The translations under genes and the position numbers were made by a program. A model generated the notes under the pieces. It was given only the letters and a program-made list of their open reading frames with translations. It was not told where the DNA came from and searched no databases. A DNA stretch of 56,251 nucleotides from positions 1 to 56,251 of IMG/VR virus record IMGVR_UViG_3300047090_000093; one strand, written 5' to 3'. Position 1 is the first letter of the stretch, and each line of letters opens with the position of its first letter. This DNA is from a virus (lineage: Duplodnaviria > Caudoviricetes). Positions 1-56,251 of the stretch are shown in pieces.

Positions 1-7
1 TCCTGAG

Positions 8-199
8 ATGGAGCCCTATGATCTGGATCATCCGCATGAAGAGGCGTCTATGGTGGATCGTCTGCGGGCTGTCCTGACCAGCATAAAAACAAATGCCAGG
101 CACAACGCGCCGATAGCTCCGGGGGATATTGCGGAGCTTGAGGCCATCGTGGCGGCGGCCATGCCGGACGTGACCGTTCCGGTGCCTCCCCAGCCCTAA
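8..199 (+). CDS. hypothetical phage protein
   Basis: 63-aa ORF in the same orientation as the structural operon. Confidence 0.5.
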   Translation: MEPYDLDHPHEEASMVDRLRAVLTSIKTNARHNAPIAPGDIAELEAIVAAAMPDVTVPVPPQP

Positions 200-234
200 T
201 CGGCGACCGGCGGGCGGCACCGCCGGAAACCGTT

Positions 235-276
235 GGGCGGCGGCCTTTCGTCCTCCCCTGGGAAGGGCTGCCGCTC
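235..276 (+). ncRNA. intergenic hairpin with CCUCCCC (anti-SD-like) loop
   Basis: GGGCGGCGGCCTT...AAGGGCTGCCGCTC stem around a loop containing TCCTCCCC. Confidence 0.4.
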
Positions 277-307
277 TCAAATTCATCATCATTCATAGGG
301 ATTCATC

Positions 308-853
308 ATGAACGAAGACACGAACGAAGCCCTTGCATTTCCTCCCGAAGAAAAAGTCGATGGTCGCCGCAAGCGCCGAGAGTCCCCCGAGCGGGATTTC
401 GTCGAAATCACCTATGTCGACGAGGAAGGCCCATCGAAAACGAAATGCTGGGGCATCGACTTCAAGCTCAATGTGCCGGTGCAGGTTCCTGTGAATGCGA
501 CGGTGGAGTCATTGACGCGGAAGGAGACCTCCGGTCCGGAGGGCGAAATCCGCTCCCGCGGCGTCCATGGGCGCATTTCCGTGGTCGAGCTTGCCCGCGG
601 CAATTCTGGATTCATGGTCGACGGCGTGCGTGCGGAACGTAGGCTGGGCTCGCAGCGGCTTCCGACCGATGCAGACCAATATCGCGGCTATGCGATGGGC
701 TGGATCAGGGAAACAAACACTATACGCCAGCTCGATCAGCGCTGGGAGGGGGAGGCAAACCTGCGTGAGAAATGCGGGTGCGAGCAGAAGGACGAGAATT
801 ATTTGCGTCCGTTCCTCGATGCGAAGCGGGATCAACTGAAGGAAGCGGCGTAA
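308..853 (+). CDS. hypothetical protein (head module)
   Basis: 181-aa ORF with AGGGA SD, directly upstream of the head-tail adaptor. Confidence 0.75.
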   Translation: MNEDTNEALAFPPEEKVDGRRKRRESPERDFVEITYVDEEGPSKTKCWGIDFKLNVPVQVPVNATVESLTRKETSGPEGEIRSRGVHGRISVVELARGNSGFMVDGVRAERRLGSQRLPTDADQYRGYAMGWIRETNTIRQLDQRWEGEANLREKCGCEQKDENYLRPFLDAKRDQLKEAA

Positions 854-856
854 CTC

Positions 857-1258
857 ATGCCCCCCACTTCCCCTTACCGTACCCAAGCCGATCTCATCAC
901 CGAAACGCTCGCCAATATCGGCGTGCTCTCGGCCGGGCAGCCGATTGACCCGGAAGACTATAATTACGTACAGGAAAAACTCGACGCCATAATGAGAAAA
1001 TTGGCGGGCCTGGAAATCGTCTACATCGCGGACAGCAACACCATCCCCGGCGTGTTCTTTTCCGATCTCGCCGATATCGTGGCGGGAGAAGTTGCAACCA
1101 AGTTCGGAACGACGGGGCAATACCTTACCGATCTCGTCAACAGGGGGCTCGGCGGTGCTGCCGGGACTCCGGTCGGCAGCGGTGCGGCGGCGAAGTCTCT
1201 CAAGCAGATATCCCGCGCTAGGCCCACGCAGGAAGTGTTGCGGGTGGAGTATTTTTGA
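857..1258 (+). CDS. head-tail adaptor / P22 gp4-like protein
   Basis: N-terminus 'DLITETLANIGVLSAGQPIDPED', C-terminal 'VEYF', size and position before the gp10-like gene. Confidence 0.65.
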   Translation: MPPTSPYRTQADLITETLANIGVLSAGQPIDPEDYNYVQEKLDAIMRKLAGLEIVYIADSNTIPGVFFSDLADIVAGEVATKFGTTGQYLTDLVNRGLGGAAGTPVGSGAAAKSLKQISRARPTQEVLRVEYF

Positions 1259-1279
1259 TGAACGTGACTGTATTTTTAG

Positions 1280-1783
1280 ATGGCTGATAGAGCTGATATT
1301 CTATATCGAAGCGGCGTGATTAGCGACAAACAGATGAGCAAAATGCGGCCATCGCCGTCGCAGTCTCAGGTGATGGGTCCGCACAATTTTGATGCGGCGA
1401 TGAAGGCACTAAATCTTAATCCGCAAGAACAAGCGCTGTATCATCGGCATCTATCAAATTTGTGGGGTGCTGGCGGCGTCGATAATTCAGACGGAAGCCG
1501 ATCGTCGCTTTATCAGGCAGTCCAAGAGCATAACGGAATGTTTTACAATATTCCAACGGTGTGGAATGGCAAACGTGAAACCGAACTATACACTCATCCC
1601 GTCACAGGACAGGTGATGGATGTTCCAAACAAGACTGCACTTGATAATGTCGAGCGTACAGGTTGGGACAAATTCCCGTCCTATGCGACGCCAGATGAGG
1701 CCGATCAGCGCTATGAAAATATGCACAAGTTTATGGAGCAGGATACTCATAATTATATGCAATCCAAGGCTCAAGAGCAGTAA
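1280..1783 (+). CDS. hypothetical protein inserted in the head-completion module
   Basis: 167-aa ORF, more AT-rich than its neighbours; N-terminal LYRSGVISDKQMSKM motif. Confidence 0.7.
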   Translation: MADRADILYRSGVISDKQMSKMRPSPSQSQVMGPHNFDAAMKALNLNPQEQALYHRHLSNLWGAGGVDNSDGSRSSLYQAVQEHNGMFYNIPTVWNGKRETELYTHPVTGQVMDVPNKTALDNVERTGWDKFPSYATPDEADQRYENMHKFMEQDTHNYMQSKAQEQ

Positions 1784-1796
1784 GCGCGGGTGACCG

Positions 1797-3554
1797 ATGG
1801 CCGAACCAGGCTCACCCACTCAAATCCCCTGGCCGCTGTCGTCTTTCCCCGGCGCCAATTCGCAGGAGAGCGCGGGCAGGCTCATCAATTGTTCTGCAGA
1901 ACCGCTTGGCGATCCATCGGCCGGGAGATCGTCGGCACCGGCTCCGCAGGTCTGGCGCAGACAGCCAGGCTTTTCTCTGTTCGCGATTACTCCCGAGGTC
2001 GTAGCGTATCGTGGCGGTTTGATTGTCAACAATCTCAGTTTCGAGGTATGGGCAAACGTCTACACGGTCGACGCCAATGGCGGCGTGACGCTGCTGGGCG
2101 CGCTGCCTGGAACGAAGAAAGTCTCGATCGCCCATAATCAACGGCTGCCTTTGCCTGACGTGGTTGCGGTCGATATCGATAATGGGGCCTATCTACTTGC
2201 GGCACCAGGTCCGGTTCCTCCCGAGGGAACGCCCATCGCCCCGACGCCATGGGTTAATCCTGGATGTCCGCAATTTAATTCAGTATGTTTTCAAGATGGG
2301 TATTTTTTTCTTACGGCTGCCGATGGACGTTGTTTTGCTTCGGTATTAAATTCTGTTACCACAATCAACACGATAACCTTCATTACCTGCCAGGCCAAGT
2401 CGGACGTGATACTGCTGCGCGGTATCGCCTTCTCTGGCATGTTGTGGCTGTTCACCACGGGATCATGCGAGATATGGCAGGACGTGGCGGGCGTTGCGCC
2501 TGCGTTCCCTTACGGGCGGCTCTCCGTCATCGAATACGGATTGGTGCAGGCCAATGCCATCGCGGGATGGGAAACCGGATTTTCGGTTCTGATCTGGGTC
2601 GCGCAAGACTTCGGAGTGTATCTCTGTCAGCCTGGTCAGTTCGCACCGACCAAGATTTCACCGCCAGACCTAGATCGCCTGATCGAGGGCCAGGTACGGG
2701 CCGGAAATCTCCTAGAAGCCGGCGTCTACGCCTATGGCGGCAAGAAGTTCTGGGCGCTGTCCTCGCCGGCATGGACATGGGAATTCAATCTTTCGACCAA
2801 CAAGTGGAATGAGCGTTGGTCGCTCTCTGTCGCCACGGGATCGTTCGGCCGCTGGCGTTTTACCTGTGGGCATCCTGCCTTCAACAAGTGGCTCGGCGGC
2901 GATCAGGCGGGCGGCAACCTCCTATGGATCGATGTCACCAACTTTAGCGAGAACGGCGCGGTTTTGCTCTTCAGGATGGAGAGCGGTCCCGTCGCAGACT
3001 TCCCCAATCTGTTGCGCATTGCGCGGGCTGATTTCCAATTCGACAAAGGCGTAGGCATCGCGGTTGCGAATGTTCTCGTGAATGTCTTCGGTGCAGCAGC
3101 GGGAACCGGCGGCCTCGTGCGGCTCACGGTGAGCAATACCGCACGGATGGCTACCAACGATACCGGCATCGTGTCAGGTATCACCGGCACCACGGAAGCC
3201 AATGGCACATGGCCGTTGCGCATCATCGATCAGACGCATGTGGAATTGATAGGGAGCGTGTTCGTCCACGCCTATGTCTCCGGAGGGACGCTGGTCGATG
3301 TGACGAGTCCGCCAAATGAGATCAATCCTGCCGTCGCCATTTCGCTTTCGAAGGATGGCGGCAATCGCTGGGGCAATCCGCTGATCAGATATCTCGGCAA
3401 GCAAGGGCAGACGCAGCGCCCACGGGCGTCCGTCAAGTCAATGGGACTCTCTGGGCCGATGGGATGCCGGTGGCGGATCGATGTCAGCGATCCCGTCTAT
3501 TGCGGATTCCTGGAAGCGACACAGGCGAGCGATGCGCGGGATGTGGGAGCATAG
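1797..3554 (+). CDS. packaged DNA stabilization / tail hub protein (P22 gp10-like) with an inserted small beta domain
   Basis: 585 aa; gp10-like motifs (SVCFQDGYFF, KWNERWS, SLSKDGGNRWGNP); FCCH-like insert 'GIVSGITGTTEANGTWPLRIIDQTHVEL'. Confidence 0.8.
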   Translation: MAEPGSPTQIPWPLSSFPGANSQESAGRLINCSAEPLGDPSAGRSSAPAPQVWRRQPGFSLFAITPEVVAYRGGLIVNNLSFEVWANVYTVDANGGVTLLGALPGTKKVSIAHNQRLPLPDVVAVDIDNGAYLLAAPGPVPPEGTPIAPTPWVNPGCPQFNSVCFQDGYFFLTAADGRCFASVLNSVTTINTITFITCQAKSDVILLRGIAFSGMLWLFTTGSCEIWQDVAGVAPAFPYGRLSVIEYGLVQANAIAGWETGFSVLIWVAQDFGVYLCQPGQFAPTKISPPDLDRLIEGQVRAGNLLEAGVYAYGGKKFWALSSPAWTWEFNLSTNKWNERWSLSVATGSFGRWRFTCGHPAFNKWLGGDQAGGNLLWIDVTNFSENGAVLLFRMESGPVADFPNLLRIARADFQFDKGVGIAVANVLVNVFGAAAGTGGLVRLTVSNTARMATNDTGIVSGITGTTEANGTWPLRIIDQTHVELIGSVFVHAYVSGGTLVDVTSPPNEINPAVAISLSKDGGNRWGNPLIRYLGKQGQTQRPRASVKSMGLSGPMGCRWRIDVSDPVYCGFLEATQASDARDVGA

Positions 3555-3749
3555 GTGATGGACTATACTATAGAGCGAGACGGCGGCGGCACACGACTCC
3601 TTTTGGAGAACGGCGATCGCATCACCATCAAGATTGTGGTGGGTCATATCAAAGAATCTGACAGGGAACTGGACAGTTCGCGTGAGTATAATGTCCAGAC
3701 AGCCATCGCAATGTTTGTTGATGAGTCGGAGATGGTGAAGGAAAAGTAA
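3555..3749 (+). CDS. hypothetical protein
   Basis: 64-aa ORF abutting both neighbours. Confidence 0.55.
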   Translation: MMDYTIERDGGGTRLLLENGDRITIKIVVGHIKESDRELDSSREYNVQTAIAMFVDESEMVKEK

Positions 3750-4000
3750 TGGCCGCCCCTCCCGACACACCATTGCCACAACCAAATTTCGATTGGGTCA
3801 CACACGGAAACAAGCCAACACAGCCATTTGCGCAGTATATGGCGAAGCTCGATGCGTGCGTTAGGGCACTTGCTGGGGGTCTATTCGGCTCACCGACGCA
3901 ATTGATCAATGCGGCGAATGACGGGGCGGCGGCGGTGGCTGGAGTGCGGATCGGTCAGGCATACAGGAACGGGTCAGTGTTAATGATTCGGGTGACATAG
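3749..4000 (+). CDS. small virion-associated hypothetical protein
   Basis: 83 aa ending 'ANDGAAAVAGVRIGQAYRNGSVLMIRVT', a tail-module-type C-terminus. Confidence 0.7.
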   Translation: MAAPPDTPLPQPNFDWVTHGNKPTQPFAQYMAKLDACVRALAGGLFGSPTQLINAANDGAAAVAGVRIGQAYRNGSVLMIRVT

Positions 4001-4062
4001 CGACCATCTTGAATTTGCGCGGTCGATAAATCTTCTGCTTTAAGAAACGCGGAGTACAACTT

Positions 4063-4752
4063 ATGGGTTTGTTCGACGTGTTTTCTACCGGAGCCCAGCG
4101 CGACGCCGCCAACTCCCAGATCGCCGGCATCAATGCGGGCATCGGCGATCTTACCAAATCGTTTGGGCAGGGGCGCGGTGCGCTTCAGACCAATTATGCC
4201 GCCGGCTTGCAGCCGTTCATGCAGGATTATGCACAGGCGATGCGTGGTGGGACGGCCCTCGGTAATGCTTTGGGGCTTAATGGACCGGAGGGAAATGCCG
4301 CGGCCGTTGCCGCGTTCCAGAACAATCCTGGTTATCAATTTCAGAAACAGCAGGGCATGGATGCGATCCTTGCCAATCAGGCCAAGTCCGGACAATTGGC
4401 TTCGGGAAATACCAATCTTGATCTGATGAAATATGGGACTGGTCTGGCAGACCAAAGTTGGGGGCAGTATATCTCAAACTTGCAACCCTACCTAAATCAA
4501 GAGAATCAGGCTGCGAGCGGGATCGGCGGGCTTTATTCGGGGCTCGGAAACCAACTCAATCAGAATTACGTTGGCCAAGGCAACGCCCAGTATGGTGCGG
4601 ATACCTCGATCGGCAATGCGAATGCCAACGCCGATCTCGCGCGCCTGACAGCATCCCAAGCGGGACTTGGGGCGATAGCTGGGGGACTTAACCTTGGTTC
4701 TAACCTGTTTGGAAACTTCATGAAGGCGGCACCGGCCGCTGCTGCGGCATAG
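4063..4752 (+). CDS. DNA transfer/ejection protein (P22 gp7-like)
   Basis: G/A/N/Q-rich; 'FQNNPGYQFQKQQG...LASGNT' motif; position after the gp10-like gene. Confidence 0.75.
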   Translation: MGLFDVFSTGAQRDAANSQIAGINAGIGDLTKSFGQGRGALQTNYAAGLQPFMQDYAQAMRGGTALGNALGLNGPEGNAAAVAAFQNNPGYQFQKQQGMDAILANQAKSGQLASGNTNLDLMKYGTGLADQSWGQYISNLQPYLNQENQAASGIGGLYSGLGNQLNQNYVGQGNAQYGADTSIGNANANADLARLTASQAGLGAIAGGLNLGSNLFGNFMKAAPAAAAA

Positions 4753-4763
4753 GAGCACAATTC

Positions 4764-5144
4764 ATGCCCGATAATCCCTATATGACGGTCGGCGCGCCGA
4801 GCTATGCTGCTCCCTTGATGGACTGGCAGGGCATTGCGAGCAACATCGGCAACAATCTCACACAACGCCCTCAGCAGCCCGGACAACAGCCGGGGCAGGC
4901 CGCAGGCCCGATGAATATCCGACCGCCGGCCCAGATGCAGGGAATGCCTCAGCAACCTGGACAGCCGCCTGGAATGCAGGGCCAGCCCCCTTTCGGACAA
5001 GGATGGGGGCAGCGCTTGCAGCAATGGCTCGCGCAAATGGGCGGCCCTCAACAGCCAAGGCCAGGAATGACTCCTGGTGCCCCGCAGTTCGGAGGCCCGC
5101 AGCCGCCTGTGCCAACGGCACAGGGACCGACTGGGCTCTACTGA
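4764..5144 (+). CDS. P/Q/G-rich low-complexity protein, probable internal virion protein
   Basis: 126 aa with AGGAG SD, located among the ejection genes. Confidence 0.65.
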   Translation: MPDNPYMTVGAPSYAAPLMDWQGIASNIGNNLTQRPQQPGQQPGQAAGPMNIRPPAQMQGMPQQPGQPPGMQGQPPFGQGWGQRLQQWLAQMGGPQQPRPGMTPGAPQFGGPQPPVPTAQGPTGLY

Positions 5145-5156
5145 CGCAGGGCATCC

Positions 5157-7060
5157 ATGTCCGATGTCTCCTATGCCGGCCCATTGAGCCAATGGCTCGC
5201 GCAAGCGCCCCCAGAACCCCCGCCGAGGGTGATGGGCAAGTCGCTGGCAGAACTTCTGGGGCCGTATTTGGGGATCACGAAGCCCGGCGAGGACATCCGC
5301 CAGATGGGCATAGCCCAACCCGACGTGATCGGAAACCGTCCCGACGTGCAGGAAGCCGTCAAATCGGCCGTGGCGTCGGCCTCGGAGCCGTTTGGGCAGT
5401 TGGGGAGGGTGATGATGGGGCAAAGCCAGGAACCGTGGCAGGAACTCGGCGGGGCTATCTTGGGGATGGCTGCGCCTCCGGGGGCAAGAGGGTTGAAGGC
5501 TGGTGCGGAAGCGGTAGAATCGGGAGCAATGGGAACGGCAATCCGCGGATACCATGGCACCAAGTCCGCATTCGACACATTCAATCTGCGCAATGCTGGC
5601 AAGTCCGATCCCGGCCTAGTCGGGAAGGCTGTCTATTTCACACCATCGAAGGAGCAGGCATCCGATTACGCCACATCGCCGCACTATGGGGGTGCGGGCG
5701 ACACACAGCGCGTCATGTCGCTTGCGTCTGATCTCAAAAACCCGTTGATAATTGAAGATGGCCGTTTGCCTGACGGGCGCTCTTTGAGCCGTGATATTCA
5801 TCCGCAAGGGATCACTCGCGCATCTGGTGAGGCATTTAGGCGCGAAATTCAGAAGATGGGGCATGACGGAGTAATCTTCCGAGTTGGCGGCGAAGATACG
5901 CAATATGCGGTATTCGATCCGAAGAAAGTGCGCCCACACCCTTTCGGTGAGGAAGGCGCGACGGCGGGGATGGCGGGGGGAAGGCTTGTGCAGCCGACAG
6001 CCCTAAAAGTTGTCGACGACGGCACCCGCATCAACATCGCTCCCCATGACATGGAAGTCCCCGAATGGGGAAAGAATCTATCCTGGGGCCTCACCGCCTA
6101 TCGCAGCAAGGTCAAGGGCGAAGACGCCATCCATGTCCGGGATGCGCGTCTTCCCCCGGAAATGCAGGGCCAGGGTCACGGCACCGCCATGTACGAGCAT
6201 GCGGCCGGCATCGCGGCCAAGGAAGGCAAGCCGCTACTCTCCGATGGCACCGTGACGCAAGACGCCGCCAACCGCTGGATGGCGCTCAACCGGGCCGGCT
6301 ACAACGTCCAGATGTCACCTGACAAGGTATTCCGGGCAGGGCCGCCGGAAGCCCCACACCTGGGGCGGTTCGAAACGCCGGATGGATCGCCAGTGTTTAG
6401 AGTCGAATCGAAGGGCCGTATCGGTTTCCAGTCTGCTGGAGCCCAACGCGGCGATGCGACAGGCAGCACCGCCCCACGCCTCACCGAAGCCGAAGAAGCC
6501 GCCGCCCGTCAGAGATCGGCGGACTATCAAGCAAAGCTCAAAGAGCGGCTTGCCAACAAGCCTGCTGCCGAGCCCGCCAAACCTGTAGCCGGCGGTGAGC
6601 GAGTTGGATTCAAGTCGTTGGGAACAGAGAAGACCGGCACCCTCTCCGACTTCATCACCGCCTATCACGGATCGCCCCATGACTTTGACCGCTTCGACCT
6701 CTCCAAGATAGGAACCGGAGAGGTAATGCAGAGGCCGCCACCAAGTCCCTCCGCGAAGCCGGCATCCCCGGCATCAAGTATCTGGATCAGGGGTCGCGGG
6801 GCCAGCAGGCGGACTATCACGCGATGAGCGAAGGCGGCAAGTTCTATGCTGCAAACTATGACAAAATAAAACAGTCTGGACCATTCGATACCCGCGAAGA
6901 TGCGTGGAAGTGGATCAATGAGCAAAAGAAAGCTCGCGAGACCCGCAACTACGTTGTTTTCGATGACAAGCTTATCGACATCCTAAAGAAATACGGCATT
7001 GCCGGCATAGGAGCCCTTCCCGCCATGAACGCCTATCACTATCAGGACAAGGGGAATTAA
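5157..7060 (+). pseudogene. polyvalent protein (ART-PolyVal-like + GNAT + second ART-like domain) broken by a frameshifting deletion near 6723
   Basis: YHGT..FDTF..YFTPS..GHDGVI..YAVFDP; GNAT motif QGQGHGTAMY; AYHGSPHDFDRFDLSKIGTGE, then another frame continues SLREAGIPGIKYLDQGSR...RNYVVFDD to the stop at 7060. Confidence 0.7.
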
Positions 7061-7062
7061 AG

Positions 7063-8838
7063 GTGGGCGCATCCGACTACATGGTTGTCCAGCCGCCGAA
7101 CTTTGCGGCGTATGCCAATCCTAATTTCGGATTGGCGCTGGGCCAGCAAATTGCCGATCTCCCCGAAGCCTATATGAAGGGCCGGGAGATGAAGCGCATG
7201 CGCGCCTCCCAGCAGCCCATCATTGATCCCAACACCGGACAGCCGAGCGAAGACCCCAACACGATCGTGAGGCAAAGGCTGGGGCTTGGCGGGGATTATG
7301 CCGAGAAGATGCTGCCCTTTCTCTATGGCAATAAGTGGATGCAGCAGAATGCAGGGTTACAGCCGCCCTCGATGGAGGGAAACGAGCCCGCGCCAACGCC
7401 TGCGCCTTTCGCGCGTGGAGCGGCGGCGCAACCTGCGCAGGCGTCACAACCGCGATATTCATCTTCAGGTGCCGACAACTCAGGTGATCAAACATTCCTT
7501 GCCAATGTCGCCACCAAGGTGTTCGGCGAGCGCGATGTCTCCCCGTTGATTGGACGTTATGCCAAAGCGCTTGGCATCGATCCGTCCGATTCATTGACAC
7601 CGGAACAAGAACAGCAAGCCGAAAAATGGATGCGGAATTCGGCTGCAACCATGGGGGCGGCCCCGGCTTCATCTGAAGTATCACGGCCCGCAGAGGCAAT
7701 AAGCGCGGCAGAGGTTGGCAACAATGTCGGCGGCGCTGGACCATCTCTTGCGGGCGGGCCGCCATCGGGAGGGCCGGCGCCAGTTGGCGGTACTGCTCCC
7801 ACTGCGCTTGCACAGGCTGGCGGGGGAAGGGCGAATGTGGACGCGGCGGGAGCGGCTGGCGGTCCCGTAACGGCCTTCACGCAGTGGGATGCGCGGCAAC
7901 GGGCAATGCCACCGGACCAGACAACGGGTCTTCCTCCCGGATACACGGAAAAGACGGCGGCGAGATGGTATAGCCTCGGCGACCAGAAATCCAATATCGC
8001 AAACGGCCTCGCGGTCACCGGCAACAAAGCTCAAGCCGAGCAAGTAAAGTCTCAGGCCGACCATGCTTACGGAATGGCGCAGAAGATTCGCGATGCGATA
8101 AAGGAACGGGCGGCGTTTACGAATGAACAGAAGATTGCTCGCGATCCGGCGATTCCTGAATTCGAGCGCGGCAAAGCCCTCGGCACGGAGATGGGGAAAG
8201 CGCAAGCCGGTGTACTCAAAGAGTATGTTGACGCGGGCCGATCGGCTCAGAAGCGAATTCAAAGTCTCGACACGATCGGTGACGCCTTGAAGCGAGGCGG
8301 CGGAAACATTACCACTGGACCATTCGCAGAGCACACTTTGCATGCAAAGCAAGCGCTTTCGTCTCTATTCAATATAGATTTTGCTGGGACGCCGGAAGCT
8401 GAAGTAGCGCAAAAGACGGGATTTTCACTTGCAACTCAGGCCGTCAAGGAAATCAGCCAACGTCCGTCACAAATGGAATTTAGGCTGGCGATGCAGAACA
8501 ATCCTGGCCTGCTATTGACCCCAAAAGGGTCATTCATGATGATCGACGTTTTGAAGCAGACCGCACGGCAGGATATTGAATTGGCAAAGCTCGCACAGCG
8601 GCGCGAAAACTGGGATAATTGGCAGGACATCTCCGACAAATATTATAAAGAGCATCCCCTGAAGTCACCGTTTGATCGTTCCAAAAATATCGGAATGGAT
8701 GATCTCAAGGCTATCGGCGGGGATGTGCCGTCACCTACCGCACCGACTCATAAGGCTGCGGACAAGGCGGCCTATGATGCCCTTCCTAAAGGGGCAATCT
8801 TTACCGGACCGGATGGAAAGCAATGGCGGAAGCCTTAG
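7063..8838 (+). CDS. DNA ejection/injection protein
   Basis: 591 aa, Ala/Gly-rich, C-terminal 'YDALPKGAIFTGPDGKQWRKP'; position. Confidence 0.7.
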   Translation: MGASDYMVVQPPNFAAYANPNFGLALGQQIADLPEAYMKGREMKRMRASQQPIIDPNTGQPSEDPNTIVRQRLGLGGDYAEKMLPFLYGNKWMQQNAGLQPPSMEGNEPAPTPAPFARGAAAQPAQASQPRYSSSGADNSGDQTFLANVATKVFGERDVSPLIGRYAKALGIDPSDSLTPEQEQQAEKWMRNSAATMGAAPASSEVSRPAEAISAAEVGNNVGGAGPSLAGGPPSGGPAPVGGTAPTALAQAGGGRANVDAAGAAGGPVTAFTQWDARQRAMPPDQTTGLPPGYTEKTAARWYSLGDQKSNIANGLAVTGNKAQAEQVKSQADHAYGMAQKIRDAIKERAAFTNEQKIARDPAIPEFERGKALGTEMGKAQAGVLKEYVDAGRSAQKRIQSLDTIGDALKRGGGNITTGPFAEHTLHAKQALSSLFNIDFAGTPEAEVAQKTGFSLATQAVKEISQRPSQMEFRLAMQNNPGLLLTPKGSFMMIDVLKQTARQDIELAKLAQRRENWDNWQDISDKYYKEHPLKSPFDRSKNIGMDDLKAIGGDVPSPTAPTHKAADKAAYDALPKGAIFTGPDGKQWRKP

Positions 8839-10844
8839 ACCCATCGGCATGGGGTGCCGTCCCGGTAGAGGGACCATCCGCTTGGGGAGCTGTGCCGGTC
8901 GACGCCGATCCTACGGCCATGGACACGGCCAAGGATATCGGCAAGTCAGCCGGTATCGGGTTGGTGAAAGGCGCGATCGGTTTGGCTGGTTTCCCGGTTG
9001 ATGCCGCATCTGCCATCAATCGTGGTATTGACTGGGTTGAGGAGAAGCTTGGAGCGGCACCGCCGCAACAGCAACCCTCGGGACCTCCGACTCTTGGTTC
9101 CGAAGATATAAGAAAACGAGTCGAGAAGGTTACAGGTCCACTCTACGAATCAAAGACCACGCCCGGAAAAATTGTGCAGACTGGCGCCGAGTTTATCCCT
9201 GGCGCGGCGATCGGGGGCATTCCTGGGATTGCCCGACGAGCGCTTATTGGAGGCGCGGCGGGTGCGGGTTCCGAAGCGGCGGGCCAGATGGTCGAAGGCA
9301 ATCCACTAGAACCGTGGATTCGTCTCGGAACGGCCCTCGGGATCGGCGGTGCGACTGCTATGATGAGTCAGCCGCGTTCCGCGCAGCGATTCATCCGGGC
9401 GCAGATGCCGGATTATGTGAATGACCAAGCGGTGACGCACGCCGATGCGTTGATCCAGGATGCGGGGCAACGGGGTGTGACATTGACGTGGCCGGAAGCA
9501 CTCAGTCAAGTGACTGGACGGCCTGTGTTAAGAGACATGCAGCGCCTCCTTGAGATGGCGAAGCAGACGCGGGCGCCGATGCAGCAGGCTCTTGGTGATC
9601 GGCCCGCGCAGATTAGGACCGCAGCAGAGACAGAAATAGCCAACATTGCGCCGCAGACCACGCAGCCCTCAACGATCGGGCCAGCAGCAGGAACAGCGGC
9701 CGAGGGGGAACTCGGGCGGGTCCGCCAAACAATCAATCAAGTCTCCGAACCGTTTTACGATAGGGCCAAGACGTTTCGGTTATCACAAGCGGAAATGGCG
9801 CAAGTCCGTGCTATTCCAGGTTTTTTCAATGCCGAGAGGGCGGTGCGCCGAGACCCGCAACTCAATCGCGAAGTTGCGCATCTGCCTAATGACAGCATTG
9901 GGTTTTTGAATGAGGTAAAGAAGTTTCTCGATCAGCAGGCAGAAAACGCCGCTTCTCCGGTCCAGCAGGGCCGCAGTGTCCAGCGAGCGGCGGGATTTGG
10001 CCGGGATGCTCAAGCGGTTCGTGATGCCGCTATCAACTCTGAAGCGCGCGCTGGGCAGGCCAATTATGCGCAAGCGCTCAACATTCAGCAGACCGGCCGG
10101 CAACGCTATCTGGAGCCCTTGCTGCAGGGGCCGCTCGGCAAGCTGGCAGATAAAAATGTCACCACAAAAAATGCCGTCGAGGCGCTTTTCCCCGCTGAAC
10201 CAATCGCCGGCAGTGAGCACGAGATATCAACGGCGGTGGGGGCGTTGTCGCGCCAGAATCCCGGCGTGGCGCGACAGTTGGTTCGCGCCCATGTTGAGGC
10301 GAAGCTCAATGAGGCATTCGATGCGGCAGGGCGCGATATGGAAGCGGCGGGCTTTGCAGGGGCATCGTTTGCGCAAAGGCTGACTGGAAGTCCTGTTGTG
10401 GGCACGCAACGAGGTCAAAATTTTCGCGCAGCAGTAGAGGCGCTTCCGAATGGAAGGCAAATATGGCCGGGGATTGAGCGTTTTTTGGAAATCGCTCGCG
10501 CTACAGCCCGCCAGCCCATAGGCTCAAAAACTGCGACAAACGAAGCCGAACTCCATGCCATGGCGACGGGCAGATCACTTGCCAACCTCGCCAAGACAGC
10601 GGCGTCGCCGGGGGAATGGTGGCACGCCGCCCATGAAATGTGGGGAAAGTGGCAAACGGGTAACAATTTGAACGAATTAGCTCGGATCATAACCGATCCG
10701 CGGTCGGCGGAAGTCTTCCGGCGTATCGCGCGGACGCCACGTGCTACGCGGCAGGCGATCAACATGGCGGCTCGCATTACGGTCGGAGTGGGTCTCGGCG
10801 CCAAAACAGCGGCGGAAGATCGAGCGAACCAAGCCAGGCAATGA
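8823..10844 (+). CDS. large DNA ejection protein (gp16/gp20-like)
   Basis: 673 aa, helical Ala-rich, N-terminal PSAWGAVPV repeated twice, Gly-rich hydrophobic segments. Confidence 0.7.
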   Translation: MAEALDPSAWGAVPVEGPSAWGAVPVDADPTAMDTAKDIGKSAGIGLVKGAIGLAGFPVDAASAINRGIDWVEEKLGAAPPQQQPSGPPTLGSEDIRKRVEKVTGPLYESKTTPGKIVQTGAEFIPGAAIGGIPGIARRALIGGAAGAGSEAAGQMVEGNPLEPWIRLGTALGIGGATAMMSQPRSAQRFIRAQMPDYVNDQAVTHADALIQDAGQRGVTLTWPEALSQVTGRPVLRDMQRLLEMAKQTRAPMQQALGDRPAQIRTAAETEIANIAPQTTQPSTIGPAAGTAAEGELGRVRQTINQVSEPFYDRAKTFRLSQAEMAQVRAIPGFFNAERAVRRDPQLNREVAHLPNDSIGFLNEVKKFLDQQAENAASPVQQGRSVQRAAGFGRDAQAVRDAAINSEARAGQANYAQALNIQQTGRQRYLEPLLQGPLGKLADKNVTTKNAVEALFPAEPIAGSEHEISTAVGALSRQNPGVARQLVRAHVEAKLNEAFDAAGRDMEAAGFAGASFAQRLTGSPVVGTQRGQNFRAAVEALPNGRQIWPGIERFLEIARATARQPIGSKTATNEAELHAMATGRSLANLAKTAASPGEWWHAAHEMWGKWQTGNNLNELARIITDPRSAEVFRRIARTPRATRQAINMAARITVGVGLGAKTAAEDRANQARQ

Positions 10845-10988
10845 CAGCAGAAAACTCATGGCTATGGTCGCCAGCATTGCTGCGATAAACCCAAAAAATG
10901 AAACGACATAGCCGTTGTCGGTCCACTCATAAACGATATTGGTTCCACCGACAGCAAACATCACAAGCAACTGGAAAAAGCCCCACAT
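10677..10988 (-). CDS. antisense two-TM membrane protein (possible superinfection exclusion)
   Basis: MWGFFQLLVMFAVGG...VVSFFGFIAAMLATIAMSFLLSL fills the gap between the ejection and tail genes on the opposite strand. Confidence 0.5.
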   Translation of the reverse strand: MWGFFQLLVMFAVGGTNIVYEWTDNGYVVSFFGFIAAMLATIAMSFLLSLPGLVRSIFRRCFGAETHSDRNASRHVDRLPRSTWRPRDTPEDFRRPRIGYDPS

Positions 10989-12045
10989 GAAATTTGTCAT
11001 CGCCACCCTTGCCCTCCTCTGGTCACAATTCGCGGTCGCGCAGGGTACGCTAAGTCTCGCGCTAACACAACAATTTGCTTTCACCGCCTGCGCAAACTCC
11101 GGCGGTGTCTGTGGCACCCCTCTGATCGGGGGGCTCCTATTTTTCTATCAGGTCGGAACTGTGGCAACGCCACAGAATTCTTTTCAGGACGTGGCCCTCA
11201 CCATCCCCAATCCATGGCCCCTGGTGCTGGATTCGAGCGGGCGAGTGCCCGTGTTTTATCTTGCTTCCGGAAGTGTTCACGTCCGCCTCACCGACAGCGG
11301 TGGCGTCGTCCAGATCGATACGAATTCTCTCGTCATCGGCCCCGCTGGTGGGGGAGGCGGTGGCGGATCGTCTGTCGATCCAACGGCAGTGGCATCGACG
11401 GGTGACATGAAATTCCGTGCTACCGGCGAGACATTGGCCGGATGGGTTAAGGCAAACGGCCTCACCATCGGTTCGGCAGTCTCCGGTGCCACGGGCCGTG
11501 CCAATGCCGATACATCTGCGCTCTACACCTATCTCTGGCAAAATTGCTCCCAGCCGACCGGCAACCGTCATTGTCCCGTCTCCGGCGGCCTCGGGGCATC
11601 CGCCGCGGCGGACTTTGCCGCCAACAAACAGCTTGCCATCCTGGACTTCCGTGCATCCATCCCGGTCGGTCTCGACGATATGGGCGCCACGGCCGCAGGA
11701 AGGCTCCTGGCGAGTAATGTGACATCGGGCGGCGGTGATGGCCCCAGTACTCCGAACGCTACCGGCGGCGAAGCCAATCACGTCCTGACCCTCGCCGAGC
11801 TTGCTGCCCACAATCACACGGCAACGGACGCGGGACACACGCATAATTTTACCTACCAAAGGATCGTCGATGCGATGACGGGCGGAGTCAGCGTTCGCGT
11901 TACGCAAATTGATCAAGTTGGTGACAACACCGTCGCCACCACGCAGACCGGAACCGCGAACATTACGGTCGCCAATTCGGGCGGGGGCGGGGCGCATAAC
12001 AATATGAGCCCGTTCGTTCTTGGCTCGTTTTACATTAAGCTTTGA
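10987..12045 (+). CDS. tail fibre / tail-collar domain protein with signal-peptide-like N-terminus
   Basis: head-binding-like 'NPWPLVLDSSGRVP'; collar 'TGDMKF..GWVKANG'; 'GGEANHVLTLAELAAHNH' and 'AHNNMSP' motifs. Confidence 0.8.
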   Translation: MKFVIATLALLWSQFAVAQGTLSLALTQQFAFTACANSGGVCGTPLIGGLLFFYQVGTVATPQNSFQDVALTIPNPWPLVLDSSGRVPVFYLASGSVHVRLTDSGGVVQIDTNSLVIGPAGGGGGGGSSVDPTAVASTGDMKFRATGETLAGWVKANGLTIGSAVSGATGRANADTSALYTYLWQNCSQPTGNRHCPVSGGLGASAAADFAANKQLAILDFRASIPVGLDDMGATAAGRLLASNVTSGGGDGPSTPNATGGEANHVLTLAELAAHNHTATDAGHTHNFTYQRIVDAMTGGVSVRVTQIDQVGDNTVATTQTGTANITVANSGGGGAHNNMSPFVLGSFYIKL

Positions 12046-12057
12046 CGGGAGGCTGAG

Positions 12058-12786
12058 ATTTACCAATATCCGGTATATCTGCCACAGATCAGTAACCGTG
12101 AAGACCTCCTATTCACGGTAAGCCTCTTCGATGACGACACCGGCCAGCCCGTGCGACTGGACGGCACGCAGACGGCCACGCCACAGCCCTTCACATCCGC
12201 CGCATGGACCGTCACCGATGGGGCGATCGTCACCACATCGACCACGGGCATCACGATCCCCGTCTATCCCATCGCCAATCAGTTGACGGCCTTGGCATTG
12301 GTCGTCGGTAAAAATCTCGCCATTGCTCCCGGTGATTTTGTCATGATCGCGGATACCGCGACCGGCCTCAACAAGATGACCGGCTATGTGGTGTCCTATG
12401 CGCTCTCGACCGGGTTCCTCGTGGTGCAGATTGGCTGCAGCTTCCTTTTCGAGATTCGCCGTACCGGGGCACGGTTCGACGGATCGGGATACATCCCTTG
12501 GTATGACTGGGGCATTTCGGATGAGCACGGTCCGCTTCTTCAAGCAACGCTGGGCACCGGAATCCAGATCATGGACATTGGAGTGATCCAGATCATGATT
12601 CCGGCCGCCGCCATCCAGAAGCTTCGCACCGGAACCTATTCGGGGGCGCTTGTCGTGACGGATTCCGTCAACACGCGGCAGATGTTCGTGGGGCAGTTGC
12701 CTGTGCAATGGGGTGCCGTAACACGAGGGCCGGTGAATGCGCAGGCCGGGGCGTTTAGCGCGGGATTTAGCGGAGGATTTTCCTGA
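12058..12786 (+). CDS. tail-associated hypothetical protein, probable ATT start
   Basis: frame open from the upstream TGA; GGGAGG SD 5 nt before ATT-TAC-CAA; first GTG only at 12151. Confidence 0.65.
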   Translation: MYQYPVYLPQISNREDLLFTVSLFDDDTGQPVRLDGTQTATPQPFTSAAWTVTDGAIVTTSTTGITIPVYPIANQLTALALVVGKNLAIAPGDFVMIADTATGLNKMTGYVVSYALSTGFLVVQIGCSFLFEIRRTGARFDGSGYIPWYDWGISDEHGPLLQATLGTGIQIMDIGVIQIMIPAAAIQKLRTGTYSGALVVTDSVNTRQMFVGQLPVQWGAVTRGPVNAQAGAFSAGFSGGFS

Positions 12787-13343
12787 TGACCCTCCCCGCT
12801 AACATCCGCGTCAACGCTCAGATTCCATTCCCATCATTGGTGTACGGCTCTGGCCCCATCACCATTGCCAAGCAGAATGGCATCTGGACGGTCGGCTTTT
12901 CAATCGCCGCATTCGGTTCTATTGTTCCCGCCGTTCCAAATTACCCAACTGATTATTTGATGGGATGGGACGCGGTTAACAACACTTTTTTCAAGGTGTC
13001 GATCACCAATCTGATCTCTTCGATTGCGACAACTATTCCGACGAGAACGCAACGTCTAGTGACGACTTCTCCTATAGGAGTCGGTCCCACGGATATGATT
13101 ATCAACACAAATATCGCGGCCGGCTCGCCCACATGCGTGCTCCCTGCTGCGGCTGCTCGTCTAGGTCTCCCCATTACATTCAAGGACGTGGGCGGCCAAT
13201 GGGCCGCGCACAATCTCACGTTCTCATGCACGGGTGGCGATCTTATCGATGGCGCTGCGACCGTAGTCGGCAGAAACGCCTATGGCTCGTTTACTTTTGT
13301 TCCGGCGAATGACGGAACATCAACGGGATGGTCGATCGAATGA
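12786..13343 (+). CDS. tail-associated beta-rich protein
   Basis: 185 aa, TGATG coupling; C-terminus 'LPAAAARLGLPITFKD...GGDLIDG' typical of tail proteins. Confidence 0.7.
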   Translation: MTLPANIRVNAQIPFPSLVYGSGPITIAKQNGIWTVGFSIAAFGSIVPAVPNYPTDYLMGWDAVNNTFFKVSITNLISSIATTIPTRTQRLVTTSPIGVGPTDMIINTNIAAGSPTCVLPAAAARLGLPITFKDVGGQWAAHNLTFSCTGGDLIDGAATVVGRNAYGSFTFVPANDGTSTGWSIE

Positions 13344-15202
13344 TGCGCATATTCTTTGCGGTATTGTTCTGTTTGAGTGCTGCGGCAACCGCAGTAGCGC
13401 AGACGTTTCCCGGTCAATTGCCGGCGTGGAACCTCTATGGAAATCCAAGCGGATCACCTTCCAATCCGGGGGCGGCGACCGTAATGCAGATGCTCAACGG
13501 CGTCTGGGGAACTCCGTCTGTTGGCAATGTGCCACTCGCGACCGGCCCATCAACGGCTATATGGGGAGATGCGGCCCCCAATGGGGTGATCTATGTTGCA
13601 ACTGCAGGAAATGATAGCAATAGCGGGCTTAGCCCATTTTCCCCAAAGTTAACAATTCAAGCAGGCGTGAACGCATCAGGCGGCAAGGTTATTATCGGTG
13701 CTGGAACCTATACGCTCAATGCTTCAATAGCAATGCGGCCCGGAGTTACCGTTCAGTGCGTGCCGGGAGCTATCATCACACAAGGAAACGGCGCCAATCT
13801 CACAAGCCTGGTGGAATTTGTTACCAATACCGCTAGCGGCGCTGCTCTGGAGTTCTGCGATATCAACGGCAACCGATCCAACAATACCGATAACGTCAAC
13901 GTCATCATGGTCAACGTGAGAACAGCAAATGACGTTACGCTGAGAAACAACACGTTAAGAAATTCAAACGGGTTCTGCGCCAGCACTTTTACCGGCGTTC
14001 GCGTTCGTTATGCTGACAATTTTGTAACAAATTGTTTTGCGGATGGACTTGCGGTAATAACGGGAACTCCATTTACCCCATCGCATTGCGACATACGCGG
14101 AAATCATTTAATTGCCCCAATGGGCGCGCATGCAATCGTCATTGCTAACGCCGATTATTGCACAGTGATAGATAACGATGTCATCGGTGACATGATCGGC
14201 GGTCCGTCTGCGCTGTTGCGAGTAAGCACGTCTGGCAGCACAGTCACTTGGATAAGCGGGCCGCAGTTCAACTCTATCATCACGGCAGGCAACTATCTCG
14301 TCATCAATGGTGGGGCTGAATTTCAGGTAACATCTATTACCGACTCCACGCATCTCCAGGTCTCTGGGGCTCCTGGAACGCTGACCAATGTTTTGGCGGT
14401 GATTGGTACGGGCGATCTGGTGAGTATAGACAGTTCGTCCTATACGATTTTTGCCAACAATCATGTTGCTACTAATGTCACACAAGGGGTTTCACTCAAC
14501 ACTGGAACTGGCGGTGAAATCGCGCAGAAAAATATGATTGCAAACAATCATGTTCAGTTTATTGGGGAAATGTGTGTCGGTGTGCAGCAAACTGGCGCTG
14601 TTGGGTTTGACAGCAATACGATTACGGGAAATATTCTTGAGGACTGCGGGATGTCAGGCGCGACCGCGACGGGTGGCGGTGGCATTCAGGCGGCAATTGA
14701 GTTGTTCGGTGCAAATATCCTTGGGACGTTCATCGAGTCAAATTCTATTAGAGATGATCAAATGGCATCGACCACATCATATTGGTTGGCGTTCAGCGGC
14801 CCTACGGCAGGTCAAGTCATCCTCGGTAAGAATAGTTACGTCGGCACAGTCAATTCTGGGATATTGAATGACATTACCGTTATTACATTGAATTCCGCAT
14901 GGGGCACTACGGCCAACGCATCGGCCGTCGTGTCGCAGGGTGATTCGGTCGTTTTGACAGTAAACGCGTCCGGAAGCGGGCAGTCCAATCCGGCGGCTGT
15001 GTCCATTGGGAAAGTTAGCACCGTGCCGTCATCCGGCGGACCCGGCAATCAAGCGTTGATTATTTGCAAAGAAGTAAACACGGACGACACCGCATTCAAC
15101 TTTGTTGCAGGCGAGTATGCCAGCACATCGACAGCATGGAATATGATCTATCAAGGACTTCCGGTTGCAGGCAAGTTTTATAGATTTATATGCAAGGGAT
15201 GA
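13340..15202 (+). CDS. right-handed beta-helix tailspike/depolymerase-like protein with signal peptide
   Basis: 'IYVATAGNDSNSGLSPFSPKLTIQAGVN' plus repeated I..N.. parallel beta-helix turns. Confidence 0.8.
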   Translation: MMRIFFAVLFCLSAAATAVAQTFPGQLPAWNLYGNPSGSPSNPGAATVMQMLNGVWGTPSVGNVPLATGPSTAIWGDAAPNGVIYVATAGNDSNSGLSPFSPKLTIQAGVNASGGKVIIGAGTYTLNASIAMRPGVTVQCVPGAIITQGNGANLTSLVEFVTNTASGAALEFCDINGNRSNNTDNVNVIMVNVRTANDVTLRNNTLRNSNGFCASTFTGVRVRYADNFVTNCFADGLAVITGTPFTPSHCDIRGNHLIAPMGAHAIVIANADYCTVIDNDVIGDMIGGPSALLRVSTSGSTVTWISGPQFNSIITAGNYLVINGGAEFQVTSITDSTHLQVSGAPGTLTNVLAVIGTGDLVSIDSSSYTIFANNHVATNVTQGVSLNTGTGGEIAQKNMIANNHVQFIGEMCVGVQQTGAVGFDSNTITGNILEDCGMSGATATGGGGIQAAIELFGANILGTFIESNSIRDDQMASTTSYWLAFSGPTAGQVILGKNSYVGTVNSGILNDITVITLNSAWGTTANASAVVSQGDSVVLTVNASGSGQSNPAAVSIGKVSTVPSSGGPGNQALIICKEVNTDDTAFNFVAGEYASTSTAWNMIYQGLPVAGKFYRFICKG

Positions 15203-15243
15203 TGAATAAATATGATTGGCCTCGTCGCACTCGGGGCCTGGGT

Positions 15244-15435
15244 TTACTTTGGTTGATCAATTTTCGGTCCGCCCGCCTTGGCCAGTTCCAAATCAGTCAC
15301 GCACCAAGCGTAATTATGTATGATGATGCGCGTGACAGTTTCGTAATCGACTTGCTGTCCTTCTTGCAGGGCAAGTTGTTTCATGGTCCGATCATCGACG
15401 GAAAGGACCATTCCATTGTGCATCACATAGTTCAT
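15244..15435 (-). CDS. hypothetical protein
   Basis: 63-aa ORF downstream of the AAA ATPase. Confidence 0.5.
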   Translation of the reverse strand: MNYVMHNGMVLSVDDRTMKQLALQEGQQVDYETVTRIIIHNYAWCVTDLELAKAGGPKIDQPK

Positions 15436-15513
15436 GTTTGATCAGTTCCTTGTTTCCGCCTCGCCATCTCATGATTGGCCCCGGCCATCGCACTCGACCG
15501 GGGCCTCTCCCTT

Positions 15514-16728
15514 CTACTCTGCCGCCTGCATGAGTTCGATCCAGGCGGTGTCGGTTGCCTGCTTTTCCTCGACCTTGGTACGGGCGCGGCGGAAAGCGTC
15601 TGGGATGTCGAGGCCGTCGCCGATCTGTTTCGGCGGCGCAAGGTCGCCCGGAAGTTCGTCGTTGAGATCAACCGCGATTGGCTTCAACGGCTGGATGTGA
15701 TAGCGCGAATTCTTGCCTTCGAGCGTAAAGTGCATGGTGTCGTAGCCCTTGCGCAGTCGCTCCAGCGACATCACGGTTTCCATCTCGGTCCATGATGCTT
15801 CAAAATGGGTGCGCAGAAGTTCAACTTTCTTCTTTTTCTCCGCCGCCGATTGGCCGGGATAGTGGAACACAAGTAAGTCCTCGATCTCGGCCAGCACGAT
15901 CTTGCGTTGGGTTGCGCGGTTGTCGCGAATGTCGGCCGGAATGGCGCTCATGCTCGATCGCGTGGTGTCGACGCCGAGCTGCTTACCGCCGAGGTTTAGA
16001 CACTGGATGTGCGGCAGGAAGTTATCGAAAGTTGGGTCTGGAAATTCCTTGCCGTCGAGCAATGTCGAGCGATCCTTGAGCACCTTGGCGAAATGCCGGT
16101 TGGTCTTTGTTGCCATGTCCATCTCGCGTTCCATGAGGATGAGCAGAGATGGCTCATAACCCATCTCGCCTTCGGCCTTCATCTTGATCCCGGTCTTTTC
16201 CAGGTTCTTTTTTCCGGTCTCCTCGTCCACCGAATAGTCGTATTCGAACCCGGCGCGGCCGGCTACAATCACATGCAAATTCGAATTGATGAATAGGTCG
16301 GTGAACTTGCGCCATTCGGTCTTGAGGAACGCCCAGTCCTCGAATTGAAGACGGGTGCGGTTCTTCTTGCGCATGTAGGCGTCGGTGAGTTCTATCCAGA
16401 AGTGGGTGAGGGAGTCCACCAACAGGATCGAGGAGTTCGCCTCGGCCTCCCGCACGGCGGTTAAGAGATCGGAGAAGGCGCGAGTCTTGGCAGTGAATAC
16501 CTCAATCTCGGCGGCGCGGATGCGCGGTAGCACCCAGTCCGACCCCTGCTCTGTGTCCAGGAAGAAGATCGGTTTTTCGGCACCGGCCACGCCGATCGTC
16601 CTCATGAGGTTGACGAGACCGATGGCTGTCGATGTCATCGTGTATGTCTTCCCTGAGCCCGCGAAGCCCATGAGTCCTGCCTTCAGATACGCGGTGGTGG
16701 CTTCGGCTTTGGTGAAAAGAGAGGTCAT
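15514..16728 (-). CDS. AAA-family ATPase (Sak4/AAA_24-like recombination protein)
   Basis: Walker A GFAGSGKT, LDTE, Walker B LLVDSLTHFW, KDRS. Confidence 0.8.
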   Translation of the reverse strand: MTSLFTKAEATTAYLKAGLMGFAGSGKTYTMTSTAIGLVNLMRTIGVAGAEKPIFFLDTEQGSDWVLPRIRAAEIEVFTAKTRAFSDLLTAVREAEANSSILLVDSLTHFWIELTDAYMRKKNRTRLQFEDWAFLKTEWRKFTDLFINSNLHVIVAGRAGFEYDYSVDEETGKKNLEKTGIKMKAEGEMGYEPSLLILMEREMDMATKTNRHFAKVLKDRSTLLDGKEFPDPTFDNFLPHIQCLNLGGKQLGVDTTRSSMSAIPADIRDNRATQRKIVLAEIEDLLVFHYPGQSAAEKKKKVELLRTHFEASWTEMETVMSLERLRKGYDTMHFTLEGKNSRYHIQPLKPIAVDLNDELPGDLAPPKQIGDGLDIPDAFRRARTKVEEKQATDTAWIELMQAAE

Positions 16729-16735
16729 GATCGTG

Positions 16736-16906
16736 TTACTCCTGATCTGGATTGTCGTAATTGTCGGTGAGATCGCGGATGGCTTCGGCCTCGGTCTTGC
16801 CGTAGCCGTAGGGGCCTTCTTCTCGGCTTTCCCAATGGGCTGACCAATCGAGGGCGCGGGTCGGGATGGGCTTTGCCCAATAGCTTGTGATGATCTTGCG
16901 GGGCAT
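16736..16906 (-). CDS. small hypothetical protein
   Basis: MPRKIITSYWAKPIPTRALDWSA...GYGKTEAEAIRDL with GGAG SD. Confidence 0.6.
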   Translation of the reverse strand: MPRKIITSYWAKPIPTRALDWSAHWESREEGPYGYGKTEAEAIRDLTDNYDNPDQE

Positions 16907-16965
16907 GGTTCGCTCCATGATATTGCGGGCGCGATCGGCGACCCACAGGGCGTTAAAATGGACCA

Positions 16966-17322
16966 TCACGCCGCAATTCGCAGGCCGTATTCCTCGGCCT
17001 CCATCGTGATCCATTCCTGGATCGTGTCGGCGTATTTGTCGGTGAGCGTGTCGAGCAGATGCCAAAACAAAGATGGCGAATCGTCGGCATCGATGCGCAC
17101 CATCTTGGCGACGGCGGCGTCACCCATCCGGTAATTCTGGACCCTCAGATGGATGTCCGTGACGTGCCAGTCGCCCGATGCGTCGAAGCTGATCTCGATC
17201 GAGCCATCCACAAGCCCGGCAAAGAAGCACTCGCCAGACCGGGTGCGTTCGCTGTATAGGGGAAGTTCCTCAAAGTCTCTTGTGAACGTAATGGTTCGCG
17301 GCAGAGTTACGACTTGACCCAT
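16966..17322 (-). CDS. hypothetical protein
   Basis: 118 aa from MGQVVTL, AGGAG SD. Confidence 0.7.
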   Translation of the reverse strand: MGQVVTLPRTITFTRDFEELPLYSERTRSGECFFAGLVDGSIEISFDASGDWHVTDIHLRVQNYRMGDAAVAKMVRIDADDSPSLFWHLLDTLTDKYADTIQEWITMEAEEYGLRIAA

Positions 17323-17432
17323 AGCAAGCTCCTGGGTTGGGTTGTTAGACCCGGACGGTGCTGGTAACACTGTCCGGGTCGTCTTGGGCTGGTTGCCCCC
17401 ACTGCCTCGCCGAAGCGGGGCAGGAAGTGCAA

Positions 17433-17624
17433 TCAGGCTGACGGCAGGCAACCAAGCACGTAGATCACGCGGCCGCCTTCCTCTCGCTCGCCAATCGACT
17501 GCGCAAGCTCTGCATCATTGAAAGATGCGGCATCGTAAAAGTCGTCGGTCCAAGTCTTTTCGTCTGAGGCAAGCCACTTGCGGCCGTCGAAGACGTAATA
17601 TCCAAGCATGTTTTCGTTGGTCAT
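17433..17624 (-). CDS. hypothetical protein
   Basis: 63 aa with GAGGGG SD, first gene behind a leftward promoter. Confidence 0.6.
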   Translation of the reverse strand: MTNENMLGYYVFDGRKWLASDEKTWTDDFYDAASFNDAELAQSIGEREEGGRVIYVLGCLPSA

Positions 17625-17659
17625 GTCCGTGTCCCTCTTGCTTCGTTCCAGTGATTGTG

Positions 17660-17689
17660 ATACTACTCCAGCATGGTCACCGCTGTCAA
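17660..17689 (-). promoter_or_regulatory. sigma70-type leftward promoter
   Basis: TTGACA-N18-TAGTAT on the minus strand, divergent from an RHH gene. Confidence 0.6.
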
Positions 17690-17696
17690 TACCGAA

Positions 17697-17879
17697 ATGT
17701 CGAAGACACCAAAAAAAGTTGGTAGGCCCCCGGGCCGCTCCGGTCGCCCCTTTCAGATGCGGGTGACGCCGGAGTTTGATGCCGCGATAGATGAATGGCG
17801 GCGCAAGCAGCCCGACCTTCCGTCACGCAGCGAGGCTATTCGCCGCCTCGTCGATCAAGCCATCAAGAGCAAACGATGA
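17697..17879 (+). CDS. ribbon-helix-helix (CopG/Arc-like) regulator
   Basis: GRP..FQMRVTPEFDAAIDEWR...SRSEAIRRLV. Confidence 0.8.
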   Translation: MSKTPKKVGRPPGRSGRPFQMRVTPEFDAAIDEWRRKQPDLPSRSEAIRRLVDQAIKSKR

Positions 17880-18109
17880 CTGACGATCCGTATACTGATG
17901 GCTTTCATGCTGGATATTTACAGGCTATTGGTGACGTTGATGAGGCAATGAAGCATATCGGCGACGATAGGACTGTGCGTCGATGTCGACAGGTGCTCTT
18001 GAGTTTTGCAAACGTGTCCTTCTTTCCTGACCATGTTTTCCCGCAGCCAGATTGGATTACATCGACCGTGGTTCGCAATCCAGATCAAGCCCTAAAGGGC
18101 AAACGATGA
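17876..18109 (+). CDS. hypothetical protein
   Basis: ATGA overlap with the RHH gene. Confidence 0.55.
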   Translation: MTDDPYTDGFHAGYLQAIGDVDEAMKHIGDDRTVRRCRQVLLSFANVSFFPDHVFPQPDWITSTVVRNPDQALKGKR

Positions 18110-18207
18110 TCTTACTTGAGGGGCGGTGTCGCAGGACATAAGCCGATGCGGCAGAGCGACACGACAACGCGCCCCTCAAGTAAGATCAATCTCTGACTAT
18201 CTTTTCC

Positions 18208-18423
18208 ATGCCTCCTCCCGGCATCCCCAACGCACTCCTCGCCACGCCTGCCCAGCGCCTCGCCTATCGGACGGCGCGAGCGGGCCTACAGAAGTTCGAC
18301 CCCAAGCACCCCTATCTGCAGACGCCGCTGATGCGCCTACTCAACAAATTCAATGCGATCACGCCAGGCGCGCCCTGGTCGATCGATAAATTTGGCTGCC
18401 TGACACGAACGATAAAGGGATAG
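18208..18423 (+). CDS. hypothetical protein
   Basis: 71-aa ORF. Confidence 0.5.
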   Translation: MPPPGIPNALLATPAQRLAYRTARAGLQKFDPKHPYLQTPLMRLLNKFNAITPGAPWSIDKFGCLTRTIKG

Positions 18424-18428
18424 TTTCC

Positions 18429-18644
18429 GTGTTTGAGCTAAACACACACGCAATTGCGGAACTGGTGAACCGGCTTGACGCGAGCCGCGGGCGTGACAGC
18501 CACGACGCCGCGCAGGTCATCCGGGCGCTGATACAGGAAAACAAGGACCTGGCGCGAAAACTTAGTGCCACCATCGCCGCGCAGCACGGCCACGTAACAC
18601 TCTCGGAGGTTTTCACTGAGCTTGGAAAGAGAGGGAAACAATGA
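18429..18644 (+). CDS. hypothetical protein
   Basis: 71-aa helical ORF coupled to the next gene. Confidence 0.55.
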   Translation: MFELNTHAIAELVNRLDASRGRDSHDAAQVIRALIQENKDLARKLSATIAAQHGHVTLSEVFTELGKRGKQ

Positions 18645-19060
18645 GAAAAACATATCCCGATCCGGGAACGCTTGCCGGCATTGCCGTGATCCTCGCTGTG
18701 GCCGTTGCCATGTTTCTGCTGACGCTCGGGATGCGGGCGCATGCAACAACGCATTATGCCGGGGAATGGGACAAAGTGGACCCTGCAACGCGCTCATGGT
18801 TCAAGAGCCAACGCAGCCCGCATGGCGTGCCGTGCTGCGACATGGCCGATGGCCACCCGACTCTCGAAGACTGGCGCGGTCAAAACGAATATTGGATACC
18901 GAATCCAGTAAAATTGGGGGAAATACAATGGATTAAAGTACCGCCAGAGGCGGTGATTTATAATGCCCGCAATCCGACCGGAGAAGCTGTGGTCTGGTAT
19001 GTGATTCAGGGCTCGGATACGGTTTACATCCGGTGCTTCGTGCCCGGCGGAGGCGTGTGA
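18641..19060 (+). CDS. exported Cys-containing hypothetical protein
   Basis: N-terminal TM/signal; WFKS..PCCDMADG...IRCFVPGGG. Confidence 0.75.
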   Translation: MRKTYPDPGTLAGIAVILAVAVAMFLLTLGMRAHATTHYAGEWDKVDPATRSWFKSQRSPHGVPCCDMADGHPTLEDWRGQNEYWIPNPVKLGEIQWIKVPPEAVIYNARNPTGEAVVWYVIQGSDTVYIRCFVPGGGV

Positions 19061-19230
19061 TGGTCTCCTTACGCAGAGCCTTTTGGACAGGTGTCGCACT
19101 AGGCGCTCTTGCTGGGGCATGGGCGTCATTTCTAGTTATGCTCTTTTATCCGATTGGGGGCACATGAGATGCGATTTCTTAATCTGGAAATCGTTATTAT
19201 CATTCGCGATCACGGATACCCTCCGGTGGA

Positions 19231-19416
19231 ATGATGACCCTCGCTCCCAACATGCTGCTCGCCCTTCGCGCCGTTCGTGACGGTGGACATCTTACACGTG
19301 CCGAACGATTCTGGCTGAAATCAGAGTATTATATCGACGAAAACGATAGGTTAACGATGAGGGGCGAAAACGAACTCAATAACGCAGACAACGCCAAAGG
19401 AGACAAACCAAAATGA
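19231..19416 (+). CDS. hypothetical protein
   Basis: 61 aa, ATGA overlap with the holin-like gene. Confidence 0.5.
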   Translation: MMTLAPNMLLALRAVRDGGHLTRAERFWLKSEYYIDENDRLTMRGENELNNADNAKGDKPK

Positions 19417-19727
19417 ATTCGAATACCTGGATTAGTTGGATTACTACGGGAATAGGTCTGTTCGGTGCCGTTGCCGCCGATCGAGGGCTGATTGATTCCA
19501 GTACGGTCACCACGATCGCAGGCGCCGCCGCCACATTGATCCCGCTGGCTTGGGGTCTTTTCATCCATCGGGACGCCAAGGTCGTGCAAACGGCTTCGCA
19601 GGTCCAGGGCCTCGCAGAACCTATCAAGATCGCTCCGGATGCGCCCGCGGCCCTCCAGCAGCTTGCCCACGACGATAGCGTGCCCAATGTCAAGCCGGAG
19701 ACGACGTTTCTCTTAAATCGACCATAA
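19413..19727 (+). CDS. putative holin
   Basis: two TM segments, GGAG SD, immediately upstream of the endolysin-like gene. Confidence 0.6.
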   Translation: MNSNTWISWITTGIGLFGAVAADRGLIDSSTVTTIAGAAATLIPLAWGLFIHRDAKVVQTASQVQGLAEPIKIAPDAPAALQQLAHDDSVPNVKPETTFLLNRP

Positions 19728-19728
19728 C

Positions 19729-20110
19729 ATGAACATTCCAGCCCTCATAAAGATCAATCAAATCCGTTGGCAAGAGATGAAGATTCATGCCGATCGCATG
19801 GCACAATTGGATAGTACCGCGCACCGACTTTGTGGGTCAAAAGACCGATATGTCTCCGTCGAGCAGAGATTGATCAAGATAGGATTTCATTGTCCGTGGT
19901 GGTTTATTGCGATTTGCTCCGAACGGGAATATGGCGGTCCCCCTCACTGGGACAGGCAATTATCGCAAGGCGACCCGTTGAACCGTGTTTCCTGGCACGA
20001 TCCCGCCCGCAGAGGCCCGTTCCTCTATCATGACGATGCGTCTATGAAAGCCTATCCTTTCGCGCATGATGGAAGTAGACAAGAGCATTAACTTTGGAGA
20101 AAAGCAATGA
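19729..20110 (+). pseudogene. lysozyme-family endolysin with internal frameshifting deletion
   Basis: PWWFIAICSERE..LSQGDPL..RGPF, then the frame is lost; the alternative frame KPILSRMMEVDKSINFGEKQ* ends in an ATGA overlap with the next gene. Confidence 0.65.
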
Positions 20111-20283
20111 CACAAAAAATAAAGAAAGTCGTGACTGATCTGCGTTCCGGTAATATGAGCGCACTCATGCACGACATGACCGCCTTCGCCGATGCGCTTG
20201 ATGAAGTCGATCAGCGTATCACCAAGTTGGAATCGGCGGCAAAGCCAAGCGTGCCACCGACCGCACCAATGAAAGGACAATAG
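20107..20283 (+). CDS. small hypothetical protein
   Basis: 58 aa MTQKIKKVV..., GGAG SD. Confidence 0.55.
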   Translation: MTQKIKKVVTDLRSGNMSALMHDMTAFADALDEVDQRITKLESAAKPSVPPTAPMKGQ

Positions 20284-20284
20284 C

Positions 20285-20512
20285 ATGAACTGGGCAGCCC
20301 TGCTTTCTGCCGTTCTTCCCACCGTGCTTCAGATGTTCAACGATCCCAAGTTCCAGGCGACCGTAAAAGCAGTTGAGGACAATCTGCATACGAAAGTCGC
20401 TGCTGGGGCACACCCATCCCAAGCGGCCGTTCAAGCCCTAGGTCATTTGGGTGCAGCCGCGGCGCTGCACGTCACCGGCAACGATCCCACCGCCGTTGCC
20501 ATCAAGCAATGA
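20285..20512 (+). CDS. hypothetical protein
   Basis: 75 aa, AAGGA SD. Confidence 0.6.
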   Translation: MNWAALLSAVLPTVLQMFNDPKFQATVKAVEDNLHTKVAAGAHPSQAAVQALGHLGAAAALHVTGNDPTAVAIKQ

Positions 20513-20544
20513 TCCCATCATGAAATGATTTGTGGAGAACCAAA

Positions 20545-20817
20545 ATGAAAACGTCAGTTTTGAGCTTTGTTGCACTATCGTTCATGTGCATGCCCTGCTT
20601 CGCGCAGGACGAGTCTGGGTGTGAAGAATACCAACTGCGAGATGGCACGGTATGGTCGTGTCAGATTCCAACCCAGCCTCCAGGCCCCCCGACGTGTCAC
20701 ATCTTCGGTAATAACCTGCTGTGTGATAAGGAGCCCGTGATTTCGGCGCCAGTTGCAAAGAGGTCGCCTTCGAACTGCGGATGGAACAGCAGGCGCGGCA
20801 AATATGTCTGCTGGTGA
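20545..20817 (+). CDS. secreted Cys-rich small protein
   Basis: signal peptide MKTSVLSFVALSFMCMPCFAQ; 6 Cys in the mature part. Confidence 0.6.
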   Translation: MKTSVLSFVALSFMCMPCFAQDESGCEEYQLRDGTVWSCQIPTQPPGPPTCHIFGNNLLCDKEPVISAPVAKRSPSNCGWNSRRGKYVCW

Positions 20818-20972
20818 GCGCCGAGGCCAATGTTATCAGAAATCGCCAAATCCTGGATCGAAAACGTCAAGACCAAGTTGACGGCGATCCGCCAATCCGG
20901 AGAATTGGAGCGTGAGAAGATGTGGCTGGCGGAACAGAAACGACGGCGGGCCTCACTGGAGGAACATGGCAA

Positions 20973-21326
20973 GTGAGCTGGATTCTTGTTGACTCAGCCA
21001 CATGGAACTGGGTGCTGGCCGCGATCTCCCGCATCGACAAGAATGTCACATCGATCGCAACAACCGTCAATCAACTGGAGAAACAAATGTCTGATCTTTC
21101 AGATGTCGTCACATCGGTTTCCGCCGATCTCGATACCCTCGGCACCAAGCTGGATAACGAAACTACCGAAATTGGCAAGGTAATCGCGCTCCTTCAAAAA
21201 GGAAATCCGGACGTTCCGGCCGCGGTTACTGCGCTGCAAGCCATCCATACTCGTGTCGGCGGCTTATCATCGACGGTCGATCAACACGTCTCGACACTCG
21301 ATGCGGCGTTGCCGGCATCCCCTTAG
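20973..21326 (+). CDS. coiled-coil hypothetical protein
   Basis: heptad-rich ORF; an internal start with GGAG SD at 21087 is possible. Confidence 0.55.
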   Translation: MSWILVDSATWNWVLAAISRIDKNVTSIATTVNQLEKQMSDLSDVVTSVSADLDTLGTKLDNETTEIGKVIALLQKGNPDVPAAVTALQAIHTRVGGLSSTVDQHVSTLDAALPASP

Positions 21327-21328
21327 CA

Positions 21329-21480
21329 GGGGCGTCATCCCCCGGTTTCTCGCCTGGATTCGACTGACGCCCCCTTTCCGAAACGCTCTGACGCGAAGTG
21401 CAACCCACCCCTCCCCGTGCCCGCACACCGTCAGGGCGTGAGCGGCCCCGGTTTGGCGTGCCACGCCACGCCGGGGCTGC
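21329..21480 (+). ncRNA. three-hairpin intergenic RNA with C-rich loops
   Basis: stems 21329-37/21365-73, 21383-93/21429-39, 21442-51/21471-80; loop contains CCCCTCCCC. Confidence 0.5.
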
Positions 21481-21503
21481 CTTAACATCAAAAGGAGAAC
21501 ACA

Positions 21504-21674
21504 TTGGCCAATATCGGACCGATCCTGCTCGTGTTCGCGTTCGTGTTTGCGTGCATCGCCGCGACGTATCCAGGAACCAACGGGTATTGGGGGCGGTTCC
21601 ATTTTGGATGGCTCTCCATTGCCTTCTGGATCGCCTCGGAATTACTCGGTGGGCTTTCGAAAGTGAACCATTGA
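21504..21674 (+). CDS. small membrane protein
   Basis: AAGGAG SD, TTG start, two hydrophobic segments. Confidence 0.6.
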   Translation: MANIGPILLVFAFVFACIAATYPGTNGYWGRFHFGWLSIAFWIASELLGGLSKVNH

Positions 21675-21684
21675 GGAGATAGCC

Positions 21685-21840
21685 ATGTCGCTCCTACTCA
21701 TCATCGTTATTATTCTGCTGCTAGGCGGTTTTGGAGGAGGCTTGTGGACCGGAGGCTACGGCTACGGTCATGGTCTCAATGGAGTCCTCGGCATCATCCT
21801 CGTGGTGATCATCGTTCTCGTGGTGATGGGCCGACTATGA
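21685..21840 (+). CDS. DUF3309-like small membrane protein
   Basis: MSLLLIIVIILLLGG..GYGYG..GVLGIILVVIIVLVVMGRL, GAGGAG SD. Confidence 0.7.
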   Translation: MSLLLIIVIILLLGGFGGGLWTGGYGYGHGLNGVLGIILVVIIVLVVMGRL

Positions 21841-22008
21841 GGCGCAGCGAGTACGAGCGGCTTCTGACCCTGCGCCATCGCCGGCCGCAGGGGGATATGC
21901 GTGATGCCCCCCGTCGATTCCTGATCGCGTTCGGGGCCGCGTTCGCAATCATGCTCGCGTTCTGGCTGGGGTTCACAGTATTCGGATAACCTACAGCAAG
22001 GGGGCAAC

Positions 22009-22194
22009 GTGCACGGCAGAAACTGGTTTTTCGATTTCAATCGAGACCGCGGGATGAAAGTCGCGATCGACCTGGGACGGCTGCCGGATGATCCTGGGAA
22101 GCGAGCCGATATCTATCACGCCCTCCGCATCCTGGGGGATAACAAGATGATCGAATCGCTGGTATGGGACCGCGAGGCGGCGAGAATTGTGTGA
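22009..22194 (+). CDS. hypothetical protein
   Basis: 61 aa with AAGGGGG SD. Confidence 0.5.
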   Translation: MHGRNWFFDFNRDRGMKVAIDLGRLPDDPGKRADIYHALRILGDNKMIESLVWDREAARIV

Positions 22195-22640
22195 TGGCTG
22201 AGAACGGAAGCCCTTCTTCCACTGCTCAGTGGGTGGTGGCATCTCTCGCTCTCCTTGCATTCGGATCAACAATCGTCCAGGCCGTTTGGAGCGGATCGCG
22301 CACGGACATCGCGGCTCTCGAAGCGCGGTTGGAGCGGGCGGTGTCTCAACTCGACAGGCAATTGATCGAGTTTAAGGAAAACGACAGATTGCTACTTCCG
22401 AAAGAGGTTCACAATGAATTCAAGTCACAAATCGAGCGGCAGATATTTCGGAACACGACGGTCATAGACGATCTGCTTGTTCGAAAGGAGGTATTCGAGC
22501 GCGCATTGTCCGATCAAAAGACGAGGGACGACATCAGTCATACGCAACAGGAAAAAGAAATTGACATGCTGCGGGCTAGAATAGGTGCGCTCCGGCAGCA
22601 TCAGGACGAGATCGACAGGTATTTGAGAGACCACAAATGA
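22194..22640 (+). CDS. TM + coiled-coil protein (lysis region)
   Basis: N-terminal TM followed by a long coiled coil. Confidence 0.65.
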   Translation: MAENGSPSSTAQWVVASLALLAFGSTIVQAVWSGSRTDIAALEARLERAVSQLDRQLIEFKENDRLLLPKEVHNEFKSQIERQIFRNTTVIDDLLVRKEVFERALSDQKTRDDISHTQQEKEIDMLRARIGALRQHQDEIDRYLRDHK

Positions 22641-22891
22641 AATGTCAAGCTGCGATTGCAATTGCGCTATTATTGTCAATGATCATTCCACCAGAGCAGG
22701 CATATGCGCGCAGGCATCACCATCATCGCCACCATCACTACAGCCTTTCGAGGGGGGGGGAAACTACCGATTTTGATTTCTGTCAGTCGGTCCGTGACGC
22801 TTTCTCCAATCTTGGAGTGAAGGAGTTGGGCCGTTTCGTTGCGGCCCTTCCACCTTCACGCAAGGCAGAAGCAAGCCGATGTCTGAATTGA
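22637..22891 (+). CDS. exported His-rich small protein
   Basis: signal peptide followed by ARRHHHHRHHH. Confidence 0.6.
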   Translation: MKCQAAIAIALLLSMIIPPEQAYARRHHHHRHHHYSLSRGGETTDFDFCQSVRDAFSNLGVKELGRFVAALPPSRKAEASRCLN

Positions 22892-23172
22892 AACTAAACG
22901 GCAATGGGTTTCCGAAGGTATCCGCCTCAACCTTCGCCCTCTTGATGAACTTGGTCGTTCTCGTTGTGGGATTAGGAGCCCTATGGGGTACACAGGTCTC
23001 CAGGATAGACGACCTGAAAGAACGCCTTATCACCGTACAGGCGCGCCTCGATGTGCATGAAAGGGCGCTCAACGAAGAGCGACAGACGATCACCAACCGG
23101 CTGACCGGCCTGGAAGCGGATACGAAATATATCAGCGCGACGCTCAACGAACTCAAGCTCAAGTTCAAATGA
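22879..23172 (+). CDS. TM + coiled-coil protein
   Basis: one TM then heptad repeats. Confidence 0.65.
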   Translation: MSELKLNGNGFPKVSASTFALLMNLVVLVVGLGALWGTQVSRIDDLKERLITVQARLDVHERALNEERQTITNRLTGLEADTKYISATLNELKLKFK

Positions 23173-23187
23173 TGGGGAATCTCCCAA

Positions 23188-23355
23188 ATGAAATGCCAGC
23201 GTTGCCACGGCTTCGGCCGTGAGCCACGAGACATCGCCGACCGGCCGGGACACTACCGTCTCATTCCGTGCCCGGAGTGCAATGGCTGCGGGACGATGAG
23301 TTGCTGCGGAGACTCGATTGCCCAGCCTGAGAAAAAGGAAGATGACGCCCGATGA
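23188..23355 (+). CDS. small Zn-finger-like protein
   Basis: CxxCxGxG...CPECNGxG..CC (DnaJ-type Cys motifs). Confidence 0.55.
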   Translation: MKCQRCHGFGREPRDIADRPGHYRLIPCPECNGCGTMSCCGDSIAQPEKKEDDAR

Positions 23356-23419
23356 ATTCGGCGGCCTACGCCGCCATCCGAGACCGTCCGGTATCATGGC
23401 CGGATGGTGGCCAGCAATG

Positions 23420-23475
23420 GTCGTTTCCTCCCTGTGACTTGGGGCCGGATGGGCTTGCTCATGCGGCCCCTTTTT
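23420..23475 (+). ncRNA. suhB/alpha-r8 (MmgR-like) small RNA with intrinsic terminator
   Basis: TTTCCTCCCTGTGACTT followed by the GGGGCCG...CGGCCCC hairpin and TTTTT, matching the alpha-r8 core UUUCCUCCCU-N-GACUU-terminator. Confidence 0.6.
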
Positions 23476-23690
23476 GTGGGGTGGACTGCACAGATTTTGC
23501 ACGTTTCAATGTGGGCGTTTTTGTTTCGTTCAGTGTGATTCCGTCTCGAAACGCCAAGAAAAAGCCAACGAATTCAACAAATTGGTCTAAATTGTGAATG
23601 CGGGCTGCCCTGGGGGAGGGCCGCCCGCTTATTGAAATCATTAACTAATTTCTCCATTTTTGGCTCATTGTCCCAATCGGACACATTCAC
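23476..23690. other. probable attP region
   Basis: AT-rich non-coding gap at the convergence point just downstream of int; TGCAC repeats at 23487-23501; hairpin at 23600-23628. Confidence 0.5.
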
Positions 23691-24704
23691 TCATCGCCTC
23701 TTCATGCTCGGAAACCGCTCCGTTCGCTCCCACTCCTCATGAGCATGCACATGCTGATAGCGGGCCGCCGAGCGCGGATCGCGCCAGTTCCCGGTGGCCA
23801 CGAGGCCCTGCACATCTGCCCCGCCATAGCGGCGCATCCATGTCGCCCATGTATGGCGGAACGTGTGGAAGTTGACCCATCTCAGCCGATGCGCGGGGGA
23901 CTTGCCTCGGGATGCTGGCGTCACGCCGCTGGCGAGGCACGTGGCGCGCTTTAGGAGTTCTTTGAGATAGCCGCCATAGCGGAAGGGGAAGACTCGTTGT
24001 AGGCTCCCCAACCTCTCCCTGTGACGCTCCAAAGCAATTCGCAGGTCCTCCCGCAGGCGCACCGTCCGAGGGTCGCCATTTTTTGATTGACGTATGTATG
24101 CGGTTCCGCCGTCCACTTCACTCCATTCGAGAGCAAGCGCTTCTCCAAGTCGCGCACCTGTGAACAAAAGAAATTGTAGCAACAGGGCAAGGTCGTCATC
24201 GATCCTCTCCGCAGCTTCAATGATCGCCATCGCGTCGGGTGGAATGAGGTAATCGGTGCGCGGCCTGCCCTTCGCTCCCGGCGGCCGGCGGATGCGGAGC
24301 GTGTACCCTTGGTGCCTTAAGATCGCGGCAATGGGGGTATAGACACAGCGATTCCTGGTAGCAGGGGACGCGTCCGGTCTCAATGCTACAGCCGCGCGAT
24401 CGATAGCGTTTTGATCAATCTCCCGCCATGGCGTCTCTCCGAAGTGCTTGATCAGTGGCGCCACATAGCGCTTGTTTCCGGTCGTCTGCATGTAGGACAG
24501 GGCCGCACTCAGGAAACTGTCGTCTTCACGAGGCGCAGCTTTCCACTCTTTGCACTCGATTTTTCCGGCGATCTCATCGAGGATGGTAGCAGCGACCTGT
24601 CGCCGGTGAGTTCTGCTGCTTTGATCCACGCGGACTCCGAGATAGGTGCCGCGGATGCGCCAGTTCTGCGAGAGGCCTTTGCGCGGTGGGTAGAGACGGA
24701 GCAT
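23691..24704 (-). CDS. int: tyrosine integrase
   Basis: catalytic residues TGAR, SKNG, HTFRH, GNW and RY. Confidence 0.92.
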   Translation of the reverse strand: MLRLYPPRKGLSQNWRIRGTYLGVRVDQSSRTHRRQVAATILDEIAGKIECKEWKAAPREDDSFLSAALSYMQTTGNKRYVAPLIKHFGETPWREIDQNAIDRAAVALRPDASPATRNRCVYTPIAAILRHQGYTLRIRRPPGAKGRPRTDYLIPPDAMAIIEAAERIDDDLALLLQFLLFTGARLGEALALEWSEVDGGTAYIRQSKNGDPRTVRLREDLRIALERHRERLGSLQRVFPFRYGGYLKELLKRATCLASGVTPASRGKSPAHRLRWVNFHTFRHTWATWMRRYGGADVQGLVATGNWRDPRSAARYQHVHAHEEWERTERFPSMKRR

Positions 24705-24907
24705 GGGGCACCCTCCGGTCCCGGCAGCGCCGCATGGATGCGGGCCACGTCGCCGGGGGTGAAGAGCTTAGTCTTGCCGGCGCAGCGGTAAAAGGGGGTG
24801 CCGTGGGCATCCCACGGATGTTTGCGCAGCCATTCCATCAGCCAGCGGCGGGTGACGCCAAGGCGCTCGGCCGCGGTTTCAAGGGGGAAACTCACGCGGT
24901 CCATCAC
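24509..24907 (-). CDS. xis: excisionase-like HTH protein overlapping int
   Basis: LETAAERLGVTRRWL...KLFTPGDV (MerR/Xis-like HTH), directly upstream of int. Confidence 0.65.
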   Translation of the reverse strand: MMDRVSFPLETAAERLGVTRRWLMEWLRKHPWDAHGTPFYRCAGKTKLFTPGDVARIHAALPGPEGAPCSVSTHRAKASRRTGASAAPISESAWIKAAELTGDRSLLPSSMRSPEKSSAKSGKLRLVKTTVS

Positions 24908-25380
24908 TCGCCCTTTCCCTTCGGTGGACGGGGAGCGAGGGCGGCGCGGGCAAGGGATTGAAACTTATCGGCCGCGACGGTGGCTGATACCGCAGACTGT
25001 TCACGGCCGATTTCCGTCAGCGCCTCCCTCAGCCGCGCGATCTCCTCGGCGTTTTGGCGGGCAGCGGAGCTAGCGATATCCGCAAAATGCTCTGCCAAAA
25101 GCGCCTTCACGCTATGTCGGTTCGTTGAGCCGATAGAGAGGCCATCAAGTCTGGTCTGAACGACGTATTCCGCGCGCTTGTCAAAATCGTCGATGTCCAT
25201 GCCGTTTATTGAGCGATAGAGGTGATTGCTCTCTCGCTCCCATTCGCGCTTCTGCGCCAGTTCGGCGCGGAGGCGGGCGATCTCGGCGGCGGCTTCCTCG
25301 CAGGCCATCATAAGTCGCCTCGGCCCCTCAAGAGCGAACCCCTCTCGATTGCGAAGTTGATCGACAATATCGCTCATCAT
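24904..25380 (-). CDS. hypothetical protein
   Basis: MSDIVDQLR..EAAAEIARLR, common early phage ORF type. Confidence 0.65.
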   Translation of the reverse strand: MMSDIVDQLRNREGFALEGPRRLMMACEEAAAEIARLRAELAQKREWERESNHLYRSINGMDIDDFDKRAEYVVQTRLDGLSIGSTNRHSVKALLAEHFADIASSAARQNAEEIARLREALTEIGREQSAVSATVAADKFQSLARAALAPRPPKGKGE

Positions 25381-25525
25381 TCTTTCTTTCCCTCCGGTGG
25401 ACGGGGAGCGGCATCGGCCGCCTTATGTCATCGCTATCGCGAGCGGTGTGCAGAAACACGAGCACGAAAAACGTCACAAGTTGCCCGAAGACAACACCGC
25501 CAATAAAAGTTAACATGTCAGTCAC
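25328..25525 (-). CDS. small membrane protein
   Basis: 65 aa with an N-terminal TM. Confidence 0.45.
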   Translation of the reverse strand: MTDMLTFIGGVVFGQLVTFFVLVFLHTARDSDDIRRPMPLPVHRRERKNDERYCRSTSQSRGVRS

Positions 25526-25811
25526 CCTCCCGTTCTGTCTTGTTCTCGCTCGCCGCCTTCTCTCCCGCCTCGCGCAGAAATTTGCTGACGGGGATTCCGC
25601 GGGCTCTGATACGAGTGAGCAAAGCGGTTGTGATCCGGACGGGAACGATAGTCATTCGGCGGGGGCGGGGGCCACGCCATGTGGCGCCTTTGATGGCGTA
25701 ATTGGCGGTCATGATCTTTCTGCCTTGGCAATGGCGCTTCGCAGTTGCCGCCGGAGCGGGCATAGGCTTGGCGCTTGGTATCCTTGGAGAAGTGGCGGGG
25801 ATCGCTCATTG

Positions 25812-26177
25812 TCAGATTTTGATAACGACCGTTGTATCTTTGAAAATATCGGGAATGCCATCGGTCGGCAGCATTGCTGTAAGACCGGAACCCTTTCGTA
25901 TTTTCGTGGTCTTTCCGAATTTCAACTCCAAGTCGGCGATGCATTCTTGATAGTTGCCTTTGGTGATGCCCGGCAGTTTAGTCGGCATCCCCGGACATTG
26001 GGCCAGGACTGTGCGCTGCATGTCCTGCCAAAGGTCTTTACTGGCGAAGTGATGCGTCCAGATCGGATGCCCCATCAGGTATTCAGCCGCATTGTGCATC
26101 TCGTTGAAAGAGCAAAGATTGATGCCGCTCGATAGCGAGGCTATAACTGCGGTCGGAAAGTCTCGCGTGTCGGTCAT
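25812..26177 (-). CDS. hypothetical protein
   Basis: 121 aa from MTDTRDF...EYLMGHPIWTH. Confidence 0.65.
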   Translation of the reverse strand: MTDTRDFPTAVIASLSSGINLCSFNEMHNAAEYLMGHPIWTHHFASKDLWQDMQRTVLAQCPGMPTKLPGITKGNYQECIADLELKFGKTTKIRKGSGLTAMLPTDGIPDIFKDTTVVIKI

Positions 26178-26326
26178 GTGCTCCGTTCCTTTGAATAGGG
26201 GGACGCGGCTCCGATCGCTGCACTGGCACTGTGAAGCGTCGGAGCCGCGCCGCGGACCTGTTTCACCGTTCGGGGGCAGCACAGGTCCGATGGGAATGCG
26301 TTTCATGGCGTGGTCGATGGCGCGGG

Positions 26327-27022
26327 TCATGCTGCTTCCTCTTTTTCGGAAGCCCAGCCCCGAATTTTTGCGATCGACTCGGCATAATCAAGCGCGGCCA
26401 TCACTTCGCGCCGGTTCTCTTTACCAGCCCAATATTGCCGGCCTTCTTCGATCGTCTTGTTGCGACAACCGATCTGCACACGTTGCTCGCCGGCTTCGGT
26501 TATATATGTCCATGAGGACCATCCGTCGGGATAACCAATGATTGCGAAGTCTTTAATTTTGGCGCCCGCGAGGCGGGCGCCCGCGAGGTAGGCGCCCGCG
26601 AGGTTGGCGGCCGTGAGGTCGGCGCGCGTGAGGTCGGCGCCCGCGAGGTAGGCGCGCGTGAGGTTGGCGCGCGTGAGGTAGGCGCGCGTGAGGTCGGCGC
26701 GCGTGAGGTCGGCGCGCGTGAGGTCGGCGCCCGCGAGGTAGGCGCCCGTGAGGTTGGCGCGCGTGAGGTAGGCGCGCGTGAGGTCGGCGCGCGTGAGGTC
26801 GGCGCCCGTGAGGTCGGCGGCCGTGAGGTTGGCGCGCGTGAGGTCGGCGCGCGTGAGGTCGGCGCCCGCGAGGTTGGCGGCCGTGAGGTTGGCGCCTGTC
26901 TTGATTGCCCACCTAACAGCTAGGCCGACTTTGGCTGAGGTCGGCGTATCTTTAGCGCAGTCGATTTCCGCAATAAACTGGATTGCGCCGGAAAAGTGAT
27001 TGGTAATGCTGAATTTAATCAT
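26327..27022 (-). CDS. pentapeptide repeat protein
   Basis: about 22 tandem A(D/N/Y)L(T/A)(R/G/A) repeats; C-terminal QIGC motif. Confidence 0.9.
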   Translation of the reverse strand: MIKFSITNHFSGAIQFIAEIDCAKDTPTSAKVGLAVRWAIKTGANLTAANLAGADLTRADLTRANLTAADLTGADLTRADLTRAYLTRANLTGAYLAGADLTRADLTRADLTRAYLTRANLTRAYLAGADLTRADLTAANLAGAYLAGARLAGAKIKDFAIIGYPDGWSSWTYITEAGEQRVQIGCRNKTIEEGRQYWAGKENRREVMAALDYAESIAKIRGWASEKEEAA

Positions 27023-27207
27023 GCCGCCTCCAGATCGGTCCGATGGTGTGCAACCTCTGCGTCGATCTCGTGGGCAAGATAGCCGAGCCTGGCTAGGTGG
27101 TGGCGGAAGCCAGCCTCGGAGAGGCGTCCTCGCCGGAATTCTCCGGCACAAAGCGCGAGGTCGATCTTCCAGACATTGAAGGGGTGATCTACTTTAAGGG
27201 CGGACAT
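27019..27207 (-). CDS. hypothetical protein
   Basis: 62 aa, overlaps the start of the next gene. Confidence 0.5.
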   Translation of the reverse strand: MSALKVDHPFNVWKIDLALCAGEFRRGRLSEAGFRHHLARLGYLAHEIDAEVAHHRTDLEAA

Positions 27208-27446
27208 TTTTGATAAAGCCTCGCACAAAAGTCGGTTACATTGGATTCTTTGTCTCCACACCAAAACGTGACCGCGCTGCGATCGTCGTCTCGGCCGTGG
27301 ACATAGTGCAGGTCAGGGTGCGACTTGAGAAAGACTCGCAGCCCGTAATTCGTCATCGGAAGCCCCGTGCGTGATGAGACGTACTCGGCCGTTACTATCT
27401 CGCTTTCGGGCGTCAACTCCTCGGTGTAGACGTTGATGCGCATCAA
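27189..27446 (-). CDS. hypothetical protein
   Basis: MRINVYTEEL...LHYVHGRDDDRSAVTFW. Confidence 0.65.
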   Translation of the reverse strand: MMRINVYTEELTPESEIVTAEYVSSRTGLPMTNYGLRVFLKSHPDLHYVHGRDDDRSAVTFWCGDKESNVTDFCARLYQKCPPLK

Positions 27447-27682
27447 TCACCCCTCGGCCAATCAAACCCCTGGCATGATCGCACCATCACGACGGGCGCC
27501 ATGGGCTGTGGGTTGTCGGTGCAGGGCTCGGTGTGAACGCCCTGGCAGATATCTGGATGCGCCGCGATCATGGCGGCCACGAAGTCCTGATCTTCCGCGA
27601 TAGTCTTGGCGCGTTGCTGGGTGTAACTGAGATCGCTGTCGGGGAAGTCTTCGGTTGAAAGGCCGAGATGGATCACAGCCAT
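27443..27682 (-). CDS. hypothetical protein
   Basis: 79 aa from MAVIHLG, coupled to the next gene. Confidence 0.5.
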   Translation of the reverse strand: MAVIHLGLSTEDFPDSDLSYTQQRAKTIAEDQDFVAAMIAAHPDICQGVHTEPCTDNPQPMAPVVMVRSCQGFDWPRGD

Positions 27683-27785
27683 AGGATCACCCTGAGAAAA
27701 ACGTTGGCAGCGACAAACCAAAGAATGCAGATAAGCGCGAACGTGATTCCGAGCGCGATGTAAGGGGTGAATTCGCGTGGCATGG

Positions 27786-27974
27786 TCATGCCCCGAATTG
27801 CTTGGTGCTGACGTAGCCGGCCCAGCCGCGGCGGCGGGCCTCTGCCTCAAGGCGCGCATAACGATTATGATCGGCGGCGATGCGAGCGGCGCGTAAGGCG
27901 TCATTGAGAGCGTTATCATCCCACTTGTTGAGCGGAACGGCCCCGGCTGACTGAAAAGCTATGCGGTCGGTCAT
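27786..27974 (-). CDS. hypothetical protein
   Basis: 62 aa with GGGGAG SD. Confidence 0.55.
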   Translation of the reverse strand: MTDRIAFQSAGAVPLNKWDDNALNDALRAARIAADHNRYARLEAEARRRGWAGYVSTKQFGA

Positions 27975-28010
27975 TTGGTCAACTCCCCTTTGATCTGGAA
28001 TTTAGACATT

Positions 28011-28331
28011 CTATCGAACTGAATATTTCCCGGTGATTTGATAGAGATCGCGCGCGCGGTTCAGAAGCGCTGGAAACTCAAGCATGAGCCTATGTTCGAC
28101 ATAGAGCGCATGGTTGCGATGTTGGCACTTCGCCAGAACAATGAGTTGTGGCTCGAATCCCTGGCGGATGATTTGGTGACTGCGCTTGAATGCAGCGGAG
28201 CCAGGGTCATGGCGATGCGCCGGTAAGCGACGCTCCGGGGAAATGCTTGTGCCCACATAGAAGACCGTGCCCGACCTGGGATCAAAGATCCCGTAGACGA
28301 AGCAAGGGCCGTCGTTTTTGAGATTGGTCAT
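28011..28331 (-). CDS. GIY-YIG nuclease-family protein
   Basis: FVYGIFDP...FYVGTS..RRL..H..E...LLN. Confidence 0.75.
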   Translation of the reverse strand: MTNLKNDGPCFVYGIFDPRSGTVFYVGTSISPERRLPAHRHDPGSAAFKRSHQIIRQGFEPQLIVLAKCQHRNHALYVEHRLMLEFPALLNRARDLYQITGKYSVR

Positions 28332-28355
28332 GCTGTCCTCTCAAATCGTGAGGGC

Positions 28356-28408
28356 AGCCTACTTCACTGTTTGTGAAGACGTCAAGCTTAAAAATCACAC
28401 TTTGTGAA
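28356..28408 (-). promoter_or_regulatory. PL-like promoter with two operators
   Basis: TTGACG-N18-TAGGCT (minus); operators TTCAC-TGTTT-GTGAA at 28363-77 and ATCAC-ACTTT-GTGAA at 28394-408. Confidence 0.7.
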
Positions 28409-28727
28409 TTTTCTTTCTTCGCTGCTTGGGCGCACTCTTATCAACAGTTGATGCTGCAATGCGTGCGTTCTTTATTTGTTTCATTTTTCCGAGGAGTTCA
28501 GACGGAATCTCGGTCGTAGCCACTCCGCGGTAAATCCAATCGAGTGTCAATCCGAAGTTGTCAATGAGTTCATGAGCTATCCGCATGGAAATCTTACGCT
28601 TTCCATTCTGGAATTGTGACCATTCGTTCGGCTTGCAGTCAATGATATTGCATAATTCGGCAGCCGAAATGCCTTTGGCAAGAAGCCAAACCTCAAGTCT
28701 CTCCCCGATTATTTTCTTCGAGTCCAT
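28395..28727 (-). CDS. cI: CI-like XRE HTH repressor (no peptidase domain)
   Basis: IGERL..GISAAELC..WSQFQNGKR..LTLDWIYRG; divergent from cro. Confidence 0.8.
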   Translation of the reverse strand: MDSKKIIGERLEVWLLAKGISAAELCNIIDCKPNEWSQFQNGKRKISMRIAHELIDNFGLTLDWIYRGVATTEIPSELLGKMKQIKNARIAASTVDKSAPKQRRKKIHKV

Positions 28728-28762
28728 GCTCTTATTGATGCGCATCCGAAGACGCGCGTCCA

Positions 28763-28810
28763 TTCCAAGAACGTGAACCCTTGACATGTTCACTATTAGT
28801 GAACTATCGT
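28763..28810 (+). promoter_or_regulatory. PR-like promoter with operator
   Basis: TTGACA(28781)-N18-TATCGT; TTCAC-TATTA-GTGAA at 28789-803 in the spacer; degenerate site at 28763-77. Confidence 0.7.
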
Positions 28811-28815
28811 AGGAA

Positions 28816-29034
28816 ATGCTCATGTCAGTCGACGACGTGGTTGAGGCACTTGGCGGAACGACTGCCGTTGCAGCCCTTGCTGGGGTTGGCATTTCGGCCG
28901 TCAGCAACTGGAAATTTCGCGGCGCAATTCCTTCGGAGAACTTCATGATGGTTTCGCAGGAACTGCGCAAGCGACGGATGAGTGCGAGTCCGGCGGTCTT
29001 CGGCTTCAAGTTTAAGGAAGGGGCAGGTGAATGA
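28816..29034 (+). CDS. cro: Cro-like HTH protein
   Basis: VVEALGGTTAVAALAGVGISAVSNWKFRGAIP. Confidence 0.85.
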   Translation: MLMSVDDVVEALGGTTAVAALAGVGISAVSNWKFRGAIPSENFMMVSQELRKRRMSASPAVFGFKFKEGAGE

Positions 29035-29410
29035 TCGAAAACGTAAGTCCTCAAAACATAACCGGCAATGCCGGTAGAAATGCTTGTCAATTTCACGACT
29101 ATGCCACGCGTTCGGGGTCTGATGTGCGGCCGTTTCTGGATGTCGATTTTCTTCGGCTGCCACAAAAAAATGGCCGCCCTGCGACAACTTGTCAATACGC
29201 ATACGCATCCACCGCCTCCCTTCTTATGGGGGGATTGACTCCAAAAATGAGTCAGCAGTTTGACCGATTTCCCTCATCGATCGTCGCGCTTGTCGGCACA
29301 TTCACCAGAAAGGCAAGGCGCCGCAACGATCCCCGCCGCCGGGCCGTCACCGCTCTTTACCGCGCACACCGCAGGGAAACTTCGGCCAAGCAGCGAAGGA
29401 GATCGTTCTG

Positions 29411-29998
29411 ATGGCAAAACCGATTCTTTGTCTCGATTTTGATGGTGTAATTCACAGCTATTCGAGCGGTTGGAAGGGCGCCGACGTAATCCCCGATCCG
29501 CCGGTCTCGGGTGCCGCTGCTTTTATGGAGAAGGCACTCGACCATTTCCGGGTCTGCATCTTTTCAAGTCGAAGCAATCAGCCCGGCGGCCTGAAGGCCA
29601 TGCAAAATTGGATGGCTAAATGGATGCCAAGCGAAACTGTCCCACATTGGGCGCACGGCCTGGAATGGCCGCTTGAGAAGCCCGCCGCCTTCCTGACCAT
29701 CGACGATCGCGCCATCACATTCGATGGCACATGGCCGGAGATTGAAGACCTCAAGGCTTTCCAGCCCTGGAATAAGCGCCCATTCGGGGCAACAGGCGAC
29801 TTTCCGCAAGGCAAGCTCAACGATCATGACGAAGGCGGCCTTCGAATAGGCGTCGCCTATGACAAGCTCGATGGCATTGTTCGCGTCGAGTTTGCAAAGC
29901 CTGTTGCGTGGCTCGGATTGCCGACGCCAGAAGCCATTGAGCTTGCGAATCTCCTATTGCGCCACGCGGGAGCGAAGAAAGTTGAAATCGAGATTTAA
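29411..29998 (+). CDS. HAD-superfamily-like protein with C-terminal extension
   Basis: LCLDFDGVIHSY, SSR, KP...IDDRA motifs. Confidence 0.75.
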   Translation: MAKPILCLDFDGVIHSYSSGWKGADVIPDPPVSGAAAFMEKALDHFRVCIFSSRSNQPGGLKAMQNWMAKWMPSETVPHWAHGLEWPLEKPAAFLTIDDRAITFDGTWPEIEDLKAFQPWNKRPFGATGDFPQGKLNDHDEGGLRIGVAYDKLDGIVRVEFAKPVAWLGLPTPEAIELANLLLRHAGAKKVEIEI

Positions 29999-30018
29999 CT
30001 TGATGCTGGAGAGATGTC

Positions 30019-30195
30019 ATGAAAGCACCGCGAGCGCTCATAAAAAGTTCGACGTGGCTTCTGTCCGACGACGCCGCCTATCTCGACAACATGGCCGATG
30101 AGGGCGGCTATCCAAGCCGTTCCGCCCTGATCCGCTCGCTGCTGCGGGCGATCATCGAGGATGATCGGAAGGCGCATTCGGAGCGGGCGGCATGA
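30019..30195 (+). CDS. small RHH-like DNA-binding protein
   Basis: YLDNMADEGGYPSRSALIRSLL, GGAG SD. Confidence 0.55.
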   Translation: MKAPRALIKSSTWLLSDDAAYLDNMADEGGYPSRSALIRSLLRAIIEDDRKAHSERAA

Positions 30196-30389
30196 TCGAT
30201 TACCTCGATCTCACCCACATCCGCGGCATCCACAAGTTCGTCCCGATCCCGGACGCAGAGGATCATTTGCGCGTCGGATGGATGGCGGTACTAACCGGAG
30301 AGCCGCATCCGGTGATGGTTAATTACCGAGTGCATATGGTCTGGTGCTGCAAGTGCGAGATGGTGATTCCGTGGAGGGTGGCCGCATGA
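30192..30389 (+). CDS. hypothetical protein
   Basis: 65 aa with ATGA overlaps at both ends. Confidence 0.6.
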   Translation: MIDYLDLTHIRGIHKFVPIPDAEDHLRVGWMAVLTGEPHPVMVNYRVHMVWCCKCEMVIPWRVAA

Positions 30390-31651
30390 CCGACCATCTC
30401 CCCGCTGTCCGCCGTCTCCGTGATGAGAAAGGTTGGGGTTGCCGCCAGATCGGTGCCGAACTCGGCATCGGCAAGGACGCGGCGCTGCGGCTGTTAAACA
30501 AACTTAAACTGGAGGATGCGAAGCGTTCCCCGATTTCCGTCGTTCCAGGCTCACTTTCTGGCTCGATCCTCGCCCAATATGCTGCTGCCTGCCGGACCCT
30601 CGCCGAAGCCACGCGCGCCGATGAGGTCATCGGGGCACGAGAGGCGCTCGATCATGTCAAGCTTTATGGGCGCCAGGTCAAGGATCGCACCCTGGTTGCT
30701 GACGCGACGGCGTTCCAACTCCGCGCCGACCGCAAGCTTGGGGAGATGATCACAAGCGCCGAGGCAGACGGTTTGATCCGCGCCGGACGCCCTAAAAAAA
30801 ACCCTACCGAGTCGGAAGGGTTTACACTTGCCGAAGCGGGTGTCGATTACAAGACATCATCGCGCGCACAACGGGCGGCCTCCATATCGGAACGGGCTTT
30901 CGAGGCCATGGTGGAGGCTACGCGGGAACGCATCATTTCCGGTCGCGCAACCAAGATCAGCGGGGAGACCATTAACGGCGCCCGCTCCGTCATGGGCTCG
31001 CGTGTCGAGCCGGACGATAGCCTGGATTACTTTCCAACCCCGCCATGGGCAACGCGGGCATTGTGCGAGCATGTGCTGCCGCAAGTCGTGGTGGGATGGT
31101 TCGACGTTGACATACGTAAATCCTGCTGGGAGCCGGCCTGCGGCGAAGGCCATATGTCCAAGGTGCTCAAAGAGTATTTATGGAAAGTACAAGAAACAGA
31201 CGTTTTCGACTACGGGACGCACGGCGTTATTTATGATTTTCTTGATGAGGGCAATCCTCCGTTTACGTGCGACTGGATCATTACCAACCCTCCATTTGGT
31301 GATCGCACCATCCCCTTCATTCTCCGCGCCATCGATCTGGCCCGCGTCGGTGTGGCGATGTTCGTCCGCCTGCAAATCCTCGAAGGCCAAGAGCGCTATG
31401 AGAAGATATTCAATCTGCACCCCCCGACATTGGTCGCGTTCTTCTCCGAACGGGTCAACCTCTGCAAGGGCCGCTGGGACCCCGATGGCACCACAGCCAC
31501 GGCCTATGTCTGGCTGGTATGGATGCAGGATCGCGCTCCGATGGCGCCGTTCTGGATTCCGCCGGGACAAAAAATTGCGCTCACCAAGGCAGATGACCGG
31601 GCACGGTTTGCGGCATGGTCAATGCCTGACACTGCGGAGGCGGCGGAATGA
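30386..31651 (+). CDS. HTH-fused SAM-dependent DNA (adenine) methyltransferase
   Basis: DYFPTPPW, WEPACGEGHM, IITNPPF motifs; N-terminal HTH. Confidence 0.85.
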   Translation: MTDHLPAVRRLRDEKGWGCRQIGAELGIGKDAALRLLNKLKLEDAKRSPISVVPGSLSGSILAQYAAACRTLAEATRADEVIGAREALDHVKLYGRQVKDRTLVADATAFQLRADRKLGEMITSAEADGLIRAGRPKKNPTESEGFTLAEAGVDYKTSSRAQRAASISERAFEAMVEATRERIISGRATKISGETINGARSVMGSRVEPDDSLDYFPTPPWATRALCEHVLPQVVVGWFDVDIRKSCWEPACGEGHMSKVLKEYLWKVQETDVFDYGTHGVIYDFLDEGNPPFTCDWIITNPPFGDRTIPFILRAIDLARVGVAMFVRLQILEGQERYEKIFNLHPPTLVAFFSERVNLCKGRWDPDGTTATAYVWLVWMQDRAPMAPFWIPPGQKIALTKADDRARFAAWSMPDTAEAAE

Positions 31652-31932
31652 GAAAAGTTTCATGGGGCAACCACTGTGCCATAGGCCGTACCCGCAGCCC
31701 GGAAGCCATGGCCCGACGCAAAGAGCGTGAACGGGCATTGCGTCTCAAAGACAAAGAGGCCACCGCTGCTCTGCGTGCATCCGGAGTATTGGCCCCAGCC
31801 TATTCGCGAGCGCCCCCGGATCATGTCCTTGAGGAAGCCCGTTTCGCGATTGCCGCCGGTCCGCGTGACATAACGGCGGCTGCGTTCGGTGACCCACTCC
31901 CCGGCAGATCGGCATTGGATAGGAGAGCATGA
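31648..31932 (+). CDS. hypothetical protein
   Basis: C-terminal GDPLPGRSALD motif common in alphaproteobacterial phages. Confidence 0.6.
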   Translation: MRKVSWGNHCAIGRTRSPEAMARRKERERALRLKDKEATAALRASGVLAPAYSRAPPDHVLEEARFAIAAGPRDITAAAFGDPLPGRSALDRRA

Positions 31933-32101
31933 CCTCCCCCTGCCTCTGTCCTGTCTGTCGCATCAATAAACTCTATGAACTTTACGACCGTACCGCCATC
32001 GATCCTCCAGGCCCGTGGGTGAACGGACGATACATCGTGGTGGACTGGAATATGGCGAAGAACGTCCTCTTCCCGCAGAATTCATCAAGGCAACAATCTA
32101 A

Positions 32102-32932
32102 ATGAGCATCCAAGCCGTCGCCTGGGCGCTGGGCCAGAAGATTCCCGGCACCAACAAGCTAGTGCTGATCGCCCTCGCCAATTATGCCGACGAGGAAACA
32201 GGCCATTGCTGGCCCTCTGTCGAGAAGATCGCCCATCAGGCGTCATGCTCTCCGCGTTCAGTCCACAGCTACATCGGTGCCCTTCGGCGCAATGGCTTTC
32301 TCGACGTGCGCTCCGGGCGCAGTAAAGCTGGTAGGGTGCGCACCAATGACTATTGGCTGTTGATGGACCGTCCGCGATCCCCGTGGGATGCCACCAAGGG
32401 GATCAAATCAGACGATCAAGACCTCGACGAGGAAGAAACACCGCAGGTTGAGGAAACATCTGAAGACATATCTGCAAATCTTGCAGACTTTGCAGATGGG
32501 ATATCTGCAAACACGTTGCCGACTAACCATCACTGTTCTAACCATCAGGAGTCCTTCCCTGTTGAAGGGCGCAACGATCCGTCGCCGGAGGCGCGCTCAG
32601 AGCCGCGCCCCGTCGCCGTCGTCTCGCCTCCAGAAGCGCTAGCGCCTCCCGGCTTCGATCCCAAAGCACGGCAAGCAGCCCTTGAACGTCATCAGGCAGC
32701 CGAGGAAGCAAGATCGAAAAACAGGCGTGTTCCGGTCATCGAGGGCACCAAAGCCTGGGAAGCACATGTCCAAGCAGGTCATCCGCGCACCCTTGTCGGG
32801 ATCGTTCTCGTGGACGGCAAGCCCCGTCGTGGCTGGGAGTTTCGAACGCTGTTCCCGCCCAAATCCACCGGCCCCCCTCCCAATCCCCTGATGACGGAAG
32901 CCGACGAAGCGGAACTCGCACGAGGGATTTGA
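32102..32932 (+). CDS. HTH replication initiator-like protein
   Basis: MSIQAVAWAL..KLVLIALANYADE..CWPS (HTH_36-type); internal iteron-like repeats. Confidence 0.8.
   Translation: MSIQAVAWALGQKIPGTNKLVLIALANYADEETGHCWPSVEKIAHQASCSPRSVHSYIGALRRNGFLDVRSGRSKAGRVRTNDYWLLMDRPRSPWDATKGIKSDDQDLDEEETPQVEETSEDISANLADFADGISANTLPTNHHCSNHQESFPVEGRNDPSPEARSEPRPVAVVSPPEALAPPGFDPKARQAALERHQAAEEARSKNRRVPVIEGTKAWEAHVQAGHPRTLVGIVLVDGKPRRGWEFRTLFPPKSTGPPPNPLMTEADEAELARGI
32468..32511. repeat. iteron-like repeats, candidate origin
   Basis: ATATCTGCAAA at 32468 and 32501, with inverted TTGCAGA/TTTGCAGAT between them. Confidence 0.5.
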
Positions 32933-32936
32933 TTTC

Positions 32937-33131
32937 ATGAAACGCAAGCCGATCTATCAAAAGGACCACGATAAATTCAGAATTTGCTCTCTGCCCAATG
33001 GCTGGTGGCAACTTCAAGGATGTTTCGGCAAGGGAACGCGTGAACACGATGGTTGGCAGGGTCTAGCCCGCCCTGCCGATTTTGAGACAGCGCGGTCACA
33101 ATTGGAAACACAATCTGGGCCAGCCAAATGA
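32937..33131 (+). CDS. hypothetical protein
   Basis: 64 aa, coupled to nusG. Confidence 0.55.
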   Translation: MKRKPIYQKDHDKFRICSLPNGWWQLQGCFGKGTREHDGWQGLARPADFETARSQLETQSGPAK

Positions 33132-33622
33132 GCGACTATTGGCTCGGCATCTACACCAAACCCCAGGCGGAAGGTCGGGCCGAGTTGGGCATCAAGGCCG
33201 CAAGAATCCCCGTATTCTGCCCATGGGTGCGAACACGGGTCGCCCAAAGAAACGGCGATCGATATGTGATCATCAAGCCGCTGTTCGAGCGCTATGTCTT
33301 CGCTCAGTGCGATGCCGGCCGCATCGATCGCCTATTGGAAATCGATGGTGTCGAGACTGTCTTGCGGTGCGGTCGCGGCAAGGTGTCCCGGATTCCCGCG
33401 GTCCTCATCGATACCTTTCAACGGGCCGAAGGCTGCGGCGTCTTCGACCGAGCGGATGCCGTCTTCCGTGAAGGCGATACGGTGAAGATCATCGGCGGCC
33501 CCTATGCCGGCTTGATCGCCAAGGTGCGCAGCGCGAAAGTGAAAAGACGCGTCAGTCTTCTGATCGATTTCGTTCACAAAATGACAATTTCGGTGGATAG
33601 CCTGGAGATGGTGAGCGCGTGA
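33128..33622 (+). CDS. nusG: NusG/RfaH-family antiterminator
   Basis: NGN domain (W..YTKPQAE, PLFERYVF) plus KOW (FREGDTVKIIGGPYAG). Confidence 0.88.
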   Translation: MSDYWLGIYTKPQAEGRAELGIKAARIPVFCPWVRTRVAQRNGDRYVIIKPLFERYVFAQCDAGRIDRLLEIDGVETVLRCGRGKVSRIPAVLIDTFQRAEGCGVFDRADAVFREGDTVKIIGGPYAGLIAKVRSAKVKRRVSLLIDFVHKMTISVDSLEMVSA

Positions 33623-34725
33623 GCATCCGCATCATCAATGGCGACTGCCGGGACGTGCTGGCTACCCTCCCGCCAGACAGCGTGCATTGCTGCGTAACCT
33701 CGCCGCCGTATTGGGGCTTGCGGGATTATGGCACGGCTAAGTGGGAAGGTGGTGTTCTAGGGTGCGATCATCAGGAAAGCGCGCCATCTCGCACCGCCGC
33801 GAGCATCGCATCATCCAGTCTCGACGGCGGAAAGGGCAGCGTTCACCTAAGTCACCAGTTTAAGGGCGATTGCCTGCGCTGCGGTGCCCGACGCATCGAC
33901 TCCCAGATCGGCCTCGAATCCACCTATCAGGAATACGTCGAGCAGATGGTGGCCGTGTTCCGCGAGGTGCGGCGGGTCATGAGACGGGACGGCACATGCT
34001 GGCTCAATCTGGGCGACTCCTATGCCGCGTCGCGTTCGTACCAAGTCACCGACAACATGAATCCCGCAGTCGGCCCTACGCGCCACCTAGGCCGCGCTGT
34101 GCCGCCCGCCGGGCTCAAGCAAAAGGATTTAGTGGGCATCCCCTGGCGCGTCGCCTTCGCGCTCCAGGACGATGGGTGGTATCTGAGACAAGACCTGATC
34201 TGGTCAAAACCCAACCCGATGCCGGAGAGCGTCACGGATCGATGCACGAAGGCGCACGAGTATCTGTTTCTGCTGACCAAGAGCGCAAGATACTACTACG
34301 ATGCGGAGGCGATCAAGGAAGGCGCTAGCGCGAACACGCACGCTCGCGGCTCGGGTATCGGTATCAAGAACGCCACGGTCGACCGATCGAGCAACATCCT
34401 ACATAACAGCGACTATGCGTCAAAAATCAATGGCTATGTGGATCGCCGCAACAAGCGATCCGTCTGGGAAGTCGCCACACAGCCCTTTAGTGAAGCCCAC
34501 TTCGCCACCTTCCCGCCAGCCCTGATAGAGCCATGTATCCTCGCGGGGTGCCCGAAGGGAGGGACGGTCCTTGATCCCTTCGGTGGCGCCGGCACCACCG
34601 GCCTCGTCGCCGATCGGCTCCAGCGTTCTGCCATCCTGATCGAACTCAATCCCGAATATGCCGCAATGGCGCAGCGCCGCATCTATGGCGATTCCCCTCT
34701 TTTTACACAGACTGCCGCAGAATAG
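33619..34725 (+). CDS. beta-class N4-C/N6-A DNA methyltransferase
   Basis: VTSPPY, HFATFP, VLDPFGGAGTT. Confidence 0.92.
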   Translation: MSIRIINGDCRDVLATLPPDSVHCCVTSPPYWGLRDYGTAKWEGGVLGCDHQESAPSRTAASIASSSLDGGKGSVHLSHQFKGDCLRCGARRIDSQIGLESTYQEYVEQMVAVFREVRRVMRRDGTCWLNLGDSYAASRSYQVTDNMNPAVGPTRHLGRAVPPAGLKQKDLVGIPWRVAFALQDDGWYLRQDLIWSKPNPMPESVTDRCTKAHEYLFLLTKSARYYYDAEAIKEGASANTHARGSGIGIKNATVDRSSNILHNSDYASKINGYVDRRNKRSVWEVATQPFSEAHFATFPPALIEPCILAGCPKGGTVLDPFGGAGTTGLVADRLQRSAILIELNPEYAAMAQRRIYGDSPLFTQTAAE

Positions 34726-35089
34726 ACGTGCGTTCCATGGCTGCCCCCTTGCAATCCGTCTAAATAGGCGTAGAGAGGGAACCAGCGCATTCTTGTTCCG
34801 TGCCATTGGGTTGGGCAAAATGCGCTGCGGTCATGACTAGGATCGCAAGGCCCTTGGAAGGCCAAATGGCCTCGGGGCTGATAAAGATTCGAGATTTGCG
34901 CACCGGCCGGGACGATCACCCTGGCCTCCGCCAACAAGCGATCGGATGTGATGGCCCGGTCGGGGCGCACCAAGTTTGGCCGGTGAGTGCTGTTCTGGGA
35001 AGGCAGATAAGTTCCGCTTCGGCGGTAAAATTGCCCCCGTAACCAATCGGGCCCGGCCGCCAATTAAGGAATCCATAGGAATCATTCCC

Positions 35090-35626
35090 TTGTCCGAGTC
35101 CGAGGTTGTAGAAGCTCCGGGTTGTAAGCCGCTGCGGATTGCATCGCATGAGCGGTATGCCCGCGCGCGCGCCGAAATGCACACCGCCGTAGAGGCGGCC
35201 CGGATCGCCGGATATGCCGACAAAAGCGGCGCCATCACGAAAGTAGAGCGGCGCCGCGATGTCCGGGAGCGGATTGAATACCTGACGGGCCAGCCCGAAG
35301 AAACGATCAAGGCCAAGCGGCTTGCGCTAGAAGCCTGGCTGTGGCGCGTGCTCCGCTACGATCCCATGATTTTTTGGGACGGTTCCCGGTTGAGGGAATG
35401 GGACCAGATTGACCCCGAAGACCGCACCATGATCGAGGGGCTGATGTTCACCGAAAAGGGCAAGCCGAATCTAAGGGTCGTCTCCCGGCTCGCTGCCCAC
35501 ATCGAACTCCGCAAAATGCTCGGCGGGGATGCGCCGCAGAAAGTGGCCCAGACCGATCCGAGCGGCGAGCACGCGGCCCCGTTGGCTCCGGTGATCAATC
35601 TCAGCGGGCGGCCGGAGGCGGCTTAA
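35090..35626 (+). CDS. terS: terminase small subunit (probable)
   Basis: HERYAR..AARIAGY..VRERIEYL N-terminus; first gene of the late region; TTG start after AGGA. Confidence 0.65.
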   Translation: MSESEVVEAPGCKPLRIASHERYARARAEMHTAVEAARIAGYADKSGAITKVERRRDVRERIEYLTGQPEETIKAKRLALEAWLWRVLRYDPMIFWDGSRLREWDQIDPEDRTMIEGLMFTEKGKPNLRVVSRLAAHIELRKMLGGDAPQKVAQTDPSGEHAAPLAPVINLSGRPEAA

Positions 35627-35805
35627 ACTTCAGTCCGATCGAGCGCGACCAGCGCCCGCACAAGCTTTGCAACGATATCAGGAATGTCCGCGTCGCCCTG
35701 CGCATACCGAATGGACTGGCGACGCGAGATTCCCAGCACTGGACCGGCGGCATAAGGAGTAAGGCCCAGCTTGTGGAGTTGGGCCGTGTATTGGGCGGGG
35801 GTCAT
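35623..35805 (-). CDS. small HTH protein
   Basis: MTPAQY..LGLT..AAGPVLGISRRQSIRYAQG. Confidence 0.7.
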   Translation of the reverse strand: MTPAQYTAQLHKLGLTPYAAGPVLGISRRQSIRYAQGDADIPDIVAKLVRALVALDRTEV

Positions 35806-35814
35806 GGCGGCCCC

Positions 35815-36123
35815 TCAGTTGCAGGTGAAAGAGCCGATGCCGTGATTCTTGCCGCCGCACGAGCACTCGCAATTCATTGTGCGGCCCTTGGCGAACATGC
35901 AACGCGCGTCGCATTGGTGCTTTGAAGGATTGGACTTGTAGAACACCGACCGTTCCACCGGAACCGCATCGCGCCAAGCCGCGCCAGCGGCAACGCCAAC
36001 CATCATCGAAAAGCTGTCAACGCGCTTTCCCTTGACGCCAGGAAACTTGACCGCGAATTCCTTATTGTTCATCGTGGAAATTGCGATCAGTTGAGTGTCG
36101 CCGTTGAAGTGCTTCATTGCCAT
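35815..36123 (-). CDS. Cys/His-rich hypothetical protein
   Basis: HQCDARC..A.G..CECSCGGKNHG; GGGGAG SD; own TTGACA promoter at 36174-79. Confidence 0.7.
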   Translation of the reverse strand: MAMKHFNGDTQLIAISTMNNKEFAVKFPGVKGKRVDSFSMMVGVAAGAAWRDAVPVERSVFYKSNPSKHQCDARCMFAKGRTMNCECSCGGKNHGIGSFTCN

Positions 36124-36197
36124 TTCCGTCTCCCCGTGGCTCGATGATTGATAGTGTCACAGCGTCACCGTGATGTCAACAGGTCATCAAAAAATAA

Positions 36198-36908
36198 ATG
36201 AGCACCGGCCATCTTCACGGCGAGGAGAAAAAATCCGACGCAGAGCTGCACAAGATGCTCGGCGAAGGAGACACGCCTGATCTTTACGGCCGCAAGGTCA
36301 AGCTCGATACGTCGCACGACATTCCCTACGCGGGCGGCATCAGCGTTGACGGCAAAACTGTCTACATCGATCGGACGCTGTACTTAGATATGATATATGG
36401 CAGGCTTGGCGTTCGTGGTATGAGCGGACGCGATCTTAGGCAGGCATGGATTGAGCACGAACACACCGAATGGGCGATCGACGCAGGCGATAACCCCGTT
36501 GACACCTATCCCGCCGCCCATGCGTTTGCGACAGCAAGCGAGCATCATCACGTGATGGTCTTCGGCGTCAACCCCGAGCGCTACGAAGAGGCCATCCGCC
36601 CGGCGCTCGAGCGGTGCCTCAAGCGTGATCCCGAGAACCCGCCCCATGACCTATGGTGCGGTCCCTATCTCGACGATCCAACGCCACGGGACAGAGAACT
36701 GCTGCGGATATTCCGCGCTAAGGGCGTGGTCGACGCCTTCAAGGCGAGCAAGATCACCGCGGTCTACGGAATCGGTGATCGGGAATGCAAGGACTGCCGA
36801 TATTTCGGCGGGGGCGAGTTGTCGTCATGCGAGAAGGTCTGCGGACTCGTGAGGGCGAATCGTCATTGTAAATGGTGGACGGAAAAGCGCTCGTCCCGTG
36901 CGAGCTAG
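36198..36908 (+). CDS. hypothetical protein with HExxE motif and C-terminal HiPIP-like Cys cluster
   Basis: EHEHTE; CKDCRYF..CEKVCGLV....CKWW. Confidence 0.75.
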   Translation: MSTGHLHGEEKKSDAELHKMLGEGDTPDLYGRKVKLDTSHDIPYAGGISVDGKTVYIDRTLYLDMIYGRLGVRGMSGRDLRQAWIEHEHTEWAIDAGDNPVDTYPAAHAFATASEHHHVMVFGVNPERYEEAIRPALERCLKRDPENPPHDLWCGPYLDDPTPRDRELLRIFRAKGVVDAFKASKITAVYGIGDRECKDCRYFGGGELSSCEKVCGLVRANRHCKWWTEKRSSRAS

Positions 36909-37186
36909 ACATTTGGGCGGATGTGCAAGTTGCTAATTCTATCGCGATTGGACACATCAAAGCGCGCGTTGATGCAGACAAAAGGCGTTATCCTATGAAG
37001 GACTACCGCGACGACCATTCCAAGTATGGCGAAGCCAAAGACCTCATTCCCAAACAACAAATTATGAACGATCTGCATCAGTCTATGACAGACTACAGCG
37101 CGACCACTGGAAAGCAATCGATACCGCCATGACACCATTCGAACACCATCCCGATCCAGTCGAGACAGAGGAAATAGGAGCCTAAC

Positions 37187-37657
37187 GTGGCCGAAAGCAT
37201 GAAGTCCCTCTACCGGCGCGGCGCAATCTCCGGCAATCAAATGCGCAAGATGGGCGGCCATCGCGAGCCCGACGCGGACGATCGCAGAAACGGAGGCAAG
37301 CCTGCTATCCTGCGCAAAACGACATCCCAACGCGGCAGGATGACCGACTTCGACGGCAAGGCCGGCAAACGTGACCAAGGCGGCGTTCGTGACCGCGGCG
37401 CAGTGCCGGGCAATGAGATAAATCACCCAACCAATCAGCGAGCCGGCGCGATGCCCTCCCGAGGCGCACGCGTCAACAAGGGTGGGCAGCCGAGCGTCCG
37501 GCACATAGATGAGGATCAGAATCCCAAATTTCCCTCGGGTGCCAGCGTAAAAAAAAACGCTAGGCCGGTAGGACGCCAGGGCCTCGGCGGCACGTCGCCT
37601 GGCTTGCGGAGTTCGGGGCCACAGTATGGCGGGCCGTCATCGCGGAAATACGGCTGA
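37187..37657 (+). CDS. basic disordered protein
   Basis: R/G/K-rich, AGGAG SD. Confidence 0.65.
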   Translation: MAESMKSLYRRGAISGNQMRKMGGHREPDADDRRNGGKPAILRKTTSQRGRMTDFDGKAGKRDQGGVRDRGAVPGNEINHPTNQRAGAMPSRGARVNKGGQPSVRHIDEDQNPKFPSGASVKKNARPVGRQGLGGTSPGLRSSGPQYGGPSSRKYG

Positions 37658-37664
37658 GGGCACG

Positions 37665-37853
37665 ATGGATAATGAGATTGTGCATATCGAACAGCGCTGG
37701 TGTGTTGTTTTCAGCAGCGGCGTGATCACCTGCCACTCAAAAGAAGAGGCGCTGGAATTGCTGGCAACCGTCAACTTTGTTGACGGCAAGCAGTGGACGC
37801 CAAAACAAATAGCTGAAATGCACAGCGCGCGGAACGAAGCGGGACGCCGCTGA
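37665..37853 (+). CDS. hypothetical protein
   Basis: 62 aa, GAGGG SD. Confidence 0.5.
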   Translation: MDNEIVHIEQRWCVVFSSGVITCHSKEEALELLATVNFVDGKQWTPKQIAEMHSARNEAGRR

Positions 37854-37906
37854 TGTCAGGCTTCGGCGTCGCCCCTCTAAGGCAATCGAACGGCGAGGAT
37901 TCATCA

Positions 37907-38152
37907 ATGCCATGGAACTCGAAATCGTTCGCGAGCCGTCATAATCACGCCCTCTCCGGTGCCGGAGCCGCCAAGGCCGCCTCGGTCGCGAACGCGATCC
38001 TTCGGGATAGCGGTGACGAGGGCAAGGCCATCCGGATTGCAAACTCCAAGGTCAAGGGCATGCGCAAGAGGGGCCGTATCTCGGACAAGGCACACGCCAA
38101 GCATAGCTCGGGGCTCGACGGTGAGCGGGATGTGGACGCGGCTACCGCTTGA
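37907..38152 (+). CDS. small basic protein
   Basis: MPWNSKSF..ANAILR..DEGKAIRIAN. Confidence 0.65.
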   Translation: MPWNSKSFASRHNHALSGAGAAKAASVANAILRDSGDEGKAIRIANSKVKGMRKRGRISDKAHAKHSSGLDGERDVDAATA

Positions 38153-38162
38153 ATATCTATCA

Positions 38163-38254
38163 CGCACCGCACCGCGTCGCGTCGCTCAGCATCGCGTCGC
38201 TCAGCATCGCAACGCACCGCGTCGCACCGCAACGTTTCGCGTCGCTCCGCAACG
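38163..38254 (+). repeat. pentamer-phased CGC-NN array 1 (18 units)
   Basis: 15 of 18 units start CGC (others AGC x2, CGT); variable dinucleotides; ends CGCAACG. Confidence 0.9.
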
Positions 38255-38270
38255 TTCTTATTCATTCAAA

Positions 38271-38391
38271 TTCCCTAGCCACTACTAGGGAGAGCGATGA
38301 AGATGAATCCCGAGACTCCATCGTCTCCGGGTGATGCTTCATCGAGCATGAAGTGTCCCCTGACAAATCGCTCCGGGCGTAGTGGGCTCGG
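38271..38391 (+). ncRNA. structured RNA between array 1 and the RAMP-like gene
   Basis: pairings AGCCACTAC/GTAGTGGGCT, GAGCGAT/ATCGCTC, CGATGAAG/CTTCATCG and CCCGAGAC/GTCTCCGGG. Confidence 0.5.
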
Positions 38392-38396
38392 AGACG

Positions 38397-39002
38397 ATGG
38401 AGAACTTCGCAATGAAAATTGTTACAGCGCATCTCAAAAGCATATCACCCTATTCACAGGCGAAGCACTACGAAGTAGAAAAGTTACAAGGTGAGTCGCA
38501 CGACGACTATTACCGCCGCACTTGGCGCAATCATATGCACGCCGACGGCAACGGAATGACGTTCATCTCTCCAGGAGCATTCAAAAACTGCCTATCAGAA
38601 TCCGCTTTATTCATGTCCATCCCTGTTCCTGGAGGAGGAAAGGCGAAGTACACCAAGAATTTCGAGGCCGGCGTAATGGTAATTACGCCAGTGCCGCTTG
38701 GTGTGCACCGAGACAAAGTCGAATGCGAATGCCTGTTTTTGCCTTCGGACGGAAAACGTGGCGGGTCGAAACGGGTCAATAAATATTATCCATTCTTTCC
38801 CAAATGGGAGGCGTCCGTCGAGTTTGTGATTGTGGACGATACGGTGTTGCAATCGTCAGTAATCGATAAGTCCAAGACCGTATTCGAGCAAGTTCTTATC
38901 GGGGCTGGTCAGTTTATTGGTATCGGTCGGTTTAGACCTCGCAAAAATGGATGGTATGGAAGATTCTCGGTGGAGAGCATTAAAATCGAGCAAGGAGTGT
39001 AA
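38397..39002 (+). CDS. stand-alone RAMP/Cas7-like protein
   Basis: N-terminal strand 'AHLKSISPY', 'ISPGAFKNCL' helix, C-terminal Gly-rich loop 'AGQFIGIGRFRPRKNGWYGRFSV'. Confidence 0.65.
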   Translation: MENFAMKIVTAHLKSISPYSQAKHYEVEKLQGESHDDYYRRTWRNHMHADGNGMTFISPGAFKNCLSESALFMSIPVPGGGKAKYTKNFEAGVMVITPVPLGVHRDKVECECLFLPSDGKRGGSKRVNKYYPFFPKWEASVEFVIVDDTVLQSSVIDKSKTVFEQVLIGAGQFIGIGRFRPRKNGWYGRFSVESIKIEQGV

Positions 39003-39005
39003 CCT

Positions 39006-39509
39006 GTGCCCGATTTCAAGCAATCGCGCGAAAGTCAGATTATATATGATCTCTTTCGCAACATCCGCAATAGAGACCCGGCGCTGATCACTTGGGACGA
39101 GTTGCTGGAGGCAACGGGGAAACAGCGCCGCACCCAGATTGCCGGCGCAATCATGACGGCAACTCGCCGCGCTAGAAAAGACGATCAACTTGTCATCGAA
39201 TGTGATCGAGGACTCGGATATCGGCTGCGTATAGACAAAGAATTATCCATCAGTGGACAACGAGCAATCGATCGGTCTCGACGTATCCAACGGACGGGAC
39301 TACAAAAGATGGATTGTGCGGACATCAGCAAACTCGATGCTGAGAACAAAGCAATTCACAATGTTCGCAAAAGTGTGCTTGAACTTGGAATGCTCACGAC
39401 CCGCCCGAGGACGGTGGCAAGCGTCACGCAGATGGTTATGCGGAAACATAATCAGCTTGACGAGCAAGAGTTGCTAGCAGCCGCCAAAGAAGCTCTGAGC
39501 CGCCGGTAA
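39006..39509 (+). CDS. winged-HTH-like protein associated with the RAMP-like gene
   Basis: ITWDELLEATG...IECDRGLGYRL (helix plus wing); AAGGAG SD. Confidence 0.6.
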   Translation: MPDFKQSRESQIIYDLFRNIRNRDPALITWDELLEATGKQRRTQIAGAIMTATRRARKDDQLVIECDRGLGYRLRIDKELSISGQRAIDRSRRIQRTGLQKMDCADISKLDAENKAIHNVRKSVLELGMLTTRPRTVASVTQMVMRKHNQLDEQELLAAAKEALSRR

Positions 39510-39529
39510 TAACTACTACACTGCGGCGC

Positions 39530-39636
39530 CGCAACTTGACGCTGCGCGCCGCAGTGCCGCACCCCGCAGCGCATCTCGCCGCATCGCCGCACCCCGCCGC
39601 GCATCGCGACGCTTCGCTCTGCAACTCAACGCAACG
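39530..39636 (+). repeat. pentamer-phased CGC-NN array 2 (21 units)
   Basis: 14 of 21 units start CGC (others TGC, CAC, CTC, CTT); ends CAACTCAACGCAACG. Confidence 0.85.
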
Positions 39637-39650
39637 AATTATGAGCGTCT

Positions 39651-39930
39651 CCGTGATCCGCACTCGACGTAAGAGGCGAAAGTTCATGTGGTCCCTCCAT
39701 CAATTATGGCTTCGCTGGAAATATTGGCGCGCCACAATTCGTAATGGTCACAAGTTTCACGGGTCGGTATGGAGATGGCTACTCAATTGGCCGTGATCCG
39801 CACTCGACGTAAGAGGCGAAAGTTCATGTGGTCCCTCCATCAATTATGGCTTCGCTGGAAATATTGGCGCGCCACAATTCGTAATGGTCACAAGTTTCAC
39901 GGGTCGGTATGGAGATGGCTACTCAATTGG
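39651..39930. repeat. exact 140-bp tandem duplication
   Basis: 39651-39790 is identical to 39791-39930. Confidence 0.95.
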
Positions 39931-40000
39931 GAGATACCAATCAATTATAAGTTGCTGAAAAGCGACCCCGATTATGAGCGTCGATTAATGGCATTTAAGC

Positions 40001-41752
40001 ATGAGCAACCGCCGCCCTCTTGAGCTTGATCTACATCTGCATCCCAAACAGTGGATAGCATTCGAGACCGGGGCAACAGAGGTTCTATTCGGCGGCGCGG
40101 CCGGTGGCGGAAAATCGATGTGCATGCGTATTGCTGGCGTCGTTTGGGGCGCCGCAATTCCAGGACTGCAAATCTATCTCTTCCGCCGCAGCCGTCTTGA
40201 TCTGATCAAGAATCACATGGAGGGCCCCAACGGCTTTCGCGCGCTATTGGCTGGATGGGCTAACAGTGGCTTCTGTTCGGTCATCGAGGACGAGATTCGC
40301 TTCTGGAACGGAAGCAAGATTTATCTTTGCCACTGCAAAGACGAAAAGGATATCTACCGCTACCAGGGCGCCGAGATTCACGTTCTATTGATGGATGAAC
40401 TTACCCATTTTTCGTCCACAATGTACCGATTTCTCCGCAATCGCGTCCGCATGGTCGGAATTGATCTGCCGTCTCAATATGCCGGTCGGTTTCCTCGCAT
40501 CTTTGCGAGTGCAAACCCAGGAAACATCGGACATCTGTGGGTCAAGGAAACATTCATCGCGGGCGTGCAGCCTTTAGTTGCCCGTTTGATGCCCGCCTCT
40601 GAAGGCGGAATGATCCGCCAATTCATCCCCGCTCGGTTGGAAGACAACCCGAGCATGATGCAGGACGATCCCGGCTATGAACAGCGCCTTGAAGGTTTGG
40701 GCTCGGAAGCTCTCGTCAAGGCGATGCGGTACGGCGATTGGGATGTTGTCGATGGCGCCTTCTTCGACTGTTGGCGCAATGACAAGCACGTTATCCCGCC
40801 GTTCTCTATTCCGCCGGATTGGCTGCGCTTTCGCAGCGGTGACTGGGGTTCGGCTTCTCCCGCAAGTATTGGATGGTGGGCAGTCGTCCAAGATGATTTC
40901 GAAATCCCCGCTGTGGGTGATCGACTTGGAAGGCGGCGATTTCATCAAGACCACGCACCCAATAGATGCTTGGACCCAATTGGAGAAATTGGCGAGGACG
41001 GCGCCGCGGTGCAGGCCGGTATCGTGCTCCGTCGAGGCTCCCTCGAAGACGAACCGGATATTTCAGGACGACGACTTGACTTACAACGGGCTGATCATCC
41101 GGGACAGCGCAACGGGGAATCCGATCGACTTGGGATGGAACACGCCGGACGAGGAGGCTTGATCCTCCGTCGCGGCTCTCTCATCCGCTATCGTGAGGAT
41201 TACATCTCCTGCGGCCCCAACAAGGGCCTAAAGCTCACCGCCGAACAAGTCGCAGACCGCATCATCGAGCGGGAGGCGAAAGACCCGAAGCTGTCTTACG
41301 GTGTCCTTGACCCTTCCGCATTCAAACAAGACGGCGGCCCCTCGATCGCCGAGCGCATCAACGGCAAACTGGTCAAGGCAGAGCTCGCCGCCTTCCGTCC
41401 TGCGGACAATGCACGCGTCAGCAGGATCGCCGGCCATGGCGGCGGCCCCATGAGCGGCTGGGATGTGGTTCGATCAAGGATGATCGGAACGGGCACCGCG
41501 GTCGATCCCGATCCCATGATTTTCTGGTTTTCGACCTGCGTCGATTCCATCCGCACGATCCCGGTCCTGCAGCACGACATTCATCAGCCCGAGGATGTGG
41601 ACAAGAACGCAGAAGACCATTCGGCTGACGATGCTCGGTACGCTTGTCTGAGCCGGCCCTACACCAAGACGAAGCTCGTGCCGGAAGCGCCGAAGGATGC
41701 CTATCGGCCTCCGAGCGAGACGATTCCGATGGACAGTTGGAAAACGCTCTAA
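40001..41752 (+). CDS. terL: terminase large subunit with insertion in the nuclease domain
   Basis: Walker A GGAAGGGKS, Walker B LLMDELT, ASANPG, DWG, EDHSADDARY. Confidence 0.93.
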   Translation: MSNRRPLELDLHLHPKQWIAFETGATEVLFGGAAGGGKSMCMRIAGVVWGAAIPGLQIYLFRRSRLDLIKNHMEGPNGFRALLAGWANSGFCSVIEDEIRFWNGSKIYLCHCKDEKDIYRYQGAEIHVLLMDELTHFSSTMYRFLRNRVRMVGIDLPSQYAGRFPRIFASANPGNIGHLWVKETFIAGVQPLVARLMPASEGGMIRQFIPARLEDNPSMMQDDPGYEQRLEGLGSEALVKAMRYGDWDVVDGAFFDCWRNDKHVIPPFSIPPDWLRFRSGDWGSASPASIGWWAVVQDDFEIPAVGDRLGRRRFHQDHAPNRCLDPIGEIGEDGAAVQAGIVLRRGSLEDEPDISGRRLDLQRADHPGQRNGESDRLGMEHAGRGGLILRRGSLIRYREDYISCGPNKGLKLTAEQVADRIIEREAKDPKLSYGVLDPSAFKQDGGPSIAERINGKLVKAELAAFRPADNARVSRIAGHGGGPMSGWDVVRSRMIGTGTAVDPDPMIFWFSTCVDSIRTIPVLQHDIHQPEDVDKNAEDHSADDARYACLSRPYTKTKLVPEAPKDAYRPPSETIPMDSWKTL

Positions 41753-41764
41753 CAATATGACGCA

Positions 41765-42055
41765 ATGAAGTCCATCCCCCGCCCTCCCGACGCCCCCCTT
41801 CAGTCCCTCGCCCGCCTCATCAATCATCGCCTCGCCAACATTGGCGCTTCCGTCAATTTCTACCGCATCGAGCATCCCGATCAGCGCATCGACACCGGGA
41901 TCATATTTTCATGCGGACCACGGCGCGCGAACGTGGTCACGCAAACCCCGCTCGGTGAGGCCGACGCAGACGATATCGTGGCGAATGTGAATGCTTGGGT
42001 CGCGGAGCTGCGGCCAGAATCGAAATGGACGACTGATCCTAACGAGGCTTCGTAA
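41765..42055 (+). CDS. hypothetical protein
   Basis: 96 aa downstream of terL. Confidence 0.6.
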   Translation: MKSIPRPPDAPLQSLARLINHRLANIGASVNFYRIEHPDQRIDTGIIFSCGPRRANVVTQTPLGEADADDIVANVNAWVAELRPESKWTTDPNEAS

Positions 42056-42258
42056 TGGAAAAGTGGTCTCGCGACGAATTGGATTACATTGTAAAACGCA
42101 CGCTCGATCCTTCCACTTTGCCGCCCGGAATGCTTGACCAGATGAAGGCGGCGAAGGTCGGACCATTTGCCCATAGTGAGGCAGAATGGCAAGCGGCATT
42201 CGGAAAGATATTCGGCCGGGAGGCAGTAGACCGAAGTTTGACAAAGTGGCCCCGTTGA
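42055..42258 (+). CDS. hypothetical protein
   Basis: 67 aa, TAATG coupling. Confidence 0.55.
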   Translation: MEKWSRDELDYIVKRTLDPSTLPPGMLDQMKAAKVGPFAHSEAEWQAAFGKIFGREAVDRSLTKWPR

Positions 42259-42518
42259 TCCGCCTCCGCGCCATCGCTCTCTCGACCGTCTCCGGCATCA
42301 CGCTCCGCAACGTACTGCCCGAGATTCACGATCTAACGCTCCAGACCATCAGGCTCAGAGCCGGGCTGCGGCTCGGCGTCGTACAGGTGTTTCCGGCATG
42401 AGAAAGCATCCGATCGTAGATTTGATGGAGCGCGATCCCTCATTAAATGTTTATTATGCGGGGTTTGTCGTCTATGGACGTTGGATTTCATTGGAGGAAG
42501 CAAAGGAACTATTCCCCG

Positions 42519-42851
42519 ATGACAAAACGCATGAAAACGAAAAACGCTAAACCAGAAAACAACGGCGCCGCGTCTGAACCCCGCACCCTCACCACGAGTC
42601 GTGTGATCGATGCCGCCTGGCGCTCCATCATGGAACAGACCATCCCGCCCGAGACGCATGCCGATCTGGTCAAGACTTACAAGCGATTTTTCTATGCGGG
42701 CGCCAAGGCGCTGATCGATTCGTTCGTCTATTCCGACATGCTTGACGAAGATGATCCGACCTATGCGACCGAGCGTGATGTCGATCGCGTCGATGCGATC
42801 TTGCACGAGATCAATGCGTATTTTGTGGAGGTAGCGGCGGGGCGGCAATGA
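42519..42851 (+). CDS. hypothetical protein
   Basis: AAGGA SD; KRFFYAGA motif. Confidence 0.65.
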   Translation: MTKRMKTKNAKPENNGAASEPRTLTTSRVIDAAWRSIMEQTIPPETHADLVKTYKRFFYAGAKALIDSFVYSDMLDEDDPTYATERDVDRVDAILHEINAYFVEVAAGRQ

Positions 42852-43048
42852 GCATGGATTTGCGAAAATACCCAACGAATGTTCTTCAGCATGTATCGGC
42901 GATCATCCATGCCGACGTTGGCCAGGTTGTGCAGGTAAAGGTTGAATGCGTCGATCAAGCCAACAATCTCATTCGTGATATTCGTAAAATTCTCAATGGA
43001 GTCATACCGGAAGAGATCGATGCTGAAATCAGACGACGGGCGAATTGA
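42848..43048 (+). CDS. hypothetical protein
   Basis: 66 aa, ATGA overlap. Confidence 0.55.
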   Translation: MSMDLRKYPTNVLQHVSAIIHADVGQVVQVKVECVDQANNLIRDIRKILNGVIPEEIDAEIRRRAN

Positions 43049-43186
43049 GGGATGCCCGATGAGGGGCGACAATGAAACGATTCCCACGAATTAGGCCGGG
43101 GCAAAAACCAATTTTTCGACTTGATTCGAAAACTGGAAAACTGTGGGTTATCTGGTTGATGGTTTCAAAGCGGATCAATAAGCGCC

Positions 43187-43414
43187 GTGCCTGATCCAAA
43201 CTCCCTTCGCGTGATGTCCGCCATCGACCGCATGCCCAAGGGCTTCCGCGCCCTCGTCCATGAGTTCGGCGCCGTCATTGTCGACAAGATGATGGCGGAC
43301 GGATACTCGGACCCGGGTGAGCTGCGGACCGTGCTGGAAGGCTGGCGCGAGCGGCGACAGGAAGAGTGGCTTAGGACGGATTATCTGATTCGGCGCAGAA
43401 CGTTCGATGAGTGA
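43187..43414 (+). CDS. hypothetical protein
   Basis: MSAIDRMPKGFRALVHEFG. Confidence 0.6.
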   Translation: MPDPNSLRVMSAIDRMPKGFRALVHEFGAVIVDKMMADGYSDPGELRTVLEGWRERRQEEWLRTDYLIRRRTFDE

Positions 43415-43595
43415 CGTTCAAGCCAATTGGCTCGCGGTTGCCGTTACGGGCCTCGTGTGGTGTTCGATCATCGTGGGGGCTTATGCGCGGCTTGAAGAGG
43501 CGAGGGCGCTAGAGCCTGTGACGCAAGAACATGGTGAGGCGGTGCGTATTGGAGCTGATCATCCCGATTCTCGTGCTTTGATGGACTTGCATTAA
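43407..43595 (+). CDS. small membrane protein
   Basis: one TM, coupled to the portal gene. Confidence 0.5.
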   Translation: MSDVQANWLAVAVTGLVWCSIIVGAYARLEEARALEPVTQEHGEAVRIGADHPDSRALMDLH

Positions 43596-45655
43596 TGCCC
43601 CTCCCGTCTAAAGGCTCCAATTTTGTCTCGCGTGACGGGACGCTCGGCTACTGGTCGACGAACGCGCCGGATGATTTCGATTTTTCCGGGGGAGACGACG
43701 GCTTCTGGCCGGTAAGCAGGCTTAGGCAACAATATATTGATTATCTGACTGCATGTGTTCAAGAGTACGAGGAGGCCAAGCAGTCGCGCCACATGTACCA
43801 TGGAGCTCAATGGAGTCCCGAAGAAATCGAAATTCTCCGCAAGCGCCGCCAGCCCATCATCACCGATAACCAGATCAACCGAAAGATCGATAGCGTCGCC
43901 GGCCTTGTGACGCGGTTGAGGCAAGACCCGAAAGCTTTCCCGCGCAATCCCAAGAATGCGGACGGCGCCGAGATCGCCACGCAAGCGGTGCGGTCGGTGC
44001 TAGAAGGCAATCAATGGAAATTTCTGGATGGCGCATGCGCTACGCAAGCCGGCATCGAGGGCATCGCCGGGATCGAGTTGAAGCTGATCGAGGGCGATCA
44101 CGACGACCCCGATGTGGCAATGGAAATCGTGTATGGGGATGATTTCTTCCACGATCCCCGCGATATCAAGCCTCAAGTGCTCGGGCGATTCCACGGGCTC
44201 GCGAAGTGGCTCGACGTAGAAGAGGCGATCGAGCTTTTTCCCGACAAGGAGGAAGAACTTAGGACGCTGATGGTGGAGACCGGCTTCGATCTCACCACGC
44301 ATGCCGATCGCGAGTACAAGTGGATTTACGTCAACGAAAAGCGGCTGCGTCTCGTCGAACACTGGTATATTCATGATGGGATGTGGTATTGGGCATTCTA
44401 TTGCTCGATGCTTTTGCTGGCGCAAGGTGTATCGCCGTTCCTAGACGAGCGCGGCAAGCCAATGTCCCGGTTCGTTATGTTCCGCGCGAACATCGATCAC
44501 GACGGCGATGCCTATGGCCTTGTCCGCACTCTGAAGGGCATGCAGGACGAAGTGAATCAACGGCGCAGCAAGGCGCTGTTTCTGTCGAATGTGACCAAGT
44601 TGACCGGGCAGAAAGGCGCGGTCGATAGCGTCGAGGTCGCGCGCCGAGAGAATGCGCGACCAGACGGGTATATCGAATACAACATGGGTTTTGAGCCGCC
44701 CGCGGCCGATCCCAACAAGGCCGCCGATCTCGCCAATCAACTGGCGCTGATGCAGGATGCCAGGCAGCAAATCCAGTCCTATATCAATGTAAACCCGACC
44801 TTGATGGCGCAGGATGACCAGCATTCCGGCGTCGCCATCAATTACATGCAAAAGGCTGGAACGGCTGAGCTAGGGTCTTTCCTCCGCAATTACTGTGCCT
44901 GGAAACTCCGGGTCTACAAAGCGATCTGGAATATCGTTTCGCGGACTTGGCAAGCCGATCGCTGGATTCGCGTGACTGACAATCAAGGGCTCCCACAATT
45001 TTTTCAGATCAACGGCATGGAATTGGATGAATGGGGCCAGCCCGTCATCATCAATGCGATAGGTCAATTGAACGTCGAGATATCGATGGACGAGGGGCCT
45101 GATGTCGCAAACCTCATGCAGGACGCCTACGAGATCATCAAGGATGATCCGACCATCCCGTGGAGCATCAAGCTCGAATTCATGCCGATGCCGGCGGCAA
45201 TGAAGAAGTCGATCGAGCAGAAGCTGCAGCAGCAAGCGCAGAGCCAGCCGCCCGATCCGAAGCTGCAAGCCGTCCAGCTCAAGGCGCAATCCGACGAACG
45301 CTCGGCGCAACTCAAGTTTCAGCAGGATCAGCAGAAGGGTGCCGCCGAAGTCCAGCGTGCGAACGTGCAGGCAGAAGCGGAAAAATTCAATGCGCAACAG
45401 GACGCGCTTGCGCGGACGCAGGACCAGCAAGCCGCCCGCGAACAGCACGCGCAAGACCTCCGCATGGAAATGATGCGCGTCGAAGCGGAGCGCGAGAAGA
45501 TCAGAATGCAGATCGAGCAGGCCAGACAGGAGCATGAGTTCGCGATGGCAGAACTGCAGCGGCAACATCAGACGAAACAAGCCGAGCATGCGGCCAAGCG
45601 CAAGGCTGCGGCGATGCAGGCGCGGCGACGGCCTGCAGCAGCGGCGGCACGATGA
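43595..45655 (+). CDS. P22-like portal protein
   Basis: YHGAQW..LRKRRQP..NQINRKID; GLVRTLKGMQDEVNQRRSK; C-terminal Q-rich coiled-coil barrel. Confidence 0.9.
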   Translation: MPLPSKGSNFVSRDGTLGYWSTNAPDDFDFSGGDDGFWPVSRLRQQYIDYLTACVQEYEEAKQSRHMYHGAQWSPEEIEILRKRRQPIITDNQINRKIDSVAGLVTRLRQDPKAFPRNPKNADGAEIATQAVRSVLEGNQWKFLDGACATQAGIEGIAGIELKLIEGDHDDPDVAMEIVYGDDFFHDPRDIKPQVLGRFHGLAKWLDVEEAIELFPDKEEELRTLMVETGFDLTTHADREYKWIYVNEKRLRLVEHWYIHDGMWYWAFYCSMLLLAQGVSPFLDERGKPMSRFVMFRANIDHDGDAYGLVRTLKGMQDEVNQRRSKALFLSNVTKLTGQKGAVDSVEVARRENARPDGYIEYNMGFEPPAADPNKAADLANQLALMQDARQQIQSYINVNPTLMAQDDQHSGVAINYMQKAGTAELGSFLRNYCAWKLRVYKAIWNIVSRTWQADRWIRVTDNQGLPQFFQINGMELDEWGQPVIINAIGQLNVEISMDEGPDVANLMQDAYEIIKDDPTIPWSIKLEFMPMPAAMKKSIEQKLQQQAQSQPPDPKLQAVQLKAQSDERSAQLKFQQDQQKGAAEVQRANVQAEAEKFNAQQDALARTQDQQAAREQHAQDLRMEMMRVEAEREKIRMQIEQARQEHEFAMAELQRQHQTKQAEHAAKRKAAAMQARRRPAAAAAR

Positions 45656-46026
45656 GTATTATTGTCCCGACCATAGCCTTTGCCAATTCCGTTGATGATG
45701 GTGACGGCTGGGTCATATCCTGGGCGATGGCTAACGGCGATACCGGGTTGACGGTGACCAAACCGCCCACCTTTATTGGATTTGCCGATCGCAGCGTCCA
45801 GGTCGATGGCACGCTCGGCGCCGGATTTAATCTGTCATGGGAAGGCTCCAATGATGGAGTTAATTTCCACACGCTGCGCGATCCCTTCAACAATCTTCTG
45901 AATATCACAGCTGCGGATATTTATGAAGTACTGCAAGTCGTGGTCTTCGCCCGCCCTCGCGTGACTAACGGCGACGGGACGACCGCGGTGACCGTCACCG
46001 CCCTTTATCGCAGGACCAAGCCATGA
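45652..46026 (+). CDS. beta-sandwich virion-type protein
   Basis: SVQVDGT..WEGSNDGVNF. Confidence 0.7.
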   Translation: MSIIVPTIAFANSVDDGDGWVISWAMANGDTGLTVTKPPTFIGFADRSVQVDGTLGAGFNLSWEGSNDGVNFHTLRDPFNNLLNITAADIYEVLQVVVFARPRVTNGDGTTAVTVTALYRRTKP

Positions 46027-46550
46027 CGACAGCGCAACAGAAGATTCAGGCTTTCGAGTCCGCGAAGAAGTTTGGCGAACTGTTTCCGGGGTTGCTGGAG
46101 ACTTTGCAGGAATGGGCGCAGATCGGCAGCATCCAAGATGTGGCCGATCGTCAGGTGGCTGAATCAGAACGCCGGCTTGCGGCGGCGAAGTCCGCGGAAG
46201 CCCAAGCAAAACTCGAACGTGATGCGGCTGCAAAACGAGATGTTGAGCGGTTGCAAACCGAACTTGACAATATTTCCCACAAAATAAATGCCCAAAACGT
46301 TACTTTGCAACGCGCAGTTGAAAGGATTGAGCTACAAAACAAACAGTCCATCGCACAAGCTAGGGCGCAGGTCGATACAGCTGCGGACCGCGTGAGAGAA
46401 TTAAAAAAAGATGCCGCGGAATGGCAGGCTAAGATAGATCAAGCCAAAATTAACTATGCGATGGTATCAAGTGATCTGGAGCGGAAACGTGCCGAGCATG
46501 ATAAGGTCAAGAATGTGATCGCGGAAGCGCTGGGAAGGTTGGGGCGCTGA
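46023..46550 (+). CDS. coiled-coil protein
   Basis: 175 aa, heptad-rich. Confidence 0.7.
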   Translation: MTTAQQKIQAFESAKKFGELFPGLLETLQEWAQIGSIQDVADRQVAESERRLAAAKSAEAQAKLERDAAAKRDVERLQTELDNISHKINAQNVTLQRAVERIELQNKQSIAQARAQVDTAADRVRELKKDAAEWQAKIDQAKINYAMVSSDLERKRAEHDKVKNVIAEALGRLGR

Positions 46551-47185
46551 TGTCCCTTTCTCTCGACGGCCAGTCGACCCAGAACCACTCGACGACGACG
46601 CCGGTTACGCTTAGCCTGACCACAACTGGCGGCCCTGGGATTATCTACGTTGCCATTATTTCCAATAACTCCGTCGGCATCCCGACATCGGTGACATCAC
46701 CCGATATTCCAGACCTTGCTTTTAGGGACCAAAGTACGGGGGGTACCAACAGAACCGAGCTATGGTGGGGCACCTATTCCGGACCATTGACAGCCACGAT
46801 AACGATCGCAACCGGATCGGCATATACCACGGCGGTTGCGTTTGGGGTGTCCGGAGCAAAAACCGTTTCTCCGTTTGATACCAATGCGAGCGTGCCTGCA
46901 AAGTCCGGATCAAGCGCGCTTGCCTCGATCAGTACGGACAATGCCAATGATTTTATCTTCGCCAATTATATACCCTCAGGCGATCCAGAAAGCGCAGGGG
47001 CCGGATGGACAATGATCGGTGATGGTCACAACTTTCAGTTGGTTGAATACCAGATTGTATCTGCGACGCAGACATCGCTTCAGGCCACAATGAACAGCGG
47101 TTCGAACGGTGGTTCTGGGATAATGGATGCCGTTAAGGCGGCGCTTCTACCATTCCTGAATACCCCTCAACTTCTTGAGATATGA
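46550..47185 (+). CDS. S/T-rich beta virion protein
   Basis: 211 aa, S/T/G-rich, translationally coupled. Confidence 0.7.
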   Translation: MSLSLDGQSTQNHSTTTPVTLSLTTTGGPGIIYVAIISNNSVGIPTSVTSPDIPDLAFRDQSTGGTNRTELWWGTYSGPLTATITIATGSAYTTAVAFGVSGAKTVSPFDTNASVPAKSGSSALASISTDNANDFIFANYIPSGDPESAGAGWTMIGDGHNFQLVEYQIVSATQTSLQATMNSGSNGGSGIMDAVKAALLPFLNTPQLLEI

Positions 47186-47547
47186 TCCAATCCATGTTCT
47201 CAAAGCGCGAATTGGAAGGCTACTTTTGCGTTGATCACCGGCAGAGTCCGGGGATCACGCCGGAACAGGCGCTGGCGGTTGGGAGCAATGCGATTCCGGT
47301 GCCGGCAGGGATGCTTTTCGAGGCACCATTCATCAAGTGTTCGCATTGCTCGGCCAGCGTCGTGCTCAATCCCAAGCGGACGCGATCACGGGGGTACTGT
47401 CCGAAGTGTGATCATTATGTCTGCGATCTCTGCGAAGCCGACCGCGTGCGGACCGGCGAGTGCTACCCAATGAAGAAGTTTATTGCGGAATACGTCGATG
47501 CGATGGTGACGGGCAAGCCGTTTACCAGGATGCTACCGAGGTTCTAA
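47182..47547 (+). CDS. Zn-finger protein
   Basis: CSHC...CPKCDHYVCDLC. Confidence 0.75.
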   Translation: MIQSMFSKRELEGYFCVDHRQSPGITPEQALAVGSNAIPVPAGMLFEAPFIKCSHCSASVVLNPKRTRSRGYCPKCDHYVCDLCEADRVRTGECYPMKKFIAEYVDAMVTGKPFTRMLPRF

Positions 47548-47556
47548 GGAAACGCC

Positions 47557-48072
47557 ATGGCTCGACGCACGACGGCCGTTACATCGATCACGCCGACCGC
47601 AACGGCCGACACTGTGGACCTTGTTGATGCCACCTATCCGTTTATCCTGCGAGGCGGCAGCGACACCCAGATCAATTATATCTGGGAAATCAAGATGAAC
47701 GGCCAGGCCACGTCATCCGCGCCGACCTATATGCAGCTCGCACAGGACAGCCAAGTCGGGACTGGCAGTAATTCCTTGGGGGCGACACAAAATGACGCGC
47801 CGAATAATCCAGCGACAGCGGCATTGGCAGCGCCGGCTCTCGTTGGGAATACGAATGCAACCCTCAAACCGCGGCGCTCGTCAACGCTGTTGCTGCAGGA
47901 CATGTCCTTCAATGCTAACGGCGGCATCCAGTTCATGAAGGCAAACAAAATCGAGGAATGTTACGTCGTGATCGGAAACGTTGCATCTACCGGGGGTGAG
48001 GTTTCGTTGAGCGCATTCACCGGAGGGACGCCGGGCGCGATGGGATGTTATATGGTCTATGAGAGCATGTGA
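47557..48072 (+). CDS. hypothetical virion-type protein
   Basis: 171 aa, AAGGA SD. Confidence 0.7.
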   Translation: MARRTTAVTSITPTATADTVDLVDATYPFILRGGSDTQINYIWEIKMNGQATSSAPTYMQLAQDSQVGTGSNSLGATQNDAPNNPATAALAAPALVGNTNATLKPRRSSTLLLQDMSFNANGGIQFMKANKIEECYVVIGNVASTGGEVSLSAFTGGTPGAMGCYMVYESM

Positions 48073-48076
48073 CAGT

Positions 48077-48859
48077 ATGATCCAAGTCAAGCAATGCCGC
48101 CATGGCCGGCTGATGTTTTACGATAACGACGCCTATATTGGGCGCTCGCTAAATACGTCAGGCACATATTCCGAGGAAGAGATTCTGTTGTGGCAGCAGA
48201 TCGTGCGCCCTGGCGACGTGGTGGTCGAAGTCGGTGCCAATATTGGTGCGCATACCATATGGTTTGCCAAGGCGGTCGGCCGAGACGGCAAAGTGTTTGC
48301 GATCGAACCTCAGCGGCAAATGTATCAGATGCTCGTTGGCAATCTCGCGCTCAATGAGATCACCAACGCCAATGCCATGATGGGAGCCGCCGGAGAGAAG
48401 ATCGGGACCGTTCGCGTTCCGCCGGTTGATTACGACAAAACCGGAAACTTCGGTGGCCTTTCGATCGGCGGGGAGAGCGGCGAAGAGGTTGCAGTGATCA
48501 CGCTTGACTCGTTCCGTATGACGCGCGTCGACCTTATCAAGATCGATGTGGAGGGCATGGAGGCGAGCGTATTGCGTGGTGCGCATCAGACCATCGAACG
48601 ATGTCGGCCGGTGCTTTACGTGGAAAACGACCGCAAGGAAAAGTCTGACGAATTGATCGCCCTCATCTCCGATATGGGATATCGGCTCTATGGCCACACG
48701 CCGCTTATCAATCGCGAGATATTCGGCGATACCGTGTCGCTCAACATGCTGTGCGTGGTTGGCGATGCCAATATCACTGGACTGCGCGAGATCGACCGCG
48801 ATCACGCCATGCGACGCCAAGCCATGGTTGCGGCGCTTGAGCATGGGGCGGTGTTGTGA
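48077..48859 (+). CDS. FkbM-family methyltransferase
   Basis: VEVGANIGAHT, AIEP, LIKIDVEGME, PVLYVE. Confidence 0.9.
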   Translation: MIQVKQCRHGRLMFYDNDAYIGRSLNTSGTYSEEEILLWQQIVRPGDVVVEVGANIGAHTIWFAKAVGRDGKVFAIEPQRQMYQMLVGNLALNEITNANAMMGAAGEKIGTVRVPPVDYDKTGNFGGLSIGGESGEEVAVITLDSFRMTRVDLIKIDVEGMEASVLRGAHQTIERCRPVLYVENDRKEKSDELIALISDMGYRLYGHTPLINREIFGDTVSLNMLCVVGDANITGLREIDRDHAMRRQAMVAALEHGAVL

Positions 48860-49959
48860 TGCTCCAGCGCCCCGCCATTGCGCCGATCAACGTCGTCTGG
48901 CCGCCGGTCGATCGAGAAATCAAAAAGAAATGGGCTGGCGTTTGCCGCATGGGCGGCGTCGGCGACAATCTGGTCGCCGCTTCCGTGCTCGCGCCGCTCA
49001 AGCGCGCCGGCTACATGACGGAAGTGATTGCGCAAGCGCCACACCACGTCATGTTCGAAAACAACCCGTTCATGGATCGGCTTATCGTCAAGCAGAAGGA
49101 AGACTTTCCCGGCGATGGCGGACTGCAATGGCAACAGTGGTTCGATACGCGTGGCCGGGAATACGATCTGTTTGCCAATCTGTCCCACACCATGGAACAC
49201 CTAGTCGCTTTTTTCCCAGGACAGACCGCATTCTATTGGCCGGCGCCGTTCCGCCGCAAAATGGCGGATCACAGCTACATCGAACTCGTCCACGACATGT
49301 TTGGCATGCCACACGAATTCGGTCGGCTGTTCTGGCCAACCGATGAGGAGTGCGAAGATGTTGTCGAAAAGCGCCGGCAGTTCGGTTCGGATCGGCTGGT
49401 CGGATGGTGCCTGTCGGGGACGAGGATAGACAAAGTATGGGCCTACGCTCCGATGGCCATTTCGCGGATCATCCGGGAATTGGGTGCCCATGTCATTCTG
49501 CTCGGCGCGCCCTCGCTACAGCATATCGAGATGGCGCAGACTGTCGAGAGCGAAGTCGCCCGGCACAATGGATCGACAAAAGGGCTCAATACCGCTCTGT
49601 CGCTCGATGCCGCTAATCCACAATGGCCGATGCGTCGCATTCTCGCCATGGCCGGCGCCTGCGATCTCGTGATCGGCCCGGACACAGGACCGATGTGGGC
49701 CGTGGCATTCGAGTCGATGCCAAAGATCATGATGCTGTCGCATGCGAGCGCGAAGAACATCACATCGCATTGGGTGAACACCAGGACGCTGCATGCTGAT
49801 CAAGGCCGTGTTCCGTGCTGGCCTTGTCACAGGCTCCATAATGGGATCGAGACTTGTCGGCCCAACAAGGAAAACAACGGAGCGGCGTGCATATCCGACA
49901 TCAGCGTTGAAACCGTTGTTTCGACCGCGGCCGAACTTCTGGAGATAGACCATGGCTAA
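48856..49959 (+). CDS. glycosyltransferase family 9 (heptosyltransferase-like)
   Basis: RMGGVGD, NNPFMD, DLVIGPDTGPMW, CWPC. Confidence 0.85.
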   Translation: MMLQRPAIAPINVVWPPVDREIKKKWAGVCRMGGVGDNLVAASVLAPLKRAGYMTEVIAQAPHHVMFENNPFMDRLIVKQKEDFPGDGGLQWQQWFDTRGREYDLFANLSHTMEHLVAFFPGQTAFYWPAPFRRKMADHSYIELVHDMFGMPHEFGRLFWPTDEECEDVVEKRRQFGSDRLVGWCLSGTRIDKVWAYAPMAISRIIRELGAHVILLGAPSLQHIEMAQTVESEVARHNGSTKGLNTALSLDAANPQWPMRRILAMAGACDLVIGPDTGPMWAVAFESMPKIMMLSHASAKNITSHWVNTRTLHADQGRVPCWPCHRLHNGIETCRPNKENNGAACISDISVETVVSTAAELLEIDHG

Positions 49960-50353
49960 CATCTCGCAATACATGCAATTGAATATGCTCTCCTGGGTGC
50001 TCGGCGGATCGCCGACCAAGCCGTCGGCCTGGGGCGTCGGTCTGGGCACGTCGTCTCCGACTTCCATTGCCGGAGGCGAGTTATCGACCACGTTTGGTTA
50101 CACGCGGCAATCTATGGCCTGGGGTTCGGCGGGCAGTCCGACCAGCTCCGGCACAGTCTCGAATGCCAGCGCCGTCACGTTCGGCCCATTCACCACGGCC
50201 GCGACGGTTTCCGGCCTGCAAATCTGGGACACCATGTTGTCGGCAGGCAGCGGCAATATGTTGTTCGAGGGACTTCTCGCGGTGGCGCGTACGATGGCGA
50301 GCGGAGAGAGTTTGGTGATCCCGACCGGATCGATCCTAGTTACGCTGGCGTGA
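49952..50353 (+). CDS. small virion/tail protein, paralogue 1
   Basis: GYTRQ..SNASAVTFG..IWD..GNML. Confidence 0.75.
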   Translation: MANISQYMQLNMLSWVLGGSPTKPSAWGVGLGTSSPTSIAGGELSTTFGYTRQSMAWGSAGSPTSSGTVSNASAVTFGPFTTAATVSGLQIWDTMLSAGSGNMLFEGLLAVARTMASGESLVIPTGSILVTLA

Positions 50354-50502
50354 GGCGATTGTGTTTAACTTCGCAGCGTTAGGTGTGCTGCTACTGTGCT
50401 GTTACAAAATGGATTCGCATCCGTTAGCCGCGGTGTTTGTGATCTTTATGATGCAGCACGTCTGGCGCTGGTGGAATTACCCTATGGATCGGGAGTCAAA
50501 CC

Positions 50503-50689
50503 GATGGCAGGCGTAGGAGCTAAACTGGCGTTGACGGCGCATGCCGAAGTCGTGACGGCTTTGGAGATGATGATCGCCCGTGCGATAGCCCCCAATCCCG
50601 GCGAGGCAGCCCATGAGCATATCGTTGCGGCGCGGCATCTGATTTCCCGTTTACGCGATGCGGGATACGAGATCATAAAGAAAAGCTGA
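50503..50689 (+). CDS. hypothetical protein (start approximate)
   Basis: MAGVGAK...LRDAGYEI, coupled to the next gene. Confidence 0.45.
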
Positions 50690-51087
50690 TGGCCGGCGGC
50701 ACGTCGCAATACATGCAGCAGCGCATGCTTTCCTGGGTGTTTGGCGGGTCGCCGACAAAGCCGACAGCCTGGGGTGTGGGCCTGTCGCTTGGAGTGCCAA
50801 CCAGCATTGCGGGATCGGAAGCATCGGTCTCCGGCTATGCGCGACAAACGGCGACGTGGGGTGCAGCGGGATCGCCAGCCAGCTCCGGCACGGTCGCCAA
50901 TGCTTCGGCGATCGTATTCAACCTATTGTCAAGGGCGACCTATACCGGATTCCAGATATGGGACGGGCTTGGCAGTTCGAACTCCGGAAATATGCTGGCC
51001 TGGGGCACCCTTTCGACGGCGGTGGTGGCGTCTTCCGGTGATTCTGTTTCATTTTCCATAGGGGCTCTTCGGATTACTCTGGCATAG
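50689..51087 (+). CDS. small virion/tail protein, paralogue 2
   Basis: closely similar to 49952..50353. Confidence 0.75.
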   Translation: MAGGTSQYMQQRMLSWVFGGSPTKPTAWGVGLSLGVPTSIAGSEASVSGYARQTATWGAAGSPASSGTVANASAIVFNLLSRATYTGFQIWDGLGSSNSGNMLAWGTLSTAVVASSGDSVSFSIGALRITLA

Positions 51088-51099
51088 GGCTAGACGCTT

Positions 51100-52449
51100 A
51101 TGACAGCCCGTAATGCCGTAGGCGTCATTACAGAAGTCGGCGGGTTAACCGGCGCACCAACGACGCCGCAGCAATTTGCGTCGGCGACGTTGGGGGGACA
51201 GGGCGGCCTTACTGCTGCCGCGACGATTCTTGCTGCTCCCACCGCGCCGTACATGTCTCCCCTCTGGGTGCCGCGGCCCCCGGAGGACTCTGTTTGGCAG
51301 TGGCAACCGCTGCCCCCGCCGCCGCCGTCCGCGGCGCAGACCGCATCGGCGATCCTTGCGGGCGCCGGTGGTCTCACTGCCAGCGTTCTCGGTCCATTCC
51401 AGTTCGCGTCGGCGACGCTCGCTGGTACTGGCGGCATTGTCGAAGCAGACAGCGGCGCAGTCCAGTTTGCGTCGGCGACATTAGCGGGGTCCGGTAACCT
51501 TACCGCCAGCGCGCTAGGGCCGTTCCAGTTTGCTTCGGTCACGCTCGCCGGTGTCGGCGCCCTTACCGAAGCCGACAGCGGCGCCATCCAGTTTGCCTCG
51601 GCGGTTCTTGCTGGTTCAGGCTCGCTCACCGAGGCTGATTCAGGCGCCGTTCAATTTGCTTCTGCGGCGCTTGCCGGCGTCGGAAGTCTTGCGGAAGCGG
51701 ACAGCGGCGCGGTTCAGTTTACGGCCGCGACATTTGCCGGCATCGGCAATCTGGCCGCCAACACTCAACAGATCACATCCGCTGTTTTAGCGGGTGTCGG
51801 CGGGCTCTCGGCCAATAGCCCAGGCATACAGTTTGCCTCGGCCGCACTTGCCGGTGTCGGCGCCCTTATCGAAGCAGATAGCGGGGGCATACAGTTTGCC
51901 TCAGCCACGCTGGCGGGCACTGGGGCGCTAGCCGAAGCCGATAGCGGTGCAATTCAGTTTGCTTCGGCTGCGCTGGCCGGTACTGGCGCGCTCACGGGGA
52001 GCGCGTCCGGGCCGCTCCAGTTCGTATCGGTGCAATTCGGCGGCGTCGGCGGTCTTTTTGCCGATGCCATCGGTCCGCTCCAGTTTGCGTCGGCGACGCT
52101 CTCCGGAACTGGGGGCCTTGTCGAGGCCGATAGTGGTGTAGTCCAGTTTGCGTCGGCGACGCTGGCCGGTTCGGGCGGCCTTGCCGCGAGTACACAGCAA
52201 CTCGCATCAATCGTTCTTGCTGGCGTCGGCGGCCTTGCGGCGGCCGGTACCGTCCTCACTCCGGGTAATGTCGTCCAGGCGGAATTCGACGGTATTGGCG
52301 GCCTTGTTGCTGCTGCCAATGCGCGATACGTCGCATCGGCGACATTCGCCGGCGAGGGAGGAATGACCGCAGTGGCCACTGGTGGCGGCGGTCCCACGAC
52401 TGGTGCAGGCGAAATTATCACTCGCTGGCGGCGGCGCGGCAGAAGGTAG
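51100..52449 (+). CDS. tandem-repeat fibre-like protein
   Basis: about 17 repeats of QFASATLAG(T/V/S)GxL(xEADSG). Confidence 0.8.
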   Translation: MTARNAVGVITEVGGLTGAPTTPQQFASATLGGQGGLTAAATILAAPTAPYMSPLWVPRPPEDSVWQWQPLPPPPPSAAQTASAILAGAGGLTASVLGPFQFASATLAGTGGIVEADSGAVQFASATLAGSGNLTASALGPFQFASVTLAGVGALTEADSGAIQFASAVLAGSGSLTEADSGAVQFASAALAGVGSLAEADSGAVQFTAATFAGIGNLAANTQQITSAVLAGVGGLSANSPGIQFASAALAGVGALIEADSGGIQFASATLAGTGALAEADSGAIQFASAALAGTGALTGSASGPLQFVSVQFGGVGGLFADAIGPLQFASATLSGTGGLVEADSGVVQFASATLAGSGGLAASTQQLASIVLAGVGGLAAAGTVLTPGNVVQAEFDGIGGLVAAANARYVASATFAGEGGMTAVATGGGGPTTGAGEIITRWRRRGRR

Positions 52450-52455
52450 AGACAC

Positions 52456-53022
52456 ATGAAAGTGGACGAAGCCATATTCTGGGGGCGTTTCCTGCCAGCG
52501 GCGCTCATTGCCGGAGCCCTGCTGCTGCTGGGCATTGAATACGCGGGCGCCCAGGCCAACTGGCCGACCCCCGGAAATCAGTCGGTCGGCGGCTCCGTCC
52601 AGATGTGCCTCAACAGCGCATCGCAGGCGATTCCATGCACAGGAACTGCGGGCGCCGCCGGTTATCCGGCAGGTGCAACACCGATCGGTGGCGCATTCTC
52701 TGGGGCCGACACAACATCGCAAGCCGCGACGCTCGCACTGGCCTCGGGGAAAACGACCTATATTTGCGGGTTTACGGTTTCCGGTCTCGGCGCTACTGGC
52801 GCGACAACAGTTGTCGTAGCTGTGGCCACATTGGTTGGGAGCACGACGCTTAGTTATAGCTATGTGTTTCCGGCGGGCGCAACGGTCGTCACTACGTCGA
52901 TCGGCAAGGAATATTCGCCCTGCATTCCGGCCAGCGCCGCGGCGGCGGCGATCACGGTGACCGTGCCCGGCGCTACCGGAAATACCGCCACTCAAATCAA
53001 TGCCTGGGGATTTCAGTTCTAA
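52456..53022 (+). CDS. beta-rich protein with signal/TM N-terminus
   Basis: hydrophobic segment ending AGA-Q; T/A-rich mature part. Confidence 0.75.
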   Translation: MKVDEAIFWGRFLPAALIAGALLLLGIEYAGAQANWPTPGNQSVGGSVQMCLNSASQAIPCTGTAGAAGYPAGATPIGGAFSGADTTSQAATLALASGKTTYICGFTVSGLGATGATTVVVAVATLVGSTTLSYSYVFPAGATVVTTSIGKEYSPCIPASAAAAAITVTVPGATGNTATQINAWGFQF

Positions 53023-56000
53023 ATGACATCCCGTCTTCCCCTCGTCCTCGGTCCGACCGGCCTGCCAGAGCAATTGCAGGCGGGGGATACGCTTTCCGGA
53101 GTATCCGGAAGCGGGACGGTTACCAGTGTTACCTTGACACTGCCATCATTCCTGAATGTGAGTCCCGCCACCATCACGACGGCAGGGACGTTCGCTGTAA
53201 CGCTTGCCTCTCAGGCTCCCAATGTTGTTCTGTCTGGACCGGCCTCCGGCGGTTCTGCAACGCCGACATTCCGGGCGCTGGTTGCGGCTGATCTTCCAAC
53301 TGCTACCACGCTGGCGAAAGGTGCTGTCAGGCCGGACGGAACGACGATCACAATTGTCGGGGATGTCATCAGCGCGTCGGGGGGCGCGACCGGAAGTGGT
53401 GTTAATCTTACCTCTACCTATGGCCTTGTTGGTGATGGCGTGACGGATAATGCCACTGCGTTCCTGGCCATGACGCAGGGCTTGCGGACCCTCGGGCTCC
53501 ACAAAAGCCCTGGGGATTGGACTCCTGGTCCGAATACCTACAATAAGACAATTACTGCAACATTCACATCAGGCACCCCCGGCACGGTCTCAACTCCGCA
53601 TCCGCACGGCCTTCGCGCTGGTGATCCTGTTGTATTTTCCGGCTCGCCTCCGTCTCCATTAGTCGCTGGCACGGTGTATTACACTTCCTTCTTTGGGATG
53701 ACTGCAACCGATTTTCAACTCATATCCGTCGATCCCTGGACGCTTCTGACAAACGGCAACTCTACCATTTATTCGGGATTCGCTTATCCGACATCGATTA
53801 ATTTTGGGTCTGGCACTGCCACTGTCTATTTCATCAACCAAGAATTGATGTATCTAACTCTTGATCCCGGAAATTACTTTACATCATCCAACGCCCAGTT
53901 CGCCGGACTTAGGAACTTTATATTGAATGCTTACGGCTCCATCATTTCTGGTGCGGGCGCTAGTTTTGGCGGTGGCTCCAACGCCGGCTTCACATACGGA
54001 GGATTCTTTCCGTATGGTCAGGCTCTTCTCAAACCAACATCGCCGGGCCAGCCCTATGTCGATGTCATCAGCCCGCCAAGCGCATTGTTCTATATTGGCG
54101 GTTGGATGATGTTGGGTGCCCTGGACACCATGAACACGCTCGGCCAAAGGCAATCAACACCTTTTAATCCGGCTATATTTGAATACCTTCCCATTAAAGC
54201 AATAAACCCAGGAGCGGGTGTCGGCGGGTCGACGCGGATAACGCTTGGATTCACAACTGGCGGCACAAGCGGAAGGTCGGTGTTGACCAAGCGCGGTTAC
54301 GTCGACACGGCTCCGCAGTACCTTCCCTTTCAAGGGATTCCTTATGCCGCAACCGATTTGAACACGTCAACAGTGGTGGTGGGTCCAGGGGTGGCTGTTC
54401 CCCTTCCGGCATTCTGGGACTCGGCTTATAAGATATTAGGTTTGCGGGTTGATTCTTATATGCAGAATCAATTTGCCGGTCGAGACGTTGCATTGATCGA
54501 TTGTAGGTTTAGCGGAGACGGTGCGGTTATTGGGCAGTCACAAGACCTCCTGGTTGACAATACTGTTTTTGGAGATGGTCAGGGTGAATATTCAGGCATC
54601 GTCATTGATAAAGGAGTCGAGCGCGCCACAATTCGAAGCGTGTCAAATTGCGATACTATTCAAGTAGAAGGGGCAGGACCGAACTTTCTAACCATCGATA
54701 ATTGCGATGTTTTGACAATTGCCGGAACCGGTCGAAATACGACTGTTCGAAATTCGAATGCTTCGAATGGAATTCAGTTGGGACAACTCGGGTTCGGACG
54801 ATCGGAATCAATCTATTTAGAAAATAGCGTCATTGGAAATTTTCAGATTGCCAATCGATTGGATAACACATTTACCTTTATGGCTCTTAACAATTGGACC
54901 TTTTCCAAGGGTGTGTTTTCTATTCCTGAATTTTATAAGAACTATCAAAGTCTGTTTCAATCAACCAATTTTGCTAATTCTTGGGCAGTTCCGGGGTCGG
55001 CGTTTTATCTCAATGACATGGCCAACGCCTTCGACAACATGGGCGGTGCCGGAAAAATTCTGAATGTGACCCGCACTTTCACGACGAGCCATGCTGTAAG
55101 CGTAAGCGCGGCCAGCCCTGCCGTCGTGCATTGGGTTGGGCACTCTCTTGCGGCTGGGACCATCGTCATGTTCCAGGGCGCTGAAACCACACTCCCACTC
55201 GGCCTACATCCCTTCTATCCGTATGCCGTCATCACAGTGGACGCCGACAATTTTCAATTGGGAGATGCCCTCGCGTCGCCGACTACGGCCATCAACACGA
55301 CTGGATCCTTGGCCAACGTGACGATTTACGTGACGCCTACGTTCAACATGCAGACCACGTTGACGGCGGTTCCTGCCGCAACGACAGTCGTACATACGTT
55401 CACGGCAACGAATGCGACTCCGTGCGTGTTTACGACTGGGACCAACGTCCCGAACGACACGCCCGTCATATTCAAGCAGCAGGAAGCGTTACTGATCCCG
55501 ACCGGGTTTTATCCGGATTACGTGTACTGGGTGGTCAACTCCAATGGAGCCACGACATTCCAATTGTCCAGGAGTAAAGGCGGTGCCGCGGTCGCCAGCA
55601 CGTCAACGCAATCAGGCTCACCGTCTGTTGTGCTCAATCCGCTAAAGTTCAATCCGCACGCCTGTCCTCGCATAACGGCGGTCGACTGTACGGGACACCC
55701 AAGGCTCAACGATCAATCCTACGCGCCGCGTAATACACCGCTCTTTAGCTATGCCACCAAGACATTCTATGGGCAGATGCTGGATACGTCTGGATACTTC
55801 AATAGCCCGATGTATGTGTGGGGAAATCTGAAGCAGATGACTATCTACGTGCCTGTTGCAGACACGGTAGGGTCCGGCACCCGCACGCTTACGATCACCG
55901 CTGCCGGCTTTGATGGCACTTTGGCTGCGGCCAATCTCTCTCAAGTGATCGACACTACAACCGCGGGGACTAGGATTATCACCCCGACAGCGCACACCAC

Positions 56001-56238
56001 ATTGGGCGCAGATACCACAGCCAACTATGGCAATTGGATATCCGGCAATGTTACCTGTACGTTCGCCGATACCTCCGGGCAGGACTTCAACAAGTATCCA
56101 CAGGTGCGGATTGAAATCGAGACGGACCAGGGCATCTGGACAAACTCGGGAACCTACTACTACCAAGACCCGAATTATGCTCACGTCGCCCAAGTGACGG
56201 ACACGACGTTCCCGACATTTGGTTCCGTTCCGGAATAA
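53023..56238 (+). CDS. large tailspike/fibre-like protein (pectate-lyase-like entry motif plus three FCCH-like modules)
   Basis: YGLVGDGVTDNATAF; three 'S/NATP..V....HGL..GD.V.F....LP..L.....YY' modules. Confidence 0.75.
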   Translation: MTSRLPLVLGPTGLPEQLQAGDTLSGVSGSGTVTSVTLTLPSFLNVSPATITTAGTFAVTLASQAPNVVLSGPASGGSATPTFRALVAADLPTATTLAKGAVRPDGTTITIVGDVISASGGATGSGVNLTSTYGLVGDGVTDNATAFLAMTQGLRTLGLHKSPGDWTPGPNTYNKTITATFTSGTPGTVSTPHPHGLRAGDPVVFSGSPPSPLVAGTVYYTSFFGMTATDFQLISVDPWTLLTNGNSTIYSGFAYPTSINFGSGTATVYFINQELMYLTLDPGNYFTSSNAQFAGLRNFILNAYGSIISGAGASFGGGSNAGFTYGGFFPYGQALLKPTSPGQPYVDVISPPSALFYIGGWMMLGALDTMNTLGQRQSTPFNPAIFEYLPIKAINPGAGVGGSTRITLGFTTGGTSGRSVLTKRGYVDTAPQYLPFQGIPYAATDLNTSTVVVGPGVAVPLPAFWDSAYKILGLRVDSYMQNQFAGRDVALIDCRFSGDGAVIGQSQDLLVDNTVFGDGQGEYSGIVIDKGVERATIRSVSNCDTIQVEGAGPNFLTIDNCDVLTIAGTGRNTTVRNSNASNGIQLGQLGFGRSESIYLENSVIGNFQIANRLDNTFTFMALNNWTFSKGVFSIPEFYKNYQSLFQSTNFANSWAVPGSAFYLNDMANAFDNMGGAGKILNVTRTFTTSHAVSVSAASPAVVHWVGHSLAAGTIVMFQGAETTLPLGLHPFYPYAVITVDADNFQLGDALASPTTAINTTGSLANVTIYVTPTFNMQTTLTAVPAATTVVHTFTATNATPCVFTTGTNVPNDTPVIFKQQEALLIPTGFYPDYVYWVVNSNGATTFQLSRSKGGAAVASTSTQSGSPSVVLNPLKFNPHACPRITAVDCTGHPRLNDQSYAPRNTPLFSYATKTFYGQMLDTSGYFNSPMYVWGNLKQMTIYVPVADTVGSGTRTLTITAAGFDGTLAAANLSQVIDTTTAGTRIITPTAHTTLGADTTANYGNWISGNVTCTFADTSGQDFNKYPQVRIEIETDQGIWTNSGTYYYQDPNYAHVAQVTDTTFPTFGSVPE

Positions 56239-56251
56239 ACGCGCGTATCAC

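Follow-up and report, generated by a model that had tools for sequence, protein, structure and literature searches.

VIPR (Viral Interference Programmable Repeat) systems entered the literature in 2026, when they were presented as compact programmable DNA binders that may be ancestral to CRISPR effectors (bioRxiv 10.64898/2026.04.26.720920, 10.64898/2026.04.26.720927). These two preprints report that in the locus of Escherichia phage SUSP1 one vrRNA is followed by vipr, vap1 and downstream vrRNAs, that VIPR vrRNAs are about 100 nt long and co-purify with Vipr, and that silencing by the SUSP1-type protein, which binds double-stranded DNA, works from either strand. They further report that internal degeneracy of vrRNAs is frequent in working systems, that R138 and D177 of SUSP1 Vipr contact the GG bases of the repeat, that the Y3 pocket of Vipr accepts only a pyrimidine, and that satellites and rival phages hijack phage Vipr via solo vrRNAs. 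Under the strict definition of these systems the fixed trinucleotide is GGY; the first VIPR preprint also admits ‘a related consensus’ and lists the alternative repeats NNNGG, YNNNG and NNNNG, and an entropy-periodicity survey names in its text non-canonical GAC/NN, CAC/NN, WGT/NN and TGH/NN arrays beside a Vipr-like fold (bioRxiv 10.64898/2026.10.21.760802).

The stretch analysed here (hereafter the window) spans an entire virus record of 56,251 bp and carries genes for an integrase, terminase, portal and tail proteins as well as a repressor-like gene; it is the genome of a temperate phage, which bears the locus described below. On the plus strand lie, in order, a first pentamer array, a structured leader, a gene for a small RAMP protein, a second small gene and a second array. 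We consider that this is very probably a VIPR system of a temperate soil/rhizosphere phage in which CGC takes the place of the canonical GGY. As judged from its sequence, the layout is type II-like, sharing with the type II systems of SUSP1 and a Pseudomonas fulva prophage a RAMP of about 195 aa with homologous G-loop and thumb, the order of upstream array, vipr, small DNA-binding-like vap and downstream array(s), carriage by a phage, a fixed trinucleotide with free NN, and the absence of cas genes. The initial annotation had likened the locus to VIPR systems, which do exist in print; the two ORFs, the two arrays and the leader that it described are likewise all present, although the first ORF most likely does not start at 38397.

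That ORF, vipr (38412..39002, plus strand), encodes a single-RRM RAMP of 196 aa, the ATG at 38412 being the most likely start because homologues are 193–201 aa long. The thumb hairpin occupies approximately residues 104–129 and the G-loop, GIGRFRPR, residues 168–177. The top sequence match in the PDB is chain 36pp_D, ‘SUSP1 Vipr protein’, at E 0.0082 with the single sequence and at E 1.7e-5 with a 21-sequence family profile, and hhalign against a Felixounavirus Vipr aligned 76 C-terminal columns, the G-loop among them, with a probability of 96.7% (E 4e-10); the region alignable with SUSP1 Vipr is confined to the C-terminal 40% of the protein. An alignment of 21 homologues that includes the window's protein has 36 invariant residues. 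An AlphaFold2 model of the 196-aa protein (pLDDT 82, pTM 0.77) returned 26 Foldseek matches in the PDB at E<=1e-3, the best reaching 1e-5, and among the matches listed all are Cas7, Csm3, Cmr1, Cmr4 or gRAMP chains. On the evidence of sequence homology and the predicted model, then, the protein is a Vipr-family RAMP with a Cas7-like fold, as had been claimed: a small single-RRM protein with G-loop and thumb, homologous to the described Vipr proteins.

The same fold raises the question of kinship with CRISPR-Cas. The class 1 Cas7 backbones (Csm3, Cmr4, type VII Cas7 and Cas7-11) have in common with this protein the RRM core, the G-rich loop and the thumb and, by analogy, probably also the placing of one protomer per fixed stretch of guide, with bases flipped at regular intervals. 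Their CRISPR array, Cas5, Cas6, Cas10 or large subunit and adaptation genes are all missing here; their period is 6 nt with one base hidden, whereas that of the window is 5 nt with three hidden, and their guide information lies in a spacer, whereas here it would lie in scattered dinucleotides. The locus is therefore not a class 1 CRISPR-Cas system, the fold alone being common. In agreement with the earlier observation that neither a CRISPR array nor cas1/2/3/5/6 is present in the window, TRF found no CRISPR-like array in all 56,251 bases and none of the 70 ORFs matched a Cas model in PADLOC (E<=1e-5), so that the locus has the minimal composition of a VIPR system, vipr plus a vap gene. With Vipr itself set aside, the nearest solved folds are the RNA-targeting Cas7 proteins of types VII, III-A, III-B and III-E, and a filament that binds or cuts transcripts, as type III and VII backbones do, might be envisioned on that ground. 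We regard such an RNA-targeting effector as highly unlikely, since double-stranded DNA is what the characterised homologue binds, with silencing from either strand, the locus offers no nuclease partner, and the candidate matches of the family's guides, considered below, fall on both strands.

Array 1 (38163..38254, plus strand) consists of 18 units at 38163–38252 followed by a terminal CG, and array 2 (39530..39636, plus strand) of 21 units at 39530–39634 with its own terminal CG; GGCGC, which starts at 39525 and keeps the phase of array 2, may be one more of its units. The triplets of array 1 are CGC in 15 units, AGC in two and CGT in one. Those of array 2, which is fairly degenerate, are CGC in 14, TGC, CAC and CTC in two each and CTT in one. 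Neither array contains an indel. The fixed triplet departs from GGY (CGC in 15/18 and 14/21 units) and keeps the pyrimidine of position 3. Both arrays close with CGCAACG (38248 and 39630), array 2 through the units TGCAA CTCAA CGCAA CG, and the same heptamer occurs within array 1 at 38208 and 38228; CGCAACGTTT at 38228, inside array 1, has the appearance of an additional 3′ end that precedes the final one. Unit counts thus bear out the number of units, the unbroken 5-nt phase and the shared ends that had been ascribed to the arrays. In a period-5 scan with a 60-nt window, autocorrelation averages 0.256 across the whole record (sd 0.058) and climbs to 0.65 over array 1 and 0.60 over array 2; these are the only period-5 regions above the cut-off of mean+5 sd in 56,251 bases, and the value at array 1 is the highest among periods 2 to 10. 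Array 1 draws on only six different dinucleotides and holds an internal 15-nt duplication, and the sequences that follow the two arrays on the 3′ side show no likeness by eye. Overall, these are tandem pentamer arrays, with a fixed trinucleotide and a hypervariable dinucleotide, in intergenic DNA beside vipr.

Such arrays accompany the family at large. Period-5 regions lie near the Vipr homologue in 98 of 103 loci, compared with 3–8 of 103 for the control periods 4, 7, 8 and 11 and 25–30 of 103 for periods 3, 6 and 9, which settles in the affirmative whether homologues carry 5-nt-phased arrays. The window's CGC clade comprises at least 18 further loci. In 16 other CGC loci (60 arrays, 1192 units; median 18 units per array) the triplet positions carry 1.21, 1.13 and 1.26 bits of information and the NN positions 0.08 and 0.01 bits, all 16 dinucleotides are used, and CGCAACG closes 46 of the 60 arrays; the expectation that the triplet would be conserved and the dinucleotide variable is in this way borne out. 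Counted by locus, the triplets are GGC (44), CGC (19) and GAC (15), followed by GTC, CTC and CAC. The third base is C in all of these common variants, in keeping with the published Y3 pocket, which takes pyrimidines only.

Between array 1 and vipr lies a leader (38255..38411, plus strand) that was correctly described as structured: the segment 38253–38415 has a folding energy of −66 kcal/mol (z −4.6), equalled by none of 200 shuffles. A first hairpin of 8 bp (about 38271–38292) follows array 1, and a second, long hairpin (about 38311–38409) covers with its 3′ arm the GGAG ahead of the vipr start. Close relatives have no such leader, their upstream array stopping 10–20 nt ahead of the start codon. 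The DNA next to the arrays showed neither a sigma-70-like promoter site nor an intrinsic terminator; the lone terminator-like site is on the minus strand inside vipr, and its count is within shuffle expectation. Rfam gave no match at E<=1, and hence there is no hammerhead ribozyme of the kind present in some VIPR types.

The second gene (39006..39509, plus strand; 167 aa, GTG start) begins 3 nt past the vipr stop. Its product has an N-terminal winged-helix-like domain (about residues 8–74) followed by C-terminal helices, and VIA-align matches it to winged-helix domains at Z 6–8; the wHTH assignment made at the outset therefore holds as to the likeness of fold, at a match strength that is only middling. 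The protein fell into no Pfam family, its match in PHROG had E 0.094 only, Foldseek against the PDB returned no match at E<=1e-3, and hhalign against vap1 gave a probability of 22%, a faint likeness. Homologues adjoin vipr homologues in 5 of 22 genome loci searched, all five of them distant (E 1e-12 to 4e-4), and a Felixounavirus record has the same gene order with an accessory gene likewise after vipr. On these sequence comparisons the gene is a recurrent, vap-like accessory gene.

A partner that resembles a DNA binder, together with the absence of a promoter-like site, invites the thought that the arrays act as DNA, whether as iterons, as sites for the winged-helix protein or as packaging signals, and the setting lends itself to the last of these: the large terminase gene lies 365 nt downstream of the locus, which also adjoins a 140-nt tandem duplication. 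We nevertheless think it very improbable that the arrays serve as DNA sites. The 98 of 103 array-bearing loci occur in many contexts and track the RAMP homologue rather than terminase, many of them are without a detected accessory homologue, and free dinucleotides between fixed triplets are unlike a protein-binding iteron. Nor would DNA sites account for the array of one relative, discussed next, which spells the codons of a rival's gene at a 3-nt pitch.

How the guides are read was assessed with 1778 ten-unit guide windows against 0.93 Mb of loci in which the arrays were masked. The number of windows with a best match of at least 18/20 was none when no base is skipped per unit, 12 when one is skipped and none when two are; of 104 match rows, 100 fall within vipr genes, where the skipped base is always the third of its codon, and within the candidate regions the skip-1 matches occur on one strand as well as on the other. 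When whole arrays served as guides (up to 20 units, the last two dropped), the skip rules were indistinguishable, with 12, 14, 10 and 16 arrays at >=0.8, and the separation is seen only with ten-unit windows. The clearest example comes from L025, a locus of the same CGC-only clade whose Vipr is 67% identical to that of the window: its guide matches the vipr gene of locus L026 at 26 of 28 NN bases, spelling codon positions 1–2 of the conserved RPRNNGYYGRF of rival vipr genes, which it fits solely under the published 1-nt-skip rule. The phage's own vipr differs at both Arg codons, having CGN where the guide reads AG. This relative thus shares with type II systems the 1-nt skip, the skipped base at the wobble position and vipr genes as targets, and in-silico evidence of this kind indicates that guides of the CGC type, too, follow the 1-nt-skip code, so that the gapped dinucleotide reading proposed at the outset has support in this relative.

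When relatives' guides were compared with the whole window, there were just two matches, one of the anti-vipr guide of L025 (18/20 at 38936–38965) and one of a guide of locus L003 (18/20 at 9560–9589), about 0.3 matches of 18/20 being expected by chance. For the window's own guides the searches gave no target. Against the window itself the two arrays reached at best 21/36 and 23/42 under skip 1, and against the 103 loci none of their ten-unit windows reached 17/20 under skip 0 or skip 1; under skip 2 one did so for each array. In IMG/VR, again under skip 1, an exact 9-unit seed of array 2 units 8–16 had no match and one of array 1 units 1–9 matched three loci. Units 6–14 of array 1 matched two loci that are one sequence (21/28). 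The sole match of array 2 units 1–9, L104, was rejected as chance, the agreement becoming random beyond ten units and the skipped base being the first of its codon. Of the six collection scans, four with these 9-unit seeds in IMG/VR and two with 11-unit seeds among metagenome contigs, five were at chance level or blank, and the sixth yielded an 11-unit match in L105 and L107, which are the same sequence: 11 consecutive units with 24 of 28 NN bases matched, where by our own estimate about 0.01–0.02 such matches are expected. It was rejected as a target on register, the skipped base lying at codon position 1 rather than at the wobble, and on habitat. The matched gene lies amid 2OG-Fe(II) oxygenase and peroxiredoxin genes, a gene content resembling that of marine cyanophages, and the GC content there is 0.49. 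Two 11-unit seeds had no match, in either case, among metagenome contigs; 12-unit patterns with up to three mismatches found nothing, three times over, in a Rhodospirillales MAG and four related virus records (0/5); and a 14-unit pattern was absent from all 401 genomes of the class of that MAG.

The lack of a target in any collection searched could be taken, along with an array 2 in which only 14 of 21 triplets are perfect and an array 1 with an internal 15-nt duplication and six kinds of NN, as the mark of a decayed or silent locus, one with a working ancestor and guides now without effect. This is in our estimation improbable, if somewhat less so than the two alternatives weighed above. The two ORFs are undamaged and lie close together, the Vipr protein keeps all 36 invariant residues, the phase is unbroken over 18 + 21 units, degenerate internal units are described as frequent in working vrRNAs, and the sequence of the locus is identical in contigs from four separate runs. 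It is important to stress that the target searches were shallow, using exact seeds, and a target with an 80% NN match may have been missed because near-exact seeds were needed.

A working VIPR system is accordingly the reading that we prefer, and homology to SUSP1 suggests how it might operate. Both arrays would be transcribed from the plus strand, probably with the operon, and one Vipr protomer would bind each pentamer, the thumb and G-loop holding the fixed CGC bases flipped out while the NN pairs stay exposed. The filament would then pair through its dinucleotides with double-stranded DNA reading xNNxNN..., one base being skipped per unit, and would block transcription at the paired site, perhaps with help on the DNA from the winged-helix partner. 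Likely targets would be genes carried by satellites, prophages or rival phages that share the host.

Set against SUSP1, the locus has several features of its own. Its triplet is CGC rather than GGY; its arrays are longer, with 18 and 21 units versus 9–16; the genes have a single array on either side, whereas SUSP1 has three downstream; and no long invariant 3′ tail or pseudoknot is apparent, arrays of the window's type closing with one to four CGC-AA units that are followed by CG and by A/T-rich sequence. The phage is temperate and its host an uncultured soil bacterium. As to what is new, the flanking arrays and partner gene that the initial annotation held to be distinctive are the published norm, as in the SUSP1 locus and the Felixounavirus record. 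Its case for CGC-NN as a distinct code stands in part: ‘CGC’ is absent from the main text of both preprints on non-GGY VIPR repeats, whose figures or supplements may show it, but non-GGY triplets are already in print, non-canonical arrays likewise joining period 5 and a non-GGY fixed triplet to an adjoining Vipr-like fold, and the window's unit, when written C-NN-CG, falls under YNNNG. The discovery is thus incremental, because the kind of system, the layout and non-GGY motifs had all been published.

What the locus does provide is a clean natural case of a guide whose protein-held part reads CGC instead of GGY, and it names candidate residues whose swap could probe how Vipr reads its repeat. 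In the alignment, thumb residue Y126 corresponds to SUSP1 R138, and G-loop residues R173 and F174 to SUSP1 D177 and W178; the predicted thumb hairpin contains positions 106, 109, 110 and 126, and the G-loop contains position 173. L110 with Y126 occurs in 16 of 17 CGC loci and V110 with F126 in 32 of 32 GGC loci, and in GAC loci R173 is lost in 8 of 13 and E106 in 9 of 13. These patterns suggest L110 and Y126 as candidate readers of base 1 of the triplet and E106, F109 and R173 as candidates for base 2. The association may reflect one ancestral event, because an AU test does not reject a single CGC clade (p 0.153) and the independent pairs, one on supported branches for base 1 and four for base 2, are too few for a sign test.

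A tentative idea, which we think possible though on balance doubtful, is that the fixed triplet is a switchable ‘lock’, such that V110L and F126Y would retune a protein from GGC to CGC and give an orthogonal protein–guide pair. If the triplet can be re-specified in this manner, several orthogonal VIPR effectors could operate together in one cell. For the phage, given the published hijacking of Vipr by solo vrRNAs, a change of triplet would then bring release from the hijackers, and it would also be an escape from guides aimed at the phage's own arrays. For the family, such a lock would explain how at least six triplets (GGC, CGC, GAC, GTC, CTC and CAC) come to exist among proteins of 40–70% identity.

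Programmable systems named VIPR (Viral Interference Programmable Repeat) are described in the accessible portions of four bioRxiv preprints (2026), and the locus in the window is a VIPR system whose layout resembles that published for type II. The initial annotation had interpreted the locus by analogy with such systems, and in this it was essentially right. As far as the accessible text of the first preprint goes, a RAMP protein (Vipr) and an accessory (vap) gene are flanked by array RNAs (vrRNAs) of 9–16 YNNGG units, each with a structured tail at its 3′ end; targets are read as xNN, with one base skipped, and rival phages and satellites are silenced at transcription. Seven types are distinguished there, with NNNGG, YNNNG and NNNNG as alternative repeats, and the available part of bioRxiv 10.64898/2026.10.21.760802 lists 21 clusters with non-canonical triplets (e.g., GAC/NN, CAC/NN, WGT/NN and TGH/NN); "CGC" does not occur in the main text of either preprint. 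Only part of the earlier claim of a distinct variant survives this comparison: flanking arrays and a partner gene are ordinary among published VIPR systems and hence not new, whereas the window differs from them in its CGC triplet with matching thumb residues, in its longer arrays and in a short CGCAACG ending that appears to take the place of a long tail.

The layout first described from the sequence, two pentamer arrays with two plus-strand genes between them, holds. Array 1 (38163–38252, plus strand) consists of 18 pentamers and array 2 (39530–39634, plus strand) of 21, each in a single phase, free of indels and followed by CG; CGCAACG closes both (at 38248 and 39630). The triplets are CGC in 15 units, AGC in two and CGT in one for array 1, and CGC in 14, TGC, CAC and CTC in two each and CTT in one for array 2. 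Period-5 autocorrelation in 60-nt windows peaks at 0.65 and 0.60 over the arrays against a window-wide mean of 0.256 (sd 0.058); beyond the two arrays, no position in the 56,251 bases exceeds the mean by more than five standard deviations, and no other period between 2 and 10 matches 0.65 anywhere in the window. The interior of array 1 holds two more copies of CGCAACG, at 38208 and 38228, and the latter runs into TTT, as do the true array ends in five loci encoding homologues of the 196-aa protein (L002, L008, L026, L077 and L079); judging by these motifs, array 1 may be a 14-unit guide with a 4-unit remnant, or two nested guides.

A 160-nt plus-strand leader separates array 1 from the vipr gene; it is predicted by folding to be structured (−66 kcal/mol, z −4.6, equalled by none of 200 shuffles) and is absent from close relatives. 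The vipr gene itself (plus strand) most likely starts at ATG 38412, giving 196 aa, because its homologues are 193–201 aa long and begin MK; GGAG sits 9 nt before this codon. The accessory gene (167 aa, plus strand) starts at GTG 39006, 3 nt past the vipr stop.

A Pfam search with the 196-aa protein gave no match, and in PHROGs it matched only an unnamed family, phrog_4652 (E 6.7e-10). Its top match among all PDB sequences is the Vipr protein of Escherichia phage SUSP1 (36pp_D), at E 0.0082 with the single sequence and at 1.7e-5 when a 21-homologue profile is used, and hhalign aligns it with a Felixounavirus Vipr across 76 C-terminal columns (probability 96.7%, E 4e-10), which take in the G-loop (GIGRFRPR...GRF in the window, GVGDWRPR-FGRF in the Felixounavirus protein). 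The RAMP/Cas7 fold proposed at the outset is likewise recovered from an AlphaFold model (pLDDT 82.1, pTM 0.77), with which Foldseek gave 26 matches at E ≤ 1e-3, all of those listed being type VII Cas7, Csm3, Cmr4, Cmr1 or Cas7-11 chains. Together these alignments and the predicted structure identify the protein as a Vipr. Its family comprises 874 cluster representatives at E ≤ 1e-3 and 123 at E ≤ 1e-30; 72 GenBank phage records match, but in each case over less than 80% of the query, and the window's clade is therefore without a close relative among them.

The second gene product had been called a winged helix-turn-helix protein, a designation that is likely but less firm. It has just seven close relatives in a large protein collection, and tblastn detects its homologues at five distant loci, each time next to a vipr homologue (L017, L020, L007, L010 and L013; E 1e-12 to 4e-4). 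In the structure model (pLDDT 76.5, pTM 0.47), residues 8–74 form a helix-strand-helix-helix-strand-strand domain, after which come long helices; Foldseek gave no matches at E ≤ 1e-3 and weak ones to MarR, GntR and OmpR-type regulators, and VIA-align gave Z scores of 6–8, middling by the scale of that tool, to winged-helix domains (e.g., ScpB, BirA-N, OmpR/PhoB and BrxR). Alignment to Felixounavirus vap1 by hhalign reaches a probability of 22%, with a GxGYR wing motif common to both. The gene in the vap position thus likely encodes a DNA-binding winged-helix protein.

By itself the window makes up an entire virus record, that of a temperate phage with an integrase, a repressor-like gene, a replication initiator, three methyltransferase genes, a large terminase (40001–41752), a portal and tail genes. 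As first reported, it contains no CRISPR-like array and none of its 70 ORFs matches a Cas model; no Rfam family was found in 37800–40100. The locus DNA recurs without any difference in contigs from four soil or rhizosphere runs. In the gap that separates array 2 from the terminase gene, a 140-nt unit is perfectly duplicated in tandem (39651–39930), both copies containing the palindromic AATATTGGCGCGCCACAATT; a 60-nt contig spans the copy junction (39761–39820) in three of the four runs and contig depth over the unit is about 1.5–2 times that of its neighbours, so the duplication is real, possibly a packaging or regulatory site. The terminase ORF has a mid-stretch (roughly residues 300–400) rich in Arg, Gly and Asp and unlike terminase sequence, which PHROG alignments cross loosely and which may reflect an insertion or a reading-frame problem. 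A 15-nt unit (GGCGCCCGTGAGGTC) repeated 22.4 times with 88% match (26561–26896) has no relation to the 5-nt arrays; it lies within a minus-strand ORF (26327–27151) for a pentapeptide-repeat protein whose PHROG matches have no assigned function, apart from one weak match to a tail fibre. The three methyltransferase genes lie at 30344–31651, 33619–34725 and 48059–48859. Two of them encode DNA methyltransferases, of which one strongly matches a type II MTase model in PADLOC (E 9e-107); the third is annotated simply as a methyltransferase (phrog_8156). An endonuclease partner was not noticed.

Homologues of the 196-aa protein carry such arrays as a rule. The comparison took in 22 genome loci and 80 IMG/VR loci, with homologues 36–72% identical, in addition to the window, and a motif-blind period-5 detector covering −700/+1500 nt around the homologue found arrays in 98 of the 103 loci; with control periods it responded in 3–8 loci (4, 7, 8 or 11) or 25–30 loci (3, 6 or 9). 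The dominant triplet is GGC in 44 loci, CGC in 19 and GAC in 15, followed by GTC, CTC, GTT, CAC and others, the third base being C in all common variants. Apart from the window, 16 non-redundant CGC loci yield 60 arrays with 1192 units, in which the triplet positions hold 1.21, 1.13 and 1.26 bits and the NN positions 0.08 and 0.01, where the parser's selection on the triplet inflates the triplet figures and not those for NN; all 16 dinucleotides occur at NN, and NN varies far more than the triplet, so that homologues pass the check on arrays and NN variability that the initial annotation had proposed. CGCAACG finishes 46 of these 60 arrays and is thus a feature of the clade, no coincidence of the window. 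L027, like L028 with the same sequence, has two very long arrays, one of 55 in-phase units (2210–2484) and one of 45 (3104–3328), which mix CGC and CTC triplets and contain CGCAA CGTAT-type endings in their interior; each may comprise several guides, concatenated head to tail or staggered.

That the dinucleotides spell a gapped target, as had been proposed, is supported for guides of the window's relatives. All 1778 ten-unit stretches of 236 arrays from non-redundant loci were compared with 0.93 Mb of those loci, arrays masked, allowing 0 to 3 target bases to be skipped per unit. Best matches of at least 18/20 were found for 0, 12, 0 and 28 stretches at skips of 0, 1, 2 and 3, respectively; the 28 were discounted, all reflecting residual identity of the L058 and L060 arrays to the unmasked copy in L055. 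With one base skipped, 100 of 104 match rows fall in vipr genes, and the skipped base is always codon position 3. The clearest such guide is the first array past vipr (3089–3203) in L025, a locus of the window's own clade with a Vipr 67% identical to the window's, and the same provirus as L001 (array at 3589–3703). Its NN series, CG CC AG AA AA GG TA TA GG AG TT, gives codon positions 1–2 of RPRNNGYYGRF, the Vipr G-loop. Over 14 units it matches the vipr of L026 at 26 of 28 bases and those of L086 and L084 at 23 and 22, but its own vipr at only 19, the mismatches including two Arg codons that have CG in the gene and AG in the guide; the window's vipr also scores 19 (38936–38965). In L046, a guide of GGC type that lies upstream of vipr (2421–2480) matches codons 18–27 of the L093 vipr (1056–1085) at 19/20, with the skipped base in the wobble position. 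According to the accessible text of the third VIPR preprint, guides against rival vipr genes are common, at early codons and near the gene end. From the skip-1 matches and these two guides it therefore appears that the gapped code and anti-vipr use reach the family of the 196-aa protein, CGC guides included.

For the window's own two arrays, no self-target was found in the window and no target in the 103 loci; none was accepted from four exact-seed scans of IMG/VR, and none was found in two scans of metagenome contigs, in five related records or in 401 genomes by searches that need near-exact seeds. An 11-unit match of array 1 in two loci (L105/L107) was dismissed as a target on GC content, codon register and the habitat usual for such genes.

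The structural preprint, in its accessible part, places one protomer on each repeat, with H17 and D177 reading G1, R138 and W178 holding G2, and purines excluded from the Y3 pocket. A tree of 81 distinct proteins shows the triplets to be clustered (27 changes, where shuffles average 44.4 and none of 200 is as low), and the window falls in a CGC-only group with L023–L026 (SH-aLRT 91). The columns most informative on the first triplet base are residues 110 and 126: L110 and Y126 occur together in 16 of 17 CGC loci, the exception (L029) having a weak array, and V110 and F126 in all 32 GGC loci. For the second base they are residues 106, 173 and 109; E106, R173 and F109 are kept in 49/49 loci with G as second base, and among 13 GAC loci R173 is lost in eight and E106 in nine. 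Residues 106–126 form the predicted thumb hairpin of the AlphaFold model and 173 lies in the G-loop, and in alignment to SUSP1 Vipr Y126 corresponds to R138 and R173 to D177. Such a pattern is expected if thumb and G-loop read the triplet directly. The association offers too few independent pairs for a sign test, and an AU test that omits columns 110 and 126 does not reject a single CGC clade (p 0.153). It is a tentative and rather doubtful idea that triplet switching would make orthogonal protein–guide pairs, which may thereby escape hijack by the solo guides of rivals.
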